Of a stretch of 64,000 bases of DNA, positions 1 to 64,000 are shown in pieces. Under the pieces are notes generated by a model. That model had not been told where the DNA came from and did no database searches. It worked only from the letters and a program-made list of their open reading frames with translations. Numbering within the stretch: the first letter of the stretch is position 1; each line of letters starts with the position of its first letter. The DNA comes from an uncultured Fibrobacter sp. Lineage in GTDB: Bacteria; Fibrobacterota; Chitinivibrionia; Chitinivibrionales; Chitinispirillaceae. The stretch spans positions 812-64,811 of the forward strand of contig CAYPMS010000008.1 of NCBI GenBank assembly GCA_964411655.1, given 5' to 3'. Position numbers and translations under genes: made by a program.

Positions 1-513
1 ATTTCTCCCGATAACAAATCCGCACTATGGCTTCTGGTGATGTTGGAGATTTCCCGTGACGGACTGGAAGAAGTACGTCTTAAATATGAACGTTTGGCCA
101 AAATTCCCTCTAAACCTCCAGTTTACGGTGAAATACATGCTTACCTCTGCAAAAAATCGGGAAAAATAGATAAAGCAGTAAACCAATATCAGAAACTACA
201 GACTAAGACTCAGGATCCTTCAATATTACGTAAAAAAGCTTTTGCACTGGCTAAATCCGGCCAGGAACTTCAGGCCATACCTTTACTTGAAGAACTTCTT
301 CGAATCTCTCCTGCAGATACATTTCTCCACTCCAGCTACTCAGCAGCCTGTAATCGCAGCAGCAATCTGGAACGGGCCTGGAAATTTTATCATGAGCTGT
401 TGAGCCTTAATCCGGATGATATGCGACTGTTCGGACGAATAAAAAAAATTCAGAAGAAACTGGAAGAATCATCAGATAAACCTGAAAAATTTGATTCGGA
501 TATCTCCTTATGA
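1..513 (+). CDS. TPR-like repeat protein, 5' end cut by window edge
   Basis: Frame 1 is open from nt 1 with no stop before the listed Met at 37, so the gene probably starts upstream of the window. The sequence is helical-repeat with TPR-like spacing (KKAFALAKSGQELQAIPLLEELLRISP; ERAWKFYHELLSLNP). The stop TGA at 511-513 overlaps the ATG at 510-512 of the next gene (ATGA). Confidence 0.6.
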   Translation: MSPDNKSALWLLVMLEISRDGLEEVRLKYERLAKIPSKPPVYGEIHAYLCKKSGKIDKAVNQYQKLQTKTQDPSILRKKAFALAKSGQELQAIPLLEELLRISPADTFLHSSYSAACNRSSNLERAWKFYHELLSLNPDDMRLFGRIKKIQKKLEESSDKPEKFDSDISL

Positions 514-3500
514 ATCAACAACCACTGCATAACTATACAATAGGAGATCTCATCGATGTACCACCTGTACAAACAGTAATCCGTCTTGAACAAAGCATCA
601 GTGAAGCCGGCAATATTGTCAATTCATTTGTCTTCACCTCAGATGTGGATACTCATTTTCAGGTTTTATCCCATTCATTTCTGCAGCAGCATGGACAAGG
701 CTATTTTCTTCAAGGAGATTTCGGTTCAGGAAAAAGTCACTTTCTTGCAGCTCTGGCGGCCTGGTTTTCAGAAGTACCAGGAAGCGACCATCTGACTTCC
801 CAACACTCAGGGTTGAAAAAAATCAGAGAAGCCTCCAAACATCTTCTGGCTGTATCAATTTCTTTGGTTAATTATCGCAGCAATACCTCTCTGGAAAATA
901 TTATTACCGGGGCAATAGAAGAAAAACTAAACACATTTAATATTAAAAAAGCCATTTCGGTTCAGAGCAGATTTCTTAATTATCTGAAAAGTCTTCTCAA
1001 TGATCCTGAATTATGTGAAGAATTCAGTTCCAGATTTGGAATTTTATCACAATCAATTGAACAATGGATCGATAAGCATCATCAGGAAGCACATTCCAAA
1101 GGTCTTCTGTTCATTAAAAGTAAAGGGCTGGATATTTCAGAACTCTATTCCAAAGAAAGATATCAGGTTTTTGAGACCGCTCTCAAAGCTGCCATAGAAG
1201 CAGGATTTAATGGTATTGTTCTGCTGATTGATGAATTATCGGAATTCTTTCGATCCAAACCTGACAGTACATCTCTTAACGAAGATGCCCGAACACTGCA
1301 GCTTTTAGGAGAATTAAGTAAAAACAACCCATTATGGATCATTGCAGCGGTTCAGGAAAGCATAGAACGCACCGGGGATGTTGCCCAGGCTACATTCCGT
1401 AAAATAAAAGACCGTTTTCCTGTTAAGCTGCATCTTTCCACTCTTCACATTAAAGATCTTATCTCCCGTCGTCTAATAAAAATCAAGCCTAATGCAGATA
1501 CGGTTGTATTTCGCATTTACGAAGAGTTTTGCAGACATTTTCCAGGATTCAATGTTACTCCAGCGCTTTTCAGAAGCATTTATCCTGTACATCCGTTGAC
1601 ATTATCACTCCTTGAAGGTTTGGGAGATCTTTTCTCCCAGCACCGCGGGATCGTTGATTTTGTTCATTCTCAAATAGCAGGTGATCCAGGAAGAAACATT
1701 CCCGGAGTCCTTGAGAGAACTTGTACAAGCCTGGTATCTCCAGATGCAATTTATGATCATTTTGCTCCAAGAATAGCCGAATTCTCATCATTCTACATCT
1801 ATCCCTCTCATATCATACCGCATCTGGATGAAACAATTGAAGAGTGTATCGATGATAAACAGGATAGGATTCTTTGTCGCAGATTGATCCGGATTCTTGT
1901 GCTTTACGCTATTCATCCTACAGCAACATCCCCTTCAGTAAGGGTTCTGGCAGAGCTGGTTTCCTGTATGCTTTCTTTTCAGGATCCCGATGCTAACAGT
2001 CAATATGTATCTGAAGTACTTCTGGATCCGATAGCAGAAAAAAGCAGATTTCTCATAAAAAAAGATTCCTCGACCGGTAATCCACTGGATGCAATTTACA
2101 TAATAAGCTCCAGTGAAGATCAGGGCAAAATTTTACGATCTAGAATTGATCGTGTTTTAAACGATATCGCACCAGAAGATTCAAGAGTCTTCTCTCTTCC
2201 TCTTTCAGAACTACCCGAATCCTATTCATGGCCAGGTCCTTCAATATGGAACAGACCAGTTGAACGCACTACTGTTTGGAGACAAAGTACCCGTAAAGTT
2301 GCCGTATTTTATCTGCACCCTGGAAATGAATTTTCAATCGAACAACAAATCGATGAGCTGCTTGCTAATGCCAGAATAGATATGGCGCTGGTAATTTCTG
2401 TTCAACAGATAAAAATGAATTGTAAAAACACTGCGGTATGGGTTATACCCTCGGATACTTCCGGGAACTCACTGTTTAAGGAGTACTTTGCCTGTAGAAT
2501 GATTGCCGGTGAACTTAAGACCGCAAACCCTTCCGATGCACCACAGATTCCCCAGCTAAAAGAAATGTTAAGAAAGCTTGAACCTGCCGTTCAACAACAT
2601 TTACTTCAACAGATTTACATGGGTTACTTTTGCGATTCCAATATCGAACTGGAGCCTTCTGCACGAGAGATAAAACGATTTGACAGAATCATAGAAGCTG
2701 CAGCAGAGCAGATTCTGGAAACCCGTTATCCCCGTTTCAAGGAAATTGCCTCAAGAAGCATTCCCCCATCTTTACGTTACTATCAAAGACTCTTTGAGGA
2801 ATTCATAATCCCTGGTACTATTTCCCTGAAAGATGCACGTACACAGGGTTTATCTGAAGCAATAGAAACTATGGCAGTTCCATTAGGGCTTGTTGAAGTT
2901 AAATCCGGCAATTACTTACTTTCTCCCAATCCTGTTTCCAACCAGTTCCTTTCATGGTTTTTCGGTCTGCTGCCGGCCTCTGGTCAGATCCCAATATCAA
3001 ATCTTCTTTTAAAACTGCAAACGGATGTATATGGCGCTCCGCATGATCTCGCATGCTTTCTGATTTCATCGCTTGCCTACTGCGGTCATATCTCATTAAT
3101 AAACAAAGGCCGTATAGTGCCAATTGACTTTATTAAACTGATGAATATTGATCAGTTCGAATATGTTGCTCCAGGAGAGCTTATCAATCAGGCAGACCGG
3201 GAGACCATTATTAGTTCATGTTCATTTTTAGGCAACTCTCTTTCCGGTGAATCTTTCGGACTCAGGCAGCAGCGTGATTTCTGGCAGGCGGTTCTGAAAT
3301 TTAAAACCAGTGGAGCATCATTGATAAGCGAACTGGATCGAAAAATCAAAACTCTCTCAGAATTTTCAGCTTTCAGTAATTTTGATTTTGATAATATTAA
3401 CAATAAATGTGTATCTCTTTGCAAAGTCCTTGATGAAATAAAAACCTCTTACAGTGCCCGTGAAGGATTGGAGCGTTTTCTGACTTCCTGGAGAAACTCC

Positions 3501-5492
3501 GGTTTAAAATCTGAGGATATTACCAGTCTGCGACAAATGGACCGGTTTCTTGGTCGTCATGCGGAAAGAATAGTTTTTATCAATCATTATCTTCATCATC
3601 ATTCGGTAACCGAAGCATCATCTGCAGACATTGAAACCGCTCAAAACAGGGATACTGTATTAATGATGCTACGTCAGCCTCATATATTGATTATCCCCGA
3701 CGAAGGAGAACAACTGCAGGCTGCATTTGATGCCTTTCGCCAATGTTATATGCGGAAATATTCCTCTGACCATGCCACTTTTCAGAAATCGCGTAAAAAA
3801 GCTGCTGTGTCAAGGCATTCCTTAAAAGCTTTGCAGACAATCCGCCGTCTTGCAGCCATTGCTGCACTTGACCGTCCCAAAGGGACACAGCAGCTTCTGG
3901 ATGAACTGGATAGGCCAGCTCCTGTCGTTTGTACAAGAAATACCAACGAAGAGCTTCTTCGTTCTCCTCTATGCAGTTGCGGTTATCAATGTGGTACTTC
4001 TCCGGAACAGTACAACACACCAGACCCTGAATCCTTAATCCAGAAAATTCTGAATGATTATGCAGAAATTCTTTGCACTTCTCAGGTGCTTGAAGCTGTT
4101 TCCTCTCGGGCTTTCGCTCTGAGGGATATAGATAAATACTCTTCAGAACGGCTTCAGAACCTGCATGTTTTTCTAAAAAGTAATATCTCTGCCGGATCTC
4201 TTGCTCTATGTGATCTTCTCGATGATTCAACGGTCACAGAACTGAATAAAGCTCTCTCTGGATTCACTTCCATAGAAAAAAGAAATCTTGGTGTTCTTGA
4301 AAACGAGCTTGCCGGCCGCCGTCTTACTCCTGCACGGATAAGGGAACTGTTTAATGAGTGGCTTGGAAATTCTTCAGGTGAAACCATCCTGTCAATTGAG
4401 CATAATACAGGCTCATCAGAATACAGCACGATAGAATCACTTCTCTGGCCCTTTCTTCACCAGAAAATTTTCCAAAACTCCATTCATGAACCAAGGGTTA
4501 TAAACACGCAACCGCAGACTTTATCAGCGATGCTTGAACAGCAGTATCCATCAGGAAAACTTTCCATTATTTTTGACAGGACCCCTACATCTGATCTTTT
4601 CGACTTTGTATGCAAGGAGCCTTTACATTATTCTGCCATACAGACTGCCTGGAATATCCTTTGTGATCGCATACTTAATACTGCAGAACCGACACCAGAA
4701 CACGTTTATTCCAATTTTCTGGACAATTCAGAAGGTGTACGTATTAAAAACCGTCTTATTGCTTTAAAAGATTTTTCCCGGAATTACGCATCCACTTTCC
4801 CTTCTAAACTGCGTGCCCGTCTTGCAGCATCATTTTTTTATAATGACACCTGGGCTACTCCTCAGCTTAAAAGAACGATCCAGGGGAAAATGGAAAAAAT
4901 CACTTCTGAGAGCAATGACTGGTTTCAGACATTGCCCCCGATTAAAAAAATCAACTATTCCGATTGTTCTACAGTCGTGCTGATAGATGGAGTCTCCATT
5001 GATATCTGGCTGGAAGTCTTGGCGACTAATTCTGCGCTTTTCAACAATGCAAATGCCAGTATTCATCGCCTTTCTGTCCCGAGCCTGACTATTGATAGTA
5101 TCAATGAAATGTTCAGTTTTCCGGCTAAAAGCGATCCTGCAGAGAGACTGACTGAACATCAAATTAACTATATTACCATATCAGGAAATGAAGACCATTT
5201 GTGGAAAGATCTTATTCCCAAATCAACAGCTTCAAAGCCGCAGCTTGTCAGAGTATCGTTTTTTGACGAGCAGGCACATGCAGGCAGTATCCGCCTCCAC
5301 GAGATGCCCATGCTGCTTCAAAACCTGCTTGCCAGAAACATTCCTCCGCTTCTTGATATGTGCAAAGGAGAAAAAAGATCTCTTGTAATGACATCTGATC
5401 ATGGATTCTCATTTACTCCCAAAGGCCTTTCACATGGTAATGGTGGACCTTATGAACAATCCATTTTCAGGGTTGAATGGCAACCAGGGTAG
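510..5492 (+). CDS. 1660-aa fusion protein: N-terminal BrxC/PglY-like (BREX-type) P-loop NTPase plus C-terminal PglZ (alkaline-phosphatase superfamily) domain
   Basis: Walker A is GDFGSGKSHFLAAL (about nt 713-750) and Walker B is IVLLIDELSEF (about nt 1215-1245), followed by WIIAAVQES and YPVHPLTL motifs typical of DUF499/DUF6079-type BREX ATPases. The C-terminal roughly 180 aa (about nt 4960-5489) shows the PglZ landmarks TVVLIDGVSIDIW, VPSLTIDS (putative Thr nucleophile), FFDEQAHAG and VMTSDHGFS. It is one uninterrupted ORF. Confidence 0.7.
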   Translation: MNQQPLHNYTIGDLIDVPPVQTVIRLEQSISEAGNIVNSFVFTSDVDTHFQVLSHSFLQQHGQGYFLQGDFGSGKSHFLAALAAWFSEVPGSDHLTSQHSGLKKIREASKHLLAVSISLVNYRSNTSLENIITGAIEEKLNTFNIKKAISVQSRFLNYLKSLLNDPELCEEFSSRFGILSQSIEQWIDKHHQEAHSKGLLFIKSKGLDISELYSKERYQVFETALKAAIEAGFNGIVLLIDELSEFFRSKPDSTSLNEDARTLQLLGELSKNNPLWIIAAVQESIERTGDVAQATFRKIKDRFPVKLHLSTLHIKDLISRRLIKIKPNADTVVFRIYEEFCRHFPGFNVTPALFRSIYPVHPLTLSLLEGLGDLFSQHRGIVDFVHSQIAGDPGRNIPGVLERTCTSLVSPDAIYDHFAPRIAEFSSFYIYPSHIIPHLDETIEECIDDKQDRILCRRLIRILVLYAIHPTATSPSVRVLAELVSCMLSFQDPDANSQYVSEVLLDPIAEKSRFLIKKDSSTGNPLDAIYIISSSEDQGKILRSRIDRVLNDIAPEDSRVFSLPLSELPESYSWPGPSIWNRPVERTTVWRQSTRKVAVFYLHPGNEFSIEQQIDELLANARIDMALVISVQQIKMNCKNTAVWVIPSDTSGNSLFKEYFACRMIAGELKTANPSDAPQIPQLKEMLRKLEPAVQQHLLQQIYMGYFCDSNIELEPSAREIKRFDRIIEAAAEQILETRYPRFKEIASRSIPPSLRYYQRLFEEFIIPGTISLKDARTQGLSEAIETMAVPLGLVEVKSGNYLLSPNPVSNQFLSWFFGLLPASGQIPISNLLLKLQTDVYGAPHDLACFLISSLAYCGHISLINKGRIVPIDFIKLMNIDQFEYVAPGELINQADRETIISSCSFLGNSLSGESFGLRQQRDFWQAVLKFKTSGASLISELDRKIKTLSEFSAFSNFDFDNINNKCVSLCKVLDEIKTSYSAREGLERFLTSWRNSGLKSEDITSLRQMDRFLGRHAERIVFINHYLHHHSVTEASSADIETAQNRDTVLMMLRQPHILIIPDEGEQLQAAFDAFRQCYMRKYSSDHATFQKSRKKAAVSRHSLKALQTIRRLAAIAALDRPKGTQQLLDELDRPAPVVCTRNTNEELLRSPLCSCGYQCGTSPEQYNTPDPESLIQKILNDYAEILCTSQVLEAVSSRAFALRDIDKYSSERLQNLHVFLKSNISAGSLALCDLLDDSTVTELNKALSGFTSIEKRNLGVLENELAGRRLTPARIRELFNEWLGNSSGETILSIEHNTGSSEYSTIESLLWPFLHQKIFQNSIHEPRVINTQPQTLSAMLEQQYPSGKLSIIFDRTPTSDLFDFVCKEPLHYSAIQTAWNILCDRILNTAEPTPEHVYSNFLDNSEGVRIKNRLIALKDFSRNYASTFPSKLRARLAASFFYNDTWATPQLKRTIQGKMEKITSESNDWFQTLPPIKKINYSDCSTVVLIDGVSIDIWLEVLATNSALFNNANASIHRLSVPSLTIDSINEMFSFPAKSDPAERLTEHQINYITISGNEDHLWKDLIPKSTASKPQLVRVSFFDEQAHAGSIRLHEMPMLLQNLLARNIPPLLDMCKGEKRSLVMTSDHGFSFTPKGLSHGNGGPYEQSIFRVEWQPG

Positions 5493-5558
5493 ATGTATAC
5501 TTTTTTTGCTGAGTCTATTTATAGGTAAGTGCTTCTGGTGAAAGGCAAAGACTAAAAC

Positions 5559-6404
5559 ATGAGTGAAAGCCTGAAAAATGAACTATTCAGATTACAGCCC
5601 AGATTTATTTATCTGGAGCTTTTATTCCTTTATACAATTGCCTCAATCTGTATCATCTCCTGGTTTCCCCCCATCTTTTCTCTTTTAGCTTTTGAAGAGA
5701 TACTGCGTTCAGCAATTAATGCTTCCTTGCTTCTGAATTTAACTGCTTTTGTAATTTTCCTGCTTTATAAATTCATAAAGGATGAAATACGACGTATCTC
5801 TTTTATAATTACAGATGATCATGTTATCATAAAAGGTTTCTCCAGAACCACATCAGTTCGTCTTTCAGATATTAATAATGTTCAATATGTCAGAATACCT
5901 GTAGTTCGCGGTTTTCTCAAGCTAAGTACATCAGATAACGTAATTAAAATTCCATTATTAATTGAACATACCATGACCTTTATCACATCTTTGCAAAGCA
6001 GACTCAATAAGAATCCGAATGTTTCATCCGGCATCAATGACAAACGATTATACGAAGACGTGAAGGTATTCCAGGACTCTTACCAGCGTTCCTTGAGAGC
6101 TTTTTCTCCACTTATTCTGATTTCTCTTTTCATGTTTTTTTTCAACACCATTATTGCAGTTGAATTCTGGGAACTAGCTCTTATTCCAACCTTATTATTT
6201 GCAATGATCGGTCTGCTTCTTCCCACGATTGGGTACCACATTGCCGATGTCAAAATAAATCATTCTGTCAGAAACCTTCTCAGATCAAATACCGCCGAGT
6301 TGCATAACAACAGCATGGAATATCTTTATAGTGGATTTCTTATATTTATCTTATATCTTTTTATCGGATTTTTTTTTAAGGCCGTCTTTCTGTGGACCTA
6401 TTAA
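5559..6404 (+). CDS. Multi-pass membrane protein with a central bacterial PH-like (bPH_2/YdbT-like) domain
   Basis: There are two N-terminal hydrophobic helices. A soluble segment follows (ISFIITDDHVIIKGFSRTTSVRLSDINNVQYVRIPVVRGFLKLSTSDNVIKIPL) that resembles bPH_2 domains. Two or three C-terminal TM helices complete the protein. Confidence 0.5.
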   Translation: MSESLKNELFRLQPRFIYLELLFLYTIASICIISWFPPIFSLLAFEEILRSAINASLLLNLTAFVIFLLYKFIKDEIRRISFIITDDHVIIKGFSRTTSVRLSDINNVQYVRIPVVRGFLKLSTSDNVIKIPLLIEHTMTFITSLQSRLNKNPNVSSGINDKRLYEDVKVFQDSYQRSLRAFSPLILISLFMFFFNTIIAVEFWELALIPTLLFAMIGLLLPTIGYHIADVKINHSVRNLLRSNTAELHNNSMEYLYSGFLIFILYLFIGFFFKAVFLWTY

Positions 6405-7378
6405 ATAAACCCCTTGTACTTAGAAGCAAATCTATTACGCCTCCATTACTCTGTGCTCCGATGGCTGGACTTACCCATAGTGCATTCAGACGGCTACTGG
6501 CAGATTTCGGAGGTTACGGTTGTCTTTACACTGAGATGCTCTCAGTAAAAGCACTTCTGGTTGAAGACCTCAGCCGGTCTCCATTTACCAAAAAAAGATC
6601 CAGTGAAGGTAATGTCATCTACCAGTTAAAATTATCAGGCAATGAACCAATAAAAAAAATCATAGAACGCATTGCCAGTATCGAACCATTTGCAATAGAT
6701 ATAAACCTTGGATGTCCCGCACCTGAGGTTAGTAAAGACGGTTGTGGCAAATCACTTTTTGATAATATAGAACTGTTAGAAACTACTCTTGATAAATTCA
6801 GGAATTGCTGGAATGGCATACTGACCATTAAATGTCGTCTGGGAAATAATGGACCTGGCTGGGAGGATCGTTTTTCTGCACGGATTAAACTGTTTGAAAA
6901 GTATGGTATCGACGGGATCTGTGTTCACCCCAGATTTTCTGATGAAAAACTGAAAAGAGAAGCCCGCTGGAATCTTTTCGCATGGATCAGATCTCAAAGC
7001 AGAATTCCTCTTATTGCTAACGGTGATATAGGTGATCTCACCGCATTGGAACTGATTTCTTCCGGTAAATGTGATGCTTTGATGATTGGCCGCATGGCTG
7101 TTGTAAAGCCATGGATTTTCAGGGAGTTAAGAGGTGAAACAGTCAATTTTGATTATGCAGAGGTCTGGAACCGTCATCTGGATTATATCTGTGAAGACTT
7201 CCCGGCAGAAAAAGCTATTGGTAGAATAAAAGAATTTACATCCTATTATTCCAAAAACTTTTTCTTTGGCCATGAGCTATTCAGAGTAGTGCAATCAGCT
7301 CCTTCAATCCAACTGCTTAGGGAAAGAGCCAACTGTTTTTTGACCTCCGGTCCCCAGATTAGCGCTGTAAAGCTGTAA
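6392..7378 (+). CDS. dus: tRNA-dihydrouridine synthase (Dus family)
   Basis: LLCAPMAGLTHSAFRRL, DINLGCPAPEV and IANGDI are classic Dus/FMN TIM-barrel motifs. The only available start is GTG at 6392, which overlaps the upstream gene by 13 nt. Confidence 0.9.
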   Translation: MDLLNKPLVLRSKSITPPLLCAPMAGLTHSAFRRLLADFGGYGCLYTEMLSVKALLVEDLSRSPFTKKRSSEGNVIYQLKLSGNEPIKKIIERIASIEPFAIDINLGCPAPEVSKDGCGKSLFDNIELLETTLDKFRNCWNGILTIKCRLGNNGPGWEDRFSARIKLFEKYGIDGICVHPRFSDEKLKREARWNLFAWIRSQSRIPLIANGDIGDLTALELISSGKCDALMIGRMAVVKPWIFRELRGETVNFDYAEVWNRHLDYICEDFPAEKAIGRIKEFTSYYSKNFFFGHELFRVVQSAPSIQLLRERANCFLTSGPQISAVKL

Positions 7379-7404
7379 AAAAAAAATCTGATTTAAGTCA
7401 TGAT

Positions 7405-8613
7405 TCAGATCACCAGTTCCAGTGTAAATCCTTTGTGTTTGGCCATATCTATTAAAATCGGTTTAACTTTCTGCCGGTTTTTGGTCTCGTATATAATAAT
7501 TTGAGGATTTTCCAGATTTTCCGGGTTATCACGTGCTACCACCCCATAATAACCTATTAACTGAGGTGTTGGTGCATTGACAATTTTTATTCTTGCACCT
7601 ACCGGATACAATGGAACAATAGTAGTCAGAGTCTTAACAATGTCCGCATTGAGCAGATTACCACCCATTTCAATGAGATTTCTTAATGAGGTTTTTATAT
7701 CGCAAGGCTCGATCCCTTCTCGCGGTCTACCAGAAATATAAGAGTCGTAACAATCTGCAACTGCCACAATTTCAGCAAACCTGTGTATCATATTCTGTCT
7801 TGAAAAATCCTTTAGCGGTGGGCGGTTATCCCCTTTTATTCCTTGGGGGTAGCCTGTTCCATTCTGCCTTTCGTGATGCTGCAAAGCAACGGCTGCACTG
7901 GTTGAGGGGATTGCATGATTCTGAGAAAGCATAAGAAAGCCATAAACTGTATGCTGCTGAAAAGTTTTCAGTTCCTCTGAATTGTATTCAGTTATTTTTT
8001 TGGCAAGCAGCTCTTTTGGCAAAGCAATCAGTCCCAGTTCGTAATTGAGCGCTCCAATGCCAAGCTGTTTCATCTCTTCGTAAGACAATTTGTATTTCTT
8101 GCCAATGCAAAGAGAGGTTATGGTAACGTTTAGCGCATGTCCCAGAAGACTGGGTTGAGTCTGTTGCATGGCTGATAAATTAAGCACAATAGATGATTGA
8201 CTCATGATTTCTTCTACAAACTTGTCCAGAGCCTTAACCATCCCATTACTCATTATAAACTTGTTCAGGTACTGTTTGTTTTCCTTTAAAATATCCTTAA
8301 TCTTATCTGTACTTTTAACACGGAAATGGTCAATAGCATTTGCAAGCTCTTTTGAGCTGGAATCAATTGATTGACTCATCTCCCTCTGAGCCGCTTCAGA
8401 TACAACATCTTGCGGAGTTACACTCTCGGTACCTTCAACATCTATAAGGACATTGCGGTAACCCAACTGTTTTAATCTTTCACGGTACCTTTCCTTTACT
8501 CTATAGCCAGCTGCCAAAAGAAGTTCTCCTGAAGGCAGCACTATAGATTCACCAAGAACCATATCTTCTTGGACCTGATCTAAAGTATATCTTACCACAA
8601 TTACCTTCCACAA
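7405..8613 (-). CDS. HD-GYP domain c-di-GMP phosphodiesterase-type protein
   Basis: HALNV...LQHHERQNGTGYPQGIKG is the HD plus GYP signature. An N-terminal roughly 55-aa domain and a coiled middle region are also present. Confidence 0.85.
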   Translation of the reverse strand: MWKVIVVRYTLDQVQEDMVLGESIVLPSGELLLAAGYRVKERYRERLKQLGYRNVLIDVEGTESVTPQDVVSEAAQREMSQSIDSSSKELANAIDHFRVKSTDKIKDILKENKQYLNKFIMSNGMVKALDKFVEEIMSQSSIVLNLSAMQQTQPSLLGHALNVTITSLCIGKKYKLSYEEMKQLGIGALNYELGLIALPKELLAKKITEYNSEELKTFQQHTVYGFLMLSQNHAIPSTSAAVALQHHERQNGTGYPQGIKGDNRPPLKDFSRQNMIHRFAEIVAVADCYDSYISGRPREGIEPCDIKTSLRNLIEMGGNLLNADIVKTLTTIVPLYPVGARIKIVNAPTPQLIGYYGVVARDNPENLENPQIIIYETKNRQKVKPILIDMAKHKGFTLELVI

Positions 8614-8775
8614 TCACAACAATACATCTTTTGAGTAATACTTAAGATTATACACACATTTAGACCAATATTCAAAGTGCATTTTGGCCTCTCTGAAATT
8701 TATTTATTCTATCATGAGCAAAAGTCCAAACCCTCACTTATATTACAAAGATATAATCAGCATCGAAGGCAATAT

Positions 8776-9609
8776 ATGATAGGACTGATAAAAGAGATCT
8801 CTTCTCTGGATGAACCTGAAATTGAAATATATCGCACATTAAAACGGCCTCAACAGCACAGAGAACAAGGATTTTTCGTAGTCGAAGGTGACAAAGTAGT
8901 CAACAGATTTCTTCAAAGTAATTTGCGTGTAGTCTCGGTCTTATTGGTTTCTGATCTATTGGATTTTTATTATCCACTTATTGAAAAAAGACCGGAAAAG
9001 ATAAATATCTATACCACATCTGCACCACTATTAAAAGCTATCGTCGGCTTCCGGTATCACCAGGGAATCATGGCCGTAGGCTTGGTTCCACAGCCTCGAT
9101 CTCTGGAACAAATTCTTTCTGTTTTAATAGAACCTGCAATCTTTGTAGCATTGGATCGGCTTGAAAGTGCAGAAAATACAGGGGTTATTGTTAGAAATTG
9201 TGTTGCAAACGGAGTGCAGGCATTGATTATAGGTGAAAAATCTACAGACCCGTTTCTGCGAAGAGCTGTCCGTAACTCTATGGGTACTCTGTTTAACCTT
9301 CCGGTAATTTATTCAGAAAAACTCACAACTACTCTGGCGCAGCTTCGCGATTCGCACAATTTCCAAATAATTGCAGCTCACCCCAGAACTCAAAGCCAGA
9401 ATATCTTCTCTGTCGATTTATGTAAAAACAGTTGTATCGTTCTTGGAAATGAAGGTGTTGGAATCAGTTCTGATGTCCTGAGCCAATGTGACATTGAGGT
9501 GTGTATCCCCATGGTTTCCAGTGTTGATTCTTTAAATGTTGCTTGTGCCAGTGCAGTAATTCTGTATGAAGTGACACGTCAACGACACAGGGCTGGAATT
9601 TTTCTGTAA
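8776..9609 (+). CDS. TrmH/SpoU family RNA 2'-O-methyltransferase
   Basis: ENTGVIVRN, IVLGNEGVGIS and SLNVACASAVILYE are SpoU methylase motifs. I prefer the ATG at 8776 (MIGLIKE...) over the listed GTG at 8677. Confidence 0.85.
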   Translation: MIGLIKEISSLDEPEIEIYRTLKRPQQHREQGFFVVEGDKVVNRFLQSNLRVVSVLLVSDLLDFYYPLIEKRPEKINIYTTSAPLLKAIVGFRYHQGIMAVGLVPQPRSLEQILSVLIEPAIFVALDRLESAENTGVIVRNCVANGVQALIIGEKSTDPFLRRAVRNSMGTLFNLPVIYSEKLTTTLAQLRDSHNFQIIAAHPRTQSQNIFSVDLCKNSCIVLGNEGVGISSDVLSQCDIEVCIPMVSSVDSLNVACASAVILYEVTRQRHRAGIFL

Positions 9610-9663
9610 AAACTGGCATTCTACTTTTCAGATATTTTTCTCATTAAAGATACAAATGCACAC

Positions 9664-9694
9664 AATGAAGGCCCAACTTAAGGGAGCCTTCATT
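9664..9694. terminator. Hairpin between convergent genes (possible bidirectional terminator)
   Basis: AATGAAGGC (9664-9672) pairs perfectly with GCCTTCATT (9686-9694) around a 13-nt loop. The downstream sequence is T-rich. Confidence 0.4.
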
Positions 9695-9798
9695 ATTACA
9701 TTGCCGATTTTATTCGAGTATAAAATTGTAATCTCTTAGCTTGAAAACTGCTCCTCAATCCTCAACTGCCCTCTGAAGTTTCCAAAGGATAAGTCAGG

Positions 9799-10890
9799 TT
9801 AGAAATTGACAATAATTTCTGATCCGATACCATAAAGCAGACCATCTCTTTTAGATTTTTCAATCATAGGTACAACCACCTGTCCCCAGAGCCACCACTG
9901 AACGTTTTCTGTTGGGTAGATATAGAAAGTGGGAACTGCCCAGAATGCGTTGTCATCCTTATTTTCCAGATCCATCCCATGAATTTCCAGAGGAAGTCCG
10001 ACTGAAAATTTATCTGTAAAAGAGAACCCTGGCTCTATATAATAGAAAAACTCATCACTGATTCCCAATAATGGTGATGCAGTAAGATCAGTATTAGCAG
10101 AATCCGGGTCAAACATTGCATATGCAGCCATTGCAGTTGTTAATTTGCTAAATTTAAACAACGGCTCTACAAGCAATGTAAATACATTCTTTCGCTCTTC
10201 TCCAGGGAAATTGATATAACCGAAATCGGTTTTCAGAGACAGGATTTCTCCGAATTCTCCTAGATACTCAATACCGGCAAAAACTTTACTTCCGGTAGAA
10301 AAACTTAACATTGAGTTATTCTGAAAGCCGTAACTCAGGTTAAGCAAGTGTTTCTCTGTGAGAGTCAGATTTGTGGCACCCTGAACATCGGCAATCGTTT
10401 CACCAAGATCCGAAATTCCTGCAGTTACTTCCTGAGTGATGAGATCATTTCCGATACTGTATCTGATACCCCTGGTGAAACCCTCTGGAGTTATCATACT
10501 TAATCTCTTATAATAATAGTAATTAAATTTACCATACTGATAAACCAGATCTCCAACAGAAAAAGTGCCAAATGAGCTGGAAAAGGTTACATCGAATCCA
10601 TCAAATTTTATATCCAGCCATCTGTCAGAAGGGTTTCCGACACCAGCCGGTACTCTTCCTGGTTCACCGGCATTATTGGCTGAATTAACTGTTGCATAAA
10701 CATGAGAACTAACTTTATCATTAAATTTCAAAGACATGCCCAAGTCCAGTTCACTGTTTACATAGTATTTGCCTTTAAGATCTGCCCATACATCGGCATC
10801 GAGATATCCGCCGAAATCAATCTGCGGACCTGCGGCATTAAGAGTTGTAAAGAAAACTCCTATTGCAAATGGTATTGTTTTTACTTTCAT
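9799..10890 (-). CDS. Outer-membrane beta-barrel (porin-like) protein
   Basis: A signal peptide (MKVKTIPFAIGVFFTTLNAAG) is present, with alternating amphipathic strands and a C-terminal aromatic residue (IVNF). The preferred start is the ATG at 10890, with GGAAAGGA 6 nt upstream. Confidence 0.65.
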   Translation of the reverse strand: MKVKTIPFAIGVFFTTLNAAGPQIDFGGYLDADVWADLKGKYYVNSELDLGMSLKFNDKVSSHVYATVNSANNAGEPGRVPAGVGNPSDRWLDIKFDGFDVTFSSSFGTFSVGDLVYQYGKFNYYYYKRLSMITPEGFTRGIRYSIGNDLITQEVTAGISDLGETIADVQGATNLTLTEKHLLNLSYGFQNNSMLSFSTGSKVFAGIEYLGEFGEILSLKTDFGYINFPGEERKNVFTLLVEPLFKFSKLTTAMAAYAMFDPDSANTDLTASPLLGISDEFFYYIEPGFSFTDKFSVGLPLEIHGMDLENKDDNAFWAVPTFYIYPTENVQWWLWGQVVVPMIEKSKRDGLLYGIGSEIIVNF

Positions 10891-11130
10891 ACTCATCCTT
10901 TCCAGTGAGAAGGTACATTTAGGTAATCCGGCACACAGCTGCGATCCGCCGCACTTAATGAGCAACAACTATGCCATTACTGTTTCTGTATATTTTCAGT
11001 TAAGAATGGAAAGGAAGAGTAATTTTAGCAAAACAAATTTGTGTTATGATACGAATGTGTGTTTTAACTAGTTAACAAGAGTACATTGACTAAGCATTCC
11101 AATCAAATTACCGTTTTGGCATTTCTGGTT

Positions 11131-11159
11131 TTAAAAAGGACCTTGTCATGTAAAGGTCT
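11131..11159 (-). terminator. Rho-independent terminator after the ParA-M23 gene
   Basis: Read on the minus strand, AGACCTT tacatgac AAGGTCC is followed by TTTTTAAAA. Confidence 0.5.
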
Positions 11160-11174
11160 GATTTTCAAATTTGG

Positions 11175-13010
11175 TTAACTGGCATTTGCCTTCAGTTTAT
11201 CGACAAACATCTGGCGGTAGAAGAAAAGTTTGGGATCGGTAACGCGGAATTTTTTTTCTCCGAAGGAAATATCGCTGCCAGTTTCGGTACGTATACCATA
11301 TCCGATGTGAACATGAGGGCCGCTGGTTCTTCCAGTCATGCCAACAGTCCCAAGGACCTGGCCTTTTCTGACTCTGGTACCGTTTTTAACATATCTTCTG
11401 TCCAAATGAGCAAAGAAAATAACCATACCATCAGCAACTACTCCAACGGTTCTTCCGGCTACTGCATTTGTAAGTAAATATGCTTCCCCGTCGATAGGGC
11501 TTATGACTTCTGAACCATATTGCGCAGCCACATCCAGACCATAATGGGGTTGACCTCCACCTGTACCTCTCTCGCACCAATCTCCGGTTAAGTAAGATAA
11601 TGAATCACCAACCATGCTTTTAAAAAAGCTATATACAGGTAGAAGTTGCTTCTCTTCAGGGTTGATTATTTTCTGGGGTGGATAAAAATCAACTTCCAAA
11701 CCATCTGGAATATAATCCGGAGTTTTGATCTTTGTCTCCCCTTCAAGACGGGTTAGATTATGGGTGGAAACTACTTCCAGAACATATTGATTTATCTCCT
11801 CAAAACTGGGGACAACAGCTCTGAAGTGGCAGATAGCAAATTTGGCCAGCTTGTAGATCGATTCACCCTGACTGAACCTATGGGTGTAGATCTTGTCTTT
11901 AGCGATAGACAGTTGTTGGGGGGCAACCGGACGGGGAGCAATTGACTCAACCACCTGAGAATTTAATCCATAAATTACCACCAACGCGGTAGCCGCACAT
12001 AGTTTTGGAATAGCTTCAAGGATCACTACTTTTTTATTGTTTACTGCTGGAACAGGTGTATTTAATACATATTGTACTCTGTTGGCTAACTCATCAAAGG
12101 CTTTGGTAACAGCAGCATTTTTTTTATAAGACTGCAGAGTTTTACCCTCATCCTGGGCATCTCTTACAATTGCAGACTCAGGTATTTCAAGATCAAACAT
12201 GATAGATTGGGGCAGTAGTGAGATACCACTGCTTCCTTCAAAGGAGACCTGCTCACAGAGGTTTTCCAGAAATTTACGGTTTTCACTCATGGTACGGGTT
12301 TTACCCTTGAGTTTGGATTCCTGATTACCAAACACCTCATTCTTAATTATTCTGATTCGTAACGCGGGATTACGTTCTGAGAGCCGGCTTACATTTGACA
12401 GATAATCACGAAGGCTCTTGGTGGACAAAGCATTCAGAGTAACCGGTATGAGATTAAGGTCACTGTGAAGATAAAGATATCTGGTCAGTGAGTTCCATAC
12501 AGAGGGAGTATCTATAACAATATATTTATAATATTCACGGCAGGAACACAGGTTAGTTACCAGGTTTTCCAGTTGCAGTCTTGAAGGTGTCTTAAAAAGA
12601 TCAGAATTTGCAGGAATGAGATCCAGCCCAGGCTGAATATTGATTGTCAGAGAAGTGACAGAGGCAGCCTTAATGGCTTTAACTATCATTTCATTGTTTT
12701 TGATATGCAAAATCTCACGGATTTTTCGGAAAAATAGTTCAGCCCGTGAGCTCTGATTGCTTGAGAAACGTCTGCGGAAAAGTTCCCATGAAGACAGTAC
12801 TGGATTTTCAGATTTGTGTCCCAAAGCTACTGTGGCACTTCCCTGAACATCCAGATCTATTATCAGTGTAGGACCTCTATTGGAAAGAGATGCTGCCAGA
12901 TTAGTAGCGACAGTCGATTTCCCTACCCCGCCCTTGATGTTTGCGATATGAATGATACCACCGTTATCCGTATCAGCAAATATCAGAGCGCTTTTGGCCC
13001 TTACACCCAT
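11175..13010 (-). CDS. ParA/MinD-type ATPase fused through a TM helix to a periplasmic M23 (LytM) peptidase domain
   Basis: The deviant Walker A is KGGVGKST (aa 26-33) and the Walker B is YIVIDTPS. A hydrophobic helix VVILEAIPKLCAATALVVIYGL lies at about aa 328-349. M23 zinc motifs HYGLD (HxxxD) and GPHVHIG (HxH) are intact near the C-terminus. Confidence 0.8.
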   Translation of the reverse strand: MGVRAKSALIFADTDNGGIIHIANIKGGVGKSTVATNLAASLSNRGPTLIIDLDVQGSATVALGHKSENPVLSSWELFRRRFSSNQSSRAELFFRKIREILHIKNNEMIVKAIKAASVTSLTINIQPGLDLIPANSDLFKTPSRLQLENLVTNLCSCREYYKYIVIDTPSVWNSLTRYLYLHSDLNLIPVTLNALSTKSLRDYLSNVSRLSERNPALRIRIIKNEVFGNQESKLKGKTRTMSENRKFLENLCEQVSFEGSSGISLLPQSIMFDLEIPESAIVRDAQDEGKTLQSYKKNAAVTKAFDELANRVQYVLNTPVPAVNNKKVVILEAIPKLCAATALVVIYGLNSQVVESIAPRPVAPQQLSIAKDKIYTHRFSQGESIYKLAKFAICHFRAVVPSFEEINQYVLEVVSTHNLTRLEGETKIKTPDYIPDGLEVDFYPPQKIINPEEKQLLPVYSFFKSMVGDSLSYLTGDWCERGTGGGQPHYGLDVAAQYGSEVISPIDGEAYLLTNAVAGRTVGVVADGMVIFFAHLDRRYVKNGTRVRKGQVLGTVGMTGRTSGPHVHIGYGIRTETGSDISFGEKKFRVTDPKLFFYRQMFVDKLKANAS

Positions 13011-13022
13011 TTATAAACCACT

Positions 13023-13373
13023 TTACAATACCTGTTGCACCGTATCGACAATGGTCTCGATTTCCGTTGGATTGGAAAGGATGCGATCTTTATCATGTCG
13101 AGCCCGATCGGTTATGAAATATGCATCCTCTTCAGCATTATATAGTATAACTGGTATATTTTCAAGTTTTTTACCGATATGAAAATAATTGTAAATTGCT
13201 TTCCCCTTTTTCCAGGTTCCCATATCCAGAAGAGCCAAATTTAGCTTTTCCGATTCGACAGCAGTCATCAATTCGTTGCTGCTGGTGCAATCAATTATTT
13301 CATACTGCTTCTGAATTGCCTCCTTTAATTGAACCTTTCTCTTTTTTGCATCATCCAACAATAATATCTTCAC
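13023..13373 (-). CDS. Stand-alone CheY-like receiver domain protein (atypical)
   Basis: MKILLLDD and LALLDM fit the acidic pocket and acceptor Asp. The conserved Thr/Ser and Lys positions appear substituted (PVILYNA; ILSNP). The stop lies only 12 nt before the ParA-M23 start. Confidence 0.6.
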   Translation of the reverse strand: MKILLLDDAKKRKVQLKEAIQKQYEIIDCTSSNELMTAVESEKLNLALLDMGTWKKGKAIYNYFHIGKKLENIPVILYNAEEDAYFITDRARHDKDRILSNPTEIETIVDTVQQVL

Positions 13374-13432
13374 ACGACCTCCAAAGGGTAATTAATTTAT
13401 TTACAATATTTAGTGTATAGCCTGGAGAGATT

Positions 13433-14113
13433 TTATCCGGCAGTTTTAAATTGAAATGTTGCTAATAGATTTTCGGCTTTCTGATAATATTCCCCAGCAG
13501 TCTTATCTGCCATAATTTCTTTACAGAGCTGCTTTGTTTTTTCTGTATCTTTTTTGCTGCTTAACAATGCTAATTTCCATTTTATAGCGACATGCCGATG
13601 CTTAACGCGCTTATCATTCAAAGCCTCCTGCAGATACTTTATTGCTTCATCGGTCTGCCCCAGGTTTTCATAACAGGCAGAAATACCTTCCAGAGCCTGC
13701 CCACTTACAAATTCAGCTGATTTTCTTGAAGTTACGGCTTTTTTGAACCAGTCGATAGCCTCCTGATATTTATTCTGCTCAGAATAAATACTGCCCAGCA
13801 TATACGCGCCAAACACTGCCTGAGGAGTTGAACCATAACTTCTTACGGTGGCAGAAAATTTTTCAATTGCCTTATCATAGTTTTTATCCTGATAAGCTAA
13901 CATTGCCTCACCGAAGGAGTTCAGTGCATTTTTCTGGGTATTAATGCTAACCTGTTTAAAGGAAAGAAATGCACCAAATAAGACTAAAAGTCCAATTGCA
14001 ACACCAATAATCACAGTACGGTGTTTCACAATATTGTCTTTGGCATTGAGGATCCAATCCATTACTGGATCTTCTCTCAGCTCCATTTTATGCTTATTGT
14101 GTTTGATATTCAA
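13433..14113 (-). CDS. Membrane-anchored TPR protein (YfgM-like architecture)
   Basis: A single N-terminal TM helix (TVIIGVAIGLLVLFGAFLSF) is followed by TPR-like repeats (YDKAIEKF, YQEAIDWFKKA, TDEAIKYLQEAL). Confidence 0.6.
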   Translation of the reverse strand: MNIKHNKHKMELREDPVMDWILNAKDNIVKHRTVIIGVAIGLLVLFGAFLSFKQVSINTQKNALNSFGEAMLAYQDKNYDKAIEKFSATVRSYGSTPQAVFGAYMLGSIYSEQNKYQEAIDWFKKAVTSRKSAEFVSGQALEGISACYENLGQTDEAIKYLQEALNDKRVKHRHVAIKWKLALLSSKKDTEKTKQLCKEIMADKTAGEYYQKAENLLATFQFKTAG

Positions 14114-14321
14114 TCAATCCCTCCTTGAAATAAACATGCTGGCAAATTGTACCAGCGTTATGTTAAAATATTTATACCAGCAATGTAGCTGATACCAAGT
14201 ATACAAAAATGTTTCCTCTGGCAGGGGGAAGTCAAGAGAAAGCAGTTTGTTAGCGATTCCTGAGCGCTGAAAATTTAAATTCGTCAGGAGAAAGCATATA
14301 TTTTGTTATTATGGTGAATAA

Positions 14322-15848
14322 ATGAAAAAAGATGAAACCAAAGAACTCATCAAACACCTCAACGAACAGAATGAATTACTTAAATCCCAGTTGATGAATA
14401 CATCACTGATTCATGAACTGACTAAAGTACTTCACTCCTGCACCGACTTCGAAGGTATCATCAAAACAGTTCTTTTGGCAATTCAGGAAATCATAGAGTT
14501 CGACCGGGTCATTCTTTTTAAGATCAACAAAAACGAATTCTGTCTGCAACCTGGTTATCAGGTGGGAATCAGTGAAGATGAAATAAAATCAGTTTCAATA
14601 TCTCTGGGATTTGAGGGAGGAGAGATTACTGATGCACTCTTCTTAAACCGTCATATATTAGTCGAAACGCCCGATAAAGATGATTTGTTCTCTCAAAAGC
14701 TTAATTCCAAATCATACCTGGTATTACCGCTGGTAAGTAAAATAAACAAAAAATGCTGGGAAGCTAAATCCTGCAATCGTACAATGTGTCCAGCTTACGG
14801 CAGCTTTAACCCATTCTGCTGGAGCATTGCCGGTTCCTCTCAGATGAATCAGGCTGAATCCGAAAACCAAAGACGCTCAAACTGCATCTTCTGTTCCTGC
14901 TTCAAGGCAGAAGGTGTTTTATGGATGGACCGGAACTCCAGTAATATTCCAATTTCCAGTGATAATATTACTACTTTGACTGCGATATTGAATATGGCAG
15001 GCATAGTAATTGAAAACTTCCGCATTCTTAATGATCTTGACCAGGCGAATATCGGTCTCCAGCAGGCAAACCATAAACTTAAACTGGTAAACCACGATCT
15101 GCAACTGGCACAGGCAAAAATCAGAAGTGACCTTGAGCACGCTCGCACAATTCAGCAAGGCCTGCTGCCCCGAGATCTTGGAAACACCTCCGCATTTTCC
15201 CTGGGAGCCCGCTATTTATCTGCAGATGCGGTCGGCGGAGACTACTACGATGTATTCAGTATTACTCCGGGAGTCTTCGGGTTGGTTGTAGCCGATGTAA
15301 GTGGACATGGAGTAGCATCTGCACTGATCATGTCCATGGCCAAAATTCTCCTTAAGACTTTCGCTGCCAATGAACAATCACCTCAAAAAACTCTGGAAAA
15401 GATAAACCAGATATTTTTGTCCGAGGTAAAAACCGATAATTTTGTCACCATTTTCTATGCTATTCTTGATACTACTGATCATAAGATCCGTTACACTTCA
15501 GCCGGCCACTGCCCTATACTCCTTTTTGATCGATCAGCCAAGACCTGTTCCCGTATCAAAGCAGATGGACTGTTTATGGGAGTATTTCCAGATATGATGC
15601 TCTCGGAAAGCCAGATAAACTATATTCCCGGAAATATTCGTCTGGTGCTTTACACCGATGGACTTATCGAAGCAAAAAACAAGTCTGAAGAGATGTACGG
15701 AGTTGAAAGACTTACTAAATGTTGCTTTAAGACTCTGGATGTTCCACCCGAACAAACTGTGGATCTGATACTTTTTGACCAGAAGACCTTCAGCGGAGAT
15801 ACCGCAGTTCCTGATGACGATATCACCATTTTGGTTATAGACCTTTAG
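14322..15848 (+). CDS. GAF-like sensor with Cys-rich insertion fused to a PP2C/SpoIIE-type serine phosphatase
   Basis: The C-terminal half has SpoIIE/RsbU motifs (GGDYYDV, VADVSGHGVASAL, LYTDGLIEA, DDITILVID). The N-terminal GAF-like fold is interrupted by KKCWEAKSCNRTMCPAYGSFNPFCWSIAG...NCIFCSC. Confidence 0.8.
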   Translation: MKKDETKELIKHLNEQNELLKSQLMNTSLIHELTKVLHSCTDFEGIIKTVLLAIQEIIEFDRVILFKINKNEFCLQPGYQVGISEDEIKSVSISLGFEGGEITDALFLNRHILVETPDKDDLFSQKLNSKSYLVLPLVSKINKKCWEAKSCNRTMCPAYGSFNPFCWSIAGSSQMNQAESENQRRSNCIFCSCFKAEGVLWMDRNSSNIPISSDNITTLTAILNMAGIVIENFRILNDLDQANIGLQQANHKLKLVNHDLQLAQAKIRSDLEHARTIQQGLLPRDLGNTSAFSLGARYLSADAVGGDYYDVFSITPGVFGLVVADVSGHGVASALIMSMAKILLKTFAANEQSPQKTLEKINQIFLSEVKTDNFVTIFYAILDTTDHKIRYTSAGHCPILLFDRSAKTCSRIKADGLFMGVFPDMMLSESQINYIPGNIRLVLYTDGLIEAKNKSEEMYGVERLTKCCFKTLDVPPEQTVDLILFDQKTFSGDTAVPDDDITILVIDL

Positions 15849-15909
15849 CAGATTTATTCTTACATCTTCCTTTTATCTATTTATCCCAACCTCCTATCAA
15901 ACTTTTATC

Positions 15910-15938
15910 TCAAGAATTTCTAAAACGTTACCGATATT
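15910..15938 (+). promoter_or_regulatory. Candidate sigma-28 (FliA) promoter upstream of flgM
   Basis: TCAAG-N16-CCGATATT resembles the TAAA-N15-GCCGATAA class III flagellar promoter. It lies about 88 nt upstream of the flgM ATG. Confidence 0.35.
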
Positions 15939-16025
15939 AATAATGGATCATAGGGAGAAACTCCAGGGACGGAAACACTTCCAGGGAAGGAAGAAACTCC
16001 CTATCAAAGAAAGGCAGGTAAGCTT

Positions 16026-16316
16026 ATGCAAATTAAATCGGTTAGTGCAGCTTACGGGGCCAAACCTTTAGAAACTTCCGCAACTAGCGGCAGAAAGTCA
16101 GCCCCGGGAAAAATGGCGGCTGTTCCAAGCGAGCAGGTGGAGTTTTCTGAAGCATCACAGAGTCTTCAGAAATTAACAGAAGCGGTTAACTCGATTCCAG
16201 AAGTTAGAATCGAACTGGTAGAGGAAATCAAAACAAAGATCAAACACAATGGCTATCCACTGGAATCAAATTTGTATAAAGCAGTTGAAAAACTGTTGAA
16301 AGAAAAAATTATCTGA
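16026..16316 (+). CDS. flgM: Anti-sigma-28 factor FlgM
   Basis: It is 96 aa. The C-terminal part (EVRIELVEEIKTKIKHNGYPLESNLYKAVEKLL) matches the FlgM family pattern, and the N-terminus is disordered and Ser/Ala-rich. Confidence 0.75.
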   Translation: MQIKSVSAAYGAKPLETSATSGRKSAPGKMAAVPSEQVEFSEASQSLQKLTEAVNSIPEVRIELVEEIKTKIKHNGYPLESNLYKAVEKLLKEKII

Positions 16317-16335
16317 TTCTAAAAAAATCCTGGGC

Positions 16336-16371
16336 GGATATCACTTCCCGGATATCCCCCATTGTTTTTTT
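16336..16371 (+). terminator. Rho-independent terminator after flgM
   Basis: GGATATC (16336-16342) pairs with GATATCC (16351-16357). A T-run follows at 16364-16371. Confidence 0.45.
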
Positions 16372-16422
16372 CTCTTGCCTTTAAAAGATTCTTAACCCAT
16401 ATTAAGTAACTGTTTTTTAAGC

Positions 16423-16508
16423 GCCCGGGTGGCGGAATAGGTAGACGCTGCGGACTTAAAATCCGTTCCTGTGAAAACGGGGTGCCGGTTCGATTCCGGC
16501 CCTGGGCA
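16423..16508 (+). tRNA. tRNA-Leu (anticodon UAA), class II with long variable arm
   Basis: The acceptor stem GCCCGGG pairs with CCTGGGC, with discriminator A. The anticodon arm is GCGGA-CTTAAAA-TCCGT, giving anticodon TAA. The T-arm is GCCGGTTCGATTCCGGC, and a long variable arm is present. Confidence 0.9.
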
Positions 16509-16612
16509 TTTTTAAAACAACTCCTCTGTTAATTTGCCACAACACTTTTTCTGCAAGAAAAACAAAACATACTAATACATTATTTCTGATAAACCAGAAG
16601 CCCTGATTTTTT

Positions 16613-19057
16613 TTAAATGAATAGATTGTAATTGGACTGATCCGCTTTCTCCAGATAATTTGCCACTCCCCCTATCTCTACTCCATCAATAAGCTCCTCT
16701 TTTTTAATTCCCATGATATCCATGGACATAGAACAGGCCACAAATTTTATGCCGTTTTTCCTTGCCTCATCAATAAGCCTGGATAATGAGTATACGTTTT
16801 TGTGTTTCATAACCTGCTGTATCATAAAGGTACCCATTCCCGCCATATGCATTTTAGACAGTTTAACTTTTGAAGCACCTCTGGGCATCATCAACCCAAA
16901 CATTTTCTCAACTATATTCTTTTTTACCGAAATTTTTTCATTCTTACGCAACAGGTTCAATCCCCAGAATGTAAAGAACATGGTGACTTGAGCCCCCATC
17001 GCAGCAGCCCCGTTGGCAATAATAAAAGCAGCCATCATTTTATCGAAATCATTGGAAAACACCACTATCGTTTTACTGTTTTTTTTCGCTTCCTCAATTC
17101 TATAATCACCCAAAGAACTGCCCTTTTTCACAAGCGCAGTATATACTCCATCACTGTTTGACAAGCTCAGGAGAGAATTTCCGGTTCTGCTGCACCATGA
17201 AGGGATGTCAGTCACAAAACCCTGCTCAGTAGCCTTTATCTGTACAGTCTCTCCTTCCTGAATTTTATCCATTGTCTCTTTGAGTTTCATGATTGGCCCC
17301 GGACACTGCAATCCACATGCGTCTATTAGCACTGTAGCACCAATTTTGTTGCGGTTTGAATCCGGTGAAGAACATAAAGACTTGTTAACCGGTCCAAAGC
17401 ATTTAGTATCCGGCTCACTATCACTAAATGTGGAGTATGTTTTATATCCGCCGGAAAGATTGTAAGCTTCAAAACCATTCTGGGTCAGAATACGTGCTGC
17501 AATGTACCCCCGCAGTCCGATTTGACAATAAACCAGTACAGGTTTTCCCTTATCCAATTCATCAAGTCTATCCCTGAGTTGCTCCAGAGGAATGACTAAG
17601 GAACCGCTTATAGAACCCTGTTCATGCTCAATTTCCGAGCGAACATCAAGCAGCGTACAGTTTTTTCGCATCCGCTCAATATCCTCAGGATAAACAACCT
17701 TTGATGTGTTATTCAGAATGTTTTCAGCAACAAATCCTGCGATATTAACAGCATCCCTGGCATTGCCATAAGGTGGTGCATATGAGAGTTCAAGTTCTGC
17801 GAGATCGTGAACGGTTAATCCATGTCTTATTGCAGTAGCAAATATGTCGATTCTCTTGTCTACTCCCAGTTTCCCGATTACCTGCGCACCAAGAAGTCTT
17901 CCGTTATCAGGAGCAAATAATATCTTTATAGACATGGGATAGGAACCAGGGTAATATCCGGCATGACTTGAAGAATGGGTGTAAGATTTAAGGTAAGCTA
18001 TTCCCAGTTTTTTTGCCGTTTTCTCATTTATTCCACTGACCGCGGCAGTGAGATCAAAAACTTTGCAGATAGCAGTACCCTGAGTATTTCTGTAAACCGT
18101 TTCCTTACCACTTATATTATCAGCAACGATTCTGCCCTGACGATTTGCAGGACCTGCAAGTGGAATATGTACTTTCTGACCGGAGACTAGATCAGTAACC
18201 TCAACCGCATCACCCACCGCATAGATATCCTTAATATTTGTTCTCATATGCTTATCCACGATTATGGCACCCCGTTCATTAACCTCTATTCCAGCTTTCT
18301 TTACAAAACTGGTATCAGGCCTCACTCCGATCGCCAGAATCGCCATATCCACATTTAAAATTTCGCCGTTATTAAGTGTAATGTCCAGAGTTCCATCTTC
18401 TTTGTCTGCAAAAGCACGTGCTCCATTTTCAAGCAATAAGCGGATACCATTAATCTTAAGATGTTGATGAAGAATCTGAGCCATTTCCCGATCTGCAGGG
18501 GCAAAAACCTGATCCATCAGTTCGATTTGAACGACCTCCAAACCACGGTGTCTAAGATTCTCAGTCATCTCCAGTCCGATAAACCCCCCCCCGATAACGG
18601 CTGCTCTTCGGATTTTACCACTGTCAACTTTTTCTTTGATTAGATCCATATCTGGTAAGGTGCGTAAAGTATGAACATGCCTGCTGTTGATCCCTGCCAC
18701 GGGTGGCCACACTGGTTCTGCACCTGGAGATAGTACCAGATAATCGTATGATTCTTCATAAATTGTCCTATCAGATTTTACAGTGACTGTTTTTTTAACC
18801 GTATTTATTGCAGTCACTTCGGATTTAATCCTGACATCCACCCTGAAACGCGCACTAAACTGTTCTGGTTTGGAAATCAACAGATCATCCCTGTTTTTAA
18901 TAGTTTCTCCGATATGGTAAGGAAGACCGCAATTGGCAAAAGAGATGTACTCCCCTTTTTCGAACATGATTATCTGTGCAGTCTCATCAAGCCTTCGCAT
19001 ACGTGCAGCGAAACTGGCTCCTCCTGCGACTCCGCCTATGACCAAAATCTTTTTCAT
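16613..19057 (-). CDS. Four-domain fusion: CoA-disulfide/persulfide reductase (FAD/NAD(P)) - rhodanese - TusA-like - DsrE/DsrF-like
   Basis: The domains are identified as follows:
- GGVAGGASFA is the FAD-binding motif, and SFANCGLPY carries the CoADR redox Cys.
- CQIGLRGY is the rhodanese active-site loop.
- DACGLQCPGP is the TusA CPxP motif.
- The C-terminal roughly 160 aa are DsrE-like. Confidence 0.8.
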   Translation of the reverse strand: MKKILVIGGVAGGASFAARMRRLDETAQIIMFEKGEYISFANCGLPYHIGETIKNRDDLLISKPEQFSARFRVDVRIKSEVTAINTVKKTVTVKSDRTIYEESYDYLVLSPGAEPVWPPVAGINSRHVHTLRTLPDMDLIKEKVDSGKIRRAAVIGGGFIGLEMTENLRHRGLEVVQIELMDQVFAPADREMAQILHQHLKINGIRLLLENGARAFADKEDGTLDITLNNGEILNVDMAILAIGVRPDTSFVKKAGIEVNERGAIIVDKHMRTNIKDIYAVGDAVEVTDLVSGQKVHIPLAGPANRQGRIVADNISGKETVYRNTQGTAICKVFDLTAAVSGINEKTAKKLGIAYLKSYTHSSSHAGYYPGSYPMSIKILFAPDNGRLLGAQVIGKLGVDKRIDIFATAIRHGLTVHDLAELELSYAPPYGNARDAVNIAGFVAENILNNTSKVVYPEDIERMRKNCTLLDVRSEIEHEQGSISGSLVIPLEQLRDRLDELDKGKPVLVYCQIGLRGYIAARILTQNGFEAYNLSGGYKTYSTFSDSEPDTKCFGPVNKSLCSSPDSNRNKIGATVLIDACGLQCPGPIMKLKETMDKIQEGETVQIKATEQGFVTDIPSWCSRTGNSLLSLSNSDGVYTALVKKGSSLGDYRIEEAKKNSKTIVVFSNDFDKMMAAFIIANGAAAMGAQVTMFFTFWGLNLLRKNEKISVKKNIVEKMFGLMMPRGASKVKLSKMHMAGMGTFMIQQVMKHKNVYSLSRLIDEARKNGIKFVACSMSMDIMGIKKEELIDGVEIGGVANYLEKADQSNYNLFI

Positions 19058-19081
19058 CTGTTACCCCATCAGACTAAACCT

Positions 19082-19120
19082 TAAAAAAAAGGGTGGAGAA
19101 AAGCAGTCCGTTTTTCCACC
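19082..19120 (-). terminator. Rho-independent terminator after trxA
   Basis: Read on the minus strand, GGGTGGA aaaacggactgcttttc TCCACCC is followed by TTTTTTTT. Confidence 0.6.
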
Positions 19121-19196
19121 CGATGCGCTTAACAAATTAAAACCACTTAATGCGCAAGATAAGATGCCCTCTCCACACCTCATCAAGGCCAAAAAA

Positions 19197-19508
19197 TCAA
19201 CCTTCCAGTGCATTCAAATAAACCTGCTCCGGCTGTACCCCCACAAATTCCCTTTCCACCTGCCCTTTACGAAATATTAACACTGTAGGAATACCGGTAA
19301 TACCATACCGGCTTGATATCACCGGATTTTCATCGACATTTAGAGTAAACACATTAACTTTTCCAGCCATCTTTTCACCTATTCTGTCTATAATCGGCCC
19401 CACCATCCGACACGGTCCACACCAGGGAGCCCAGAAATCCACCAGAACAGGCAGATCAGAGTCAATAACGTCCTTTTTAAAAGTAGCATCCGATGTTGCT
19501 GCTGCCAT
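19197..19508 (-). CDS. trxA: Thioredoxin
   Basis: It is 103 aa with the WCGPC active site and a typical thioredoxin fold sequence (VLVDFWAPWCGPCRM). An AAGGAGG RBS lies upstream. Confidence 0.93.
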   Translation of the reverse strand: MAAATSDATFKKDVIDSDLPVLVDFWAPWCGPCRMVGPIIDRIGEKMAGKVNVFTLNVDENPVISSRYGITGIPTVLIFRKGQVEREFVGVQPEQVYLNALEG

Positions 19509-19522
19509 AAAAGCCTCCTTTA

Positions 19523-19560
19523 TATTGCATAAGTTTCTTTTCCATCAGCATGTTATGCAA
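19523..19560. promoter_or_regulatory. Perfect 9-bp inverted repeat, candidate operator or upstream activating sequence (UAS)
   Basis: ATTGCATAA-N20-TTATGCAAT. It lies in the divergent trxA / sigma-54 activator intergenic region, about 65-100 nt upstream of the sigma-54 promoter-like site. Confidence 0.4.
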
Positions 19561-19624
19561 TAGCTATACCAATTTGAATCAGCCTAACCGGCTCTTTTTT
19601 GAAGAATTTGTATATCGATATTCT

Positions 19625-19640
19625 TGGATAGTATATTGCA
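19625..19640 (+). promoter_or_regulatory. Sigma-54 (-24/-12) promoter-like element
   Basis: TGGATAGTATATTGCA has the correct GG-N10-GC spacing and matches TGG, G7 and TTGCA of TGGCACG-N4-TTGCW. It lies about 45 nt upstream of the ATG at 19684. Confidence 0.5.
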
Positions 19641-19683
19641 TTGCAACAGTGCAACATCTCTATTGCAACGGGAGGAAGAAAAA

Positions 19684-21072
19684 ATGCAATGCCTCAGCGA
19701 TAATCAGTTTTCCGCACAATGTCTGGAATTGATTCTCCAAACCCTTGCAGAAGGCCTTTTTCTTACTGATGAGCAAGGAACTATCCGTTACTGCAATAAA
19801 GCTCTGGAAAAAATGACCGGAAAGAGCTCAGAAGAGATTTTGGGGCAAAAGTGCTGTTCGTTAATGAAAGAGATCTGCAATCCTCCACCTGAGTGTAACC
19901 TTTTTTCAAAAGGAGAAATCATTAACACCGAATGCTCGCTTCTTCACCGGTCAGGCAAAAGTATACCTGTATTAAAAAATGCCCGGGTACTGAAAGATAA
20001 TGAAGGGAAAATCCTGGGAGCAGTAGAGACCATTACCGATATTTCAGTTCTGAAAAAAACAGAACAGAAACTTCACCAATTGGAACAGCACAACACACAA
20101 AAGAAGCAATTCGGCAAAATTGTAGGAAAGAGCCAAAAGATTCAGGATCTTTTTGGGCTTATCGAACTTGCAGCTTCCTCAAATGCGACCGTACTGATTA
20201 CAGGAGAGACCGGGACCGGAAAAGAACTGGCAGCTTTAGCGACTCATGAGAACAGTCCCCGCAATAAAGGTCCATTCATAAAGCTAAACTGTTCGGCACT
20301 TCCTGAAACGCTTCTGGAAAGTGAACTTTTTGGACACGCCAGAGGATCATTCACAGGAGCAGTCAGGGACAAGGCAGGACGATTTGAAATGGCTGATGGA
20401 GGAACTCTTTTTCTGGATGAAATCGGGGAACTCTCGCCTCTGATTCAAGTAAAGCTATTACGTTTTTTACAGGAAAAGGAGTTTGAAAGAGTTGGTGAAA
20501 ATATTACCCGCAAAGCAGATGTAAGGATAATTGCAGCTACCCACCGCGATCTTCGCAAACTGGTTGCCGAAGGAACCTTCAGAGAGGATCTGTATTATCG
20601 TCTCAAAGTGTTTCCAATCCATATTCCGCCATTACGTGACCGTAAAGAAGATATAGGTCCGCTGATAGAGCATTTCATAAACAAATTCAACCTTGAAACA
20701 GGTAAATCGATCCAGGGGCTTACTCATGAAGCAGCAATAACCATGATGGATTACTGCTGGCCGGGAAATATCAGAGAACTGGAAAATGCTATCGAACACG
20801 CATTTGTCACCTGTCAGGGTTCCCGGATAGACATTTTCGATCTGCCCCTGGAGATTCGTAAAGTGGAGCTCCGCAAAAGCATCTGCATACCGGGACATCA
20901 GGACGTGAAGTCCATACCAGACTATTATTATCAGAAAAGGCCTCCCCTTACCGATGAGATATTTATGGCTGTGCTTAAAGAAAGCAATGGGAACCAGTCT
21001 GAAGCAGCACGTCGGCTGGGTATTGATCGAACCACGGTTTGGAGAAAAATGAAAAAACTAAAAATGATTTAG
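19684..21072 (+). CDS. Sigma-54-dependent transcriptional activator (enhancer-binding protein, EBP) with Cys-rich PAS sensor domain
   Basis: [23 protein letters not shown] and a C-terminal Fis-type HTH ([19 protein letters not shown]) are present. The N-terminal PAS-like domain contains [18 protein letters not shown]...TEC. The start is set at ATG 19684 (RBS GGGAGGAAG) rather than the listed 19624. Confidence 0.9.
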
Positions 21073-21998
21073 CTTATTTTGTTCAATAGCCCGTTTTGTT
21101 GCCTGTAATAAGAGCCCTGAACCATTGCTGTTTTTTTCAAGTATTCATGCAGATAATTTATTGATCGGTTTTTCTCTGCACTCCAGGATGGAGCTATAAG
21201 CCCGAATTCAGGCTTTGAATCTGCCATTATACGATGAATGTACTGATCAGGCCGTAAACGACAAAGAAAGTCTCCCAGTAAACCCGCATACTCTTCTATG
21301 GAAAGTGGTGTATATGTCTTATTCTCATACCACTGGTGAATTCTGGTATTTTCAACTACCATCAACTGATGAATTTTAATACCGGAGACCGGTAACATAG
21401 AGAGTCTCCGGGCAGTTTCAGCCATCATTTCAGCAGTTTCTCCAGGCAACCCCAGCATGACGTGCACAACAATTTCAATTCCGTAATTTGCCAGCCTTTC
21501 AACTGTGCTGACAAATTCGGCAAATGTATGATGACGGTTAATCAATGTCAAGGTACAGTCATGAGAGCTCTGAAGCCCAAGCTCAATGCTCATAAAAGTA
21601 CGGGCAGACAATTCCTTAAGATACCCATATATTTCATCTGTAAAACAGTCCGGACGTGTGCCAAGAGCAAGTCCTATGACTTTGGGTGTTTCCAGCAGGG
21701 GTTCATAAACAGATCTGAGGAAACTGACTGTTCCGTAGGTATTGGAATAAGGTTGAAGATAAGGGATAAAAAGGTCAAATCCAGGTGCTCTGTTTATAGC
21801 GGATTTTAACTGTTCGACTGGAGAACAAATGTTTCTAACGGCAGGACTGAATGAAAGGTTATCACAGAAATAGCACCCGGTTTCGCTTTTGGTGCCATCT
21901 CTGTTTGGACAATTGAACCCACCATTTATCGGGATTTTCAGTACCGGCTTCCCGAATCTTTTCTTGAGATAATTCCGATATGAGTTATAGTTTAACAA
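21069..21998 (-). CDS. TIGR01212-family radical SAM protein
   Basis: INGGFNCPNRDGT...GCYFC and a downstream Elp3-like TIM-barrel sequence are typical of the YhcC/TIGR01212 family. Confidence 0.8.
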   Translation of the reverse strand: MLNYNSYRNYLKKRFGKPVLKIPINGGFNCPNRDGTKSETGCYFCDNLSFSPAVRNICSPVEQLKSAINRAPGFDLFIPYLQPYSNTYGTVSFLRSVYEPLLETPKVIGLALGTRPDCFTDEIYGYLKELSARTFMSIELGLQSSHDCTLTLINRHHTFAEFVSTVERLANYGIEIVVHVMLGLPGETAEMMAETARRLSMLPVSGIKIHQLMVVENTRIHQWYENKTYTPLSIEEYAGLLGDFLCRLRPDQYIHRIMADSKPEFGLIAPSWSAEKNRSINYLHEYLKKTAMVQGSYYRQQNGLLNKIS

Positions 21999-22004
21999 AA
22001 GAAA

Positions 22005-23066
22005 TTACTTTTTAGCCCTCTTCTTTGCTTCATCCTTCAGATCAAGAGGCTTAACTTCCTTTTCATCATTAAGGTCATTCAGATCATCCATAATATTGAC
22101 AGGTGCGGCATCTATCCGCTGCCGGGAACCTTCATCTTCATTACGAAGTTCTTTTTTCAACTCATCTATCTGATTTTTGGTGGTCAATTTCATTGCCGGT
22201 CCATTAGATTCTGTTCCTGGTTTTGCACCATATTGCAGCCGATCGATACGGTCCTGAATCTTTTCTTTACGCAGGGCATCTGAGCAGTATGCCATGCATT
22301 TTTTCCAAATTTCCAGAGCCTCCTCTTTATTGCCTTTTTCTTCCAGGGCCAGAGCCAGATTATCGTAGAGTTCATCATTTTCAGGTTCAACCGATATTGC
22401 AAGTTTGTATTCAGCTATACCTTTATCAATATCCTTGTCTCTTTTCCAGTAAATATTACCCAATTCCCAATGAGCGCTTCCATTTTTGGGATTTGCGACA
22501 TTTACCTGCTTAAGATATTTTTTGGCTTCTTCATAATTGCCTGTCGCAATAAGACATTTGGAAAGATTAACCAGAGCGTCTTCATGCACACCTTCGATGG
22601 AGATAACCTGCTTGTACTGGGCGATCGCTTCTTTATAATGGTTGGCATTAGCGTAGGAAGTTGCCAGATTCATACGTGCGGTAATGTTTTGAGGATCCAG
22701 CTGTACTGCCTGATAAAGAGCATTAATCGCATCCTGGGTTCGTCCCAACTGTTCATAAGCGATTGCCAGATTGCACCACAAAGCAGAATTACGATTTTGA
22801 ATTCGCATAGCTTTTTTAAATTCTTCAACTGCATTGGAGTATCTTCCCCACCCAAGATATGCGTACCCCAGGTTATATTGGGCTTCGAAATTGTAAGGCT
22901 CTCTGCTTGTGACCTGCCTGAAAGCGGTCACCGCCTCACTGTAAGCGCCTCGCTCCAGTAATTGCTGTCCAGAAGCCATAATTTCCTCAACAGATTGAGC
23001 TGATACCATAAAAATGGTGACCAGAACGACAAAGAGAATCTTTACCATCTGAATTTTCATATTCAC
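22005..23066 (-). CDS. Secreted TPR-repeat protein with charged C-terminal tail
   Basis: A signal peptide is followed by many canonical TPR units (AQYNLGYAYLGWGRYSNAVEEFKKAMRI, and others). It lies 6 nt upstream of the TIGR01212 gene. Confidence 0.75.
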   Translation of the reverse strand: MNMKIQMVKILFVVLVTIFMVSAQSVEEIMASGQQLLERGAYSEAVTAFRQVTSREPYNFEAQYNLGYAYLGWGRYSNAVEEFKKAMRIQNRNSALWCNLAIAYEQLGRTQDAINALYQAVQLDPQNITARMNLATSYANANHYKEAIAQYKQVISIEGVHEDALVNLSKCLIATGNYEEAKKYLKQVNVANPKNGSAHWELGNIYWKRDKDIDKGIAEYKLAISVEPENDELYDNLALALEEKGNKEEALEIWKKCMAYCSDALRKEKIQDRIDRLQYGAKPGTESNGPAMKLTTKNQIDELKKELRNEDEGSRQRIDAAPVNIMDDLNDLNDEKEVKPLDLKDEAKKRAKK

Positions 23067-23373
23067 CCCGCTTAATGCATTTTGGATGGATCTGCTTTCT
23101 CAATAAGAGAAAATAACTATGAGTGAGAACTCTTTCAAGTCTTATTTCAAGAATTGTCTGATTTCTGCAGTTAATAAATGAAGAAAAAATACAATCTGCA
23201 ATATCGGTTTTTATCATCAATAACCTGAAATAGATCCCTGATTTCTTTTACAAGGAAAATAAGCTTCATAGCAGTTTGGTTTCAGCTGCTCCGAATATAA
23301 GTCCATGGCAGATACCAATCAGGGCAAATTGTATATTAAAAAGGATTAACGTAAAAAATGGAAGGATTGCTCA

Positions 23374-24819
23374 ATGTGTCAAGATTCCCTGAAAGAGTAT
23401 CAGAACCCGCTGCTTGAACGTTATGCATCAGCTGACATGTCCTACATCTTCTCCCCAATAAATAAATTTTCCACTTGGAGGAAACTGTGGGTGGCTCTGG
23501 CTGAATGTGAAAAAGAGCTTGGACTTGCGATCTCTGATGAGCAGATCGAAGAGATGAAAGCTCACATATACGATATAGATTTTGACCTGGCTCGCACCTA
23601 TGAAGCAAAAACCAGACATGATGTTATGGCTCATGTCTACACTTTCGGAACTTGCTGCCCCAAAGCAAAACCAATAATCCATCTGGGTGCCACAAGTGCA
23701 TTCGTTGGTGATAATACCGATCTGATACAGATTCGTGATGGTCTGAAGCTGATTCTCAGCCGCATGTCTGGACTCATCAATAAACTCAAAGAGTTCGCAA
23801 TCAAACATGCAGATCTGGCAACTCTTGGCTTTACCCATTTTCAGCCAGCCCAGCTGACTACCGTGGGAAAACGCACATGTCTGTGGCTGTACGATTTATT
23901 ACTGGACTTTGAAGCGATTGAGCAGTTTCTCTCGATACTTCCTTTCCGTGGTGTCAAAGGTACTACCGGTACTCAAGCCAGTTTTCTTTCGCTTTTTGAA
24001 GGCGATCATGAGAAAGTAAAGAAGCTGGATATTATGGTATCTGAAAAAATGGGCTTTAAACGGGTAATTCCGGTTACTGGCCAGACCTATACCCGCAAAC
24101 TGGATTATCAGGCAGCCTCGCTTCTCTGCAACCTGGCTCAATCTCTTCACAAGATGGCTAATGACATCCGCCTCCTGCAGCATCTCAAAGAGATTGAGGA
24201 ACCCTTTGAAAAAGGCCAGATCGGCTCATCCGCCATGGCCTATAAACGTAACCCCATGAGATCGGAGAGATTAACCTCATTATGCCGCTATATTATCTCA
24301 CTGAATCAATCTCCGGCCATGACTGCAGCAGAACAGTGGTTTGAACGTACTCTGGATGATTCTGCAAATAAAAGGCTTTCTATTCCTGAAATGTTTCTGG
24401 CTGCAGATGCATCGGTTTTGATCGCTGATAACATTTCCGATGGTATGGTTGTATATCCGAATGTAATTCAAAAACATATAAATGAAGAGCTTCCTTTTAT
24501 GGCTACCGAATCCATAATAATGGCAGGTGTAAAAAAAGGTGGAGACCGTCAGGAGTTACACGAACATATCAGGATACACTCCATGGAATCTGCCCGTCTG
24601 GTAAAAATGGAAGGAAAGCCCAATGATCTTCTGGACAGGATAGCTTCTGATCCGCTTTTCGGCCTGTCAAAAAGCGATCTGCAAAACCTGCTTAATGTTT
24701 CAGATTTTGTGGGGAGAGCCCCTTTTCAGGTCAAAGAATTTATTGCCGAATATATCGATCCATTGCTGGAACGCGCTGCTGCATTTGGTAAAGCCGGCAA
24801 TTATGAGCTGACAGTATAG
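23374..24819 (+). CDS. purB: Adenylosuccinate lyase
   Basis: The fumarate-lyase signature GSSAMAYKRNPMRSE is present. The N-terminal NPLLERYAS and the length are typical of PurB. Confidence 0.93.
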   Translation: MCQDSLKEYQNPLLERYASADMSYIFSPINKFSTWRKLWVALAECEKELGLAISDEQIEEMKAHIYDIDFDLARTYEAKTRHDVMAHVYTFGTCCPKAKPIIHLGATSAFVGDNTDLIQIRDGLKLILSRMSGLINKLKEFAIKHADLATLGFTHFQPAQLTTVGKRTCLWLYDLLLDFEAIEQFLSILPFRGVKGTTGTQASFLSLFEGDHEKVKKLDIMVSEKMGFKRVIPVTGQTYTRKLDYQAASLLCNLAQSLHKMANDIRLLQHLKEIEEPFEKGQIGSSAMAYKRNPMRSERLTSLCRYIISLNQSPAMTAAEQWFERTLDDSANKRLSIPEMFLAADASVLIADNISDGMVVYPNVIQKHINEELPFMATESIIMAGVKKGGDRQELHEHIRIHSMESARLVKMEGKPNDLLDRIASDPLFGLSKSDLQNLLNVSDFVGRAPFQVKEFIAEYIDPLLERAAAFGKAGNYELTV

Positions 24820-24829
24820 GGATCAGGGG

Positions 24830-25663
24830 ATGCTGGCAGATTATCATGTGCATACCCCTTATTGTGGTCATGCTCACGGCAAAATAATTCAGTATGTGCA
24901 TTCAGCCATCTACTCAGGTTTACACGAAATCGGATTTTCTGATCATCTGGGTAGATATTATCTGAGTAAAAGTCAGAGATGCCGGTATTGGGACTGGGGG
25001 ATGGATGAAAAAAATATCGGTCGTTACTATTCAGAGATCTCTGATTTACAGGAAATTTTCAGTAAAGAAATCTCTATAAAAATCGGCCTCGAAGTCGACT
25101 ATATCGAAGGTGCAGAGGAACTGCTTCAGCCTTTTATTGATAACTTCAAATTCGATTTTATTCTCTGTTCAATTCATTGTATGCCCAAATTCAACTGGGA
25201 ACACATCTCTTCTTTTTCCAAACGCACTGAGACACTTCCTTTGTATAAAGAGTATTTCAGACTCGCCCGTTCTGCACTGCAATCACCCTTCTGTGATTCT
25301 CTGGCGCATCTGGATTTTATCTGGCGGCATGTGGCATATCCACTTAGTGCTCATGACAACATCCTTCAGGAAATCGCGGAGACTGTATTTACAGCAGCGC
25401 AACTCAACCGCTGTATCGAGATCAATGCAAATGGCTATATCTGGTCAAGAGCACGCAGCTCTGCTGAACCCTTTGACCCTTTCATGTTCCTCATTGATCA
25501 GATCCAGCTTTACAATGTTCCGGTGACCATGGGCTCGGATGCACATGATCCTATGATGGTTGGTAAAGCATTTGAAGATCTTGTTGCTCTTTTAAAGAGC
25601 AAAAATATCAATACTGTTCAGCTCTTTTCCGATAGAGTACCACATTCTGCTGAAATAGGTTAG
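24830..25663 (+). CDS. HisJ-family histidinol-phosphatase (PHP domain)
   Basis: DYHVHTPYCGHA, GFSDH and GSDAH are PHP metal-binding motifs. Confidence 0.8.
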   Translation: MLADYHVHTPYCGHAHGKIIQYVHSAIYSGLHEIGFSDHLGRYYLSKSQRCRYWDWGMDEKNIGRYYSEISDLQEIFSKEISIKIGLEVDYIEGAEELLQPFIDNFKFDFILCSIHCMPKFNWEHISSFSKRTETLPLYKEYFRLARSALQSPFCDSLAHLDFIWRHVAYPLSAHDNILQEIAETVFTAAQLNRCIEINANGYIWSRARSSAEPFDPFMFLIDQIQLYNVPVTMGSDAHDPMMVGKAFEDLVALLKSKNINTVQLFSDRVPHSAEIG

Positions 25664-25963
25664 GTTAAGACATCTTTGCTATAGTGCGCAGAATAAATGA
25701 CTTCTGATAATATTCTGATCCATTACCAGAAATTCAGAATAACACGAGAAAAGCGATACCTGCAAATCGAGCGGTTATAAAATGATGGCTGGCTGAATCG
25801 AGCGTTTCAGCATTAAAGGGCAATAACGGGAAAGCTGGATTTATCAGATTGAAAATAACAGAACACAGACAAAAAAAATTCGGAGTCGATATTTTTGATT
25901 ACAATGGCAATGTCGTTCTGAAGAAAGATAAATGGGGCCTTATGACGAGCCGGCTGTTAACCG

Positions 25964-26662
25964 TTATTCTCCTCTTATAACGCAACTCCCTGCAACCGAA
26001 GCAATAATATCTCTGAAAAATCTTATCTGTTCGGTTGGTATCACGTTTTGCGGTCCAAATGAGCTGTCCAGAACTGCACTTGTTAATTTAAGCGGCTGCA
26101 GAAACACCTTTTGTACTCCGGTAAGCATCTCTGCAATTTTGTGAACCACATTCTCATCAACAAACGGGGAAGCCATTGTTATCCGTACTTCAGCAGAAGA
26201 ACCCATTTTTTTGACAATCTCAATTGCATTCAGCAGTTTCTTCTCAAACTCTGGATCCCTGCACCCCAATTCAACATACCTTAGCGGATCGGTTTTAATG
26301 TCCAGAGCCAGATAATCAGGTTTACATCTAATAACCATCTCAGGATTAGTTCCATTTGTGTCAATCTTTATCTTAAAACCGCTCTCACGAAGCTCCCTTA
26401 CCAGATCAGGTATGAAAGCATGCAGAGTAGGTTCTCCCCCACTGAGCACGACTCCTTCGATAAGTGTTTTTCTCCTGTTAAGAAAGGATTGAACATCGGT
26501 CCATGGTATTTGAGGCAGTTTCCCTAATACAATATCCGGATTATGACAATACGGACAGCGCAAATTGCAGCCCTCAAAAAAAAGGACGGTCGAAACCGTC
26601 CCCGGATAATCAATAAAAGAGGTTTTCTGCCAGCCGATTATTCCTTTGAAACCACCGGACAT
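25964..26662 (-). CDS. nrdG: Anaerobic ribonucleoside-triphosphate reductase activating protein
   Basis: The radical SAM CNLRCPYCHN cluster motif and GGEPTL are present. It overlaps the nrdD stop by 25 nt. Confidence 0.88.
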   Translation of the reverse strand: MSGGFKGIIGWQKTSFIDYPGTVSTVLFFEGCNLRCPYCHNPDIVLGKLPQIPWTDVQSFLNRRKTLIEGVVLSGGEPTLHAFIPDLVRELRESGFKIKIDTNGTNPEMVIRCKPDYLALDIKTDPLRYVELGCRDPEFEKKLLNAIEIVKKMGSSAEVRITMASPFVDENVVHKIAEMLTGVQKVFLQPLKLTSAVLDSSFGPQNVIPTEQIRFFRDIIASVAGSCVIRGE

Positions 26663-28782
26663 GCAACTTCCTTATTAATAATGGTAGCATCAATAACCGG
26701 ATGGCAAACAGAGGAGCCCGACTGGAAATTGCGAAATGTTTTGCGAAGATTGAATTCCGATTTCTTGCCATTATTCCAGTTTTGCACCGGTCTGTAATAT
26801 CCTACAATACGTGAATACACCTCTGTTTCCTCCGAGCAGTTCGGACATGAGAAGTGCTCACCTTTAATGTACCCGTGGTTGCTGCAGATTGAGAAGGTTG
26901 GAGAAATGGTGAAATATGGAATTTCAAAGTTTTCAGCAATTCTTCTTACCAGTTTTTTACAAACTTCAACATCATCGATCGATTCACCGATAAAAGCGTG
27001 AAATACAGTTCCTCCAGTGTAAAGTTTCTGAATATCATTTTGCAATTCAAGAGCTTCAAAGAGATCATCAGTCGCATTTACCGGAAGTTGAGTGGAGTTA
27101 GTGTAAAAAGGATTATTTTCACCGGGAATTATCATACGGGAGAATTTTTCTCTATCGATTTTAGCCAGTCTGTATGAAGTTCCTTCTCCGGGGGTAGCTT
27201 CCAGATTGTACAGATGTCCAGTTTCTTCCTGATACTTAACCAGCCTCTGGCGCATATATAAAAGTACCTCTTTGGCAAACTCCCTGGCTTGTGATTCAAC
27301 CAGGCTTTTACCCATGAAATTGAGTGTCGATTCGTTCATGCCGATAAGGCCAATAGTTGAGAAATGATTATTCCAGTGCCTTAAATATCTCTGGGTATAG
27401 GGGAAAAGTCCCTGATCCATCAATTTACTTATCACATTTCTTTTGATCTCCAGTGAATCTCTTGCGATATCCATGAAATGATCCAGCTGGCGAAAATATT
27501 CCTCTTTGGTTGCAGACAAGTAACCTATTCTGGGAAGATTGATGGTTACCACACCTATCGAACCGGTAAACTCATCGGAACCAAATAGACCACCACCTCT
27601 ATTGCGAAGCTCTCTCTTATCTAATTGCAACCTGCAGCACATCGAACGTACATCGCTGGGGTTCAACGATGAATTGACAAAATTCTGAAAATATGGTGTC
27701 CCGTATTTTCCGGTCATTTTAAAAAGAAGTCCTGCATTTTCGCTATCCCAGTTGAAATTTCTGGTTATGTTGTAAGTTGGAATAGGATAAGAGAAGCCCC
27801 GCCCATCAGCGTCCCCTTCGATTAAAACCTCAAGAAACGCTTTATTGATCATATCCATCTCAGGCTGATAATCTCCATAAGTATTATCAAGTGTCACTCC
27901 ACCAACAATCGCCGGCTGATCACGTAAATCCTCCGGAACCACCCAGTCAAGGGTAATATTGGTAAAAGGAGCCTGAGATCCCCATCTTGATGGGGTATTA
28001 ACTCCAAATACGAAAGATTGAATATGTTGTTTGATTTCTGTATAAGAGAGCCGATCTGCCCGAACAAATGGTGCCAGATAGGTATCAAAGGAGGAAAAAG
28101 CCTGTGCCCCGGCCCATTCATTTTGAAGAATACCCAGAAAGTTTACCATCTGTTGAATAAGAGTCGATAAATGTTTTGGGGGTCTGGAGGATATCTTACC
28201 CTTAACTTTTCCCAAGCCTTCAGAAATAAGCTGCCGTAATGACCAACCGGCGCAATATCCAGAAAACATAGATAAATCATGGATATGAATATCACCGTTT
28301 CTGTGCGCAGAGGAGATATCATGGTTATAGATGTTTTCCAGCCAGTAATTAGCTGTTATGGCACCACTGTTGTGAAGAATCAAACCACCAAGAGAGTAGT
28401 TCACATTGGAGTTTTCCTTCACCCGCCAGTCTTCCTTCTGAAGATAACCATCCATTGTGTTAGCTATGTCCAGAACCAGATCTTTTGTACTGCGTAGCCG
28501 CCGGTGCTGTTCTCTGTAAAGAATATAGGCCTTAGCTATTCTGGCGTGTCCCTGCTCAATTAAAACCTTTTCTACGATATCCTGGATCTCTTCAACTGCC
28601 GGGATAGAATTGGGATGAAATTTGTGACCGATAGCATCTTCCACATTCTTAGCCAGATACAGTGCCAATCCGAAGTCTTTTGCTCCTGCTGCCGATGCAG
28701 CCTTAAAAATTGCATTAGCGATCTTATAGTTATCATAAGGAACCAGTTTTCCATCTCGCTTACGGATTGTCGAAATCATCAA
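26638..28782 (-). CDS. nrdD: Anaerobic (class III) ribonucleoside-triphosphate reductase
   Basis: An N-terminal ATP-cone (IRKRDGKLVPYD) is present. The C-terminal Zn-ribbon is CPNCSEE, and the glycyl-radical motif is RIVGYYRP. Confidence 0.93.
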   Translation of the reverse strand: MMISTIRKRDGKLVPYDNYKIANAIFKAASAAGAKDFGLALYLAKNVEDAIGHKFHPNSIPAVEEIQDIVEKVLIEQGHARIAKAYILYREQHRRLRSTKDLVLDIANTMDGYLQKEDWRVKENSNVNYSLGGLILHNSGAITANYWLENIYNHDISSAHRNGDIHIHDLSMFSGYCAGWSLRQLISEGLGKVKGKISSRPPKHLSTLIQQMVNFLGILQNEWAGAQAFSSFDTYLAPFVRADRLSYTEIKQHIQSFVFGVNTPSRWGSQAPFTNITLDWVVPEDLRDQPAIVGGVTLDNTYGDYQPEMDMINKAFLEVLIEGDADGRGFSYPIPTYNITRNFNWDSENAGLLFKMTGKYGTPYFQNFVNSSLNPSDVRSMCCRLQLDKRELRNRGGGLFGSDEFTGSIGVVTINLPRIGYLSATKEEYFRQLDHFMDIARDSLEIKRNVISKLMDQGLFPYTQRYLRHWNNHFSTIGLIGMNESTLNFMGKSLVESQAREFAKEVLLYMRQRLVKYQEETGHLYNLEATPGEGTSYRLAKIDREKFSRMIIPGENNPFYTNSTQLPVNATDDLFEALELQNDIQKLYTGGTVFHAFIGESIDDVEVCKKLVRRIAENFEIPYFTISPTFSICSNHGYIKGEHFSCPNCSEETEVYSRIVGYYRPVQNWNNGKKSEFNLRKTFRNFQSGSSVCHPVIDATIINKEVACPVVSKE

Positions 28783-28816
28783 TTAACTCCTAACGAATAG
28801 GGTGAAGGTGAATAAA

Positions 28817-28864
28817 CCACAATATATGCTACTAATATGCAAAAGAGTATACAATATCTACCCC
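28817..28864. promoter_or_regulatory. Two NrdR-box-like sites upstream of nrdD
   Basis: CCACAATATATGCTAC (28817-28832) and ATACAATATCTACCCC (28849-28864) each match the left half of the NrdR box acaCwAtATaTwgtgt. By my alignment the matches are about 11/16 and 10/16. The sites are in phase 32 bp apart and lie 35-80 nt upstream of the nrdD start. Confidence 0.35.
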
Positions 28865-29104
28865 ATGCAGTCAATGATAAATATTTTATTTTTTTCAATC
28901 CCTTAGCTTATCCGAAAATTAAACACCAGATAAAAGCTAAAACACTGATATTTAATGAAATCCATCTTTTATGCCAATGCAGAAGGGGAAACCTGAATAC
29001 ATCAGCTTTTAGACAGGTCTGAAGACTTTTTTCATTGAAGCTGCTGGCATACTTCTTGCATTCCACAAATAAAAGACGATCTGAAACATTGGCATGGGAT
29101 CAGT

Positions 29105-29626
29105 ATGTCTATATTTTTACAAAGAATAATCAGGGCATCAAAACTGGATATTTCTCTTTATGAAGAGGTTGAAGCCGACTCGACAGCCCTGCTTCCTGCT
29201 ATGCTGGTGGTGGTCATCTCTTCTCTGGCAGCAGGTTTTGGAACTGTTCAACAGATTGGTCCTCGTGGAATCTTATGGGGAACAGCTACTGCTCTTGCTG
29301 GCTGGTTTGTGTGGTCCTTTTTAACCTTTCTTATAGGCACCAGAATTCTTCCTGAACCTCAAACTGAAGCTGATTACGGACAGCTTCTCAGAACTATCGG
29401 CTTCTCCAGTGCTCCTGGTATAATAAGAATTCTGGGGGTAATACCAATAATAGGATTCATGGCCTTCTTCGTTTCTTCCATCTGGATGCTCGCTGCAATG
29501 ATTGTAGCTGTTCGTCAGGCACTAGATTATTCCTCTACCTGGCGAGCTGTCGCAGTATGTGCAATCGGATGGTCAGTTCAAATAGTGGCAATTATAATTG
29601 TGAGTTCAATTTTTTACCATACCTGA
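29105..29626 (+). CDS. Yip1-family integral membrane protein
   Basis: A short soluble N-terminus (IIRASKLDISLYEEVEAD) is followed by 4-5 TM helices, as is typical of the Yip1/YIPF-like domain. Confidence 0.6.
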   Translation: MSIFLQRIIRASKLDISLYEEVEADSTALLPAMLVVVISSLAAGFGTVQQIGPRGILWGTATALAGWFVWSFLTFLIGTRILPEPQTEADYGQLLRTIGFSSAPGIIRILGVIPIIGFMAFFVSSIWMLAAMIVAVRQALDYSSTWRAVAVCAIGWSVQIVAIIIVSSIFYHT

Positions 29627-29641
29627 AAACATCTGGAATTA

Positions 29642-30913
29642 TTAGTTCTTCTCTGATGCTGCACTTAAACTCTGTTGAATTATAAAGGGAGTCACAAAAA
29701 TCACCAAATCTTTTTTTTCTAAGCTTTTTTCGGATTTTTTAAACAGATTGCCTAAAAGAGGAATATTTTTAAGCACAGGGATCCCTGATTCGTTTTTTTG
29801 CGTCTCATTAGAAGTCAGACCGGCAATCACCACCGTTTCACCATTAGAAACAACCACATTGGTTGAAGCACTTTGTTCGTTAATTATAGGAACTCCATCC
29901 TGAAGGGTATAGGACTCTTTTCTTGGACTCAATTCAAGCAATATGCGACCGTTTCCTGAGATGTGAGGTTTAACGACCAATTCAGTTCCAGCATTTACCA
30001 TTTGAACAACCGTATTGCCTGCCTCATCCAGGTACTTAACCGGCACCTGCTGTCCCATAAATATCCTGGCTTCCTTATTGTCCAGGGTTGTAATTTGTGG
30101 TTGTGCAACTATCTCTCCCTTATTATCATTAAACAGATATTCGAGAGTAACATCAAATTTTTCCGGACTGATCACGCCATAACTTATCCGTTCCAAAGCT
30201 CCGGATATAATATTGGTTTTTTCCGGTATATGTACACCCTCCACTTTACTTGCAGGATCGGTATATCCCCAATGCACTCCCATCCTCTGAATGGCGCCTG
30301 AACTCACCTCTATTATCTTGCATGAAATGGAGATCTGAGCAGTTTCCACATCCAGTTGTGAAATCATCGACTTAATTTGGTTCACATTCTCTTCTGTATC
30401 GTAGATGATGAGAGCATTTGTATGCTCTACCACCGTAATTTTTCCTCTGGAAGATAAAAGTTCTTCAATCGATTTCTTCATCTCAGTTGCAGGAATATGC
30501 AAAATCCGTACAATCTCCCGCTTTAAATCACCTATTTCCAGAAGAGTCCCAGACGAAGGGTTTTCATTTTGCTGTCTTTTGTTCAACTGCTCTGCAGGAA
30601 GTACATAAAAGTATGTGCCTTCATCGACCGCAGCCAGATTATTTATGCGACATATAATAGTCAGTATCTCTCTCCAGCTCTTGTTTGAAACAGAAAGTGA
30701 TGTCGTACCTTTTACCGTTTCCCCTGCTATAATATCAACTCCACTGAATGCACTGAGCTGCTTGAATACTGAATGGATCTCTGCATTGTGCACTTCGAAG
30801 AGATCTATTTTCTTTTCGTTATTTCTCCGGGATGAGGACTGGGCATTAGCTTCAAAGCCAATTAAACAGAGCATAATTATGAAATTGATTCTTAAAACAA
30901 CTGTTAAGTTCAT
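29642..30913 (-). CDS. pilQ: Type IV pilus secretin PilQ (short form without AMIN domains)
   Basis: A signal peptide and an N0-like segment (SVFKQLSAFSGVDIIAGETVKG...WREIL) are present. The C-terminal secretin core is IPVLKNIPLLGNLFK...DLVIFVTPFII. It is the last gene of the pilMNOP-Q string. Confidence 0.85.
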   Translation of the reverse strand: MNLTVVLRINFIIMLCLIGFEANAQSSSRRNNEKKIDLFEVHNAEIHSVFKQLSAFSGVDIIAGETVKGTTSLSVSNKSWREILTIICRINNLAAVDEGTYFYVLPAEQLNKRQQNENPSSGTLLEIGDLKREIVRILHIPATEMKKSIEELLSSRGKITVVEHTNALIIYDTEENVNQIKSMISQLDVETAQISISCKIIEVSSGAIQRMGVHWGYTDPASKVEGVHIPEKTNIISGALERISYGVISPEKFDVTLEYLFNDNKGEIVAQPQITTLDNKEARIFMGQQVPVKYLDEAGNTVVQMVNAGTELVVKPHISGNGRILLELSPRKESYTLQDGVPIINEQSASTNVVVSNGETVVIAGLTSNETQKNESGIPVLKNIPLLGNLFKKSEKSLEKKDLVIFVTPFIIQQSLSAASEKN

Positions 30914-32454
30914 CGTATCCCCACTTCCTGATGTAGTGAATTATTTGTGAGGCGCAAAGTAACCGATCGTGAAATACCATATTCTGTAATCAGAAACACG
31001 ATTCTGTCTCTGTAAATTTTTAATACTTTTCCTCTTTCTACCCGGTCTTCCTCTCTCAAAGTAAATGGACGGTTATCATTCTTTTTATCCTCCAGCAAAC
31101 CAATCCGATCTCTGTTATCATAAAGGATCCCTACCAGACGAAGGTTTTCAACAAGCGGCAATCCCAGATCCGATTCAACACTGCTGATATATGGTAAAAA
31201 TGGATCACGACCCTTGCGATGATAACGGATCATATTCTTATATCTTCCATCAAAGATTGTATCAGCCAATCCAGTCTCTGACAATTCATTATCCAAAGGG
31301 AGAGGTATTTCCGAACCGAGATTCACTCTCAGCTGGGTTAAAGAATCGGTCTGTATCTGCTGCATTGTCTTAATACCCGAAGACAAGTAACTGCTTTCCT
31401 GATCCTCCGTTTTCTGAATCACTCCCTCCAACGGCTGTGGCGATTGAGCTATCATCTCTTTATTTCTCTCCTGTATCGAAAAGAGCAGGTTTTGTGTAAA
31501 AGGTATACAACGGTCATTTTGAATCTGTCTTTCAAGTGATTTCATGTCAATTTCATAAACTGGCATTTTGTAGAAATCATAACCAAGCTCCATCCCATCC
31601 AAAGAATTCCATAAAACTGCTTTCCGTTCATTCTTTAGTGTTGTATACAGAGAAAGGCCCGGGCCGGTTTTACTTAAGATATTGAAGGCTGAATTGTTGA
31701 TATCGCGATTCAGAATGACTCTTGCCCACAATAACTGCTTGTTTCCGGCTTTGGTTTGGTCCAGTTTTATACTTTTAAAAACAGTTCCCTCCGGTAAATC
31801 AAAAAAAGTCGAATTGATTGCACTGCCGGCATTGTTGAACTTTATCAATAAAGTATCTTCTTTACGTTTTATATCACAGTTTACTGCGGTATTGAAATCA
31901 AAATACAGTTCACAGATATTATCGCGGTTAAATAAACGGATATTTCGCAGGTTAGAGGATGAAAGACTATGCTCATCCACCAATTGAGCCGGATTTGTCA
32001 TTTGTTTGGAATCCAAATCTGACAGACTAAATTTTAACGGAGCAAAAGGTTTACTGGAAAGCAGTGCCATCCAGGTATTTCCCTTTGATTGTGATCTGAT
32101 AATGGAGTCTGCTGAAGTGCGAAGGGCAATATTGAGTTCAACACCTTCTTTCCTGTTTTCTATGGAAATACTTTTAAGAGCAGCATCCGACTGAAACTTG
32201 TCAAAATTGACCAAATTTTCCTTATATGTACAGCCTTTGATCAGAATAGTAACAGAAGAATTATTCTTCTTTAGAAGATGAGTACTGGAAGCACAATCAG
32301 ATGTAATAGAGATCGCCAATCCTCTGGAACCTGCTACCACAGCCAGATCAGAAACAGAGGGTGCTCCAAATACAGAAAAGGCCGAAAGTAAAACAGTATT
32401 GATAATCAGCCATTGCAGCACAAGTATCCGGTTTTTTCTGCATTTCCTGCACAT
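30910..32454 (-). CDS. Pilus assembly protein: two AMIN-like modules plus C-terminal PilP-like domain
   Basis: The gene occupies the pilP slot between pilO and pilQ, with 4-nt overlaps. The C-terminus (DPFLPY...LRLVGILYDNRDRIGLLED...VERGKVLKIYRDRIVF) fits the PilP pattern. The N-terminal repeats look AMIN-like. The domain calls were made by eye. Confidence 0.5.
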   Translation of the reverse strand: MCRKCRKNRILVLQWLIINTVLLSAFSVFGAPSVSDLAVVAGSRGLAISITSDCASSTHLLKKNNSSVTILIKGCTYKENLVNFDKFQSDAALKSISIENRKEGVELNIALRTSADSIIRSQSKGNTWMALLSSKPFAPLKFSLSDLDSKQMTNPAQLVDEHSLSSSNLRNIRLFNRDNICELYFDFNTAVNCDIKRKEDTLLIKFNNAGSAINSTFFDLPEGTVFKSIKLDQTKAGNKQLLWARVILNRDINNSAFNILSKTGPGLSLYTTLKNERKAVLWNSLDGMELGYDFYKMPVYEIDMKSLERQIQNDRCIPFTQNLLFSIQERNKEMIAQSPQPLEGVIQKTEDQESSYLSSGIKTMQQIQTDSLTQLRVNLGSEIPLPLDNELSETGLADTIFDGRYKNMIRYHRKGRDPFLPYISSVESDLGLPLVENLRLVGILYDNRDRIGLLEDKKNDNRPFTLREEDRVERGKVLKIYRDRIVFLITEYGISRSVTLRLTNNSLHQEVGIR

Positions 32455-32456
32455 AG

Positions 32457-33047
32457 TTATCTTTTCGATGAAAATGTGGTCATTTCGAAAGAGGAAACCA
32501 CAGTCACGCCTGTCGTTTCCATAAGTTCATCTTGCGGCTGAGCTGAATTTAACGAACTGGCTACAATGTTTACAGAAGTCAAATTGATAATCAATGCGAA
32601 ATTCGCCAGAAAAGCAAAAAATTCAGCAAGCTCATGATAACCGCCTTCAATAGTTACATTATACCGGTTTTCTACATAATACTCCTTCTCGATATCAGGA
32701 AGAGGATTGAAACGGGTGGTAGTAATTCCTGAAGCCCGTGCAACAGCATTAATCTCTCTGAGAAGCTTAGGGATCTCCTTATGGTCAGGGAAGATAGATT
32801 TGAGCGAATCCAGTTTATGTTGAGATTTTGCAAGGTCCTCCTTGAGTACATCGAGTTGAGGCTTTAAGGCAAGGATAGTACGCAAAGTGTCCTGTTTGTC
32901 TTTCTGTTTTTTCTGCAAAGATACCAGGCTTTCCATTGAAGGGGTATAAAAATACTGATACCAAAACAAAGCAATCACAGCTGTAACAGCAACCACAATC
33001 AGTGGGTTTCTTACCTTGGGGTTTTTCAGGTTAAAAGAAATTTTCAT
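32457..33047 (-). CDS. pilO: Type IV pilus biogenesis protein PilO
   Basis: It has an N-terminal TM helix, a coiled coil and a ferredoxin-like C-terminus. Its position and length match PilO, and its start overlaps the pilN stop (ATGA). Confidence 0.75.
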   Translation of the reverse strand: MKISFNLKNPKVRNPLIVVAVTAVIALFWYQYFYTPSMESLVSLQKKQKDKQDTLRTILALKPQLDVLKEDLAKSQHKLDSLKSIFPDHKEIPKLLREINAVARASGITTTRFNPLPDIEKEYYVENRYNVTIEGGYHELAEFFAFLANFALIINLTSVNIVASSLNSAQPQDELMETTGVTVVSSFEMTTFSSKR

Positions 33048-33664
33048 GGTGTATTTCCCCCTGAAACCTGACTTGCCATTTCAGAATAAGCACTAAGTTT
33101 TGCATCAGGATTAATTTTACAGGAAATATGAAAACTGAAAAGTCTGCTCTTCTGATCGATTTGCTCTATTCTTGAAAGGTCAACACTATTTACATATTCA
33201 CTTTCCTTTAAACGTGACATATAATTTGCGACTTCCGGGAAAGAGAATGTCCGCCCTTCTATATGAATTACAGGCGGAGTACTGTTTTCCTCCATTATGG
33301 AGATAAGCCATGTGTACTCCGGAAGTCTGCTGCTGAGTTCTTCCATCAGCCTTACCCATTTTTCACGATTTACACTGATACGTTCTAATGCCCTGATCTT
33401 CTCACCTATGAGCAGTTGATCCGAACGAAGTTTTTTAATTTCCTCGTGAATTGGACGATTGATTGCAATTTGCTGCTCAAGGACCTTTATCTCGTTCTCA
33501 CATATTCCCTTGGTATTTTCAATATTGACACTCCAGAACATCAGCCCCAGACATGTAAGCACCAGTGCGATAAGCGGGTAAACCACTTCCCTCTCAAGAT
33601 TGAAGCTTTTCCTGTGAACCCGATATTCGGCAGGCAGCAGATTTATTTCTATTCTTTCTACCAT
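33044..33664 (-). CDS. pilN: Type IV pilus biogenesis protein PilN
   Basis: The N-terminal INLLP motif, a single TM helix and a coiled coil are present. Confidence 0.8.
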   Translation of the reverse strand: MVERIEINLLPAEYRVHRKSFNLEREVVYPLIALVLTCLGLMFWSVNIENTKGICENEIKVLEQQIAINRPIHEEIKKLRSDQLLIGEKIRALERISVNREKWVRLMEELSSRLPEYTWLISIMEENSTPPVIHIEGRTFSFPEVANYMSRLKESEYVNSVDLSRIEQIDQKSRLFSFHISCKINPDAKLSAYSEMASQVSGGNTP

Positions 33665-33668
33665 TTAT

Positions 33669-34733
33669 TCATTCACATTTTCTTAAAGCCAAACCTATAG
33701 CCACCGTCAGCAGAGCAGAAAAACTCTGTGGTGCCATGTTCCCAAATAAACCCGGATCAAACTGCAGAAATGACAGGGGATTAGCCACCCTGACCTGAAT
33801 CTGAAGCTTTTGGGCTAGAATAGATTCGATATTCGGAATATAAGCACCTCCTCCAGACAAGACGATCTTATCTATACTATCATTTTTCTCTGAACTTTTG
33901 AAATAAGAAAAAGCCAGTTCGATACCCGAAGAGAGTTCTTCTGCTGCATACTCGATACTCTGCATAACTTTATTGGCATCGATAGAATCGGTAAAACGTC
34001 CCTTCAATGCCAGAGAAGCTTCTTCACTGTTGAGACCAAGATTGCGCTGCACTATTTTGTGGAAATATCCACCCGCTGTGGAAACATCCCTGGTGGAATG
34101 ATAGATCCCATCTTTAACAAAGGTAATATTGGTAAGGTCGTGACCTATATTTACCAGAGCAACAACCCCCTTGTCCGGGTTTGCAGATGATTCCATTGCA
34201 TAGCAGTTGTTTATAGCGAAAGCATCGACATCGATTATAACCGGCCGCAGACCGGTATCATAGAGAAGATCGATATATTTCTGCATGATCTGATTTTTTG
34301 CTGCAATAAGCAATACCTCCACCTCCCCGGTTTCATGGTTGCGATGAAGGATCTTGTAATCAAGGGTGATATCATCCACATCGAAAGGACTTCTCTGGCC
34401 CGCTTCCCACAGAATCATCTCTTCTGCATTATCATTGGAATCGATTTTAAAGATAAATTTATCTGAGATGATTCCATGGCCGGACATGGAAATCACCACC
34501 TCCACAATAGAAGGATCGCATTGATTAACCAGGTTACTTATAGCCTCAATCAGTACATCCCGTTTCTTAATTTCGCTTCCTTCGATTGTACCTGCAGGAA
34601 GCTCTTTGATTCCCACTGCCTCCAGAAAATATCCTTCTTTAAGATGAACTATTTTCACCAGTTTTATAGAATGATTTCCGATATCCAGCCCTACGGTGGC
34701 TTTCGGGGAGTTGAATTTACTGAACAGTTTCAT
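33669..34733 (-). CDS. pilM: Type IV pilus assembly ATPase-fold protein PilM
   Basis: It has an actin/FtsA-like fold sequence (VGLDIGNHSIKLV, VIIDVDAF, LSGGGA). It is the first gene of the operon. Confidence 0.88.
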   Translation of the reverse strand: MKLFSKFNSPKATVGLDIGNHSIKLVKIVHLKEGYFLEAVGIKELPAGTIEGSEIKKRDVLIEAISNLVNQCDPSIVEVVISMSGHGIISDKFIFKIDSNDNAEEMILWEAGQRSPFDVDDITLDYKILHRNHETGEVEVLLIAAKNQIMQKYIDLLYDTGLRPVIIDVDAFAINNCYAMESSANPDKGVVALVNIGHDLTNITFVKDGIYHSTRDVSTAGGYFHKIVQRNLGLNSEEASLALKGRFTDSIDANKVMQSIEYAAEELSSGIELAFSYFKSSEKNDSIDKIVLSGGGAYIPNIESILAQKLQIQVRVANPLSFLQFDPGLFGNMAPQSFSALLTVAIGLALRKCE

Positions 34734-34872
34734 TAAAAGATACCTGGGTTCTCTGGTTTATTATTTCAGGATTGATTACAGAAAACCTACACTATTAACA
34801 TGTAACATGAAGGCAGAAATCTGTCAATATTAAATCGTTTAAATTGAGGAATTTTCGGGTAAAGACGATTGT

Positions 34873-35307
34873 TTAATGCATCTGCTCTGGCACCCAGGTG
34901 GAATCTGTTCCATTTACCTGAAGCCTTAACACTATCTGACGCTCTTCGGTAACGTTGTTTATATACCCCCGGGAAACAATGGTCATATAAAAGGTCTGAT
35001 CCTGAAGATATGGTCGGAGTTCCACAGAAAAAAAACCGCTTTCGTAGCTGGTTTTTTTATATCCTTCCTGCCAGGACGGCATCTCATTTATCTTCTGCAA
35101 TGTAATGAGCATTCCATACTCACTCAGCTCAATTGCTTTTCGATGGTATTCCTGACCGTTCTGCTGATAATTCTGGATCAATGAATAGATTAATACACCA
35201 ATGATAATAAGAGTAGTAAACGCAATTATTACTCTGAATATAACGCCCCCCTGCTGAAGACAGGTGGCTCTTCCCTCATCCATTTTTTTCATTTTTTTTA
35301 TTATCAA
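34873..35307 (-). CDS. Hypothetical membrane-anchored protein
   Basis: A single N-terminal TM helix (VIFRVIIAFTTLIIIGVLIYSL) is present and no recognisable domain. The start is uncertain: TTG at 35307, or ATG at 35292 or 35283. Confidence 0.4.
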   Translation of the reverse strand: MIIKKMKKMDEGRATCLQQGGVIFRVIIAFTTLIIIGVLIYSLIQNYQQNGQEYHRKAIELSEYGMLITLQKINEMPSWQEGYKKTSYESGFFSVELRPYLQDQTFYMTIVSRGYINNVTEERQIVLRLQVNGTDSTWVPEQMH

Positions 35308-35352
35308 AATTCAGTATCCGTCCACAAATCGAATGTAATATACTCAAAGGCT

Positions 35353-36501
35353 TCAACGCCATTGATTAAGCTGACGCTGTTTTTCGAAAACGAATCTGAT
35401 TATTTTCTCTCTGACTGGCGTTTCAATATCAATAAACTGCAGGCTGTGCCGGTAAAAAGTGGCATCATGAATCTCCTGAAGACTCACTCTGAGAATTCTG
35501 GCCCCAATCCCGCTAAAAACATTATCGGCGACCTTAAAACAAAGAGAAACAATATCTCCGGGAATTAATGACTTCTCCACTACTATACATCCACCACCAC
35601 CGCTTATATCAACCATACGTCCTTCAATTAATCCGCCAATCCCTACACTGCTCTCATCTCTTGCACTTCTTATCAATCTTAATTTTACCGGAATGTTTAT
35701 ATCTACCCGGGCATACTGCCGCAACTGATTTCTGGTCAACTCAAGAGTATGTCTGAAATCAACTGTGGATTGATCTTTTCCGCAGATCACTACCTGAACA
35801 CCATACACACCGTCACTTTGTCTTGCTAATGCAAGCATTACCGATTGACCTTCAAGTATCCCAAGACTTTCCTCTTTTTCCGGATCATACTGAATTCTAA
35901 AATAAAACTCTTTATTTTGCACCACTCTGGCATTGTGTATAAGTGTAGCCTTACTCCTTCGATTGATCACAGAGACTTTCTGCCCAACTTCGAGATTTCG
36001 GGTGGAAATAAGCGGATGTTCGTAAGGAAGAAAACCATATCCCAGTTTTTTCCTTATCATACCAAGAATCTCTTCCTGCTCTTCGATAACATCCCTGGAT
36101 ACATTCTGTTGAAGTAAAGAGCTTACTTCTGCATCGATGCATCTCTCAAAAATTGATGCCGATTGAAATATTACATGTGGATGACTGACATTGGCATACT
36201 GAAGAAGTTCTTTTATTTTAGCAGTTTCAGCTTCATTTAATTCCGCTTTTTCTAAATTCTTCTGGAAAATTTGATATGCCCGTCTATTTATTTCATTCTG
36301 TCGTCTGAATTTTGCCTGTAAATGCATCAGGATCATAATCCCGACTCCGGAAATAACAGTCAGAACAAGACCTGTTATTATAGAAATATCAGCGCCTCTC
36401 CAACCGATCTGGTCAAAGAGGCTTTGCGCGTTTGCCATACAGACAAACAGAACCGATATTGTCAATGGAAACACAAAAAATATATTTTTTGAATTCGCCA
36501 T
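35353..36501 (-). CDS. Membrane-anchored PilZ-domain protein (YcgR-like c-di-GMP receptor)
   Basis: The PilZ motifs are RQYARVD (RxxxR) and MVDISGGGG (DxSxxG). The N-terminus has a signal/TM segment. The preferred start is ATG 36501, with AGGTGAAG 5 nt upstream. Confidence 0.8.
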   Translation of the reverse strand: MANSKNIFFVFPLTISVLFVCMANAQSLFDQIGWRGADISIITGLVLTVISGVGIMILMHLQAKFRRQNEINRRAYQIFQKNLEKAELNEAETAKIKELLQYANVSHPHVIFQSASIFERCIDAEVSSLLQQNVSRDVIEEQEEILGMIRKKLGYGFLPYEHPLISTRNLEVGQKVSVINRRSKATLIHNARVVQNKEFYFRIQYDPEKEESLGILEGQSVMLALARQSDGVYGVQVVICGKDQSTVDFRHTLELTRNQLRQYARVDINIPVKLRLIRSARDESSVGIGGLIEGRMVDISGGGGCIVVEKSLIPGDIVSLCFKVADNVFSGIGARILRVSLQEIHDATFYRHSLQFIDIETPVREKIIRFVFEKQRQLNQWR

Positions 36502-36643
36502 AAGCTTCACCTGATTGAAAAGTATAAAGGTTAAACAATAAATTGTCTATGTTTTTTTAAAAATTAAACCCACTATGACCTTTGATACTATCCTGTTGCA
36601 TAACTGCTTAACCCCAGATATAATGATTAAGAGGACACACAAA

Positions 36644-36964
36644 ATGAAAAAAATTGCAGTTGAAAATATTGAAGATGGAATGGTGTTATCCAGAGAAGTC
36701 TGCAACTCATCAGGTAACACGCTTGTTTCCAAGGGAACAGCGCTTACCGCTGCACTGGGAAGAAGGCTGAAAAACTGGGGTATCCATTACGTTTACATCG
36801 AAGGAGAAGAGCTGTCAACAGAAGAATCAAGTATTGTATATAATTCCCCTGAAGAACTCAAAGAACATCTGCTATCCAAATTTTCTTCTGTAATGGAAAA
36901 TCCCATAATGGAAAAACTTTTTGTGGCCATATACCAATACCGTTTACAAAAAAACAGCAGATAG
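36644..36964 (+). CDS. Small protein homologous to the N-terminal domain of the HD-GYP protein at 7405-8613
   Basis: MKKIAVENIEDGMVLSREVCNSSGNTLVSKGTALTAALGRRLKNWGIHYVYIEGEE aligns by eye with LDQVQEDMVLGESIVLPSGELLLAAGYRVKERYRERLKQLGYRNVLIDVEG. The start ATG at 36644 is preceded by AAGAGGA. Confidence 0.55.
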   Translation: MKKIAVENIEDGMVLSREVCNSSGNTLVSKGTALTAALGRRLKNWGIHYVYIEGEELSTEESSIVYNSPEELKEHLLSKFSSVMENPIMEKLFVAIYQYRLQKNSR

Positions 36965-36971
36965 GAGAAGA

Positions 36972-37832
36972 ATGCCAGACCAGAAAAAAATATTGGAGAA
37001 GATCGTCAACCTCTCTTCAATTCCTACCCTGCCTTCCATTATCGGACAGATTACCGATCTTCTTCAAAACCCAAAGACCTCTGCAGAAGAGCTGGGACGG
37101 GCTATTTCGTCGGATCAGGCTCTTGCAGCCAAGGTATTAAAACTGGTAAACTCAGCATTCTACGGATTTCCCGGACGTATCAGCACTATTACACATGCGA
37201 TTGTAATACTGGGCTTTTCCACCGTTAAAAATGTAGTCCTCACTGCATCTATTCTGGATATGTTCAAAAAGAAATCAGATGACACCTCCGATTTTGATAT
37301 CGGACAGTTCTGGATGCATTCGATATCCTGTGGCGCTGCCGCAAAATCAATTGCACGATTCACAGACAATAAAAAAAAGGAAGAATGCTTCATTGCAGGA
37401 CTGATCCATGATTTAGGAAAAATATTGCTATATCAGTATCTTCCGGAACTCTTCATGGAAGCATACACCTTTTCAATCCAGAACAAGCAGCTTTTTTATG
37501 AAAGCGAACTGCAATTATTCAAAATATCTCATCAGGAAATCGGCGGTGCTCTGGCAGAAAGATGGAATCTTCCGCAAATGCTGCAGCAGGCAATTAAATA
37601 TCACCATGCCCCACAGCCGGCTCAGGAGTGTTTTTCCACCACCGCTATTGTCCATTGTGCAGATATTCTGGTACGGGCTTTAGACTTTGGTTACGGAGGA
37701 GATAATCAGTTACCCAACATGTCGGAAGCCGTCTGGAAAAGTCTCAATATGGATTCAATTCCAGCTTCAACCCTTTTTGATATGATATCCTATGAAATAG
37801 AAAAAGCTACCGCATTCGTTCAATTTTCCTGA
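36972..37832 (+). CDS. HDOD domain protein
   Basis: LPTLPSIIGQI...DQALAAKVLKLVNSAFYG...GLIHDLGK is the HDOD pattern. The start ATG at 36972 is preceded by AGGAGAAG. Confidence 0.85.
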   Translation: MPDQKKILEKIVNLSSIPTLPSIIGQITDLLQNPKTSAEELGRAISSDQALAAKVLKLVNSAFYGFPGRISTITHAIVILGFSTVKNVVLTASILDMFKKKSDDTSDFDIGQFWMHSISCGAAAKSIARFTDNKKKEECFIAGLIHDLGKILLYQYLPELFMEAYTFSIQNKQLFYESELQLFKISHQEIGGALAERWNLPQMLQQAIKYHHAPQPAQECFSTTAIVHCADILVRALDFGYGGDNQLPNMSEAVWKSLNMDSIPASTLFDMISYEIEKATAFVQFS

Positions 37833-38026
37833 TCAGTATGCTGATCTGTGGAAACATTCTGCTCCTCGAGAGTCTTTAGAAACAGCTTTTTACGAAGTTG
37901 AGAACGGACTTTCTGATTCTCCTGATGACTTTGAGGCATCCTGAGTCCCTTAATCAGAAATGTAAGTGCCAGCAGACCAAACAATATCAGTAAATAAGTA
38001 GTGAGTGGAAGATCAACAGGATCCAT
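37820..38026 (-). CDS. Small single-pass membrane protein
   Basis: It is 68 aa with a TM helix (YLLILFGLLALTFLI). Its ATG directly abuts the TAA of the upstream glycosyltransferase gene (TAAATG). Confidence 0.4.
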   Translation of the reverse strand: MDPVDLPLTTYLLILFGLLALTFLIKGLRMPQSHQENQKVRSQLRKKLFLKTLEEQNVSTDQHTDQEN

Positions 38027-39001
38027 TTATGTACACTCCTTGCTGAAATTAATTCTTGGGCTCAATTCCGATTCCTCACACACTTCTTTGCTATATGACG
38101 AACCTTCGGCAATAATTAAAAAATCTGATACATTCTTCCAGGAAACCAATCCATGTTTTTGCATCCTGCTAATCATCACCTTTAAAAGCGCAAAAGACAT
38201 TTTACTCAATTCTGCCACGGTGCGGTTTCGATGCCAACGCTGTCCCATATCTACCTGAGCGACTCTTGACAAGCCCTGAGAAAAATAGATATCCATCAGC
38301 AATCCTATCTCCACCCCATACCCCGAAAAAACTGGTAAGGTTTCCAATAGTGAACGTTTTATGGCATATTCACCCGCTAATGGCTGATTAAAACAGGCCA
38401 GCTCAGGAATAAATGCAGAGAGCAAAGGGCGCACCAGAATCTCGGTGACTCTTCCACCATGATTCTCATATACTCCAGATCCCAAAAGCAATGGCCGCTT
38501 ATAGAACGCTTTGACAAAATCATACTCCTGGTACATAAGCAGTGGCCCCAGCAGCCCGCAGATAAACCGCTCATCAAAATCAATTATATCCGAATCGATA
38601 AATATCAGAATATCACCAGAAGTTATGAACTGGGATTTCCATAAAGCAACCCCTTTACCAGAGCAGTTTACCTTCGGACCGGCAGAATCCGGAGTGTAAA
38701 CCGATGCACCAGCCTTGCAGGCCTCCTTCACCGTACTATCATTGGAAAAGCCATCCATAACCACAATTTCATCCACAATCGCTATCTCCTCCATCATCTT
38801 CTGATGAATCATGGATACGATCGTTCCAATGGTCTTTGCCTCATTTAGAGCCGGAATAACTACACTTATACTTATTCCCTTCTGTTTTTTGGCCTTAAGT
38901 AACTGTAATTTTGATAAAAAGGCACTACTGTGAAAAGTCTTTATCATCCATTTTATCCGATTAAATAGAGGAATAGTAAAGAAATGTAATGATACATTCA
39001 A
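38027..39001 (-). CDS. GT-A glycosyltransferase resembling glucosyl-3-phosphoglycerate synthase (GpgS-like)
   Basis: ISVVIPALNEAKTIG, VVMDGFSNDST and IFIDSDI (DxD) are present. The overall length and C-terminal pattern resemble GpgS/MpgS-type enzymes. An alternative start is at 38947. Confidence 0.6.
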   Translation of the reverse strand: MNVSLHFFTIPLFNRIKWMIKTFHSSAFLSKLQLLKAKKQKGISISVVIPALNEAKTIGTIVSMIHQKMMEEIAIVDEIVVMDGFSNDSTVKEACKAGASVYTPDSAGPKVNCSGKGVALWKSQFITSGDILIFIDSDIIDFDERFICGLLGPLLMYQEYDFVKAFYKRPLLLGSGVYENHGGRVTEILVRPLLSAFIPELACFNQPLAGEYAIKRSLLETLPVFSGYGVEIGLLMDIYFSQGLSRVAQVDMGQRWHRNRTVAELSKMSFALLKVMISRMQKHGLVSWKNVSDFLIIAEGSSYSKEVCEESELSPRINFSKECT

Positions 39002-39082
39002 AAGACAATATCAGGCAACCTCCTTTTACTGTCTCTTGAATGCTCGCTGAAGTTGATGTTTCCAAATACTTATGATCTAAAC

Positions 39083-40591
39083 CTAGAAAAGCGCAACACC
39101 GCTCATTTCGGGAGGTTGAGCGATTCCAAGGATCTTTAACATTGTAGGGGCAATATCAGCAAGCTTACCTCCCTCACGAAGCTTAAGGTCGCCATTTCCC
39201 ACTATGGTCAGAGGTACAGCATTGGTAGTATGCGCAGTCATTGGAGAACCATCAGCAAGCCTGGTCTGCTCTGCATTACCATGATCTGCAGTCAGAATAC
39301 AACAACCACCTTTTTCCAGCACCGCTTCCACTACATCATGAACACAGGTGTCCACTGTTTCCACAGCTGTTATGATTGCACTGAAGACTCCGGTATGCCC
39401 CACCATGTCACAATTAGCAAAATTACAGATGATTACATCATATTTATCGCTTTTTATCGCCTCGACCAGCTTATCCCGCACTTCAAAAGCACTCATTGAA
39501 GGAGCAAGATCATAGGTTGCCACTTTCGGACTATTGACCAGAATTCTATCTTCACCACTGAAAGGCTCATTCTTTTGTCCATTGAAGAAAAAGGTAACAT
39601 GAGCATACTTTTCTGTTTCTGCGCATCTTAACTGCTTAAGGCCATTTTTTGCCAGTACCTCTCCCAGAATATTGTTGTTTTCCATCTCTGGATATGCCTC
39701 TTCAAAATTTCCATTATCGTAATAATGGGTCATAGCAACAAAACAGGGAACAATAAATGGACGATTTTCAAATCCGCTAAAATCCTTTTCAACCATAGCT
39801 TTAGTTAATTGACGGGTCCTGTCAAAACGGAAATTGAAGAATATAAAAGCATCATTTGGAGTCATTCCATGGTAATCGATTATCCGCGGTTTGATAAATT
39901 CATCGGTCTGGTCTGCCTGATAAGATTGCTCGATCGCCTCTTTCCAGTTTCTTACCTTTATTCCTGCACCCTCGATTACAGCGCGATAAGCAAGCTCGGT
40001 TCTGTCCCAGCGGTTGTCTCTGTCCATTGCATAATACCGCCCGATCACTGAAGCTACTCTCCCCACTCCCACCTGATCGATTCCATCCTGAAGAAACTTC
40101 ATGTGTTCCAGAGCCGATTTGGGCGCAGTGTCTCTACCATCGGTGATCGCATGAATAAGCACATTGCTGAATTGACGTTTCTTACACAATTTCAACAGAG
40201 CGATGCAATGTCTGGTAACCGCATGAACCCCTTCCTCCTGAATCAGCCCCATAAGATGAAGTGCACCACCGTGCTTCTTAGCATAATCTATGGCCTTGTT
40301 GAAAGCTTCATTAGTAAAGAAGTCTCCATCACTGATTGATTTATCTATTCTGGTAAGGCTCTGATAAATAGTTCTTCCGGCCCCTATGTTCAAATGTCCA
40401 ACCTCACTGTTACCCATATACCCTTCAGGCAGTCCTGCACTTAAACCAGATGTTTCAATAAGAGTAGTCGGGTAATTCCTCTCATAAGCATCAGTAAATG
40501 GCGTTCTGGCTTTGTAAATAGCATTTGAATCCTCTTCATTACCCTTACCCCATCCGTCACGCAATATCAGACATACAGGCCGTTTCTTCAT
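39083..40591 (-). CDS. gpmI: 2,3-bisphosphoglycerate-independent phosphoglycerate mutase
   Basis: PVCLILRDGWG, GNSEVGHLNIGAGR, ADHGNAE and the roughly 500 aa length are characteristic of iPGM. Confidence 0.93.
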   Translation of the reverse strand: MKKRPVCLILRDGWGKGNEEDSNAIYKARTPFTDAYERNYPTTLIETSGLSAGLPEGYMGNSEVGHLNIGAGRTIYQSLTRIDKSISDGDFFTNEAFNKAIDYAKKHGGALHLMGLIQEEGVHAVTRHCIALLKLCKKRQFSNVLIHAITDGRDTAPKSALEHMKFLQDGIDQVGVGRVASVIGRYYAMDRDNRWDRTELAYRAVIEGAGIKVRNWKEAIEQSYQADQTDEFIKPRIIDYHGMTPNDAFIFFNFRFDRTRQLTKAMVEKDFSGFENRPFIVPCFVAMTHYYDNGNFEEAYPEMENNNILGEVLAKNGLKQLRCAETEKYAHVTFFFNGQKNEPFSGEDRILVNSPKVATYDLAPSMSAFEVRDKLVEAIKSDKYDVIICNFANCDMVGHTGVFSAIITAVETVDTCVHDVVEAVLEKGGCCILTADHGNAEQTRLADGSPMTAHTTNAVPLTIVGNGDLKLREGGKLADIAPTMLKILGIAQPPEMSGVALF

Positions 40592-40883
40592 TTCGAAAGT
40601 TCTCCTTGAGAAAAAATTTTATATCTGTTCCGCTTAAGACAACCTTTGGATAGTTTATCAAGCGAATTAAAGATTACCGCCTCCGTTAACTCTCTTTAAC
40701 CCCAAGATCGGGCAGAGCCAAAATGAAAGCCTTTAAATATAGTAAAAAAACCTTTATTTCAAAGCAGAAACTCTGAAATAAAACCCTGAACCAGAAACAA
40801 ATATTTTTGTTTTTCTGCCCGCAGAAAGGCTATCTTTAAGGGTTAAAAAACTGCAATCTGAATTTTGTCTTCTTATAAGGGAA

Positions 40884-41876
40884 ATGATCATGCGATCTGC
40901 TTCTTACACCTATTTATCTGAAGATGATTGGAATGAGCGTATCTCCAGAATAGATGTTATCGCCGAAAATTGCCAACTCTGCCCCAGACGTTGCCGGGTA
41001 AACCGACTTGTTGGTGAAAAAGGATTTTGTGCTGCACCCTCAGAAATGATCATCTCCAGTATTTTCCCCCATCATGGCGAAGAACCCCCGATTTCCGGTG
41101 AAAAAGGTTCCGGAACTGTCTTCTTTTCTTATTGCACACTAAAGTGTTGTTACTGTCAGAATTATCAGATCTCTCACGAACACGAAGGAAAAACTTACTC
41201 GATTGAGGAACTGGCCGACAAAATGCTTCATCTTCAGGAGCTAGGATGTCATAACATAAATCTGGTTACCGCCACTCATTTTCTCCCCTGGATTCTTAAA
41301 GCATTAAGGATAGCGGCCAAAAAAGGCCTCAGTCTCCCTATCGTTTATAATTGCGGCGGTTATGAGCTCTGCTCCACAATATCACTTCTTTCCGGTATAG
41401 TTGATATATATCTCCCTGATATGAAATATGGTATAGAAAAAGCCGCAGCAGAGTATTCATGTGCGCCTGATTATGTGCAAATCAACAGAGATGCTATTCG
41501 AGAGATGTTTCGCCAGACAGGACCATTACGTCTAGATTCGGACGGAATAGCATGGAGAGGTCTTTGTATACGCCATCTGGTTCTTCCCGGTAATCTGGAA
41601 TCCAGCAAATCGATCTATGAATTTCTCAGATCAGTTTTTGATCCCGAAGATATCTCTATCAGTCTCATGGCTCAATACAAACCTCTTTATAAAGCAGATC
41701 AATTCGAAACGCTAAGGGAAACTTTATCCCCGGAAAGTTACTCTTTTGTCAAAGAATTATTCATTTCTGCAGGATTTGGCGGGTACTATCAGGAATTGGA
41801 ACAGTTGGACAAATCATTTCTTATAGATTTTAAGAGTCATAAGGATAAGCCACTGACCGGTCAAATAGCTGAGTAG
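40884..41876 (+). CDS. Radical SAM protein, PflX-like (putative glycyl-radical activase-like) family
   Basis: An N-terminal CQLCPRRCRVNR cluster is present, plus the SAM cluster YCTLKCCYCQN. Confidence 0.75.
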   Translation: MIMRSASYTYLSEDDWNERISRIDVIAENCQLCPRRCRVNRLVGEKGFCAAPSEMIISSIFPHHGEEPPISGEKGSGTVFFSYCTLKCCYCQNYQISHEHEGKTYSIEELADKMLHLQELGCHNINLVTATHFLPWILKALRIAAKKGLSLPIVYNCGGYELCSTISLLSGIVDIYLPDMKYGIEKAAAEYSCAPDYVQINRDAIREMFRQTGPLRLDSDGIAWRGLCIRHLVLPGNLESSKSIYEFLRSVFDPEDISISLMAQYKPLYKADQFETLRETLSPESYSFVKELFISAGFGGYYQELEQLDKSFLIDFKSHKDKPLTGQIAE

Positions 41877-42488
41877 CTGTTTCGAGCCCTAGTATAAATG
41901 TAGTCTTTACCCTGAAAAGGTTTCCGAGCCCTGTATATAATTATATAAATCAGCTCAGTCTGGAAAGCCTGTTACGATTCCGAGTAAACACTTAACCGGA
42001 GGTTTGAAAATTTTTACAAGCCTGAAGTCACATATTTCCAAGGCGGAGAGTTTTTACCAGGCCGCGCAATGGTGAATGAAAAATTATGCAATGGAAAATG
42101 CCAGTAGTGTCCGCTTACGAAGACAATAGAAGATTGTGTAAAAGTAGAGCAGGCAAACAAATTCCAAATCACAAGTATCAAATTTTATTCTAATCAGAGT
42201 TTTTTGAGCTTGCGTTTTGTCTTTTTTGAACCCGCTTTTAATCTTTTTGTAGAGTCCATATCAGTATCGCGGGACTGTTTTATAACAGTTTTGAGGAAAA
42301 ATCTGGCACACCGGTAAAAAATCTGCGCCAAAAAGAGTGCTTTGAGGGTAGCCCAGCCCCACCTTCTCTTTTTTCCAAACATCTTAAAAAAACTCCCGGC
42401 AAAAAGTTGGTATATCAGTTGCCCCATATCAATATAAGTGAAATAGCGATTAAATACCAACTACCCTTTTGGAGGCCATTTTACGATC

Positions 42489-43322
42489 ATGGAGAAATTA
42501 CCATGTAAATCGACTGCCATAATAGAAACAGTCGAGGGGAATAAGATTCTGGACCTGGATGTTCCATTTGTTCCTACACCGTTTGAAATAGTCAATGATA
42601 TGCTTGCCATGACCTGTATTCGCCCGGGGGATAAATTATATGATCTGGGCTGTGGTGATGGAAGAATAGTGATTACAGCTGCAAAAAAATATAATATTAA
42701 TTGTATAGGAGTAGACCTCGATCCCCGAAGACTCCAGGAATGCCGCAGTAATGCCCTGAAAGCTTCGGTCTCTGACAAAGTAACATTTTTGCAAAACAAT
42801 CTCTTTGATATTGACCTTCACGATGCTTCAATAGTATCGATTTACCTTCTGTCCAACATCAATCTTAAACTCCGTTCAAAACTGTTTGATGAGCTAAGAC
42901 CTGGAAGCCGTGTCATCTCTCATGATTTCAATATGGACCGGTGGCTGGCAGATAAAAGCGTATCCAGAGACAATCACTCGCTGTTTCTTTGGACCATTCC
43001 AGCAAATATGTCGGGTAACTGGCGATGGACTCTTCCTTTTTTCTCGGAGAATCTTAAATTTTATATGAACATAAAGCAACATTTCCAGAAAGCTCACGCC
43101 AGCATTATTACTCCTGAGAATGCACTGGTGAAAGCCATATCCATCTGTGGCAACTCTATCCGTATAAAACTCCAGATTATCAGTAACAGACATCTGATAC
43201 CAGTCCATCTGAGTGGAAAACTAACAGAAGATAATATAGAGGGCAGATTCAGAATTTCCGGGTTGAATGATGAGAACTGGTATGCATCACGAGAAAAAGA
43301 TTCAAAAACGAATATTATATGA
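42489..43322 (+). CDS. Class I SAM-dependent methyltransferase with uncharacterised C-terminal domain
   Basis: VPFVPTP...KLYDLGCGDGRIVITAA...GVDLD is SAM-binding motif I plus post-I. The C-terminal roughly 110 aa have no recognised motif. Confidence 0.75.
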   Translation: MEKLPCKSTAIIETVEGNKILDLDVPFVPTPFEIVNDMLAMTCIRPGDKLYDLGCGDGRIVITAAKKYNINCIGVDLDPRRLQECRSNALKASVSDKVTFLQNNLFDIDLHDASIVSIYLLSNINLKLRSKLFDELRPGSRVISHDFNMDRWLADKSVSRDNHSLFLWTIPANMSGNWRWTLPFFSENLKFYMNIKQHFQKAHASIITPENALVKAISICGNSIRIKLQIISNRHLIPVHLSGKLTEDNIEGRFRISGLNDENWYASREKDSKTNII

Positions 43323-43326
43323 AGCA

Positions 43327-43362
43327 GAGGGTCACCTTTTTAGGTGCCCTCCACTTCTTTTT
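43327..43362. terminator. Hairpin terminator between convergent genes
   Basis: GAGGGTCACC (43327-43336) pairs with GGTGCCCTC (43343-43351) with one bulged T. CACTTCTTTTTT follows on the plus strand. Confidence 0.5.
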
Positions 43363-44076
43363 TCACAGCTTTAATATGCGATTTGCCCGCTCTTCCGCTG
43401 AGAGTACCTTCCTTTTAGCGATAGCTCCCATATCAAGAGGAAATTCATGCAGTGTGCTTTTATCAACATAGAGAACTGTTCTTTCTTCAGGATCTACACT
43501 CCCAAGGTATATTCCATCATTTTCAAGCGTAAAAGTTACCTTTTCAGAACTGCTGTGCGATGAATAAACCGTTATACTATGAGTACCTCGTCTTAACAGG
43601 CGAATTCCCCAGTATTCTTCTATTGGCACATTTGCTTCAGCGGAAACAGTACCTAAATCATACTCTGCGCAAAGTGAATAGCCTCTCCGGTTACTGGTAA
43701 CGACCAGAAGTTTTGTCTGAAGATTCCAGATTCTGCCAGACCAGCTTACTCTGGAAAACATGTATGCGTAATCAGTATAACCATCACCATTAAAATCGGC
43801 TTCGATATAAGAAGGGAGATTTTCATTATCTCTGGGTCCTATATCAGGGTAAATTTCAGGTCCGTACATGTCTACTTCAGGCATACTGAATCCAACGACA
43901 TATCCGGCAATAATCTCCTGTATTTCCAAAGGTATGTACACATAGGAATCTATATGGTAGGTATCTTCAACCTCATATTCCACCTCGACATATGGGCAAG
44001 GGTCTAAAATAACTTCACATCCATTAAGGACAGTCAGCAGAGCTGAAACCGCAATTATACTTTTCCACATACTCAT
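43363..44076 (-). CDS. Putative lipoprotein with a DxNGDGxxD calcium-binding-like motif
   Basis: The preferred start is ATG 44076 (RBS AAGGTGAGG). The lipobox is LLTVLNGC. EADFNGDGYTDY is an FG-GAP/VCBS-like motif. Confidence 0.55.
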   Translation of the reverse strand: MSMWKSIIAVSALLTVLNGCEVILDPCPYVEVEYEVEDTYHIDSYVYIPLEIQEIIAGYVVGFSMPEVDMYGPEIYPDIGPRDNENLPSYIEADFNGDGYTDYAYMFSRVSWSGRIWNLQTKLLVVTSNRRGYSLCAEYDLGTVSAEANVPIEEYWGIRLLRRGTHSITVYSSHSSSEKVTFTLENDGIYLGSVDPEERTVLYVDKSTLHEFPLDMGAIAKRKVLSAEERANRILKL

Positions 44077-44251
44077 ATTCCCCTCACCTTCTTTTTTCTG
44101 TTTTCCCTTTAGTTTTATTTCTTCCGGAAACAAGCACTATTTTGCCTTGCTGGCTTTTACCGTTGCTGTTTTTCTGCTCCATCTTTACCTGGCTGCTGCT
44201 TTTGTTAAGTTTACCGGACTAATTATCACTTCTTTTGTCATTTTTGTGGTG

Positions 44252-44857
44252 TTAATAATGCTTCTCATTTTTGTGATGTTGACCTTGCCTATTTTCATAC
44301 CTTTGCGGTTTGTTATAGTAATGTTTTTCATGGTGTTTGTTAACCGGATGAGGCCGGCCATAATCTACATGATGCTTTTTAAAAACAGGTTTATATTCAT
44401 GCCGGTAAACTGTGTAATTGTGATGATCGTGACTGGGACTTCTGTACTCATAGACATAGACCTTTTTACTTTTGTTATAGACTCTATGCCAGTTTGTATG
44501 AACTACCGGATGATAGAATACATGGTTATGATGCAAATTGCAGGAATGATGACAGTAATTTGTCTTAATCATCCATGGACCGAATACCCAGGAATTGTTT
44601 ATAGTATGAAATGTAACCTTGCGATATCTCAGTACATGAGCACCATCCCAAATCGACCACTGATATTCAAAACTCACCCGTAATGGTCCACTGCTCTCAC
44701 ACTCTTCAAACCATGGATCACCATCATCCACATAATCTGCTTCCACCTCATATTCGCAAGCAGAATGAGTGTTGCCGATGCTCAGGTGAAAGTTCATCTC
44801 TGCAAAAATCACTGTCGGGATAAGCATTGCTGTAGAGATCAGGTGCAACTTTTTCAT
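44252..44857 (-). CDS. Secreted protein with His/Tyr/Lys-rich C-terminal half
   Basis: AAGGAG lies 7 nt upstream of the ATG, and the signal peptide is MKKLHLISTAMLIPTVIFA. In the C-terminal roughly 100 aa about one residue in five is His (CHHSCNLHHNHVFYHP...KHHVDYGRPHPVNKHHEKHYY...GQHHKNEKHY). Confidence 0.6.
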   Translation of the reverse strand: MKKLHLISTAMLIPTVIFAEMNFHLSIGNTHSACEYEVEADYVDDGDPWFEECESSGPLRVSFEYQWSIWDGAHVLRYRKVTFHTINNSWVFGPWMIKTNYCHHSCNLHHNHVFYHPVVHTNWHRVYNKSKKVYVYEYRSPSHDHHNYTVYRHEYKPVFKKHHVDYGRPHPVNKHHEKHYYNKPQRYENRQGQHHKNEKHY

Positions 44858-45049
44858 TTCTTACTCCTTTTTTAGATTTTTACTGCGAAGAGCGTTTTGC
44901 GCTTCTGCCTAATAGATGCTTAAGAGGAGAAAATCCGCTCATCTTTTTTTATCTTCAGATAAAGCAGCATTTTGTAAGGACTTTAATTCTGTTTTGGAGC
45001 TTGGCCCCAAAGTATATATTTTTACGAATTAACGAAAAAAAGCAAAAAT

Positions 45050-46018
45050 ATGGCTGCTACACAAAAAACACTGATAACCGGAATAACCGGCTTTGTAGGC
45101 AAATGGCTTTCCGAATATCTGATCAGCAGGAATCTGGAAGTATACGGAGTTGATCGCTGGGCGCAATGTCCTTACGAAGGGGTAAACTATCAGCAGATCG
45201 ATATCTTAAACACCAGTTTGCTGGGCAAGTATCTTCAGAGTGTTCAACCTGACACAATCTACCATCTTGCAGCAATCAGTTTTCTTCCCGAAGCCGATCT
45301 TTCTCCGGGCCATGCTCTGGAAATTAACATAATGGGTACGGTTTCGATTCTGGATGCCCTTAAGCAACACTGCCCCTCTGCAAAGATTCTTCTTATTGGT
45401 TCTTCAAAAGAGTATAGCGATGAAATCAACTCTGAGCAGGTTTCAGAATCTATCCATCCATCACCTACCAACTTTTACGGAATCTCCAAATATGCAGCAG
45501 AACTGATAGGCCAGCAGTATCATCGTCAATATGGTCTGGATGTAAGATGCACCCGCTCTTTTAATCATACCGGCCCGGCACAATCTCCACGTTTTGTCTG
45601 TTCTGACTGGGCAAAACAGGTTGCTTCCATTGAGCTTGGTTTAACAGATGCTACGATATCGGTTGGAAATCTGGATTCAGTTATCGATTTTACCGATGTA
45701 AGAGATGTGGTCAGAGCCTACCACTCAATCCTGGATAATGGAACCAGCGGCAGAGTATACAATGTCTGCAGCGGAAAAGGTGTCTCTTTGCAATGGATTC
45801 TTAATTTTCTTATTTCTAAATCAACAAAAGAAATAACCATAAGCTCTGATGAAAAGAAGCTGCGCTCCCACAAAACCAACACAATAATGCTGGGTGATAA
45901 TTCTCTTCTGAAAAATGAGACCGGCTGGAAGACCCTCATTCCATTTGAAAAAACACTGAACGATCTGTACCTTTACTGGCTGGAAAATCTGCAGAAGCAG
46001 TCATCTGAATCACTCTGA
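45050..46018 (+). CDS. NAD-dependent sugar-nucleotide epimerase/dehydratase/reductase (extended SDR)
   Basis: GITGFVGKWL is the Rossmann motif and YGISK is the catalytic YxxxK. The length and pattern resemble GDP-sugar reductase/dehydratase enzymes. Confidence 0.8.
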   Translation: MAATQKTLITGITGFVGKWLSEYLISRNLEVYGVDRWAQCPYEGVNYQQIDILNTSLLGKYLQSVQPDTIYHLAAISFLPEADLSPGHALEINIMGTVSILDALKQHCPSAKILLIGSSKEYSDEINSEQVSESIHPSPTNFYGISKYAAELIGQQYHRQYGLDVRCTRSFNHTGPAQSPRFVCSDWAKQVASIELGLTDATISVGNLDSVIDFTDVRDVVRAYHSILDNGTSGRVYNVCSGKGVSLQWILNFLISKSTKEITISSDEKKLRSHKTNTIMLGDNSLLKNETGWKTLIPFEKTLNDLYLYWLENLQKQSSESL

Positions 46019-46039
46019 AATACCCGGATAAAAAAAAAA

Positions 46040-46069
46040 AGAGCCGCAAGTTTCATCAACTGCGGCTCT
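46040..46069. terminator. Bidirectional rho-independent terminator
   Basis: AGAGCCGCA (46040-46048) pairs with TGCGGCTCT (46061-46069). The 11-nt A-run just upstream gives a T-run for the minus-strand OmpA-family gene. Confidence 0.65.
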
Positions 46070-46156
46070 TCCGTTCTGTAAGCACTTCACTTCCGGAGCA
46101 TTTCACACCAGAAGCAATTCTTCTTCCTGGGCATTCAATCCCAGAAAAAGGATATT

Positions 46157-48589
46157 TTAATAGCTGCTTTTGATTTTTGCCTGCTTCACCATTTCCCTTA
46201 TCACAGCTTCCCTTTCTCTCAAAGCGTCATATTGATCGTTTGTCTCGATAATTTTAAATTCTACCCGGCGGTTAATCGCTCTTCCGTCAGCAGTGCTGTT
46301 ATCAGCTACAGGCATAGACTCTCCATATCCGATAGCAATCAGGTTGGAGTCATGAACCCCTTTCATTATCAGATATCCTCTTACTGTTGCAGCACGGGCA
46401 GCAGAGAGCACCAGGTTGAAATCATCGGAACCCTGAGAATCGGTATGTCCCTGTATTTCATAGCGCAAATGAGAGTACTGCTTCAGGAAAGAAACGATAT
46501 AATCCAGTGCAGCAAAGGAACCCGGGAGCAGCACGGCACTTCCTGACTTGAAGTTAATTGCTCTTAACTGTGTGTTAAGGACTTTGGTCTCTTTTTCGGT
46601 TGGTTTGACAAGAGTATCCGGACAGCCGTCATCATCTCTGTAACCATTATAAACCTCTGGTGAGTCAGGACACTGATCCAAAGAGTCTGCCACCCCATCC
46701 TTGTCGTTATCGAAATCAGGACAGCCGTCATCATCTTCGAACCGGTCGATATCTTCGGCCTGAAGCGGGCATTTGTCCAGTTTATCCTCTATACCATCAT
46801 TATCGTTGTCCAGGTCCGGACAGCCATCATCATCCATATTGTTATCCATGTCCTCGGCTTCATTGATACATTTATCAAGACTGTCAGTCACCCCGTCCTT
46901 ATCGTTGTCATAATCCGGACAACCGTCATCATCTTCAAACCCATCCTTGTCTTCCGGGTCGTTGGGACATTTATCAAGAGTGTCTGGTATGTTGTCCTGA
47001 TCATTGTCAAAATCCAGACATCCATCCTGATCCATGAAACCATCTTTATCCTCTGCTACTGATGGGCACTTGTCATCCTTATCCAGGATTCTATCCTTGT
47101 CTGCATCCGAAGTCAATCCCCAGTTTAACTGGAATCCTGCCGCCAGCTCAATACCACGTTTTGGAACCCATACAGGAGTACCAATTGATTTGCAACTGAA
47201 GTTAAAGGTGCCAACCCTTGCTTTTATTCCAAACCCGAAAGCAGAGGCAATTTTTTCCGGACCACCAAAAACATAACCGATGCGGAAAGGGAAATGACCA
47301 CGTAACATTCCGGTTTCTCCCCCAACAGAGATTCTGGGTATGAAAGAGCGCCCCGGCCCGCCATCAAGCTGCTGCTCATAGTTTGCAGCCACATTTACAT
47401 ATTGAGCAAGCATAGGATGAGATTTTGAAAAGTTCCAGGAATAGGAATAACCGATATTCAAAGACAAGGGAAGAAGTGTTGTAAAGGCATTTGTCTTCTG
47501 AAGCGTGTCGTTAACCAGTTGATCGAAAATATACAGTTCAGGCTTTCCATTATTATCTTCTGCCTCTTCAACACCCTTGATTATATCATAAACATTTACA
47601 TTTTTATCTCTCAACTGATAGCTGGCTTCCTTGGCGTCCCTCATCCAGAAAATTACTCCAAGATTCTGCACATTTATTGAGAATTTAGCATTTTTATTAT
47701 ACAGAATACCTCCTATATCCACTCCGATTCCATGACCGGAAACCGGCAATCCACTGCTGAAAGGATTCTCAAATCTCCAGGGACCAGAGAAACCGCTTCC
47801 TGCAGTACGTACATTGACCGATCCATCCACTTCAATATCATTGGAGTTCTCGTTATAATAAAGGCTTCCTGATTTGGTTTCTGCCACCAGTGCCGAATGT
47901 CCCATGACATATTTAATTCCCACTCCACCGGCTCCCTGTTCCAGCCTGAAGAAATTATGTAAAGCTGGAATGTTGACTGGCAGCCCCATAAGAACGGAGA
48001 AATCGGTGGCCCAAACCGATTTCTGACTCAGATTGCTGAAATCCAGTTTATTACCCTTTCTGAGGCCTTTGTCTGCTCCAAACAGGATCATCAAGGGTCC
48101 TTCCGGAATCTTTGATTCACTATTAAAATGAGTAGTAATATCAAATCCAAACCGGTTTCCGGCAACGCTAAGAAGAGTGGTACTGAAACCGCTGTAAATT
48201 GAGAGTCCCCCCTGCAGTTCTTTTTCCAGTTTTCTGGTAACCTCTTCTTCACTTAATCCATCCAGTCGAAAACTTCTTTTAAGAACTTTGGTTATCAGAG
48301 CAGAAAGTTCCTCATTGTCATCAACACTGTAACGGTTGGTTGGTGACAATGCCAGTTTATCGCTCCATTCACCTACACTGAAATTAGTCAACGGAAGTAT
48401 GAGTCCACCTTTGGGGGTTCTATTGACACCCAGGATTGCAGGGTTATTAAATGCAGCTTCAAAAGAATGACCGGTAACATTGCGTCCCTGAGTAAAACCC
48501 AACCCGGAGGTAGTAGGATCAATTGCAGCAGTAACAGATAACTGTAAAAACAATAATATGCCAATTCCCGCTATAATTTTCATATTCAT
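46157..48589 (-). CDS. Outer-membrane protein: N-terminal beta-barrel, thrombospondin type-3 (Asp-rich Ca-binding) repeats, C-terminal OmpA peptidoglycan-binding domain
   Basis: A signal peptide is present, with an FNNPAILG motif at the start of the barrel. Repeated DxDxDGxxDxxDKCP...EDxDGFxDDDGCPD units follow. The OmpA-like C-terminus is GHTDSQGSDDFNLVLSAARAATV...NRRVEF. Confidence 0.85.
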   Translation of the reverse strand: MNMKIIAGIGILLFLQLSVTAAIDPTTSGLGFTQGRNVTGHSFEAAFNNPAILGVNRTPKGGLILPLTNFSVGEWSDKLALSPTNRYSVDDNEELSALITKVLKRSFRLDGLSEEEVTRKLEKELQGGLSIYSGFSTTLLSVAGNRFGFDITTHFNSESKIPEGPLMILFGADKGLRKGNKLDFSNLSQKSVWATDFSVLMGLPVNIPALHNFFRLEQGAGGVGIKYVMGHSALVAETKSGSLYYNENSNDIEVDGSVNVRTAGSGFSGPWRFENPFSSGLPVSGHGIGVDIGGILYNKNAKFSINVQNLGVIFWMRDAKEASYQLRDKNVNVYDIIKGVEEAEDNNGKPELYIFDQLVNDTLQKTNAFTTLLPLSLNIGYSYSWNFSKSHPMLAQYVNVAANYEQQLDGGPGRSFIPRISVGGETGMLRGHFPFRIGYVFGGPEKIASAFGFGIKARVGTFNFSCKSIGTPVWVPKRGIELAAGFQLNWGLTSDADKDRILDKDDKCPSVAEDKDGFMDQDGCLDFDNDQDNIPDTLDKCPNDPEDKDGFEDDDGCPDYDNDKDGVTDSLDKCINEAEDMDNNMDDDGCPDLDNDNDGIEDKLDKCPLQAEDIDRFEDDDGCPDFDNDKDGVADSLDQCPDSPEVYNGYRDDDGCPDTLVKPTEKETKVLNTQLRAINFKSGSAVLLPGSFAALDYIVSFLKQYSHLRYEIQGHTDSQGSDDFNLVLSAARAATVRGYLIMKGVHDSNLIAIGYGESMPVADNSTADGRAINRRVEFKIIETNDQYDALREREAVIREMVKQAKIKSSY
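46612..47111 (-). repeat. Coding tandem repeats (TSP type-3-like units) inside the OmpA-family gene
   Basis: There are four to five imperfect units encoding D.D.DG(I/V).D.LD(K/Q)CP...ED.D.F.DDDGCPD. They are visible at both the protein and DNA level. Confidence 0.75.
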
Positions 48590-48608
48590 TTTTTCTCCGT
48601 AAAGTGAG

Positions 48609-50810
48609 CTACCATATAATCAATGAATCAGTACTGTTAATGCCTTCAATGCGTAACATTGAATTTATTCTGATAAAATCGTTGTCACGTAATGCATCGC
48701 GCTCGTTTTTCTGGAATTGCAGGAACCATCTCCAACTGCAGGTATCCGAGCTCAACACGGTTTCCAATTGCTGATGATCCCAGTGTACGACATTTACTAC
48801 TGCAGAATCCAGTGATTTTGCCGGTATGCACACACCTTTGCTTCCCAGAAAATTTACCAGCCCACGTTTTTCGGCTTCCCCCTCGTGTGTTATCAGATAA
48901 AAAGCATCATCCGAAGACATGGAATCCAGAGTATCTATCAGGTGATAGGGCGCCACCAGGGCAAACATAGTCATATTCAGATTCGAACTGTTGAGCATTT
49001 TTGTTTCAAAGTCAAGCTGCTTCTTATCCATTTTCCGGATATATCTCATCGCTTTGTATATGGGAAAATCATGGCTTCCCAGATCCAAATTCACCATTTC
49101 CTTTACTTCCCAGTCAAATCTGGCATTCAGTCTGAAGTCGGTGACAGCATCGATACTCATCTGTCCTATATACTTATCATAATCGGGATCTCGTAACTGC
49201 AGGTCATTTTCTGAAATTATCCTGGTACCTTTGGGAACATTCATTCTGGTGATTATAGCTACTGTATCCGGATATTGATTGACTACATCAGTTATATCGA
49301 TTTTCTGCCTGAAAAGGGATCCATCTTTCACACCGATAAACTTATCAAACAAACTGTCTTTAATACCTGGATTTCTGGTGTCAAAAATTTCAAAACTGAA
49401 GTAAACAGAATCGATGGCAGAGTTGGGGGGCATTTCGGTTCTGAGTCGGATATCGCTATAGACATTTTGCAGGATAAGTTTTCCCCTGAGCGAATCAGGG
49501 GCAGATTCACCCCATGGGAAATTAATAACTACTTTTTCGGTATCACTGGTAATTTTAATCGGTTTAACGACCCTGCCGCGAAGCTGCCTGTATTTAAAAT
49601 CGGACCGGATGGTAAAAATCAACGTATCGTCGGCACAAAGTGTAATAATGTTCCCACTTGGATTGCCGGTAGATACAGTATACCTGACCCAGGTGACAGT
49701 TTTTTGCAAAACCGAATCCCATTGCGTAAACAGACGTGACTGAGAAAAGTTTTCCTGACTAAAAGTCTGCTCCAGTTGGGGCGGTGCAATTACTTCTCCA
49801 CTGGTTATAAAACCGAAAAAATTCTCCATTGAATCGGTCCTGCTGACGTTAAGCAGGTTTTCGTACCGGTTATATGAATTTCGTTCTGCGAAAGAAGTTT
49901 TCCAGAGATGATCATGAACACCTCTAACTCTCAGTTCTACTCCGGTATGGTTAGTAACCTCGTAAATGAAAAAACCATCCATGATATCCACATAATCGAT
50001 ATCAACCGAATCGGTTATTTCATAGGGGTTAGAAAACTGTTTATTAAAGGAAACCAGATGATCATCAACTGTAAGGCTGTAGGCGTAAAGCCCATCTACA
50101 CTGGTTGCCATAGCTATCTGCATGGCTCCGGCAGTATTCTTTACTCCAGAAATATTGACCTGAACCTGATTTCTCAAGGTTTTTTTACTAACCGGAATCC
50201 TGATCACGGCAGTCTCACCAGCAATAATCTTTTCAACATTACCGGATCCTATACCAGCGATTTCCAGTGAAACGTCACTGATTTCGGCAGAAGAGAGATT
50301 GGTAAGCTGTATTTGCATGATGTTAGTTGCGGTATCATAAAAAACCAGTTGATAAACTTTATCAAATACAACCGGCGCCGAAACATTGAATGGTCCCACT
50401 GATGATATCACCAGTGTTTCTGCTATTTGCGGTGCATTAGATATAACCAATGGTCCCAAAGTCGCAACATAGATCTGATTTTTCAGTTTTTCTTCATGTA
50501 TCTTGAAACTGGAGGAATCCCGCTTAAAAATCGAAAATTCAAGAGTATCACCTATTTGCGAATCTGGCTCAAGCAGAGAAATGTCATCTTCCTTATATTT
50601 TGAGGCCGCATAAATAATATCCATACTATCGATATCAAAAAGGTTGTCCATTTCTTCAGCAATAACAAAAGACCGGTTAGTTATTGGTATTTCCATTACT
50701 GTTTTCCATCTTAAAGGCTCCTCATCTACCGGATTTGAACAATTAAGAAGAAAAAATGACAGGTTAAACACAATCGCGACAATCAGAAAAAAGGGTTGTC
50801 TGTATCCCAT
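48609..50810 (-). CDS. Large putative lipoprotein of unknown function
   Basis: It is 733 aa with a signal peptide and lipobox (FFLLNCS). The sequence is beta-rich and I recognise no motif. Its stop lies 19 nt upstream of the OmpA-family gene start. Confidence 0.6.
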   Translation of the reverse strand: MGYRQPFFLIVAIVFNLSFFLLNCSNPVDEEPLRWKTVMEIPITNRSFVIAEEMDNLFDIDSMDIIYAASKYKEDDISLLEPDSQIGDTLEFSIFKRDSSSFKIHEEKLKNQIYVATLGPLVISNAPQIAETLVISSVGPFNVSAPVVFDKVYQLVFYDTATNIMQIQLTNLSSAEISDVSLEIAGIGSGNVEKIIAGETAVIRIPVSKKTLRNQVQVNISGVKNTAGAMQIAMATSVDGLYAYSLTVDDHLVSFNKQFSNPYEITDSVDIDYVDIMDGFFIYEVTNHTGVELRVRGVHDHLWKTSFAERNSYNRYENLLNVSRTDSMENFFGFITSGEVIAPPQLEQTFSQENFSQSRLFTQWDSVLQKTVTWVRYTVSTGNPSGNIITLCADDTLIFTIRSDFKYRQLRGRVVKPIKITSDTEKVVINFPWGESAPDSLRGKLILQNVYSDIRLRTEMPPNSAIDSVYFSFEIFDTRNPGIKDSLFDKFIGVKDGSLFRQKIDITDVVNQYPDTVAIITRMNVPKGTRIISENDLQLRDPDYDKYIGQMSIDAVTDFRLNARFDWEVKEMVNLDLGSHDFPIYKAMRYIRKMDKKQLDFETKMLNSSNLNMTMFALVAPYHLIDTLDSMSSDDAFYLITHEGEAEKRGLVNFLGSKGVCIPAKSLDSAVVNVVHWDHQQLETVLSSDTCSWRWFLQFQKNERDALRDNDFIRINSMLRIEGINSTDSLIIW

Positions 50811-51141
50811 AGTAGTATCCTTTCTCTTCCAATAACCAATTAATTGGAGTTTCCCAAGTAATATAATATAGATATGTACACCCTTCTTCTATAATAAAAT
50901 GCTGTTATTTTCATAATTATCAGTATCTAATATGCCATAAGCCCTGATAAAACCATGATTAATTTTTATTATTGATAAAGATCAACATCCTACCGGATTA
51001 TTTTTACTATTTTGATTGTGAGAGAAAGAAATCAGAAATCGGGAACATCCGGTTTTAAATCAAAAATCTAATATCTGTCAGATCGGGTACGTTTTTTGAA
51101 ATCATCTGGATTTATTCTGTATACCAGAGGAGGAAAAATCT

Positions 51142-52203
51142 ATGCAGCACGGAAAACTTAGGATCATACTATTCGATGCCAAGCCTTACGACCAGGAGTT
51201 TTTCAATAAAATCAACCAGGATCCCAGATACGGCTATGAGATTCACTATATCACTGGTCATCTGACCGAGGATACCGTTGCCCTGACAGCCGGATTCGAT
51301 TGCGTCTGTGTCTTTGTAAATGATGATGTAAATGCCTCCATAATTAACAAACTGTATGAAAATGGAATAAGAATTTTAGCACTTCGCTCGGCTGGATATA
51401 ACAACGTCGATCTGAATGCCACTTATGGAAAAATTCATGTGGTAAGGGTCCCAGCTTATTCTCCCTATGCCATAGCCGAACACACAGTAGCACTGATGCT
51501 TTCTCTAAACCGCAAGATCCATAGGGCCTATATGCGCACACGCGAAAATAATTTCACTATCAATGGTCTTCTTGGATTTGACATGCACGGCAAAACCGCA
51601 GGAGTAATAGGTACCGGAAAGATCGGAAAAGTGGTTATCCAGATTTTAAAAGGTTTCGGCATGCGGATATTGGCTTTCGATGTTTATCCTGATTACAAAT
51701 TCGCCGAACAAACCGGTATCGATTATGTAAATCTGGATACCATCTATCAGGAATCGGATATTATTACGCTTCACTGCCCACTGACTCCTGAAAATGTACA
51801 CATAATCAATACCGATACTATCTCCAGAATGAAAAAAGGGGTGATGATAATCAATACCGGCAGAGGCAAACTGATCAACACCCGCGATCTGATAGCAGCG
51901 CTCAAAGAGAAAAAAATCGGTTCTGCAGGACTCGATGTATATGAGGAGGAGGGCGATTATTTCTTTGAGGACTTTTCTGCAGAACCAATCAGTGATGATG
52001 TTCTGGTAAGATTATTATCTTTTCCAAATGTACTGGTTACATCACACCAGGCATTTTTCACCCGTGAAGCTATAGAAAAGATCACTGAAACAACTCTGGA
52101 AAATATACGTATCTACTTCGAGCAGAATCTATTACCAAATGAGATCTGTTACCGATGCTCGGAGGGCAAATGCACCAGAGTTACTACCGGACACTGCTTC
52201 TGA
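51142..52203 (+). CDS. ldhA: D-lactate dehydrogenase / D-2-hydroxyacid dehydrogenase with a short Cys-rich C-terminal tail
   Basis: GVIGTGKIGKVV is the NAD-binding motif, and the catalytic-region pattern is MKKGVMIINTGRG...TSHQAFFT. An extra tail CYRCSEGKCTRVTTGHCF is present. Confidence 0.85.
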   Translation: MQHGKLRIILFDAKPYDQEFFNKINQDPRYGYEIHYITGHLTEDTVALTAGFDCVCVFVNDDVNASIINKLYENGIRILALRSAGYNNVDLNATYGKIHVVRVPAYSPYAIAEHTVALMLSLNRKIHRAYMRTRENNFTINGLLGFDMHGKTAGVIGTGKIGKVVIQILKGFGMRILAFDVYPDYKFAEQTGIDYVNLDTIYQESDIITLHCPLTPENVHIINTDTISRMKKGVMIINTGRGKLINTRDLIAALKEKKIGSAGLDVYEEEGDYFFEDFSAEPISDDVLVRLLSFPNVLVTSHQAFFTREAIEKITETTLENIRIYFEQNLLPNEICYRCSEGKCTRVTTGHCF

Positions 52204-52226
52204 TTTTGTTTTATGGAGCTGACAAA

Positions 52227-52257
52227 TTGTAAGCAGTATTTTAACTGCTGCTTACAA
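52227..52257 (+). terminator. Strong hairpin downstream of ldhA (no T-run)
   Basis: TTGTAAGCAG (52227-52236) pairs perfectly with CTGCTTACAA (52248-52257). Confidence 0.35.
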
Positions 52258-52636
52258 CTATCCTGGTCGGGCAAACAGACTCCTTTTAGCGAAAAGCATT
52301 CACCACTGGTTTTGTGGCCATAAAATTCTCCTTTCTTGTTACGTGAAGGGAAAACGCAATTTTTGTTCCGATGGGCATTACCCCAGAGGTGAAAAGTTTG
52401 CGTATCAAAGAGTCATCTCCGGAGAGGAATGATCTCTCCCCCTGGCACCTGCCTCTCCCATTTGCCCCTCCCCAAAAAAAAACGCCCCATCTCCTGAATC
52501 ACAGAAATAACCCTATCCCTGTTCTTATATCAGTTAAATTTCCTAAAATTTGAAAATCTTAGAAAAAATTAAATCTTAAAAGGCTACCACAAATCAAAGG
52601 TTTTTCCCGCCGCTATCCTGATACTATTTTAAATTC

Positions 52637-53506
52637 ATGCATTACGAAGGCCCAATAATCCGTCCTCCCAGCGAGGCTGATAGCATTCTTCTTCAGGTAA
52701 CTGTGGGTTGCTCCCATAACAAATGCAACTTTTGCGGCATATACAAGAATAAGACTTTCCGCATAAAAGATGATCATCAGATAGAAAAGGACCTCCAGTA
52801 TGCTTCCATTCATTTTCGCGAGAAAGACACAGTATTTCTCTGTGATGGTGATGCCCTGATAATTCCCTTTGCCAGACTGCAGGAACTTCTTCTTAATATT
52901 CGTAAGACTCTTCCATGGGTAAGAAGAGTGGGAACCTATGCCAACGCAAAAAGTATCGCCCGTAAAACTACAGATGAATTGGTGCAGCTAAAGGAACTGG
53001 GTTTGCGCATCATTCATATGGGGCTGGAATCCGGTGATGATGAAACGCTAAGAAGATGTGGTAAATGGGGTGATGTGTCAATGATGATCGAACAGGGACA
53101 GAAAGTCAGGGAAGCTGGCATTAATCTCTTTATCACCGTACTATTAGGACTTGCCGGCCCTCAACGCTCTTCAATTCATGCAGAAAAGACCGGGTATGCA
53201 CTTACCCAGATTAATCCAAACTACGTTGGTGCCCTCAGCCTTATCCCTGTTGAAAATACCCCTCTTTACGAGCAGATACAAAGGGGCGAATTTAATCTCA
53301 TGGGACCACTTGAAATACTCAAGGAACTCCGGATCATGCTTCAATTCACCGATCTTCGTCCCGGTTATTTTTACGCTAACCACGCATCAAATTATCTGCC
53401 ACTCCGGGCACGTCTTCCACGTGACAAGGAAACCGCACTGGCCATGATCGATAATGCTCTCAAGGGGAAGATAAAATTTACACCTGAATGGCTCAGAGGG
53501 TTATAG
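52637..53506 (+). CDS. Radical SAM protein (unassigned subfamily)
   Basis: The CSHNKCNFCGIY CxxxCxxC cluster motif lies near the N-terminus. GLESGDDETL is Elp3-type TIM-barrel sequence. Confidence 0.75.
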   Translation: MHYEGPIIRPPSEADSILLQVTVGCSHNKCNFCGIYKNKTFRIKDDHQIEKDLQYASIHFREKDTVFLCDGDALIIPFARLQELLLNIRKTLPWVRRVGTYANAKSIARKTTDELVQLKELGLRIIHMGLESGDDETLRRCGKWGDVSMMIEQGQKVREAGINLFITVLLGLAGPQRSSIHAEKTGYALTQINPNYVGALSLIPVENTPLYEQIQRGEFNLMGPLEILKELRIMLQFTDLRPGYFYANHASNYLPLRARLPRDKETALAMIDNALKGKIKFTPEWLRGL

Positions 53507-53582
53507 TATAGAGGAGAATTTTTACTCATAAGAAATAAAGCCGTTACTGCCATATTTCAGGCAGAAACGGCATATCCCCCAA

Positions 53583-54092
53583 TCACTTATCTTCATCAAC
53601 CGTCGAATAGCTGTTTAAGATTTCCCCGTAATAGATGGTATGATAATCCCTGTTGGGATAGAGATTTTTATAGGAATCAACCAGAGCGACTGGATCGATT
53701 GCAGATTTGTATACTATTTTGCATTCATAATGAATTCCAGCAATATCCAGTACAGGGGTACGCACCTTCTTACCAGGATAAATTTCCAGTTCACATTCTT
53801 TAAATTTATCGTGTGTCTTACCAGATTTTGTACCACAGAATTCCAGTTGCTTTGACATATCTGTCATGGGGATACTGACAGTAAATTCAGTTGTTTTTTC
53901 GATTATTTTATAAGTATAGCGGGAGTTCCGTACCATGATGGTAAACATGGGTCTTCCCCACAAAAACCCCACAGATGCCCACCCGATAGTCATAACATTA
54001 AGAGCGTCACCAGCCTGAACCGTTAAAAATGCACCTTTACGGATCTGCTCCATTACCTTATCGGCAACTTCCATATAATCAACCTGATGCAT
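53583..54092 (-). CDS. Flavin reductase-like (FMN-binding split-barrel) protein
   Basis: GAFLTVQAGDALNVMTIGWASVG and the roughly 170 aa length are typical of the flavin reductase family. Confidence 0.7.
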   Translation of the reverse strand: MHQVDYMEVADKVMEQIRKGAFLTVQAGDALNVMTIGWASVGFLWGRPMFTIMVRNSRYTYKIIEKTTEFTVSIPMTDMSKQLEFCGTKSGKTHDKFKECELEIYPGKKVRTPVLDIAGIHYECKIVYKSAIDPVALVDSYKNLYPNRDYHTIYYGEILNSYSTVDEDK

Positions 54093-54149
54093 ATACAGTA
54101 ACTCTCCTCCCGGAATTGTCTGTTAAAAGTATTTCTCTCAAATATGGCT

Positions 54150-54170
54150 GCCGGAAAAGGGCTTTCCGGC
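54150..54170. terminator. Short GC-rich hairpin downstream of ettA
   Basis: GCCGGAAA-agggc-TTTCCGGC. The flanking T-tracts are only weak. Confidence 0.3.
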
Positions 54171-54230
54171 TAATCATCTGATTAATATAGCATTTAATTC
54201 AGCAAATTCCAATCTAATAATAGGCACCGG

Positions 54231-55910
54231 TTACTTTCTTTGTAAAGGTTTATATTTCACTCTGGTAGGCTGCTCGGCAGTTATCCCCAGGCGTTCCTTT
54301 CTCGCTTCTTCATAGGAAGCATAATTGCCTTCATGCCATACCACAGTGCTGTTCCCTTCAAACGCCAGTATATGGGTGGCGATTCTGTCAAGAAACCAGC
54401 GATCGTGGCTAACTATCACTGCGCATCCTTCAAAGTCTGAAACCGCCTGCTCCAGAGCCTGCAGTGTCTCGACATCCAGGTCATTTGTGGGCTCATCCAA
54501 AAGCAGCACGTTTCCACCGCTTTGAAGAAGTTTGGCAAGGTGTACCCGGTTGCGTTCTCCTCCGGAAAGTTCCTTAACCAGCTTCTGCTGATCAGAGCCG
54601 CTAAAATTAAACTTGCTCACATAAGCCCTGGAATTTACTTCTGTTTTACCAAGAAGAATAGTATCCTGTCCACCGGTAATCTCTTCAAAAACCGTCTTTT
54701 CCCCATCCAGTGCATCCCGGCTCTGATCCACATAACTGAGCTTTACGGTCTCTCCGATAATCAGCTCTCCGCTGTCCGGTTTCTCCTGAGATGTAATTAT
54801 CCGTAATAATGTGGTTTTTCCGGTTCCGTTTGCACCGATTATTCCTACAATACCAGCCTTGGGAAGAACAAAATCAAGGTCTTCAAAAAGCAGCTTGTCT
54901 CCGTAAGCCTTACTAAGCTTTTGGGCTGTTATAACCGTATTTCCAAGACGAGGCCCATGTGGAATTATTATCTGAGCACGGGTGATTTTATCCATGGTTT
55001 TCTTATTTAGAAGTTCTTCGTATGCATTGAGACGAGCCCGCCCCTTTGCCTGTCTGGCCCTTTGAGACATCCGTACCCACTCCAATTCGGTCTTTAGCCT
55101 CCTCTGCCTGTCACTCTCCTCTTTCTCTTCCTGTGCCAGCCGCAATGACTTCTGCTCTAACCACGAACTGTAATTACCTTTCCATGGAATACCTCTTCCG
55201 CGATCTATCTCAAGAATCCAACCGACTACATTATCCAGAAAGTAACGGTCGTGGGTAACCAGAATGACCGAACCCTGATACTCCCTCAGATGCCGCTCTA
55301 ACCAGGCAACCGACTCTGCATCAAGATGGTTTGTGGGCTCATCCAGCAGTAAAAGATCAGGTTTCTGCAGTAGCAACTTACACAAGGCGACCCGTCTCTT
55401 TTCTCCTCCGGAAAGTTTACTCACATCCGCATCACCAGGAGGAAGCCGCAAAGCATCCATGGCAATCTCCAATTGACGATCCAGCTCCCAGGCATTGACC
55501 GCATCGATCTTGTCCTGAAGTATCGATTGACGTTCCAGCAGTTTATTCATTTCTTCATCTGAGAGTTCTTCTGCAAACCGGTTGGAGACTTCCTCGAATT
55601 CCTCCAGCAAAGCACGGGTCTCTTTGACTGCCAGCTCCACATTTCCCTTGACATCCAGATTCTCATCCAGTAACGGTTCCTGAGGAAGATAGCCCACAGT
55701 ACGGCCTGACTCGATCCATGCTTCCCCCTGAAACTCGGTGTCAATACCAGCCATGATTTTAAGCAAAGTACTCTTTCCCGAACCATTGACTCCAATGATC
55801 CCGATCTTTGCCCCATAATAAAAAGACAGTGAAATATCCTTTAAAACTTCTCTTTGGGGGGGATATACCTTTGTCATTCGATTCATGTAATAAACAAATT
55901 TTTCTGCCAT
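54231..55910 (-). CDS. ettA: Energy-dependent translational throttle ABC-F protein EttA
   Basis: The N-terminus is MAEKFVYYMNRMTKVYPP. Two ABC cassettes are present (GVNGSGKST and GANGTGKTT; LSGGEKRR and LSGGERNR). The start is the ATG at 55910, and the listed 55913 is a TTG. Confidence 0.93.
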   Translation of the reverse strand: MAEKFVYYMNRMTKVYPPQREVLKDISLSFYYGAKIGIIGVNGSGKSTLLKIMAGIDTEFQGEAWIESGRTVGYLPQEPLLDENLDVKGNVELAVKETRALLEEFEEVSNRFAEELSDEEMNKLLERQSILQDKIDAVNAWELDRQLEIAMDALRLPPGDADVSKLSGGEKRRVALCKLLLQKPDLLLLDEPTNHLDAESVAWLERHLREYQGSVILVTHDRYFLDNVVGWILEIDRGRGIPWKGNYSSWLEQKSLRLAQEEKEESDRQRRLKTELEWVRMSQRARQAKGRARLNAYEELLNKKTMDKITRAQIIIPHGPRLGNTVITAQKLSKAYGDKLLFEDLDFVLPKAGIVGIIGANGTGKTTLLRIITSQEKPDSGELIIGETVKLSYVDQSRDALDGEKTVFEEITGGQDTILLGKTEVNSRAYVSKFNFSGSDQQKLVKELSGGERNRVHLAKLLQSGGNVLLLDEPTNDLDVETLQALEQAVSDFEGCAVIVSHDRWFLDRIATHILAFEGNSTVVWHEGNYASYEEARKERLGITAEQPTRVKYKPLQRK

Positions 55911-56164
55911 CAATTAATCCCTGCTGTTTTTCTGGTGATATTAGAAATTCTGATACTTTCTTTGTATGAGTAGCCTAAATTAATATTTTCCAAAGGCCTT
56001 AAGCGAACCTAAATATGGTAAACCGTATCGGTTAACAATTTGGCCGCTTCAGCGAGAAACAGTTATATACGGACAGACAGATATTTAATTGTGAAGAAAG
56101 AAATGGCTTTTGGGGAGTTTTGAAGCGTTTATCCCATTATCAGCCAAAGAGCAGGAAAGCATTC

Positions 56165-56383
56165 TTACAGGTTTTTAACACTCCAGATTTCAGTCTCAAC
56201 CGACTTTTTAAGTATGTAACGTGTGGCATCATCAGCAAACACTTTAAAATAGGAGAAACCCGGACTGTACCATCTGTCCTCAATTTCCAGTATTTCCAGC
56301 CGTTTCTCCCCAATCCAGAAACGCACAGGATACTCATCATCCTTATAACCACTGTAGGTTTCCACTTTTATTTTCCATTCCAT
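56165..56383 (-). CDS. Small conserved-looking hypothetical protein (72 aa)
   Basis: It begins 2 nt after the stop of the BON gene on the same strand. The composition is beta-rich and non-repetitive (KVETYSGYKDDEYPVRFWIGEKRLEILEIEDRW). Confidence 0.45.
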   Translation of the reverse strand: MEWKIKVETYSGYKDDEYPVRFWIGEKRLEILEIEDRWYSPGFSYFKVFADDATRYILKKSVETEIWSVKNL

Positions 56384-56385
56384 AA

Positions 56386-57060
56386 TTATGCAGCTTTCTG
56401 CTGAACCTTAAGCAGATTCACTACATCACGTACTCCTCTGGTAAAACGGGCGATCCGGTATGCCGTGTGAACCTCTCTGAGATCATAAACCCTTCCGCTT
56501 AAAGTGACTCGCCCATTATCCACACTGACTTCGATTCTATGATGATCCAATTCAAAACTTCTCTGCAACGCAGACATAATATCCTGAGCAATAGCCTTGT
56601 CCGCATAAGTATGAGTGGGAACCACCACCAGCTCATTACTGACATGAACGACTCCCTGAATATCATAGGCAATCTCCTCTGCCAGCATCTTTTTCCAGTA
56701 TGTATCGGTTGTTCCCCGCAAAATTACAGTTCCCCTGTCCACAGTGACATCTATGCCGGAAGCCTCTACGTTTGGATTCCAAAGCAGACGATTCAGAAGG
56801 CGGATCTGAATTTCGCTATCTGAAGGCACAGAAACATTGGAATGAAATTTTAATGTCAGTCGGTCCTTAACACTCACTACTCCGGGAACCTGTAACACAT
56901 CCGCTTCAGCAGCCTGACGGGCAGCATAAGAAGGAACCGTACCTTCCAGAGTCACCTCCCCGTTATGAACAAATACTTCAATTGCTGCCATTCCGATCCG
57001 GTAATCCCAGGCAAGCTGGTCGATAACAACTCTTTTTATTTCATCATCTGTATAGGCCAT
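56386..57060 (-). CDS. Triple BON-domain protein (OsmY-like)
   Basis: Three repeats of the pattern (I)xVxVxNGxVTLxGxV...A....A...GV..V.N.L are present. The preferred start is ATG 57060 (MAYTDDE), with AGGAG 8 nt upstream. Confidence 0.8.
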   Translation of the reverse strand: MAYTDDEIKRVVIDQLAWDYRIGMAAIEVFVHNGEVTLEGTVPSYAARQAAEADVLQVPGVVSVKDRLTLKFHSNVSVPSDSEIQIRLLNRLLWNPNVEASGIDVTVDRGTVILRGTTDTYWKKMLAEEIAYDIQGVVHVSNELVVVPTHTYADKAIAQDIMSALQRSFELDHHRIEVSVDNGRVTLSGRVYDLREVHTAYRIARFTRGVRDVVNLLKVQQKAA

Positions 57061-57083
57061 GAGTTCACTCCTGTGTTTTGTAT

Positions 57084-58100
57084 TCAGGGCAGAATCGATT
57101 CGGACCAATAAGATCCCAGAACATTCATGTAATTAGCCCTTTCAAAAGCCTCCGGATTTTCAACAGAACTTCGTCCCATTACACCATGAAACGCCTCCAT
57201 AGATTCATATCTGTTTTCCTCCAGCCACTCAGCTATCCCTGCCAGTAGCCTGGAAATATGGTTCACCCCTTTCTGCAGAAGTGCAGAAGTCATCATGGAA
57301 ACCCGCGCTCCTGCAGCAATACACTTCAGGACATCTTGCACCGTGTGCACCCCACCGGTGACAGCAAAATCGATCTTTATTTTATCAAAGAGTAAGGCCA
57401 CCCAGCGTATCCTGAGTAAAAGCTCATCAGATGTGCTCAGATGCAGAACCGACTTTACTTCCAGCTTATCCAGATCAATATCCGGCTGATAAAACCGGTT
57501 GAAAATAACCACTCCTGAAGCACCGGCATCGGAGATTCTGCTTATCATTTCAGGAATTGAGCTGAAAAAAGGACCGATTTTCACTGATACCGGAATGGAA
57601 ACATTTCTGGCAACTTCTCTTACCAAAGTAAGACAGGTTTGTTCTACCTGTAAAGAGGAAATCGTGGGAGCGGCTGGAATGTTATAGATGTTAAGCTCGA
57701 TTGCATCCGCTCCCGCTTTTTCCATCTCACGGGCATACTTGACCCATCCCCAGACATTTGTTCCATTAAGACTTCCGATAACCGGAATATCTACCGCTTC
57801 TTTGGTTTTTACAATCTGCTCCATATAATCGGAAGGACGGAAACAGCAGGGTCTTATGTCCGGAAGATAGTTCAGCGCCTCTGCAAAATGCTCTGTTCCC
57901 TGTACAAGTCCCTCATCAAATATCAACTGCTCTTTTTTTATCTGTTCTTCGAAAAGCGACTGAAGCACTACTGCCCCAATACCCGCATCCTCCATCTTTT
58001 TCACAATCTGGATATGTGCACACAAGGGAGATGCCGAAGCCACCAGTGGACTTTTCAGCTTTAACGAAAGGTAATTTATCGAAAGATCAACCATTACCAT
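57084..58100 (-). CDS. Dihydroorotate dehydrogenase-like TIM-barrel protein (PFOR-associated family)
   Basis: The sequence is a PyrD-like barrel (LKSPLVASASPL, AIELNIYN, GVVIFNRF, VTGGV). Its start overlaps the PFOR stop by 14 nt. Confidence 0.75.
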   Translation of the reverse strand: MVMVDLSINYLSLKLKSPLVASASPLCAHIQIVKKMEDAGIGAVVLQSLFEEQIKKEQLIFDEGLVQGTEHFAEALNYLPDIRPCCFRPSDYMEQIVKTKEAVDIPVIGSLNGTNVWGWVKYAREMEKAGADAIELNIYNIPAAPTISSLQVEQTCLTLVREVARNVSIPVSVKIGPFFSSIPEMISRISDAGASGVVIFNRFYQPDIDLDKLEVKSVLHLSTSDELLLRIRWVALLFDKIKIDFAVTGGVHTVQDVLKCIAAGARVSMMTSALLQKGVNHISRLLAGIAEWLEENRYESMEAFHGVMGRSSVENPEAFERANYMNVLGSYWSESILP

Positions 58101-61100
58101 CTCCTTGCGCTAAAGGCATGGAGGCCCAATGCTGGTACCGGTTCCATCTCTGAACGACTTCCTCTTTAGCCTTTTTTAAAAGATGTGCTGCTTTATCAGG
58201 ATTACTGCGAAGAAGCAATGAATAGCGGGTTTCGTTGTAAATGTAATCCTCCAGAGGTACCGAAGGAGATCTGCTGTCAAGTTGAAGAGGATTTTTTCCC
58301 TCTTTCTGCAGTCTCGGATCGTATCGAAGTAAAGGCCAGTAACCACTCTCTACCGCCAGGCGCTGTTGATCATTACCATGAACCAGATTGAAACCCTGTC
58401 CGATACACTGGGCATAAGCCACAATAAGCGAAGTTCCCTCATATTGATCGGCTTCCCTGAATGCCTTTATAGCTTGCGCCTGATCTGCCCCCATAGCAAC
58501 CCGGGCTACATACACTGAACCATAACTCATGGCCATCATCACCAGATCTTTTTTTCCACTGCTCTTGCCGGCGGCCGCGAATTTAGCCACTGCACCGGGG
58601 GGCGTGGCTTTGGACATCTGCCCACCGGTATTTGAATACATCTCTGTATCCATCACCAGTATATTAACTTTGCGCCCCATAGAAAGGACATGGTCCAGTC
58701 CGCCAAAGCCAATATCGTAAGCCCAGCCATCACCACCCACAAGCCATATACTTTTTTTAATCAGTGCATCAGACAGGGCAAGCAGATCATCTGCATCCCT
58801 ATTGTCTATCTGTTTCAATCTTTCCCGTAAAGCTCTGACCCGCTCTCTCTGCTGCTCGATTTCTTCTGTACCATTCTGATCCGATCTGATCAGAGCCTCC
58901 ACCAGCTCTTTACCTACCTGCGGTTCCAGCCTATAAAGAAGCTCTTTACACTGCTCGATCTGTTTGTCAATGGCGATCCTGAATCCCAGCCCGAACTCCG
59001 CATTATCCTCAAAAAGAGAATTGGACCAGGCTGGCCCCTTTCCCTCTTTATTTACCCCCCAGGGAGTTACCGGTTCATTCCCTCCGTAAATTGAAGAGCA
59101 GCCGGTAGCATTGGCAATAAGCGCATGATCCCCAAAGAGTCTGCTAAGCAAAGTAAGATAAGGAGTCTCTCCGCATCCTGCACACGCTCCGGAAAATTCA
59201 AAGAGCGGAGTTACAAACTGCAGCTCCCGCATGCTCGATGCAGACCTGTCGTATTGGGGAAGATTCAGGAAAAACTCCCAGTTCTTCTCCCCGCTCAGAA
59301 GCAGCGGGTCCTTGGGTTTCATGTTCAATGCCTTTATCTTAGGTTCTTTACGATCTTTGCCCGGACAAACTTCCACACATACCCGGCATCCGGTACAATC
59401 CTGAGGCGATACTGCAACCGTATAGTATTGCCCTTCAAGCGACGGATGACGGGCAGGAACGAATTGAAATGATTCCGGAGCTCCGGCCAGATCTGCTTTT
59501 TCATATACTTTAGCCCTGACAACCCCATGTGGACACAATAAAGAGCATTTCCCGCATTGAATGCATAACTGCGGCTCCCAAACCGGAATCCAGGCAGAAA
59601 TTCCCCTTTTTAAATATTTACTGGTAGCACTGGGGAAAGTACCATCAGCATCGAATGCGCTGACCGGAAGCTCATCACCTCTGCCTCTCAGTATTCTGGC
59701 AGTGTTTAATTTTACAAACGGAGTTGCATCGGAACTTACCACCTCCAGCAGATCAAAAGTGCTGCCGGGTTGATCGGGAATCTTCAACTGGTGAAGGTTT
59801 CTTATTGAAGAGTCAACCGCCTCCTGGTTCATGGAAACAATTGTATCTCCGCTTTTTCCATAACATTGACAAATGTAGTCTTTGATTTTGCCGACCGCGG
59901 TCTGCTCCGGGATAAGCTTGCTGAGTGCAAAAAAACAGGTCTGCATTATTGTGTTGATACGCCCCCCCAGCCCGATTTGCGCAGCAATACTGTTGGCATC
60001 GATTACATACACCTTCAGTCTTTTTTCGATTATCGTTTTCTGTACAGATAAAGGAAATTTATCCCAGACCTCTTCCGGTGAATATGGGCTGTTAAGAAGA
60101 AAAGTTGCCTCTTCACCGGCATGCTGAAGCATGTCAATTTTTTGCAGAAAAACAAACTGATGACACCCGATAAAGTCAGCCTGATAGATCTGATAGGGAG
60201 AATTGATAGGTTTCTTATCGAAACGCAGGTGGGAAACAGTCATGGAACCGGATTTCATGGAGTCATATACAAAATACCCCTGCACATAATAATCAGTGGT
60301 CTCCCCTATAATCTTGAGAGTGTTCTTGTTGGCACTTACCGTTCCATCGGAACCATATCCATAAAATAAGGCACATATTCTCTCCCTGGGTTCTGAATAG
60401 TACCCCTTTTCTATGGATAAGCTCTTAAAGCTCACATCATCTTCTATTCCCACCGTGAAATGTTTCGGCATACAGTTCTTATGGAGACTGCTGAAAATGG
60501 AATGAACCATAGGAGGAGTAAATTCCTTTGATGACAAGCCATAGCGGCCACCTGTAATCTTAGGAATTCTGACCCAGGGGAAATCCTGGTTTCCCGCAGC
60601 TTCGTTAACAGAGGTAACCACATCGCAGTAAAGAGGCTCACCGGCACTTCCAGGCTCCTTGGTTCTGTCAAGAACCGCTATGGCTTTTACTGTGGTAGGA
60701 AGTGCTTTCAGCAGATGAGACCCCGAAAATGGACGGTAAAGACGAACTTTCAATACTCCAACTCTCTCATTTTTAATGTTTAACTGCTCGACCATCTCTT
60801 CTACCGTCTGAGCGGCAGAACCCATTACGACAATCACACGTTCTGCTTCCGGATCACCGCTATATTGGAAAAGATGGTAAGAGCGACCACTGAGCTTCTC
60901 AAAATCGATCATAACTTGTTCAACTACCGAAACAGCCCTGCTGTAGTAAGGGTTTGAAGCCTCCCGAGCCTGAAAAAAAATGTCAGGATTCTGTGAGCTT
61001 CCCCGGATAAAAGGTCGCTCAGGACTCAAAGAACGATACCGATGCTCGCGAACCAGATTATCATCGATCATCTTCCTCATCTGCTCTTCACTTAGTATGG

Positions 61101-61638
61101 CGATTTTAGAGATCTCGTGAGAGGTACGAAATCCATCAAAAAAATGAAGAAACGGGACCCTGGATTTAAGAGTTGAAGCCTGAGAAATAAGCGCAAAATC
61201 ATGTGATTCCTGCACCGAAGATGAACATAGGAAAGCAAAACCGGTGCTGCGGGTAGCCATCACATCACTATGGTCACAAAAAATGGAAAGTGCATGGGTA
61301 GCCACGGTTCTGGCTGCCACATGAATCACCATTGGATTAAGTTCTCCGGCAATTTTAAACATATTGGGAATCATCAGGAGTAAACCCTGGGAGGCGGTAA
61401 AAGTGGTGGTAAGCGATCCCCGCAGTAAAGAGCCGTGAGCAGCAGCTATCGCCCCCGCCTCGCTCTGCATTTCCACTATGTGGGGAACAGTCCCCCAGAT
61501 ATTCCTCTTTCCTGCAGATGCCCACAAATCCGCCATTTCTCCCATTGGAGAAGCTGGGGTAATAGGATAAATAGCCACCGTCTCGTTGGTACTGTAAGCC
61601 ACACTGGCTGCAGCCTCATTACCATCTACTGTTTTCAT
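58087..61638 (-). CDS. nifJ: Pyruvate:ferredoxin (flavodoxin) oxidoreductase, single-polypeptide type
   Basis: The N-terminus is MKTVDGNEAAASVAYS..., and two ferredoxin 4Fe-4S motifs (CIQCGKCSLLCP and CTGCRVCVEVCP) are present. The TPP domain has GGDGWAYDIG, and the length is about 1180 aa. The start is set at ATG 61638; the listed 43-aa N-terminal extension looks spurious. Confidence 0.93.
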   Translation of the reverse strand: MKTVDGNEAAASVAYSTNETVAIYPITPASPMGEMADLWASAGKRNIWGTVPHIVEMQSEAGAIAAAHGSLLRGSLTTTFTASQGLLLMIPNMFKIAGELNPMVIHVAARTVATHALSIFCDHSDVMATRSTGFAFLCSSSVQESHDFALISQASTLKSRVPFLHFFDGFRTSHEISKIAILSEEQMRKMIDDNLVREHRYRSLSPERPFIRGSSQNPDIFFQAREASNPYYSRAVSVVEQVMIDFEKLSGRSYHLFQYSGDPEAERVIVVMGSAAQTVEEMVEQLNIKNERVGVLKVRLYRPFSGSHLLKALPTTVKAIAVLDRTKEPGSAGEPLYCDVVTSVNEAAGNQDFPWVRIPKITGGRYGLSSKEFTPPMVHSIFSSLHKNCMPKHFTVGIEDDVSFKSLSIEKGYYSEPRERICALFYGYGSDGTVSANKNTLKIIGETTDYYVQGYFVYDSMKSGSMTVSHLRFDKKPINSPYQIYQADFIGCHQFVFLQKIDMLQHAGEEATFLLNSPYSPEEVWDKFPLSVQKTIIEKRLKVYVIDANSIAAQIGLGGRINTIMQTCFFALSKLIPEQTAVGKIKDYICQCYGKSGDTIVSMNQEAVDSSIRNLHQLKIPDQPGSTFDLLEVVSSDATPFVKLNTARILRGRGDELPVSAFDADGTFPSATSKYLKRGISAWIPVWEPQLCIQCGKCSLLCPHGVVRAKVYEKADLAGAPESFQFVPARHPSLEGQYYTVAVSPQDCTGCRVCVEVCPGKDRKEPKIKALNMKPKDPLLLSGEKNWEFFLNLPQYDRSASSMRELQFVTPLFEFSGACAGCGETPYLTLLSRLFGDHALIANATGCSSIYGGNEPVTPWGVNKEGKGPAWSNSLFEDNAEFGLGFRIAIDKQIEQCKELLYRLEPQVGKELVEALIRSDQNGTEEIEQQRERVRALRERLKQIDNRDADDLLALSDALIKKSIWLVGGDGWAYDIGFGGLDHVLSMGRKVNILVMDTEMYSNTGGQMSKATPPGAVAKFAAAGKSSGKKDLVMMAMSYGSVYVARVAMGADQAQAIKAFREADQYEGTSLIVAYAQCIGQGFNLVHGNDQQRLAVESGYWPLLRYDPRLQKEGKNPLQLDSRSPSVPLEDYIYNETRYSLLLRSNPDKAAHLLKKAKEEVVQRWNRYQHWASMPLAQGDGNG

Positions 61639-62013
61639 CTTCTCATTCAAAGTGAACCCTTTCACCCAAAAAACAGCCCTTCTCCAAAGTGGAAAAAGAG
61701 CAAAACAGCGGCCAGAAGTACATGATATTGGGTGATTACAGTATTTTAAAACTGAACCTGAACACATTTGGTTTTATCTAATGCCCCAGAATAAAAGTGT
61801 TTACAGCTCACAAAGTTTCCTCTGGAGTGTTAAAATCCTCCCTGTTATTCACCTGAAATTTGATCTAATAAAGATGAAAAGTGTACATATATTCTATTAT
61901 AGAAAAAGACCCCATCCATGAGAGGTATTCTTCACTATTTTAAAAAAAATCAGCTATATTAATAAATTTATAGGTTAATTCTGATAAATCTGTCGGTCAA
62001 AAAGAGGGGAAAA

Positions 62014-64000
62014 ATGATGTCTTTTAACTTCAGCAGCACTACCAGTTTATGCAAATATCTTTTGCTTTTCACTGTCAGCCTGGTGACAGCTCAAAACGTT
62101 ACTGTTAACCTGAACAGTGAGCAACAGTTGATGCGGGGCTTTGGAGGAATCAATCATCCTACATGGTACAAAGATCTAAATGCCCAAGAACGTGACCTTG
62201 CATTTGGAAATGGCCCTGGACAGTTGGGATTAACAATACTTCGTACATTTGTGTCAGATAATAAAAGTGAATGGTCTCTTGGCCTAGCTACTGCCCAGAG
62301 AGCGGTTGAGCTTGGAGCAATCGTGTTTGCATCCCCCTGGAATCCACCTGCCAGTATGACCGTTACTGTTAACGGCAAAAAAAGAATCAACCCCAATTCA
62401 TTCGCCGAATATGCAAAACACTTGAATGATTATGTAGAACACATGAGAAGCAATGGGGTTGAACTCTATGCAATCTCTACACAAAACGAACCGGATTATG
62501 CTAACGAATGGACTGAATGGTCGCCCACTGAATCGGTAAATTTTATTAAAGGATATCGCAATCTGATTTCCTGCCGGTTAATGACTCCGGAATCATTCCA
62601 GTACAAAAAAAATGTTTACGACCCGATTTTGAATGATCCGGATGCTCTTGCCAATGTAGATATTTTTGGTACACATCTGTATGGAACACAACTGGCAGAT
62701 TTTCCCTACCCTCTTTTTCAGCAAAAGGGTAAAGGAAAAGAACTCTGGATGTCAGAAGTGTATACAGACAGTAATAACGATGCCAATATCTGGAATCTGG
62801 CTCTGAATATGGCTGTTCATATTCATAACGCACTTGTTGAAGGCAGATTTCAGGCTTATGTGTGGTGGCCGCTTCGCCGTTACTATGCATTGATCCACGA
62901 TGGTGAAGGTGGACATGGAAGCAGTAATGTTGCTGCTGCGGGAACAGCTACCAAACGCGGATATGTCATGGCTCAGTTTTCCAAATACATTCGTAACGGT
63001 TATTTAAGGGTGGATGCGACTAAAAGCCCAAAAACCAATGTTTACGTTTCAGCATATAAAGGGAAAGACAGCGTAGTTATTGTACTGATCAATTCCAACT
63101 CATCTTCACAGACAATCGATATTTCTATACCAAATACAACTGTCAAGACATTCTCTAAAATCACAACATCAGCAAGCAAAAGTCTTAGTGACGACGGAAC
63201 TGTAACTGTTACTGACGGTTCATGCAGTGTGACTCTGGATGCACAAAGTATCACAACACTGGCAGGTTCGGGCTTTAAAGATCCTTCGGAACCCAAAGGC
63301 CCCTTTAATGAAACCCCACATGAGATCCCAGGACGCATTGAAGCAGAAGAGTATGACAAAGGCGGTGAGGGGCAGTCTTTCCATGAGGCAGATGCCAGTG
63401 GAAACCAGGGGCTGGCCAGTTTCAGAAATGATGAAGTCGATATCGAAGAAACAACCGACAGCTCCGGTGAGTACAACATCTGTTATACTCGTAAAAACGA
63501 ATGGCTGGAATATACCATATTCGTAAAGACCACAGGGAGCTACAACCTCGATCTGCGTGTTGCTTCTGATGGCGATGGTAAAACGTTACACATAGAAATG
63601 GATAGCACCATTTTGTCCGGACCTGTCAGTATCCCAAACACCGGAGGATACCAGAACTGGGCCACTGTTACTGTCAATAATATCAACCTCACCGAGGGAC
63701 AACATGTGATACGTTTAGTTTTTGATTCCGACTATCTGAACCTTAATTTCATGGAACTTCAATTAGCAACCAGTCTAAAAGGTAACAGAACCGCAGGTGG
63801 TAAAATGAGTCCCTGCTTCATCGATGCTTCCAGAATCAGGATTAACGGTCATTTCAGCTACCGCGTAACCGACATGAGAGGTTCGGTATTAGAAACAGGT
63901 AATGGAGTTAACGAACTCAAGTTCGGAAAATCCCTTGTTCCAGGCGTTTATTTAATATCGGTTAAAAATAACGCAGGGAAGTTTTCCAGAATGGTATTAA
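62014..64000 (+). CDS. GH30 (XynC-like) glucuronoxylanase - CBM6 - T9SS-type C-terminal sorting domain; 3' end cut by window edge (absent from the ORF track)
   Basis: My own translation from ATG 62014 (RBS AGAGGGGA) is open to nt 64000. It shows the following:
- A signal peptide.
- The GH30 pattern: MRGFGG, ISTQNEPDY (acid/base Glu) and ELWMSEV (nucleophile Glu).
- A CBM6-like module: IPGRIEAEEYD...YQNWATVTV...GQHVIRLVF.
- A terminal GVYLISVKNNAGKFSRMVL, typical of Por/T9SS CTDs. Confidence 0.8.
   Translation, partial: MMSFNFSSTTSLCKYLLLFTVSLVTAQNVTVNLNSEQQLMRGFGGINHPTWYKDLNAQERDLAFGNGPGQLGLTILRTFVSDNKSEWSLGLATAQRAVELGAIVFASPWNPPASMTVTVNGKKRINPNSFAEYAKHLNDYVEHMRSNGVELYAISTQNEPDYANEWTEWSPTESVNFIKGYRNLISCRLMTPESFQYKKNVYDPILNDPDALANVDIFGTHLYGTQLADFPYPLFQQKGKGKELWMSEVYTDSNNDANIWNLALNMAVHIHNALVEGRFQAYVWWPLRRYYALIHDGEGGHGSSNVAAAGTATKRGYVMAQFSKYIRNGYLRVDATKSPKTNVYVSAYKGKDSVVIVLINSNSSSQTIDISIPNTTVKTFSKITTSASKSLSDDGTVTVTDGSCSVTLDAQSITTLAGSGFKDPSEPKGPFNETPHEIPGRIEAEEYDKGGEGQSFHEADASGNQGLASFRNDEVDIEETTDSSGEYNICYTRKNEWLEYTIFVKTTGSYNLDLRVASDGDGKTLHIEMDSTILSGPVSIPNTGGYQNWATVTVNNINLTEGQHVIRLVFDSDYLNLNFMELQLATSLKGNRTAGGKMSPCFIDASRIRINGHFSYRVTDMRGSVLETGNGVNELKFGKSLVPGVYLISVKNNAGKFSRMVL

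What the first reader, a model, noticed from the sequence alone, without database searches (positions are those of the whole stretch)
510..5492. Single 1660-aa polypeptide fusing a BREX-type P-loop ATPase to a PglZ phosphatase-fold domain
What the sequence shows:
- An uninterrupted ORF runs from 510 to 5492.
- Its N-terminal part carries Walker A GDFGSGKSHF and Walker B LLIDELSEF, followed by a long helical body with a YPVHP motif. This organisation is what I associate with BrxC/PglY (DUF499/DUF6079-like) ATPases.
- Its last roughly 180 aa carry the PglZ landmarks: VVLIDGVSID, PSLT (putative Thr nucleophile), D..AH and TSDHG.
- A Cys cluster (C-x13-C-x-C-x3-C, CTRNTNEELLRSPLCSCGYQCG) sits in the middle.

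Established knowledge: in BREX and Pgl phage-resistance systems, the ATPase (BrxC/PglY) and PglZ are separate, co-occurring core genes.

Inference: a covalent fusion of the two would be a compact, atypical BREX-like core, or a new PglZ-based machine. I do not know of a described example. The PglZ part here is a minimal core, much shorter than canonical BREX PglZ proteins.
Basis: partly seen in the sequence, partly recalled or inferred. Interest (0 to 1): 0.8.

Follow-up and report, generated by a model that had tools for sequence, protein, structure and literature searches.

The report
BrxC-PglZ fusion with TPR partner
One 1660-residue protein joins the two hallmark enzymes of BREX phage-defence systems, a DNA-binding ATPase and a PglZ-type metal phosphodiesterase/nuclease. 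It almost always sits beside one small TPR protein and never beside the other BREX genes, so it is an undescribed, stripped-down relative of BREX whose biological role is still open.

Summary
ORF 510..5492 encodes a 1660-aa protein.

- **N-terminus (aa ~19-448):** a BrxC/PglY-type AAA+ ATPase (Pfam DUF6079 E 3.5e-36; profile vs the BrxC structure E 1.5e-12). Walker A, Walker B and the arginine-finger residues are invariant.
- **C-terminus (aa ~1485-1660):** an alkaline-phosphatase-superfamily core. The model has pLDDT 95, and its best structural match is the PglZ domain of PorX (Foldseek E 3e-9). All seven PglZ metal ligands are conserved. The Pfam PglZ model does not detect it.
- **Conservation:** the fusion is kept at ~1650 aa in more than 590 protein clusters, all from uncultured bacteria (Fibrobacterota, Spirochaetota, Desulfobacterota, PVC, and distant Firmicutes).

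A specific ~330-aa TPR gene lies adjacent in 66 of 69 loci, usually overlapping by 4 nt; the window holds only its 3' end. No PglX, BrxA, BrxB or BrxL gene is present, and there is no defence-island, plasmid or viral context. The protein tree follows phyla. Subsets also carry SWIM-SNF2, RecD2 or RNase D neighbours.

Best reading: an ATP-gated PglZ nuclease machine that acts on DNA and derives from the BREX core. Whether it serves defence or genome maintenance is unresolved. No description of it was found in the literature.

The parts
1..513 (+). 3' end (last 170 codons) of the partner TPR gene. The full gene is 332 aa and starts 486 nt upstream of the window (L001:1937-2935). Its stop TGA (511-513) overlaps the ATG (510-512) of the fusion gene.
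   Evidence: TPR Pfam hits on 37-510. Full gene on the source contig. ATGA overlap read directly. A member of the same TPR family is adjacent in 66 of 69 homologous loci; 28 of 51 measured junctions have the 4-nt overlap.
510..5492 (+). Fusion gene, 1660 aa: BrxC-like AAA+ ATPase, family-specific DNA-binding-like body, PglZ-like phosphodiesterase core.
564..1853 (+). BrxC/PglY-type (ORC/Cdc6-clade) AAA+ ATPase domain, aa ~19-448.
   Evidence: Pfam DUF6079 E 3.5e-36. Profile vs PDB BrxC covers aa 19-335, E 1.5e-12. hhalign covers aa 40-448, E 1.4e-13.
714..737 (+). Walker A, GDFGSGKS (aa 69-76); K75 is invariant.
   Evidence: Aligns with the BrxC Walker A region (FGSGKSHFL); K78 is named the BrxC Walker A lysine in PMC13326643.
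1218..1235 (+). Walker B, VLLIDE (aa 237-242); D241 and E242 are invariant.
   Evidence: Aligns with the BrxC Walker B region (LFLVDE); E269 is named the BrxC Walker B residue in PMC13326643.
1401..1415 (+). K298-x3-R302, the candidate arginine-finger pair; both are invariant.
   Evidence: 'FRKIKDRF' aligns with BrxC 'FSKIAGRF', whose K326/R330 contact ATP in trans (PMC13326643).
1854..4646 (+). Family-specific central body, aa 449-1379. Predicted order: helical region; six-stranded alpha+beta domain (aa ~515-645); helical region; two winged-helix-like units (aa ~755-890); long helical region (aa ~918-1290).
   Evidence: AF2 model of aa 420-1400, pLDDT 82.5. No PDB fold match, E > 0.5. No sequence similarity to BrxC beyond aa 448. 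The domain order resembles that described for BrxC (PMC12839542), but this is a resemblance only.
3930..3980 (+). Conserved Cys cluster C1141-x13-C1155-x-C1157, a possible Zn site. C904 (nt 3219-3221) is a candidate fourth ligand.
Evidence: The three Cys are invariant in 108/108 and C904 is conserved in 106/108. Metal binding was not tested.
4647..4961 (+). Helical pre-domain packed on the phosphodiesterase core, aa 1380-1484.
   Evidence: AF2 model, four helices, pLDDT > 90.
4962..5489 (+). Minimal PglZ-type alkaline-phosphatase-superfamily core, aa 1485-1660. Ligands are D1493, T1527 (nucleophile), D1586/H1590, D1630/H1631 and H1642, plus E1649.
   Evidence: Foldseek to PorX PglZ, E 3e-9. 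hhalign to BREX-1 PglZ, P = 4.9e-4, motifs in register. Ligands are conserved. They correspond to PorX D239, T272, D361, H365, D415, H416, H500 and E507 (PMC9757075).

Best explanation
This is a self-contained two-gene module descended from the BREX core. It consists of a ~330-aa TPR protein, probably translationally coupled (4-nt start/stop overlap), and a 1660-aa enzyme in which a BrxC-type AAA+ ATPase is covalently joined to a minimal PglZ metal-phosphodiesterase.

Proposed mechanism:
1. The ATPase domain binds ATP and self-associates on DNA as BrxC does. This is inferred from homology and from the invariant Walker A, Walker B and K298/R302 finger residues.
2. The central body provides DNA contacts and possibly dimerisation. 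It contains an alpha+beta domain, winged-helix-like units, a long helical region and a Cys3 cluster. This step is inferred from predicted structure only.
3. The C-terminal PglZ core has a complete two-metal site and a Thr nucleophile. It cuts phosphodiester bonds, by nicking or cleaving DNA or oligonucleotides as shown for BREX PglZ and PorX. The covalent link replaces the BrxB bridge that tethers PglZ to BrxC in BREX.
4. The TPR protein is the regulator or adaptor (inferred).

The module has no methyltransferase, so the choice of target cannot rest on BREX-type methylation. The most likely role is surveillance or processing of DNA. Anti-foreign-DNA defence and a chromosomal DNA transaction are both still open. 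SWIM-SNF2 and RecD2 helicases act as accessory motors in some lineages.
For: **Shown here**
- ATPase homology to BrxC, with all catalytic residues invariant.
- PglZ-type fold with the full ligand set.
- A transitive sequence link to Pfam PglZ. The C-terminal profile hits P0200 at E 6e-13, and P0200 itself passes the PF08665 cut-off at 27.1 bits against 25.
- The fusion and its length are conserved in more than 590 clusters. Members only 27% identical keep the same layout: L086 (1784 aa) and P0219 (1754 aa).
- A specific TPR family is adjacent in 66/69 loci, with 4-nt overlaps. It has diverged in step with the fusion: median 42% identity for the TPR against 40-45% for most cross-phylum homologues of the fusion.
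- Recurrent neighbours are nucleic-acid motors and nucleases. Among 117 flanking genes there are RecD2 x11, RNase D x8 and SWIM-SNF2 x7. The SNF2 linkage is seen in three phyla and in two orientations.

**From the literature**
- BrxC, BrxB and PglZ form a core complex, and BrxC oligomerises on DNA with ATP (PMC13326643).
- BREX PglZ is a metal-dependent nickase/nuclease that is inhibited by ATP; T538A abolishes activity (PMC12205998).
- The PorX PglZ domain is a Zn phosphodiesterase acting on oligonucleotides (PMC9757075).
Against: - No biochemical or genetic data exist, and every member comes from a metagenome-assembled genome.
- The Pfam PglZ HMM does not hit. A profile search against one BREX-1 PglZ sequence, ranked among about 2,100 decoy ORFs, gives only E = 0.12, and profile-profile probability is only 32%.
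- About 930 aa of central body have no structural or sequence match, so the DNA-binding role is a guess.
- Several findings argue against a defence role in particular:
  - No PglX, BrxA, BrxB, BrxL or other modification gene was seen in about 80 loci.
  - Immediate neighbours are otherwise heterogeneous housekeeping genes, and the only PADLOC matches are generic helicase or exonuclease domains.
  - No copy was found on 72,556 plasmids or in IMG/VR viral contigs.
  - The protein tree groups by phylum.
  - No hypervariable region is present; window-averaged majority-residue frequency across the 108-homologue alignment is 0.37-0.84 along the whole length.
Confidence: 0.5

Rival explanations
1. 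It is a non-defence, vertically inherited DNA-maintenance machine, acting in replication restart, repair or recombination, or in nucleoid processing. The BrxC-like ATPase loads on chromosomal DNA structures and the PglZ core processes DNA ends or nicks together with RecD2, SWIM-SNF2 or RNase D. On this view the BREX core was derived from, or shares an ancestor with, a housekeeping machine.
For: - The tree follows phyla: Fibrobacterota, PVC, Spirochaetota and Desulfobacterota each form a clade.
- Synteny is stable within lineages. RecD2 lies directly downstream in 12 Spirochaetota loci, and RNase D lies upstream in 9 Desulfobacterota loci.
- Neighbours are housekeeping genes: Dus, SpoU, ScpA, pyruvate dehydrogenase and flagellar genes.
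- No plasmid or viral copies were found.
- Conservation is even and fairly high over 1650 aa and in the TPR partner.
- No self/non-self marking enzyme is present.
Against: - Only 124 of 185,579 species representatives carry a relative. The gene pair is therefore dispensable and sporadic within each phylum, which fits an accessory function.
- Every characterised BrxC+PglZ pairing is a defence system (PMC12839542).
- PIN and nucleotidyltransferase toxin-antitoxin-like genes flank a few loci.
- Phylum-level clustering can also arise from preferential transfer within a phylum.
- Synteny with RecD2 or RNase D may only reflect lineage history.
Confidence: 0.3
2. It is a nucleotide-signal processing enzyme. 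Like PorX, the PglZ core hydrolyses cyclic or linear oligonucleotide messengers, and the ATPase and TPR parts act as the sensor or switch rather than as a DNA-loading machine.
For: - The closest structural relatives by three orders of magnitude are PorX PglZ domains, which cleave oligoadenylates and bind pGpG (PMC9757075).
- BREX PglZ also cleaves cyclic and linear oligonucleotides (PMC12205998).
Against: - No cyclase, CARF/SAVED or other signalling gene is linked.
- The recurrent neighbours are DNA helicases and nucleases.
- The N-terminal domain belongs to the DNA-binding BrxC (ORC/Cdc6-like) clade.
- The PorX residues that bind the nucleotide bases are poorly conserved even among PglZ proteins.
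Confidence: 0.12
3. The C-terminal domain is a catalytically dead scaffold, or the long ORF is an assembly or annotation artefact that joins two genes.
For: The Pfam PglZ model fails to match. The sequence comes from a metagenome.
Against: - The same ~1650-aa single ORF recurs on hundreds of independent contigs from different projects and phyla.
- All seven metal ligands and the Thr nucleophile are conserved in 106-108 of 108 sequences.
- The model is confident, at pLDDT 94.9.
Confidence: 0.02

Closest known systems
BREX core: BrxC/PglY ATPase plus PglZ (types 1-6), bridged by BrxB
   Same: - The N-terminal AAA+ domain is homologous, with equivalent Walker A, Walker B and finger residues.
- The C-terminal core has the PglZ fold and ligand set.
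- In BREX the two proteins act in one complex (PMC13326643), which this protein hard-wires.
   Different: - Here there is one polypeptide; in BREX there are separate genes.
- There is no BrxB, so the PglZ N-terminal domain that binds BrxB is also absent.
- There is no PglX methyltransferase, BrxA or BrxL.
- The PglZ part is reduced to about 175 aa and lacks the inactive Swi2/Snf2-like, HTH, helical-linker and Ig-like domains.
- Beyond aa 448 there is no sequence similarity to BrxC. The NCBIfam BrxC score is 57 bits against a cut-off of 400.
- The TPR partner is obligate; TPR is not mentioned in the 2026 BREX survey.
- The gene pair is not found in defence islands.
PorX response regulator (PglZ domain; PDB 7PV7, 8TEF and others)
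   Same: It is the best structural match of the C-terminal domain (Foldseek E 3e-9, probability 1.0). The same seven metal ligands occur in the same order, including D-x3-H, [TS]-D-H-G and H-x6-E.
   Different: PorX pairs the domain with a CheY receiver and regulates type IX secretion. Its PglZ domain is about 300 aa with a cap subdomain. Sequence identity is only 9-14% and TM-score is about 0.49.
Pfam PF19557 DUF6079 / BrxC-PglY_N family (~1240-aa proteins)
   Same: The protein passes the family cut-off (124.6 bits), and NCBI names it 'DUF6079 family protein'.
   Different: The best-scoring matched stretch spans profile positions 171-393 of 1238 (protein aa 234-461). This protein is about 400 aa longer and ends in a PglZ core that the family model does not contain.
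HerA/FtsK-centred BREX-related system (Rakesh and Krishnan 2026, PMC12839542)
   Same: It is a non-canonical setting in which a DUF6079 ATPase and a trimmed PglZ co-occur without PglX.
   Different: That system has seven separate genes (PglZ, DUF6079, STAND, DUF4007, HerA/FtsK, GNAT, TGT). None of the other five is linked here, and PglZ is not fused there.
DUF499/SspC-type ATPases (Ssp phosphorothioation systems and BREX-related 'BR' systems)
   Same: Weak PADLOC SspC hits (E 6.7e-10) reflect the shared ORC/Cdc6-like ATPase clade.
   Different: These hits score well below the BrxC models. No SspABD, methyltransferase or helicase-nuclease partner genes are present.

Membership tests
BrxC/PglY (NCBIfam NF033441 / NF047891) | Full-length match above the curated cut-off (400 and 1700 bits). 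| tested here: not met
   57.3 bits for BrxC and 18.1 bits for PglY, N-terminal region only.
BrxC/PglY (NCBIfam NF033441 / NF047891) | N-terminal ORC/Cdc6-type AAA+ domain with Walker A Lys, Walker B Glu and trans-acting Lys/Arg fingers. | tested here: met
   Profile vs 9zn5_A, E 1.5e-12, with motifs aligned. hhalign E 1.4e-13. K75, E242, K298 and R302 are invariant.
BrxC/PglY (NCBIfam NF033441 / NF047891) | C-terminal body: wHTH, alpha+beta domain, wHTH, coiled coil with a distal subdomain. | tested here: inconclusive
   The AF2 secondary-structure order is similar. There is no sequence match beyond aa 448 and no fold match. The BrxC body is unresolved in the PDB entries.
Pfam PF19557 (DUF6079 / BrxC-PglY_N) | Score at or above the gathering cut-off of 23 bits. 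| tested here: met
   124.6 bits, E 3.5e-36, but the best-scoring stretch spans only profile positions 171-393 of 1238.
PglZ domain (Pfam PF08665) | Score at or above the gathering cut-off of 25 bits. | tested here: not met
   No hit at E <= 1 on the whole protein or on aa 1301-1660. An intermediate, P0200, is hit by this family's profile at 6e-13 and itself scores 27.1 bits on PF08665.
PglZ domain (Pfam PF08665) | Alkaline-phosphatase-superfamily fold closest to solved PglZ domains. | tested here: met
   The pLDDT 94.9 model has PorX PglZ domains as its top 17 Foldseek hits (E 2.7e-9 to 1.2e-6). BREX PglZ 9zn5_B scores 3.1e-5.
PglZ domain (Pfam PF08665) | Seven metal-coordinating residues (PorX D239, T272, D361, H365, D415, H416, H500) and the core motifs L-P-[TS]-x-T, [TS]-D-H-G and H-G-G-x4-E. 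| tested here: met
   D1493, T1527, D1586, H1590, D1630, H1631 and H1642 are conserved in 106-108 of 108 sequences. VPSLT, TSDHG and H1642-x6-E1649 are present. Five of the motifs are placed in register by hhalign against BREX-1 PglZ. The last His/Glu are assigned by spacing only.
BREX system (any type) | A linked modification enzyme: PglX/BrxX methyltransferase, or PAPS reductase in type 4. | tested here: not met
   None is present in the window or in about 80 homologous loci. No methyltransferase family appears among the 25 most frequent Pfam families of the 117 flanking genes, which is all the tool lists.
BREX system (any type) | BrxA-like and BrxB-like (iSTAND) components, said to be universal in PMC12839542. 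| tested here: not met
   No DUF1819 or DUF1788 gene is adjacent. No such domain was recognised inside the fusion by Pfam or PADLOC. A cryptic BrxB-like fold in the central body cannot be excluded.
Anti-phage defence system (generic) | Enrichment in defence islands or on mobile elements, with patchy, horizontally transferred distribution. | tested here: not met
   The PADLOC families listed (the 25 most frequent) all belong to the same three neighbour groups, RecD2, SNF2 and RNase D. There are no plasmid or viral copies. The tree is congruent with phyla. Distribution is nonetheless sparse, at 124 of 185,579 species.
Anti-phage defence system (generic) | Protection against phage or plasmid on expression. 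| not testable with these tools
   This needs a heterologous expression and challenge experiment.

The most novel reading that the evidence does not exclude
The TPR + BrxC-PglZ pair is not a defence system. It is an ancient, mostly vertically inherited DNA-transaction machine of anaerobic Fibrobacterota, Spirochaetota, Desulfobacterota and PVC bacteria, working with RecD2 and SWIM-SNF2 helicases. It would be a free-living relative, or the ancestor, of the BrxC-PglZ core that BREX later combined with a methyltransferase. That would give the first indication of what the enigmatic BREX core does to DNA outside immunity.
Probability: 0.3. Interest if true: 0.8.

Novelty: new variant of a known kind. 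Interest (0 to 1): 0.62.

Why it matters
How BREX stops phage replication is still unresolved. In 2025-2026 PglZ was shown to be a nuclease, and BrxB, BrxC and PglZ were shown to form the core complex. This family is a natural covalent BrxC-PglZ fusion. It dispenses with BrxB, PglX, BrxA and BrxL and needs only one TPR partner.

It matters for three reasons:
- It confirms independently that ATPase plus PglZ is the functional unit.
- It offers a two-protein minimal system in which ATP control of the PglZ active site could be studied without the flexible multi-subunit BREX complex.
- It shows that this core can exist without methylation-based self-recognition. That implies either a new way of choosing targets or a non-immune function.

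The family is currently invisible to PADLOC-type defence annotation and is labelled only DUF6079.

Tried and rejected
- **Pfam, NCBIfam and PADLOC on the C-terminus alone.** No PglZ hit.
- **C-terminal profile against PDB sequences.** Only a non-significant PorX hit, E 1.2.
- **C-terminal profile against 1.84 billion representative proteins.** Only 109 hits.
- **C-terminal profile against one BREX-1 PglZ sequence.** In a database with about 2,100 decoy ORFs it was the top hit, but at E 0.12. hhalign against a 121-sequence BREX-1 PglZ alignment gave P = 4.9e-4 and probability 32%.
- **AF2 model of aa 420-1400 against PDB.** Nothing below E 0.5. The question whether a BrxB-like or BrxC-body fold hides in the middle stays open.
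- **Foldseek of the C-terminal model against viral proteins.** Only giant-virus alkaline phosphatase and NPP enzymes were found.
- **The 281-aa ORF downstream (5559..6404) as a third component.** Rejected. It is conserved only in six close relatives and has no family hits.
- **Promoter and terminator scans.** Counts equal the shuffled expectation, so they are uninformative.
- **Plasmid and IMG/VR searches.** No family member was found.
- **A four-Cys zinc-finger reading of the Cys cluster.** Rejected as stated, because C1161 is not conserved.
- **Assembly artefact.** Rejected on the basis.

Full report
**Observation.** The window holds an uninterrupted ATG ORF at 510..5492 (+) encoding 1660 aa.
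- Walker A, aa 69-78.
- Walker B, aa 238-246.
- YPVHP, aa 358-362.
- VVLIDGVSID, aa 1489-1498.
- PSLT, aa 1524-1527.
- DEQAH, aa 1586-1590.
- TSDHG, aa 1628-1632.
- Cys string, aa 1141-1162.

A search of 5.8 billion protein clusters returned 594 homologues. The best 120 are almost all 1640-1710 aa long and 40-88% identical over 99-100% of the query. Where they carry a name, it is only 'DUF6079 family protein' or 'hypothetical protein'. The ORF is therefore a real, conserved gene.

**N-terminal domain.**
- Pfam DUF6079 (now called BrxC-PglY_N) matches at E 3.5e-36 and 124.6 bits. The best-scoring stretch spans profile positions 171-393 of 1238, which is protein aa 234-461.
- PADLOC BrxC models match at E 1.6e-27.
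- NCBIfam BrxC scores 57 bits, far below its 400-bit cut-off.
- A profile of 50 family members hits the solved BrxC ATPase domains (9zn5_A E 1.5e-12, 9zdx_C E 8.7e-11) over aa 19-335, with Walker A, Walker B and the 'F-x-K-I-x-x-R-F' segment aligned.
- hhalign against a canonical plasmid BrxC covers aa 40-448 (probability 98%, E 1.4e-13) and nothing further.
- In BrxC, K78, E269 and K326/R330 are the Walker A, Walker B and finger residues (PMC13326643). The residues aligned with the same segments here, K75, E242 and K298/R302, are invariant in 108 homologues. The ATPase is therefore very probably active.

**C-terminal domain.** No family HMM recognises it. Four other lines of evidence identify it.
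- An AlphaFold2 model of aa 1380-1660, built on a 33-sequence alignment, is confident (pLDDT 94.9, pTM 0.92).
- Foldseek against the PDB gives PorX PglZ domains as the 17 best matches (E 2.7e-9 to 1.2e-6). Next come PbgA/MCR-1 at about 1e-5, BREX PglZ (9zn5_B) at 3.1e-5, and ENPP and other alkaline-phosphatase-superfamily enzymes.
- The PorX paper lists the residues that define PglZ domains (PMC9757075): metal ligands D239, T272, D361, H365, D415, H416 and H500, and core residues such as L-P-[TS]-x-T, [TS]-D-H-G and H-G-G-x4-E. The fusion has D1493, VPSL-T1527, D1586-x3-H1590, S-D1630-H1631-G and H1642-G-x-G-G-x-x-E1649. All are conserved in 106-108 of 108 sequences.
- hhalign of the family profile against 121 BREX-1 PglZ domains aligns four of these motifs in register (P = 4.9e-4, probability 32%).

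One further link supports the assignment. An exhaustive HMMER search of 1.84 billion representatives found only 109 hits. A few of these lie outside the family, such as P0200 (E 6e-13), which itself passes the Pfam PglZ cut-off.

Conclusion: this is a divergent, minimal PglZ core of about 175 aa with a complete two-metal site and a Thr nucleophile. It lacks all the accessory domains of BREX PglZ.

**Middle of the protein.** A model of aa 420-1400 (pLDDT 82.5) predicts, in order:
- a helical region;
- a six-stranded alpha+beta domain (aa ~515-645);
- more helices;
- two winged-helix-like units (aa ~755-890);
- a long helical region (aa ~918-1290).

This order resembles the domain series described for BrxC (PMC12839542). 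However, it has no PDB fold match and no detectable sequence similarity to BrxC, so the resemblance is only a lead.

The Cys cluster lies in a loop of the helical region. C1141, C1155 and C1157 are invariant and C904 is nearly so.

**Partner gene.** The ORF at 37..513 is the tail of a 332-aa all-TPR protein. Its gene begins upstream of the window, and its stop overlaps the fusion's ATG (ATGA). Evidence that the two genes form a unit:
- Scanning one genome for each of 185,579 species found 124 species with a relative, of which 80 loci were retrieved.
- Of the 69 loci with at least 1.1 kb of upstream DNA, a member of the same TPR family is adjacent in 66. It is upstream on the same strand in 65 and downstream in L042. 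It is absent from the fetched flank in L030, L033 and L085.
- 28 of 51 cleanly measured junctions have the 4-nt overlap.
- The TPR protein has diverged in step with the fusion (median 42% identity to the query's partner).
- The TPR partner persists in the most distant members. A Firmicutes MAG has a 342-aa TPR gene and a 1784-aa fusion that is 27% identical over aa 11-1290, with a recognisable VLIDG...D-x3-H C-terminus. P0219, 1754 aa, also has a TPR gene directly upstream.

**Wider context.**
- No PglX, BrxA, BrxB, BrxL or any other modification gene is linked in any locus inspected.
- Among the 117 genes immediately flanking the pair, Pfam finds 100 different families. The recurrent ones are RecD2/YrrC helicase (11), RNase D (8), SWIM-SNF2 helicase (7) and PIN (3).
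- RecD2 is confined to Spirochaetota and lies directly downstream. RNase D is confined to Desulfobacterota.
- The 25 most frequent PADLOC families among these neighbours, which is all the tool lists, are generic helicase or exonuclease models, and all belong to those same three neighbour groups.
- The SNF2 gene is linked in three phyla and in two orientations, directly upstream on the same strand or downstream on the opposite strand. This argues for functional coupling.
- The 281-aa ORF downstream in the window is conserved only in six close relatives and is not part of the module.
- No member is found on 72,556 plasmids; only BrxC ATPase domains match there, at 23% identity. None is found in IMG/VR viral contigs.
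- A neighbour-joining tree of 62 full-length members groups them by phylum: Fibrobacterota, PVC, Spirochaetota, Desulfobacterota.
- All carriers are metagenome-assembled genomes from uncultured bacteria.

**Mechanism.** The following points are shown:
- An intact BrxC-type ATPase.
- An intact PglZ-type active site.
- The covalent linkage of the two.
- The TPR partnership.
- The absence of the other BREX genes.

By inference from BREX biochemistry, the ATPase should bind and oligomerise on DNA in an ATP-dependent way. The PglZ core should cut phosphodiester bonds in DNA or oligonucleotides in a metal-dependent way. In BREX the two are held together through BrxB; here the polypeptide chain does that job. 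The TPR protein is the obvious candidate regulator or adaptor. With no methyltransferase, self/non-self discrimination of the BREX kind is impossible.

I commit to an ATP-gated PglZ nuclease module that acts on DNA and derives from the BREX core (confidence 0.5). The biological role remains split between defence against foreign DNA and a chromosomal DNA transaction. The context and phylogeny look less like those of a typical defence gene than expected. The sparse distribution argues against a core housekeeping role.

**Comparison with known systems and novelty.** The protein works like, and descends from, the BrxC-PglZ core. It is not a member of any BREX type, because the modification enzyme, BrxA and BrxB are all missing. 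It also fails the curated BrxC and PglZ family thresholds.

The most recent comprehensive BREX survey catalogues many domain fusions and a new DUF6079+PglZ seven-gene system (PMC12839542). It reports neither a BrxC-PglZ fusion nor a TPR component. Other full-text searches found nothing.

I rate it a new variant of a known kind, with interest 0.62. A BREX specialist would find the natural fusion timely and useful as a minimal model. The possibility of a non-immune BrxC-PglZ machine is the more surprising reading.

Noticed in passing
window 5559-6404 (+): A 281-aa ORF starts 67 nt downstream of the fusion gene. It has no Pfam or PADLOC hit and is conserved in that position only in the six closest Fibrobacterota relatives.
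   Followed up: partly
window 11175-13010 (-): A 611-aa protein joins a ParA/MinD-type ATPase (AAA_31, CbiA) to a C-terminal M23 peptidase domain. This is an unusual combination.
   Followed up: no
L001:64-1047 and L006:7528-8496: A Y1 (IS200-like) transposase-family gene lies just upstream of the TPR gene in the query's own contig and in a 55%-identical Fibrobacterota relative. The position is conserved, so it looks domesticated (REP-associated type) rather than a recent insertion.
   Followed up: no
L044, L059, L066 (Spirochaetota): Four genes sit together: SWIM-SNF2 helicase, TPR, fusion and RecD2/YrrC helicase. In L059 the SNF2 gene is downstream on the opposite strand. In L066 the RecD2 gene is broken into three ORFs.
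   Followed up: partly
L042 (Planctomycetia), fusion 6001-11007, TPR 11195-12334: This is the only locus where the TPR gene follows the fusion gene instead of preceding it. It is also the deepest branch of the tree.
   Followed up: no
L065 and L069 (same MAG, CSMAG_1186): Two different copies of the module lie on contigs with very different coverage (44x and 225x). This suggests either a binning mixture or a second copy on a multicopy element.
   Followed up: no
L083:1313-2521: The TPR partner is split into two ORFs here, by a frameshift or an assembly error. In L030, L033 and L085 no TPR partner was found within the fetched flank.
   Followed up: partly
P0229 (555 aa): A protein retrieved with a BREX-1 PglZ query carries both PF19557 (BrxC-PglY_N) and PF08665 (PglZ) annotations on a 4.2-kb contig. 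It may be another, independent BrxC-PglZ junction, or it may be a chimeric or frameshifted gene call.
   Followed up: no
window 16423-16508 (+): tRNA-Leu(TAA) is the only RNA gene detected in the 64-kb window. The rest of the window looks like ordinary chromosome.
   Followed up: yes
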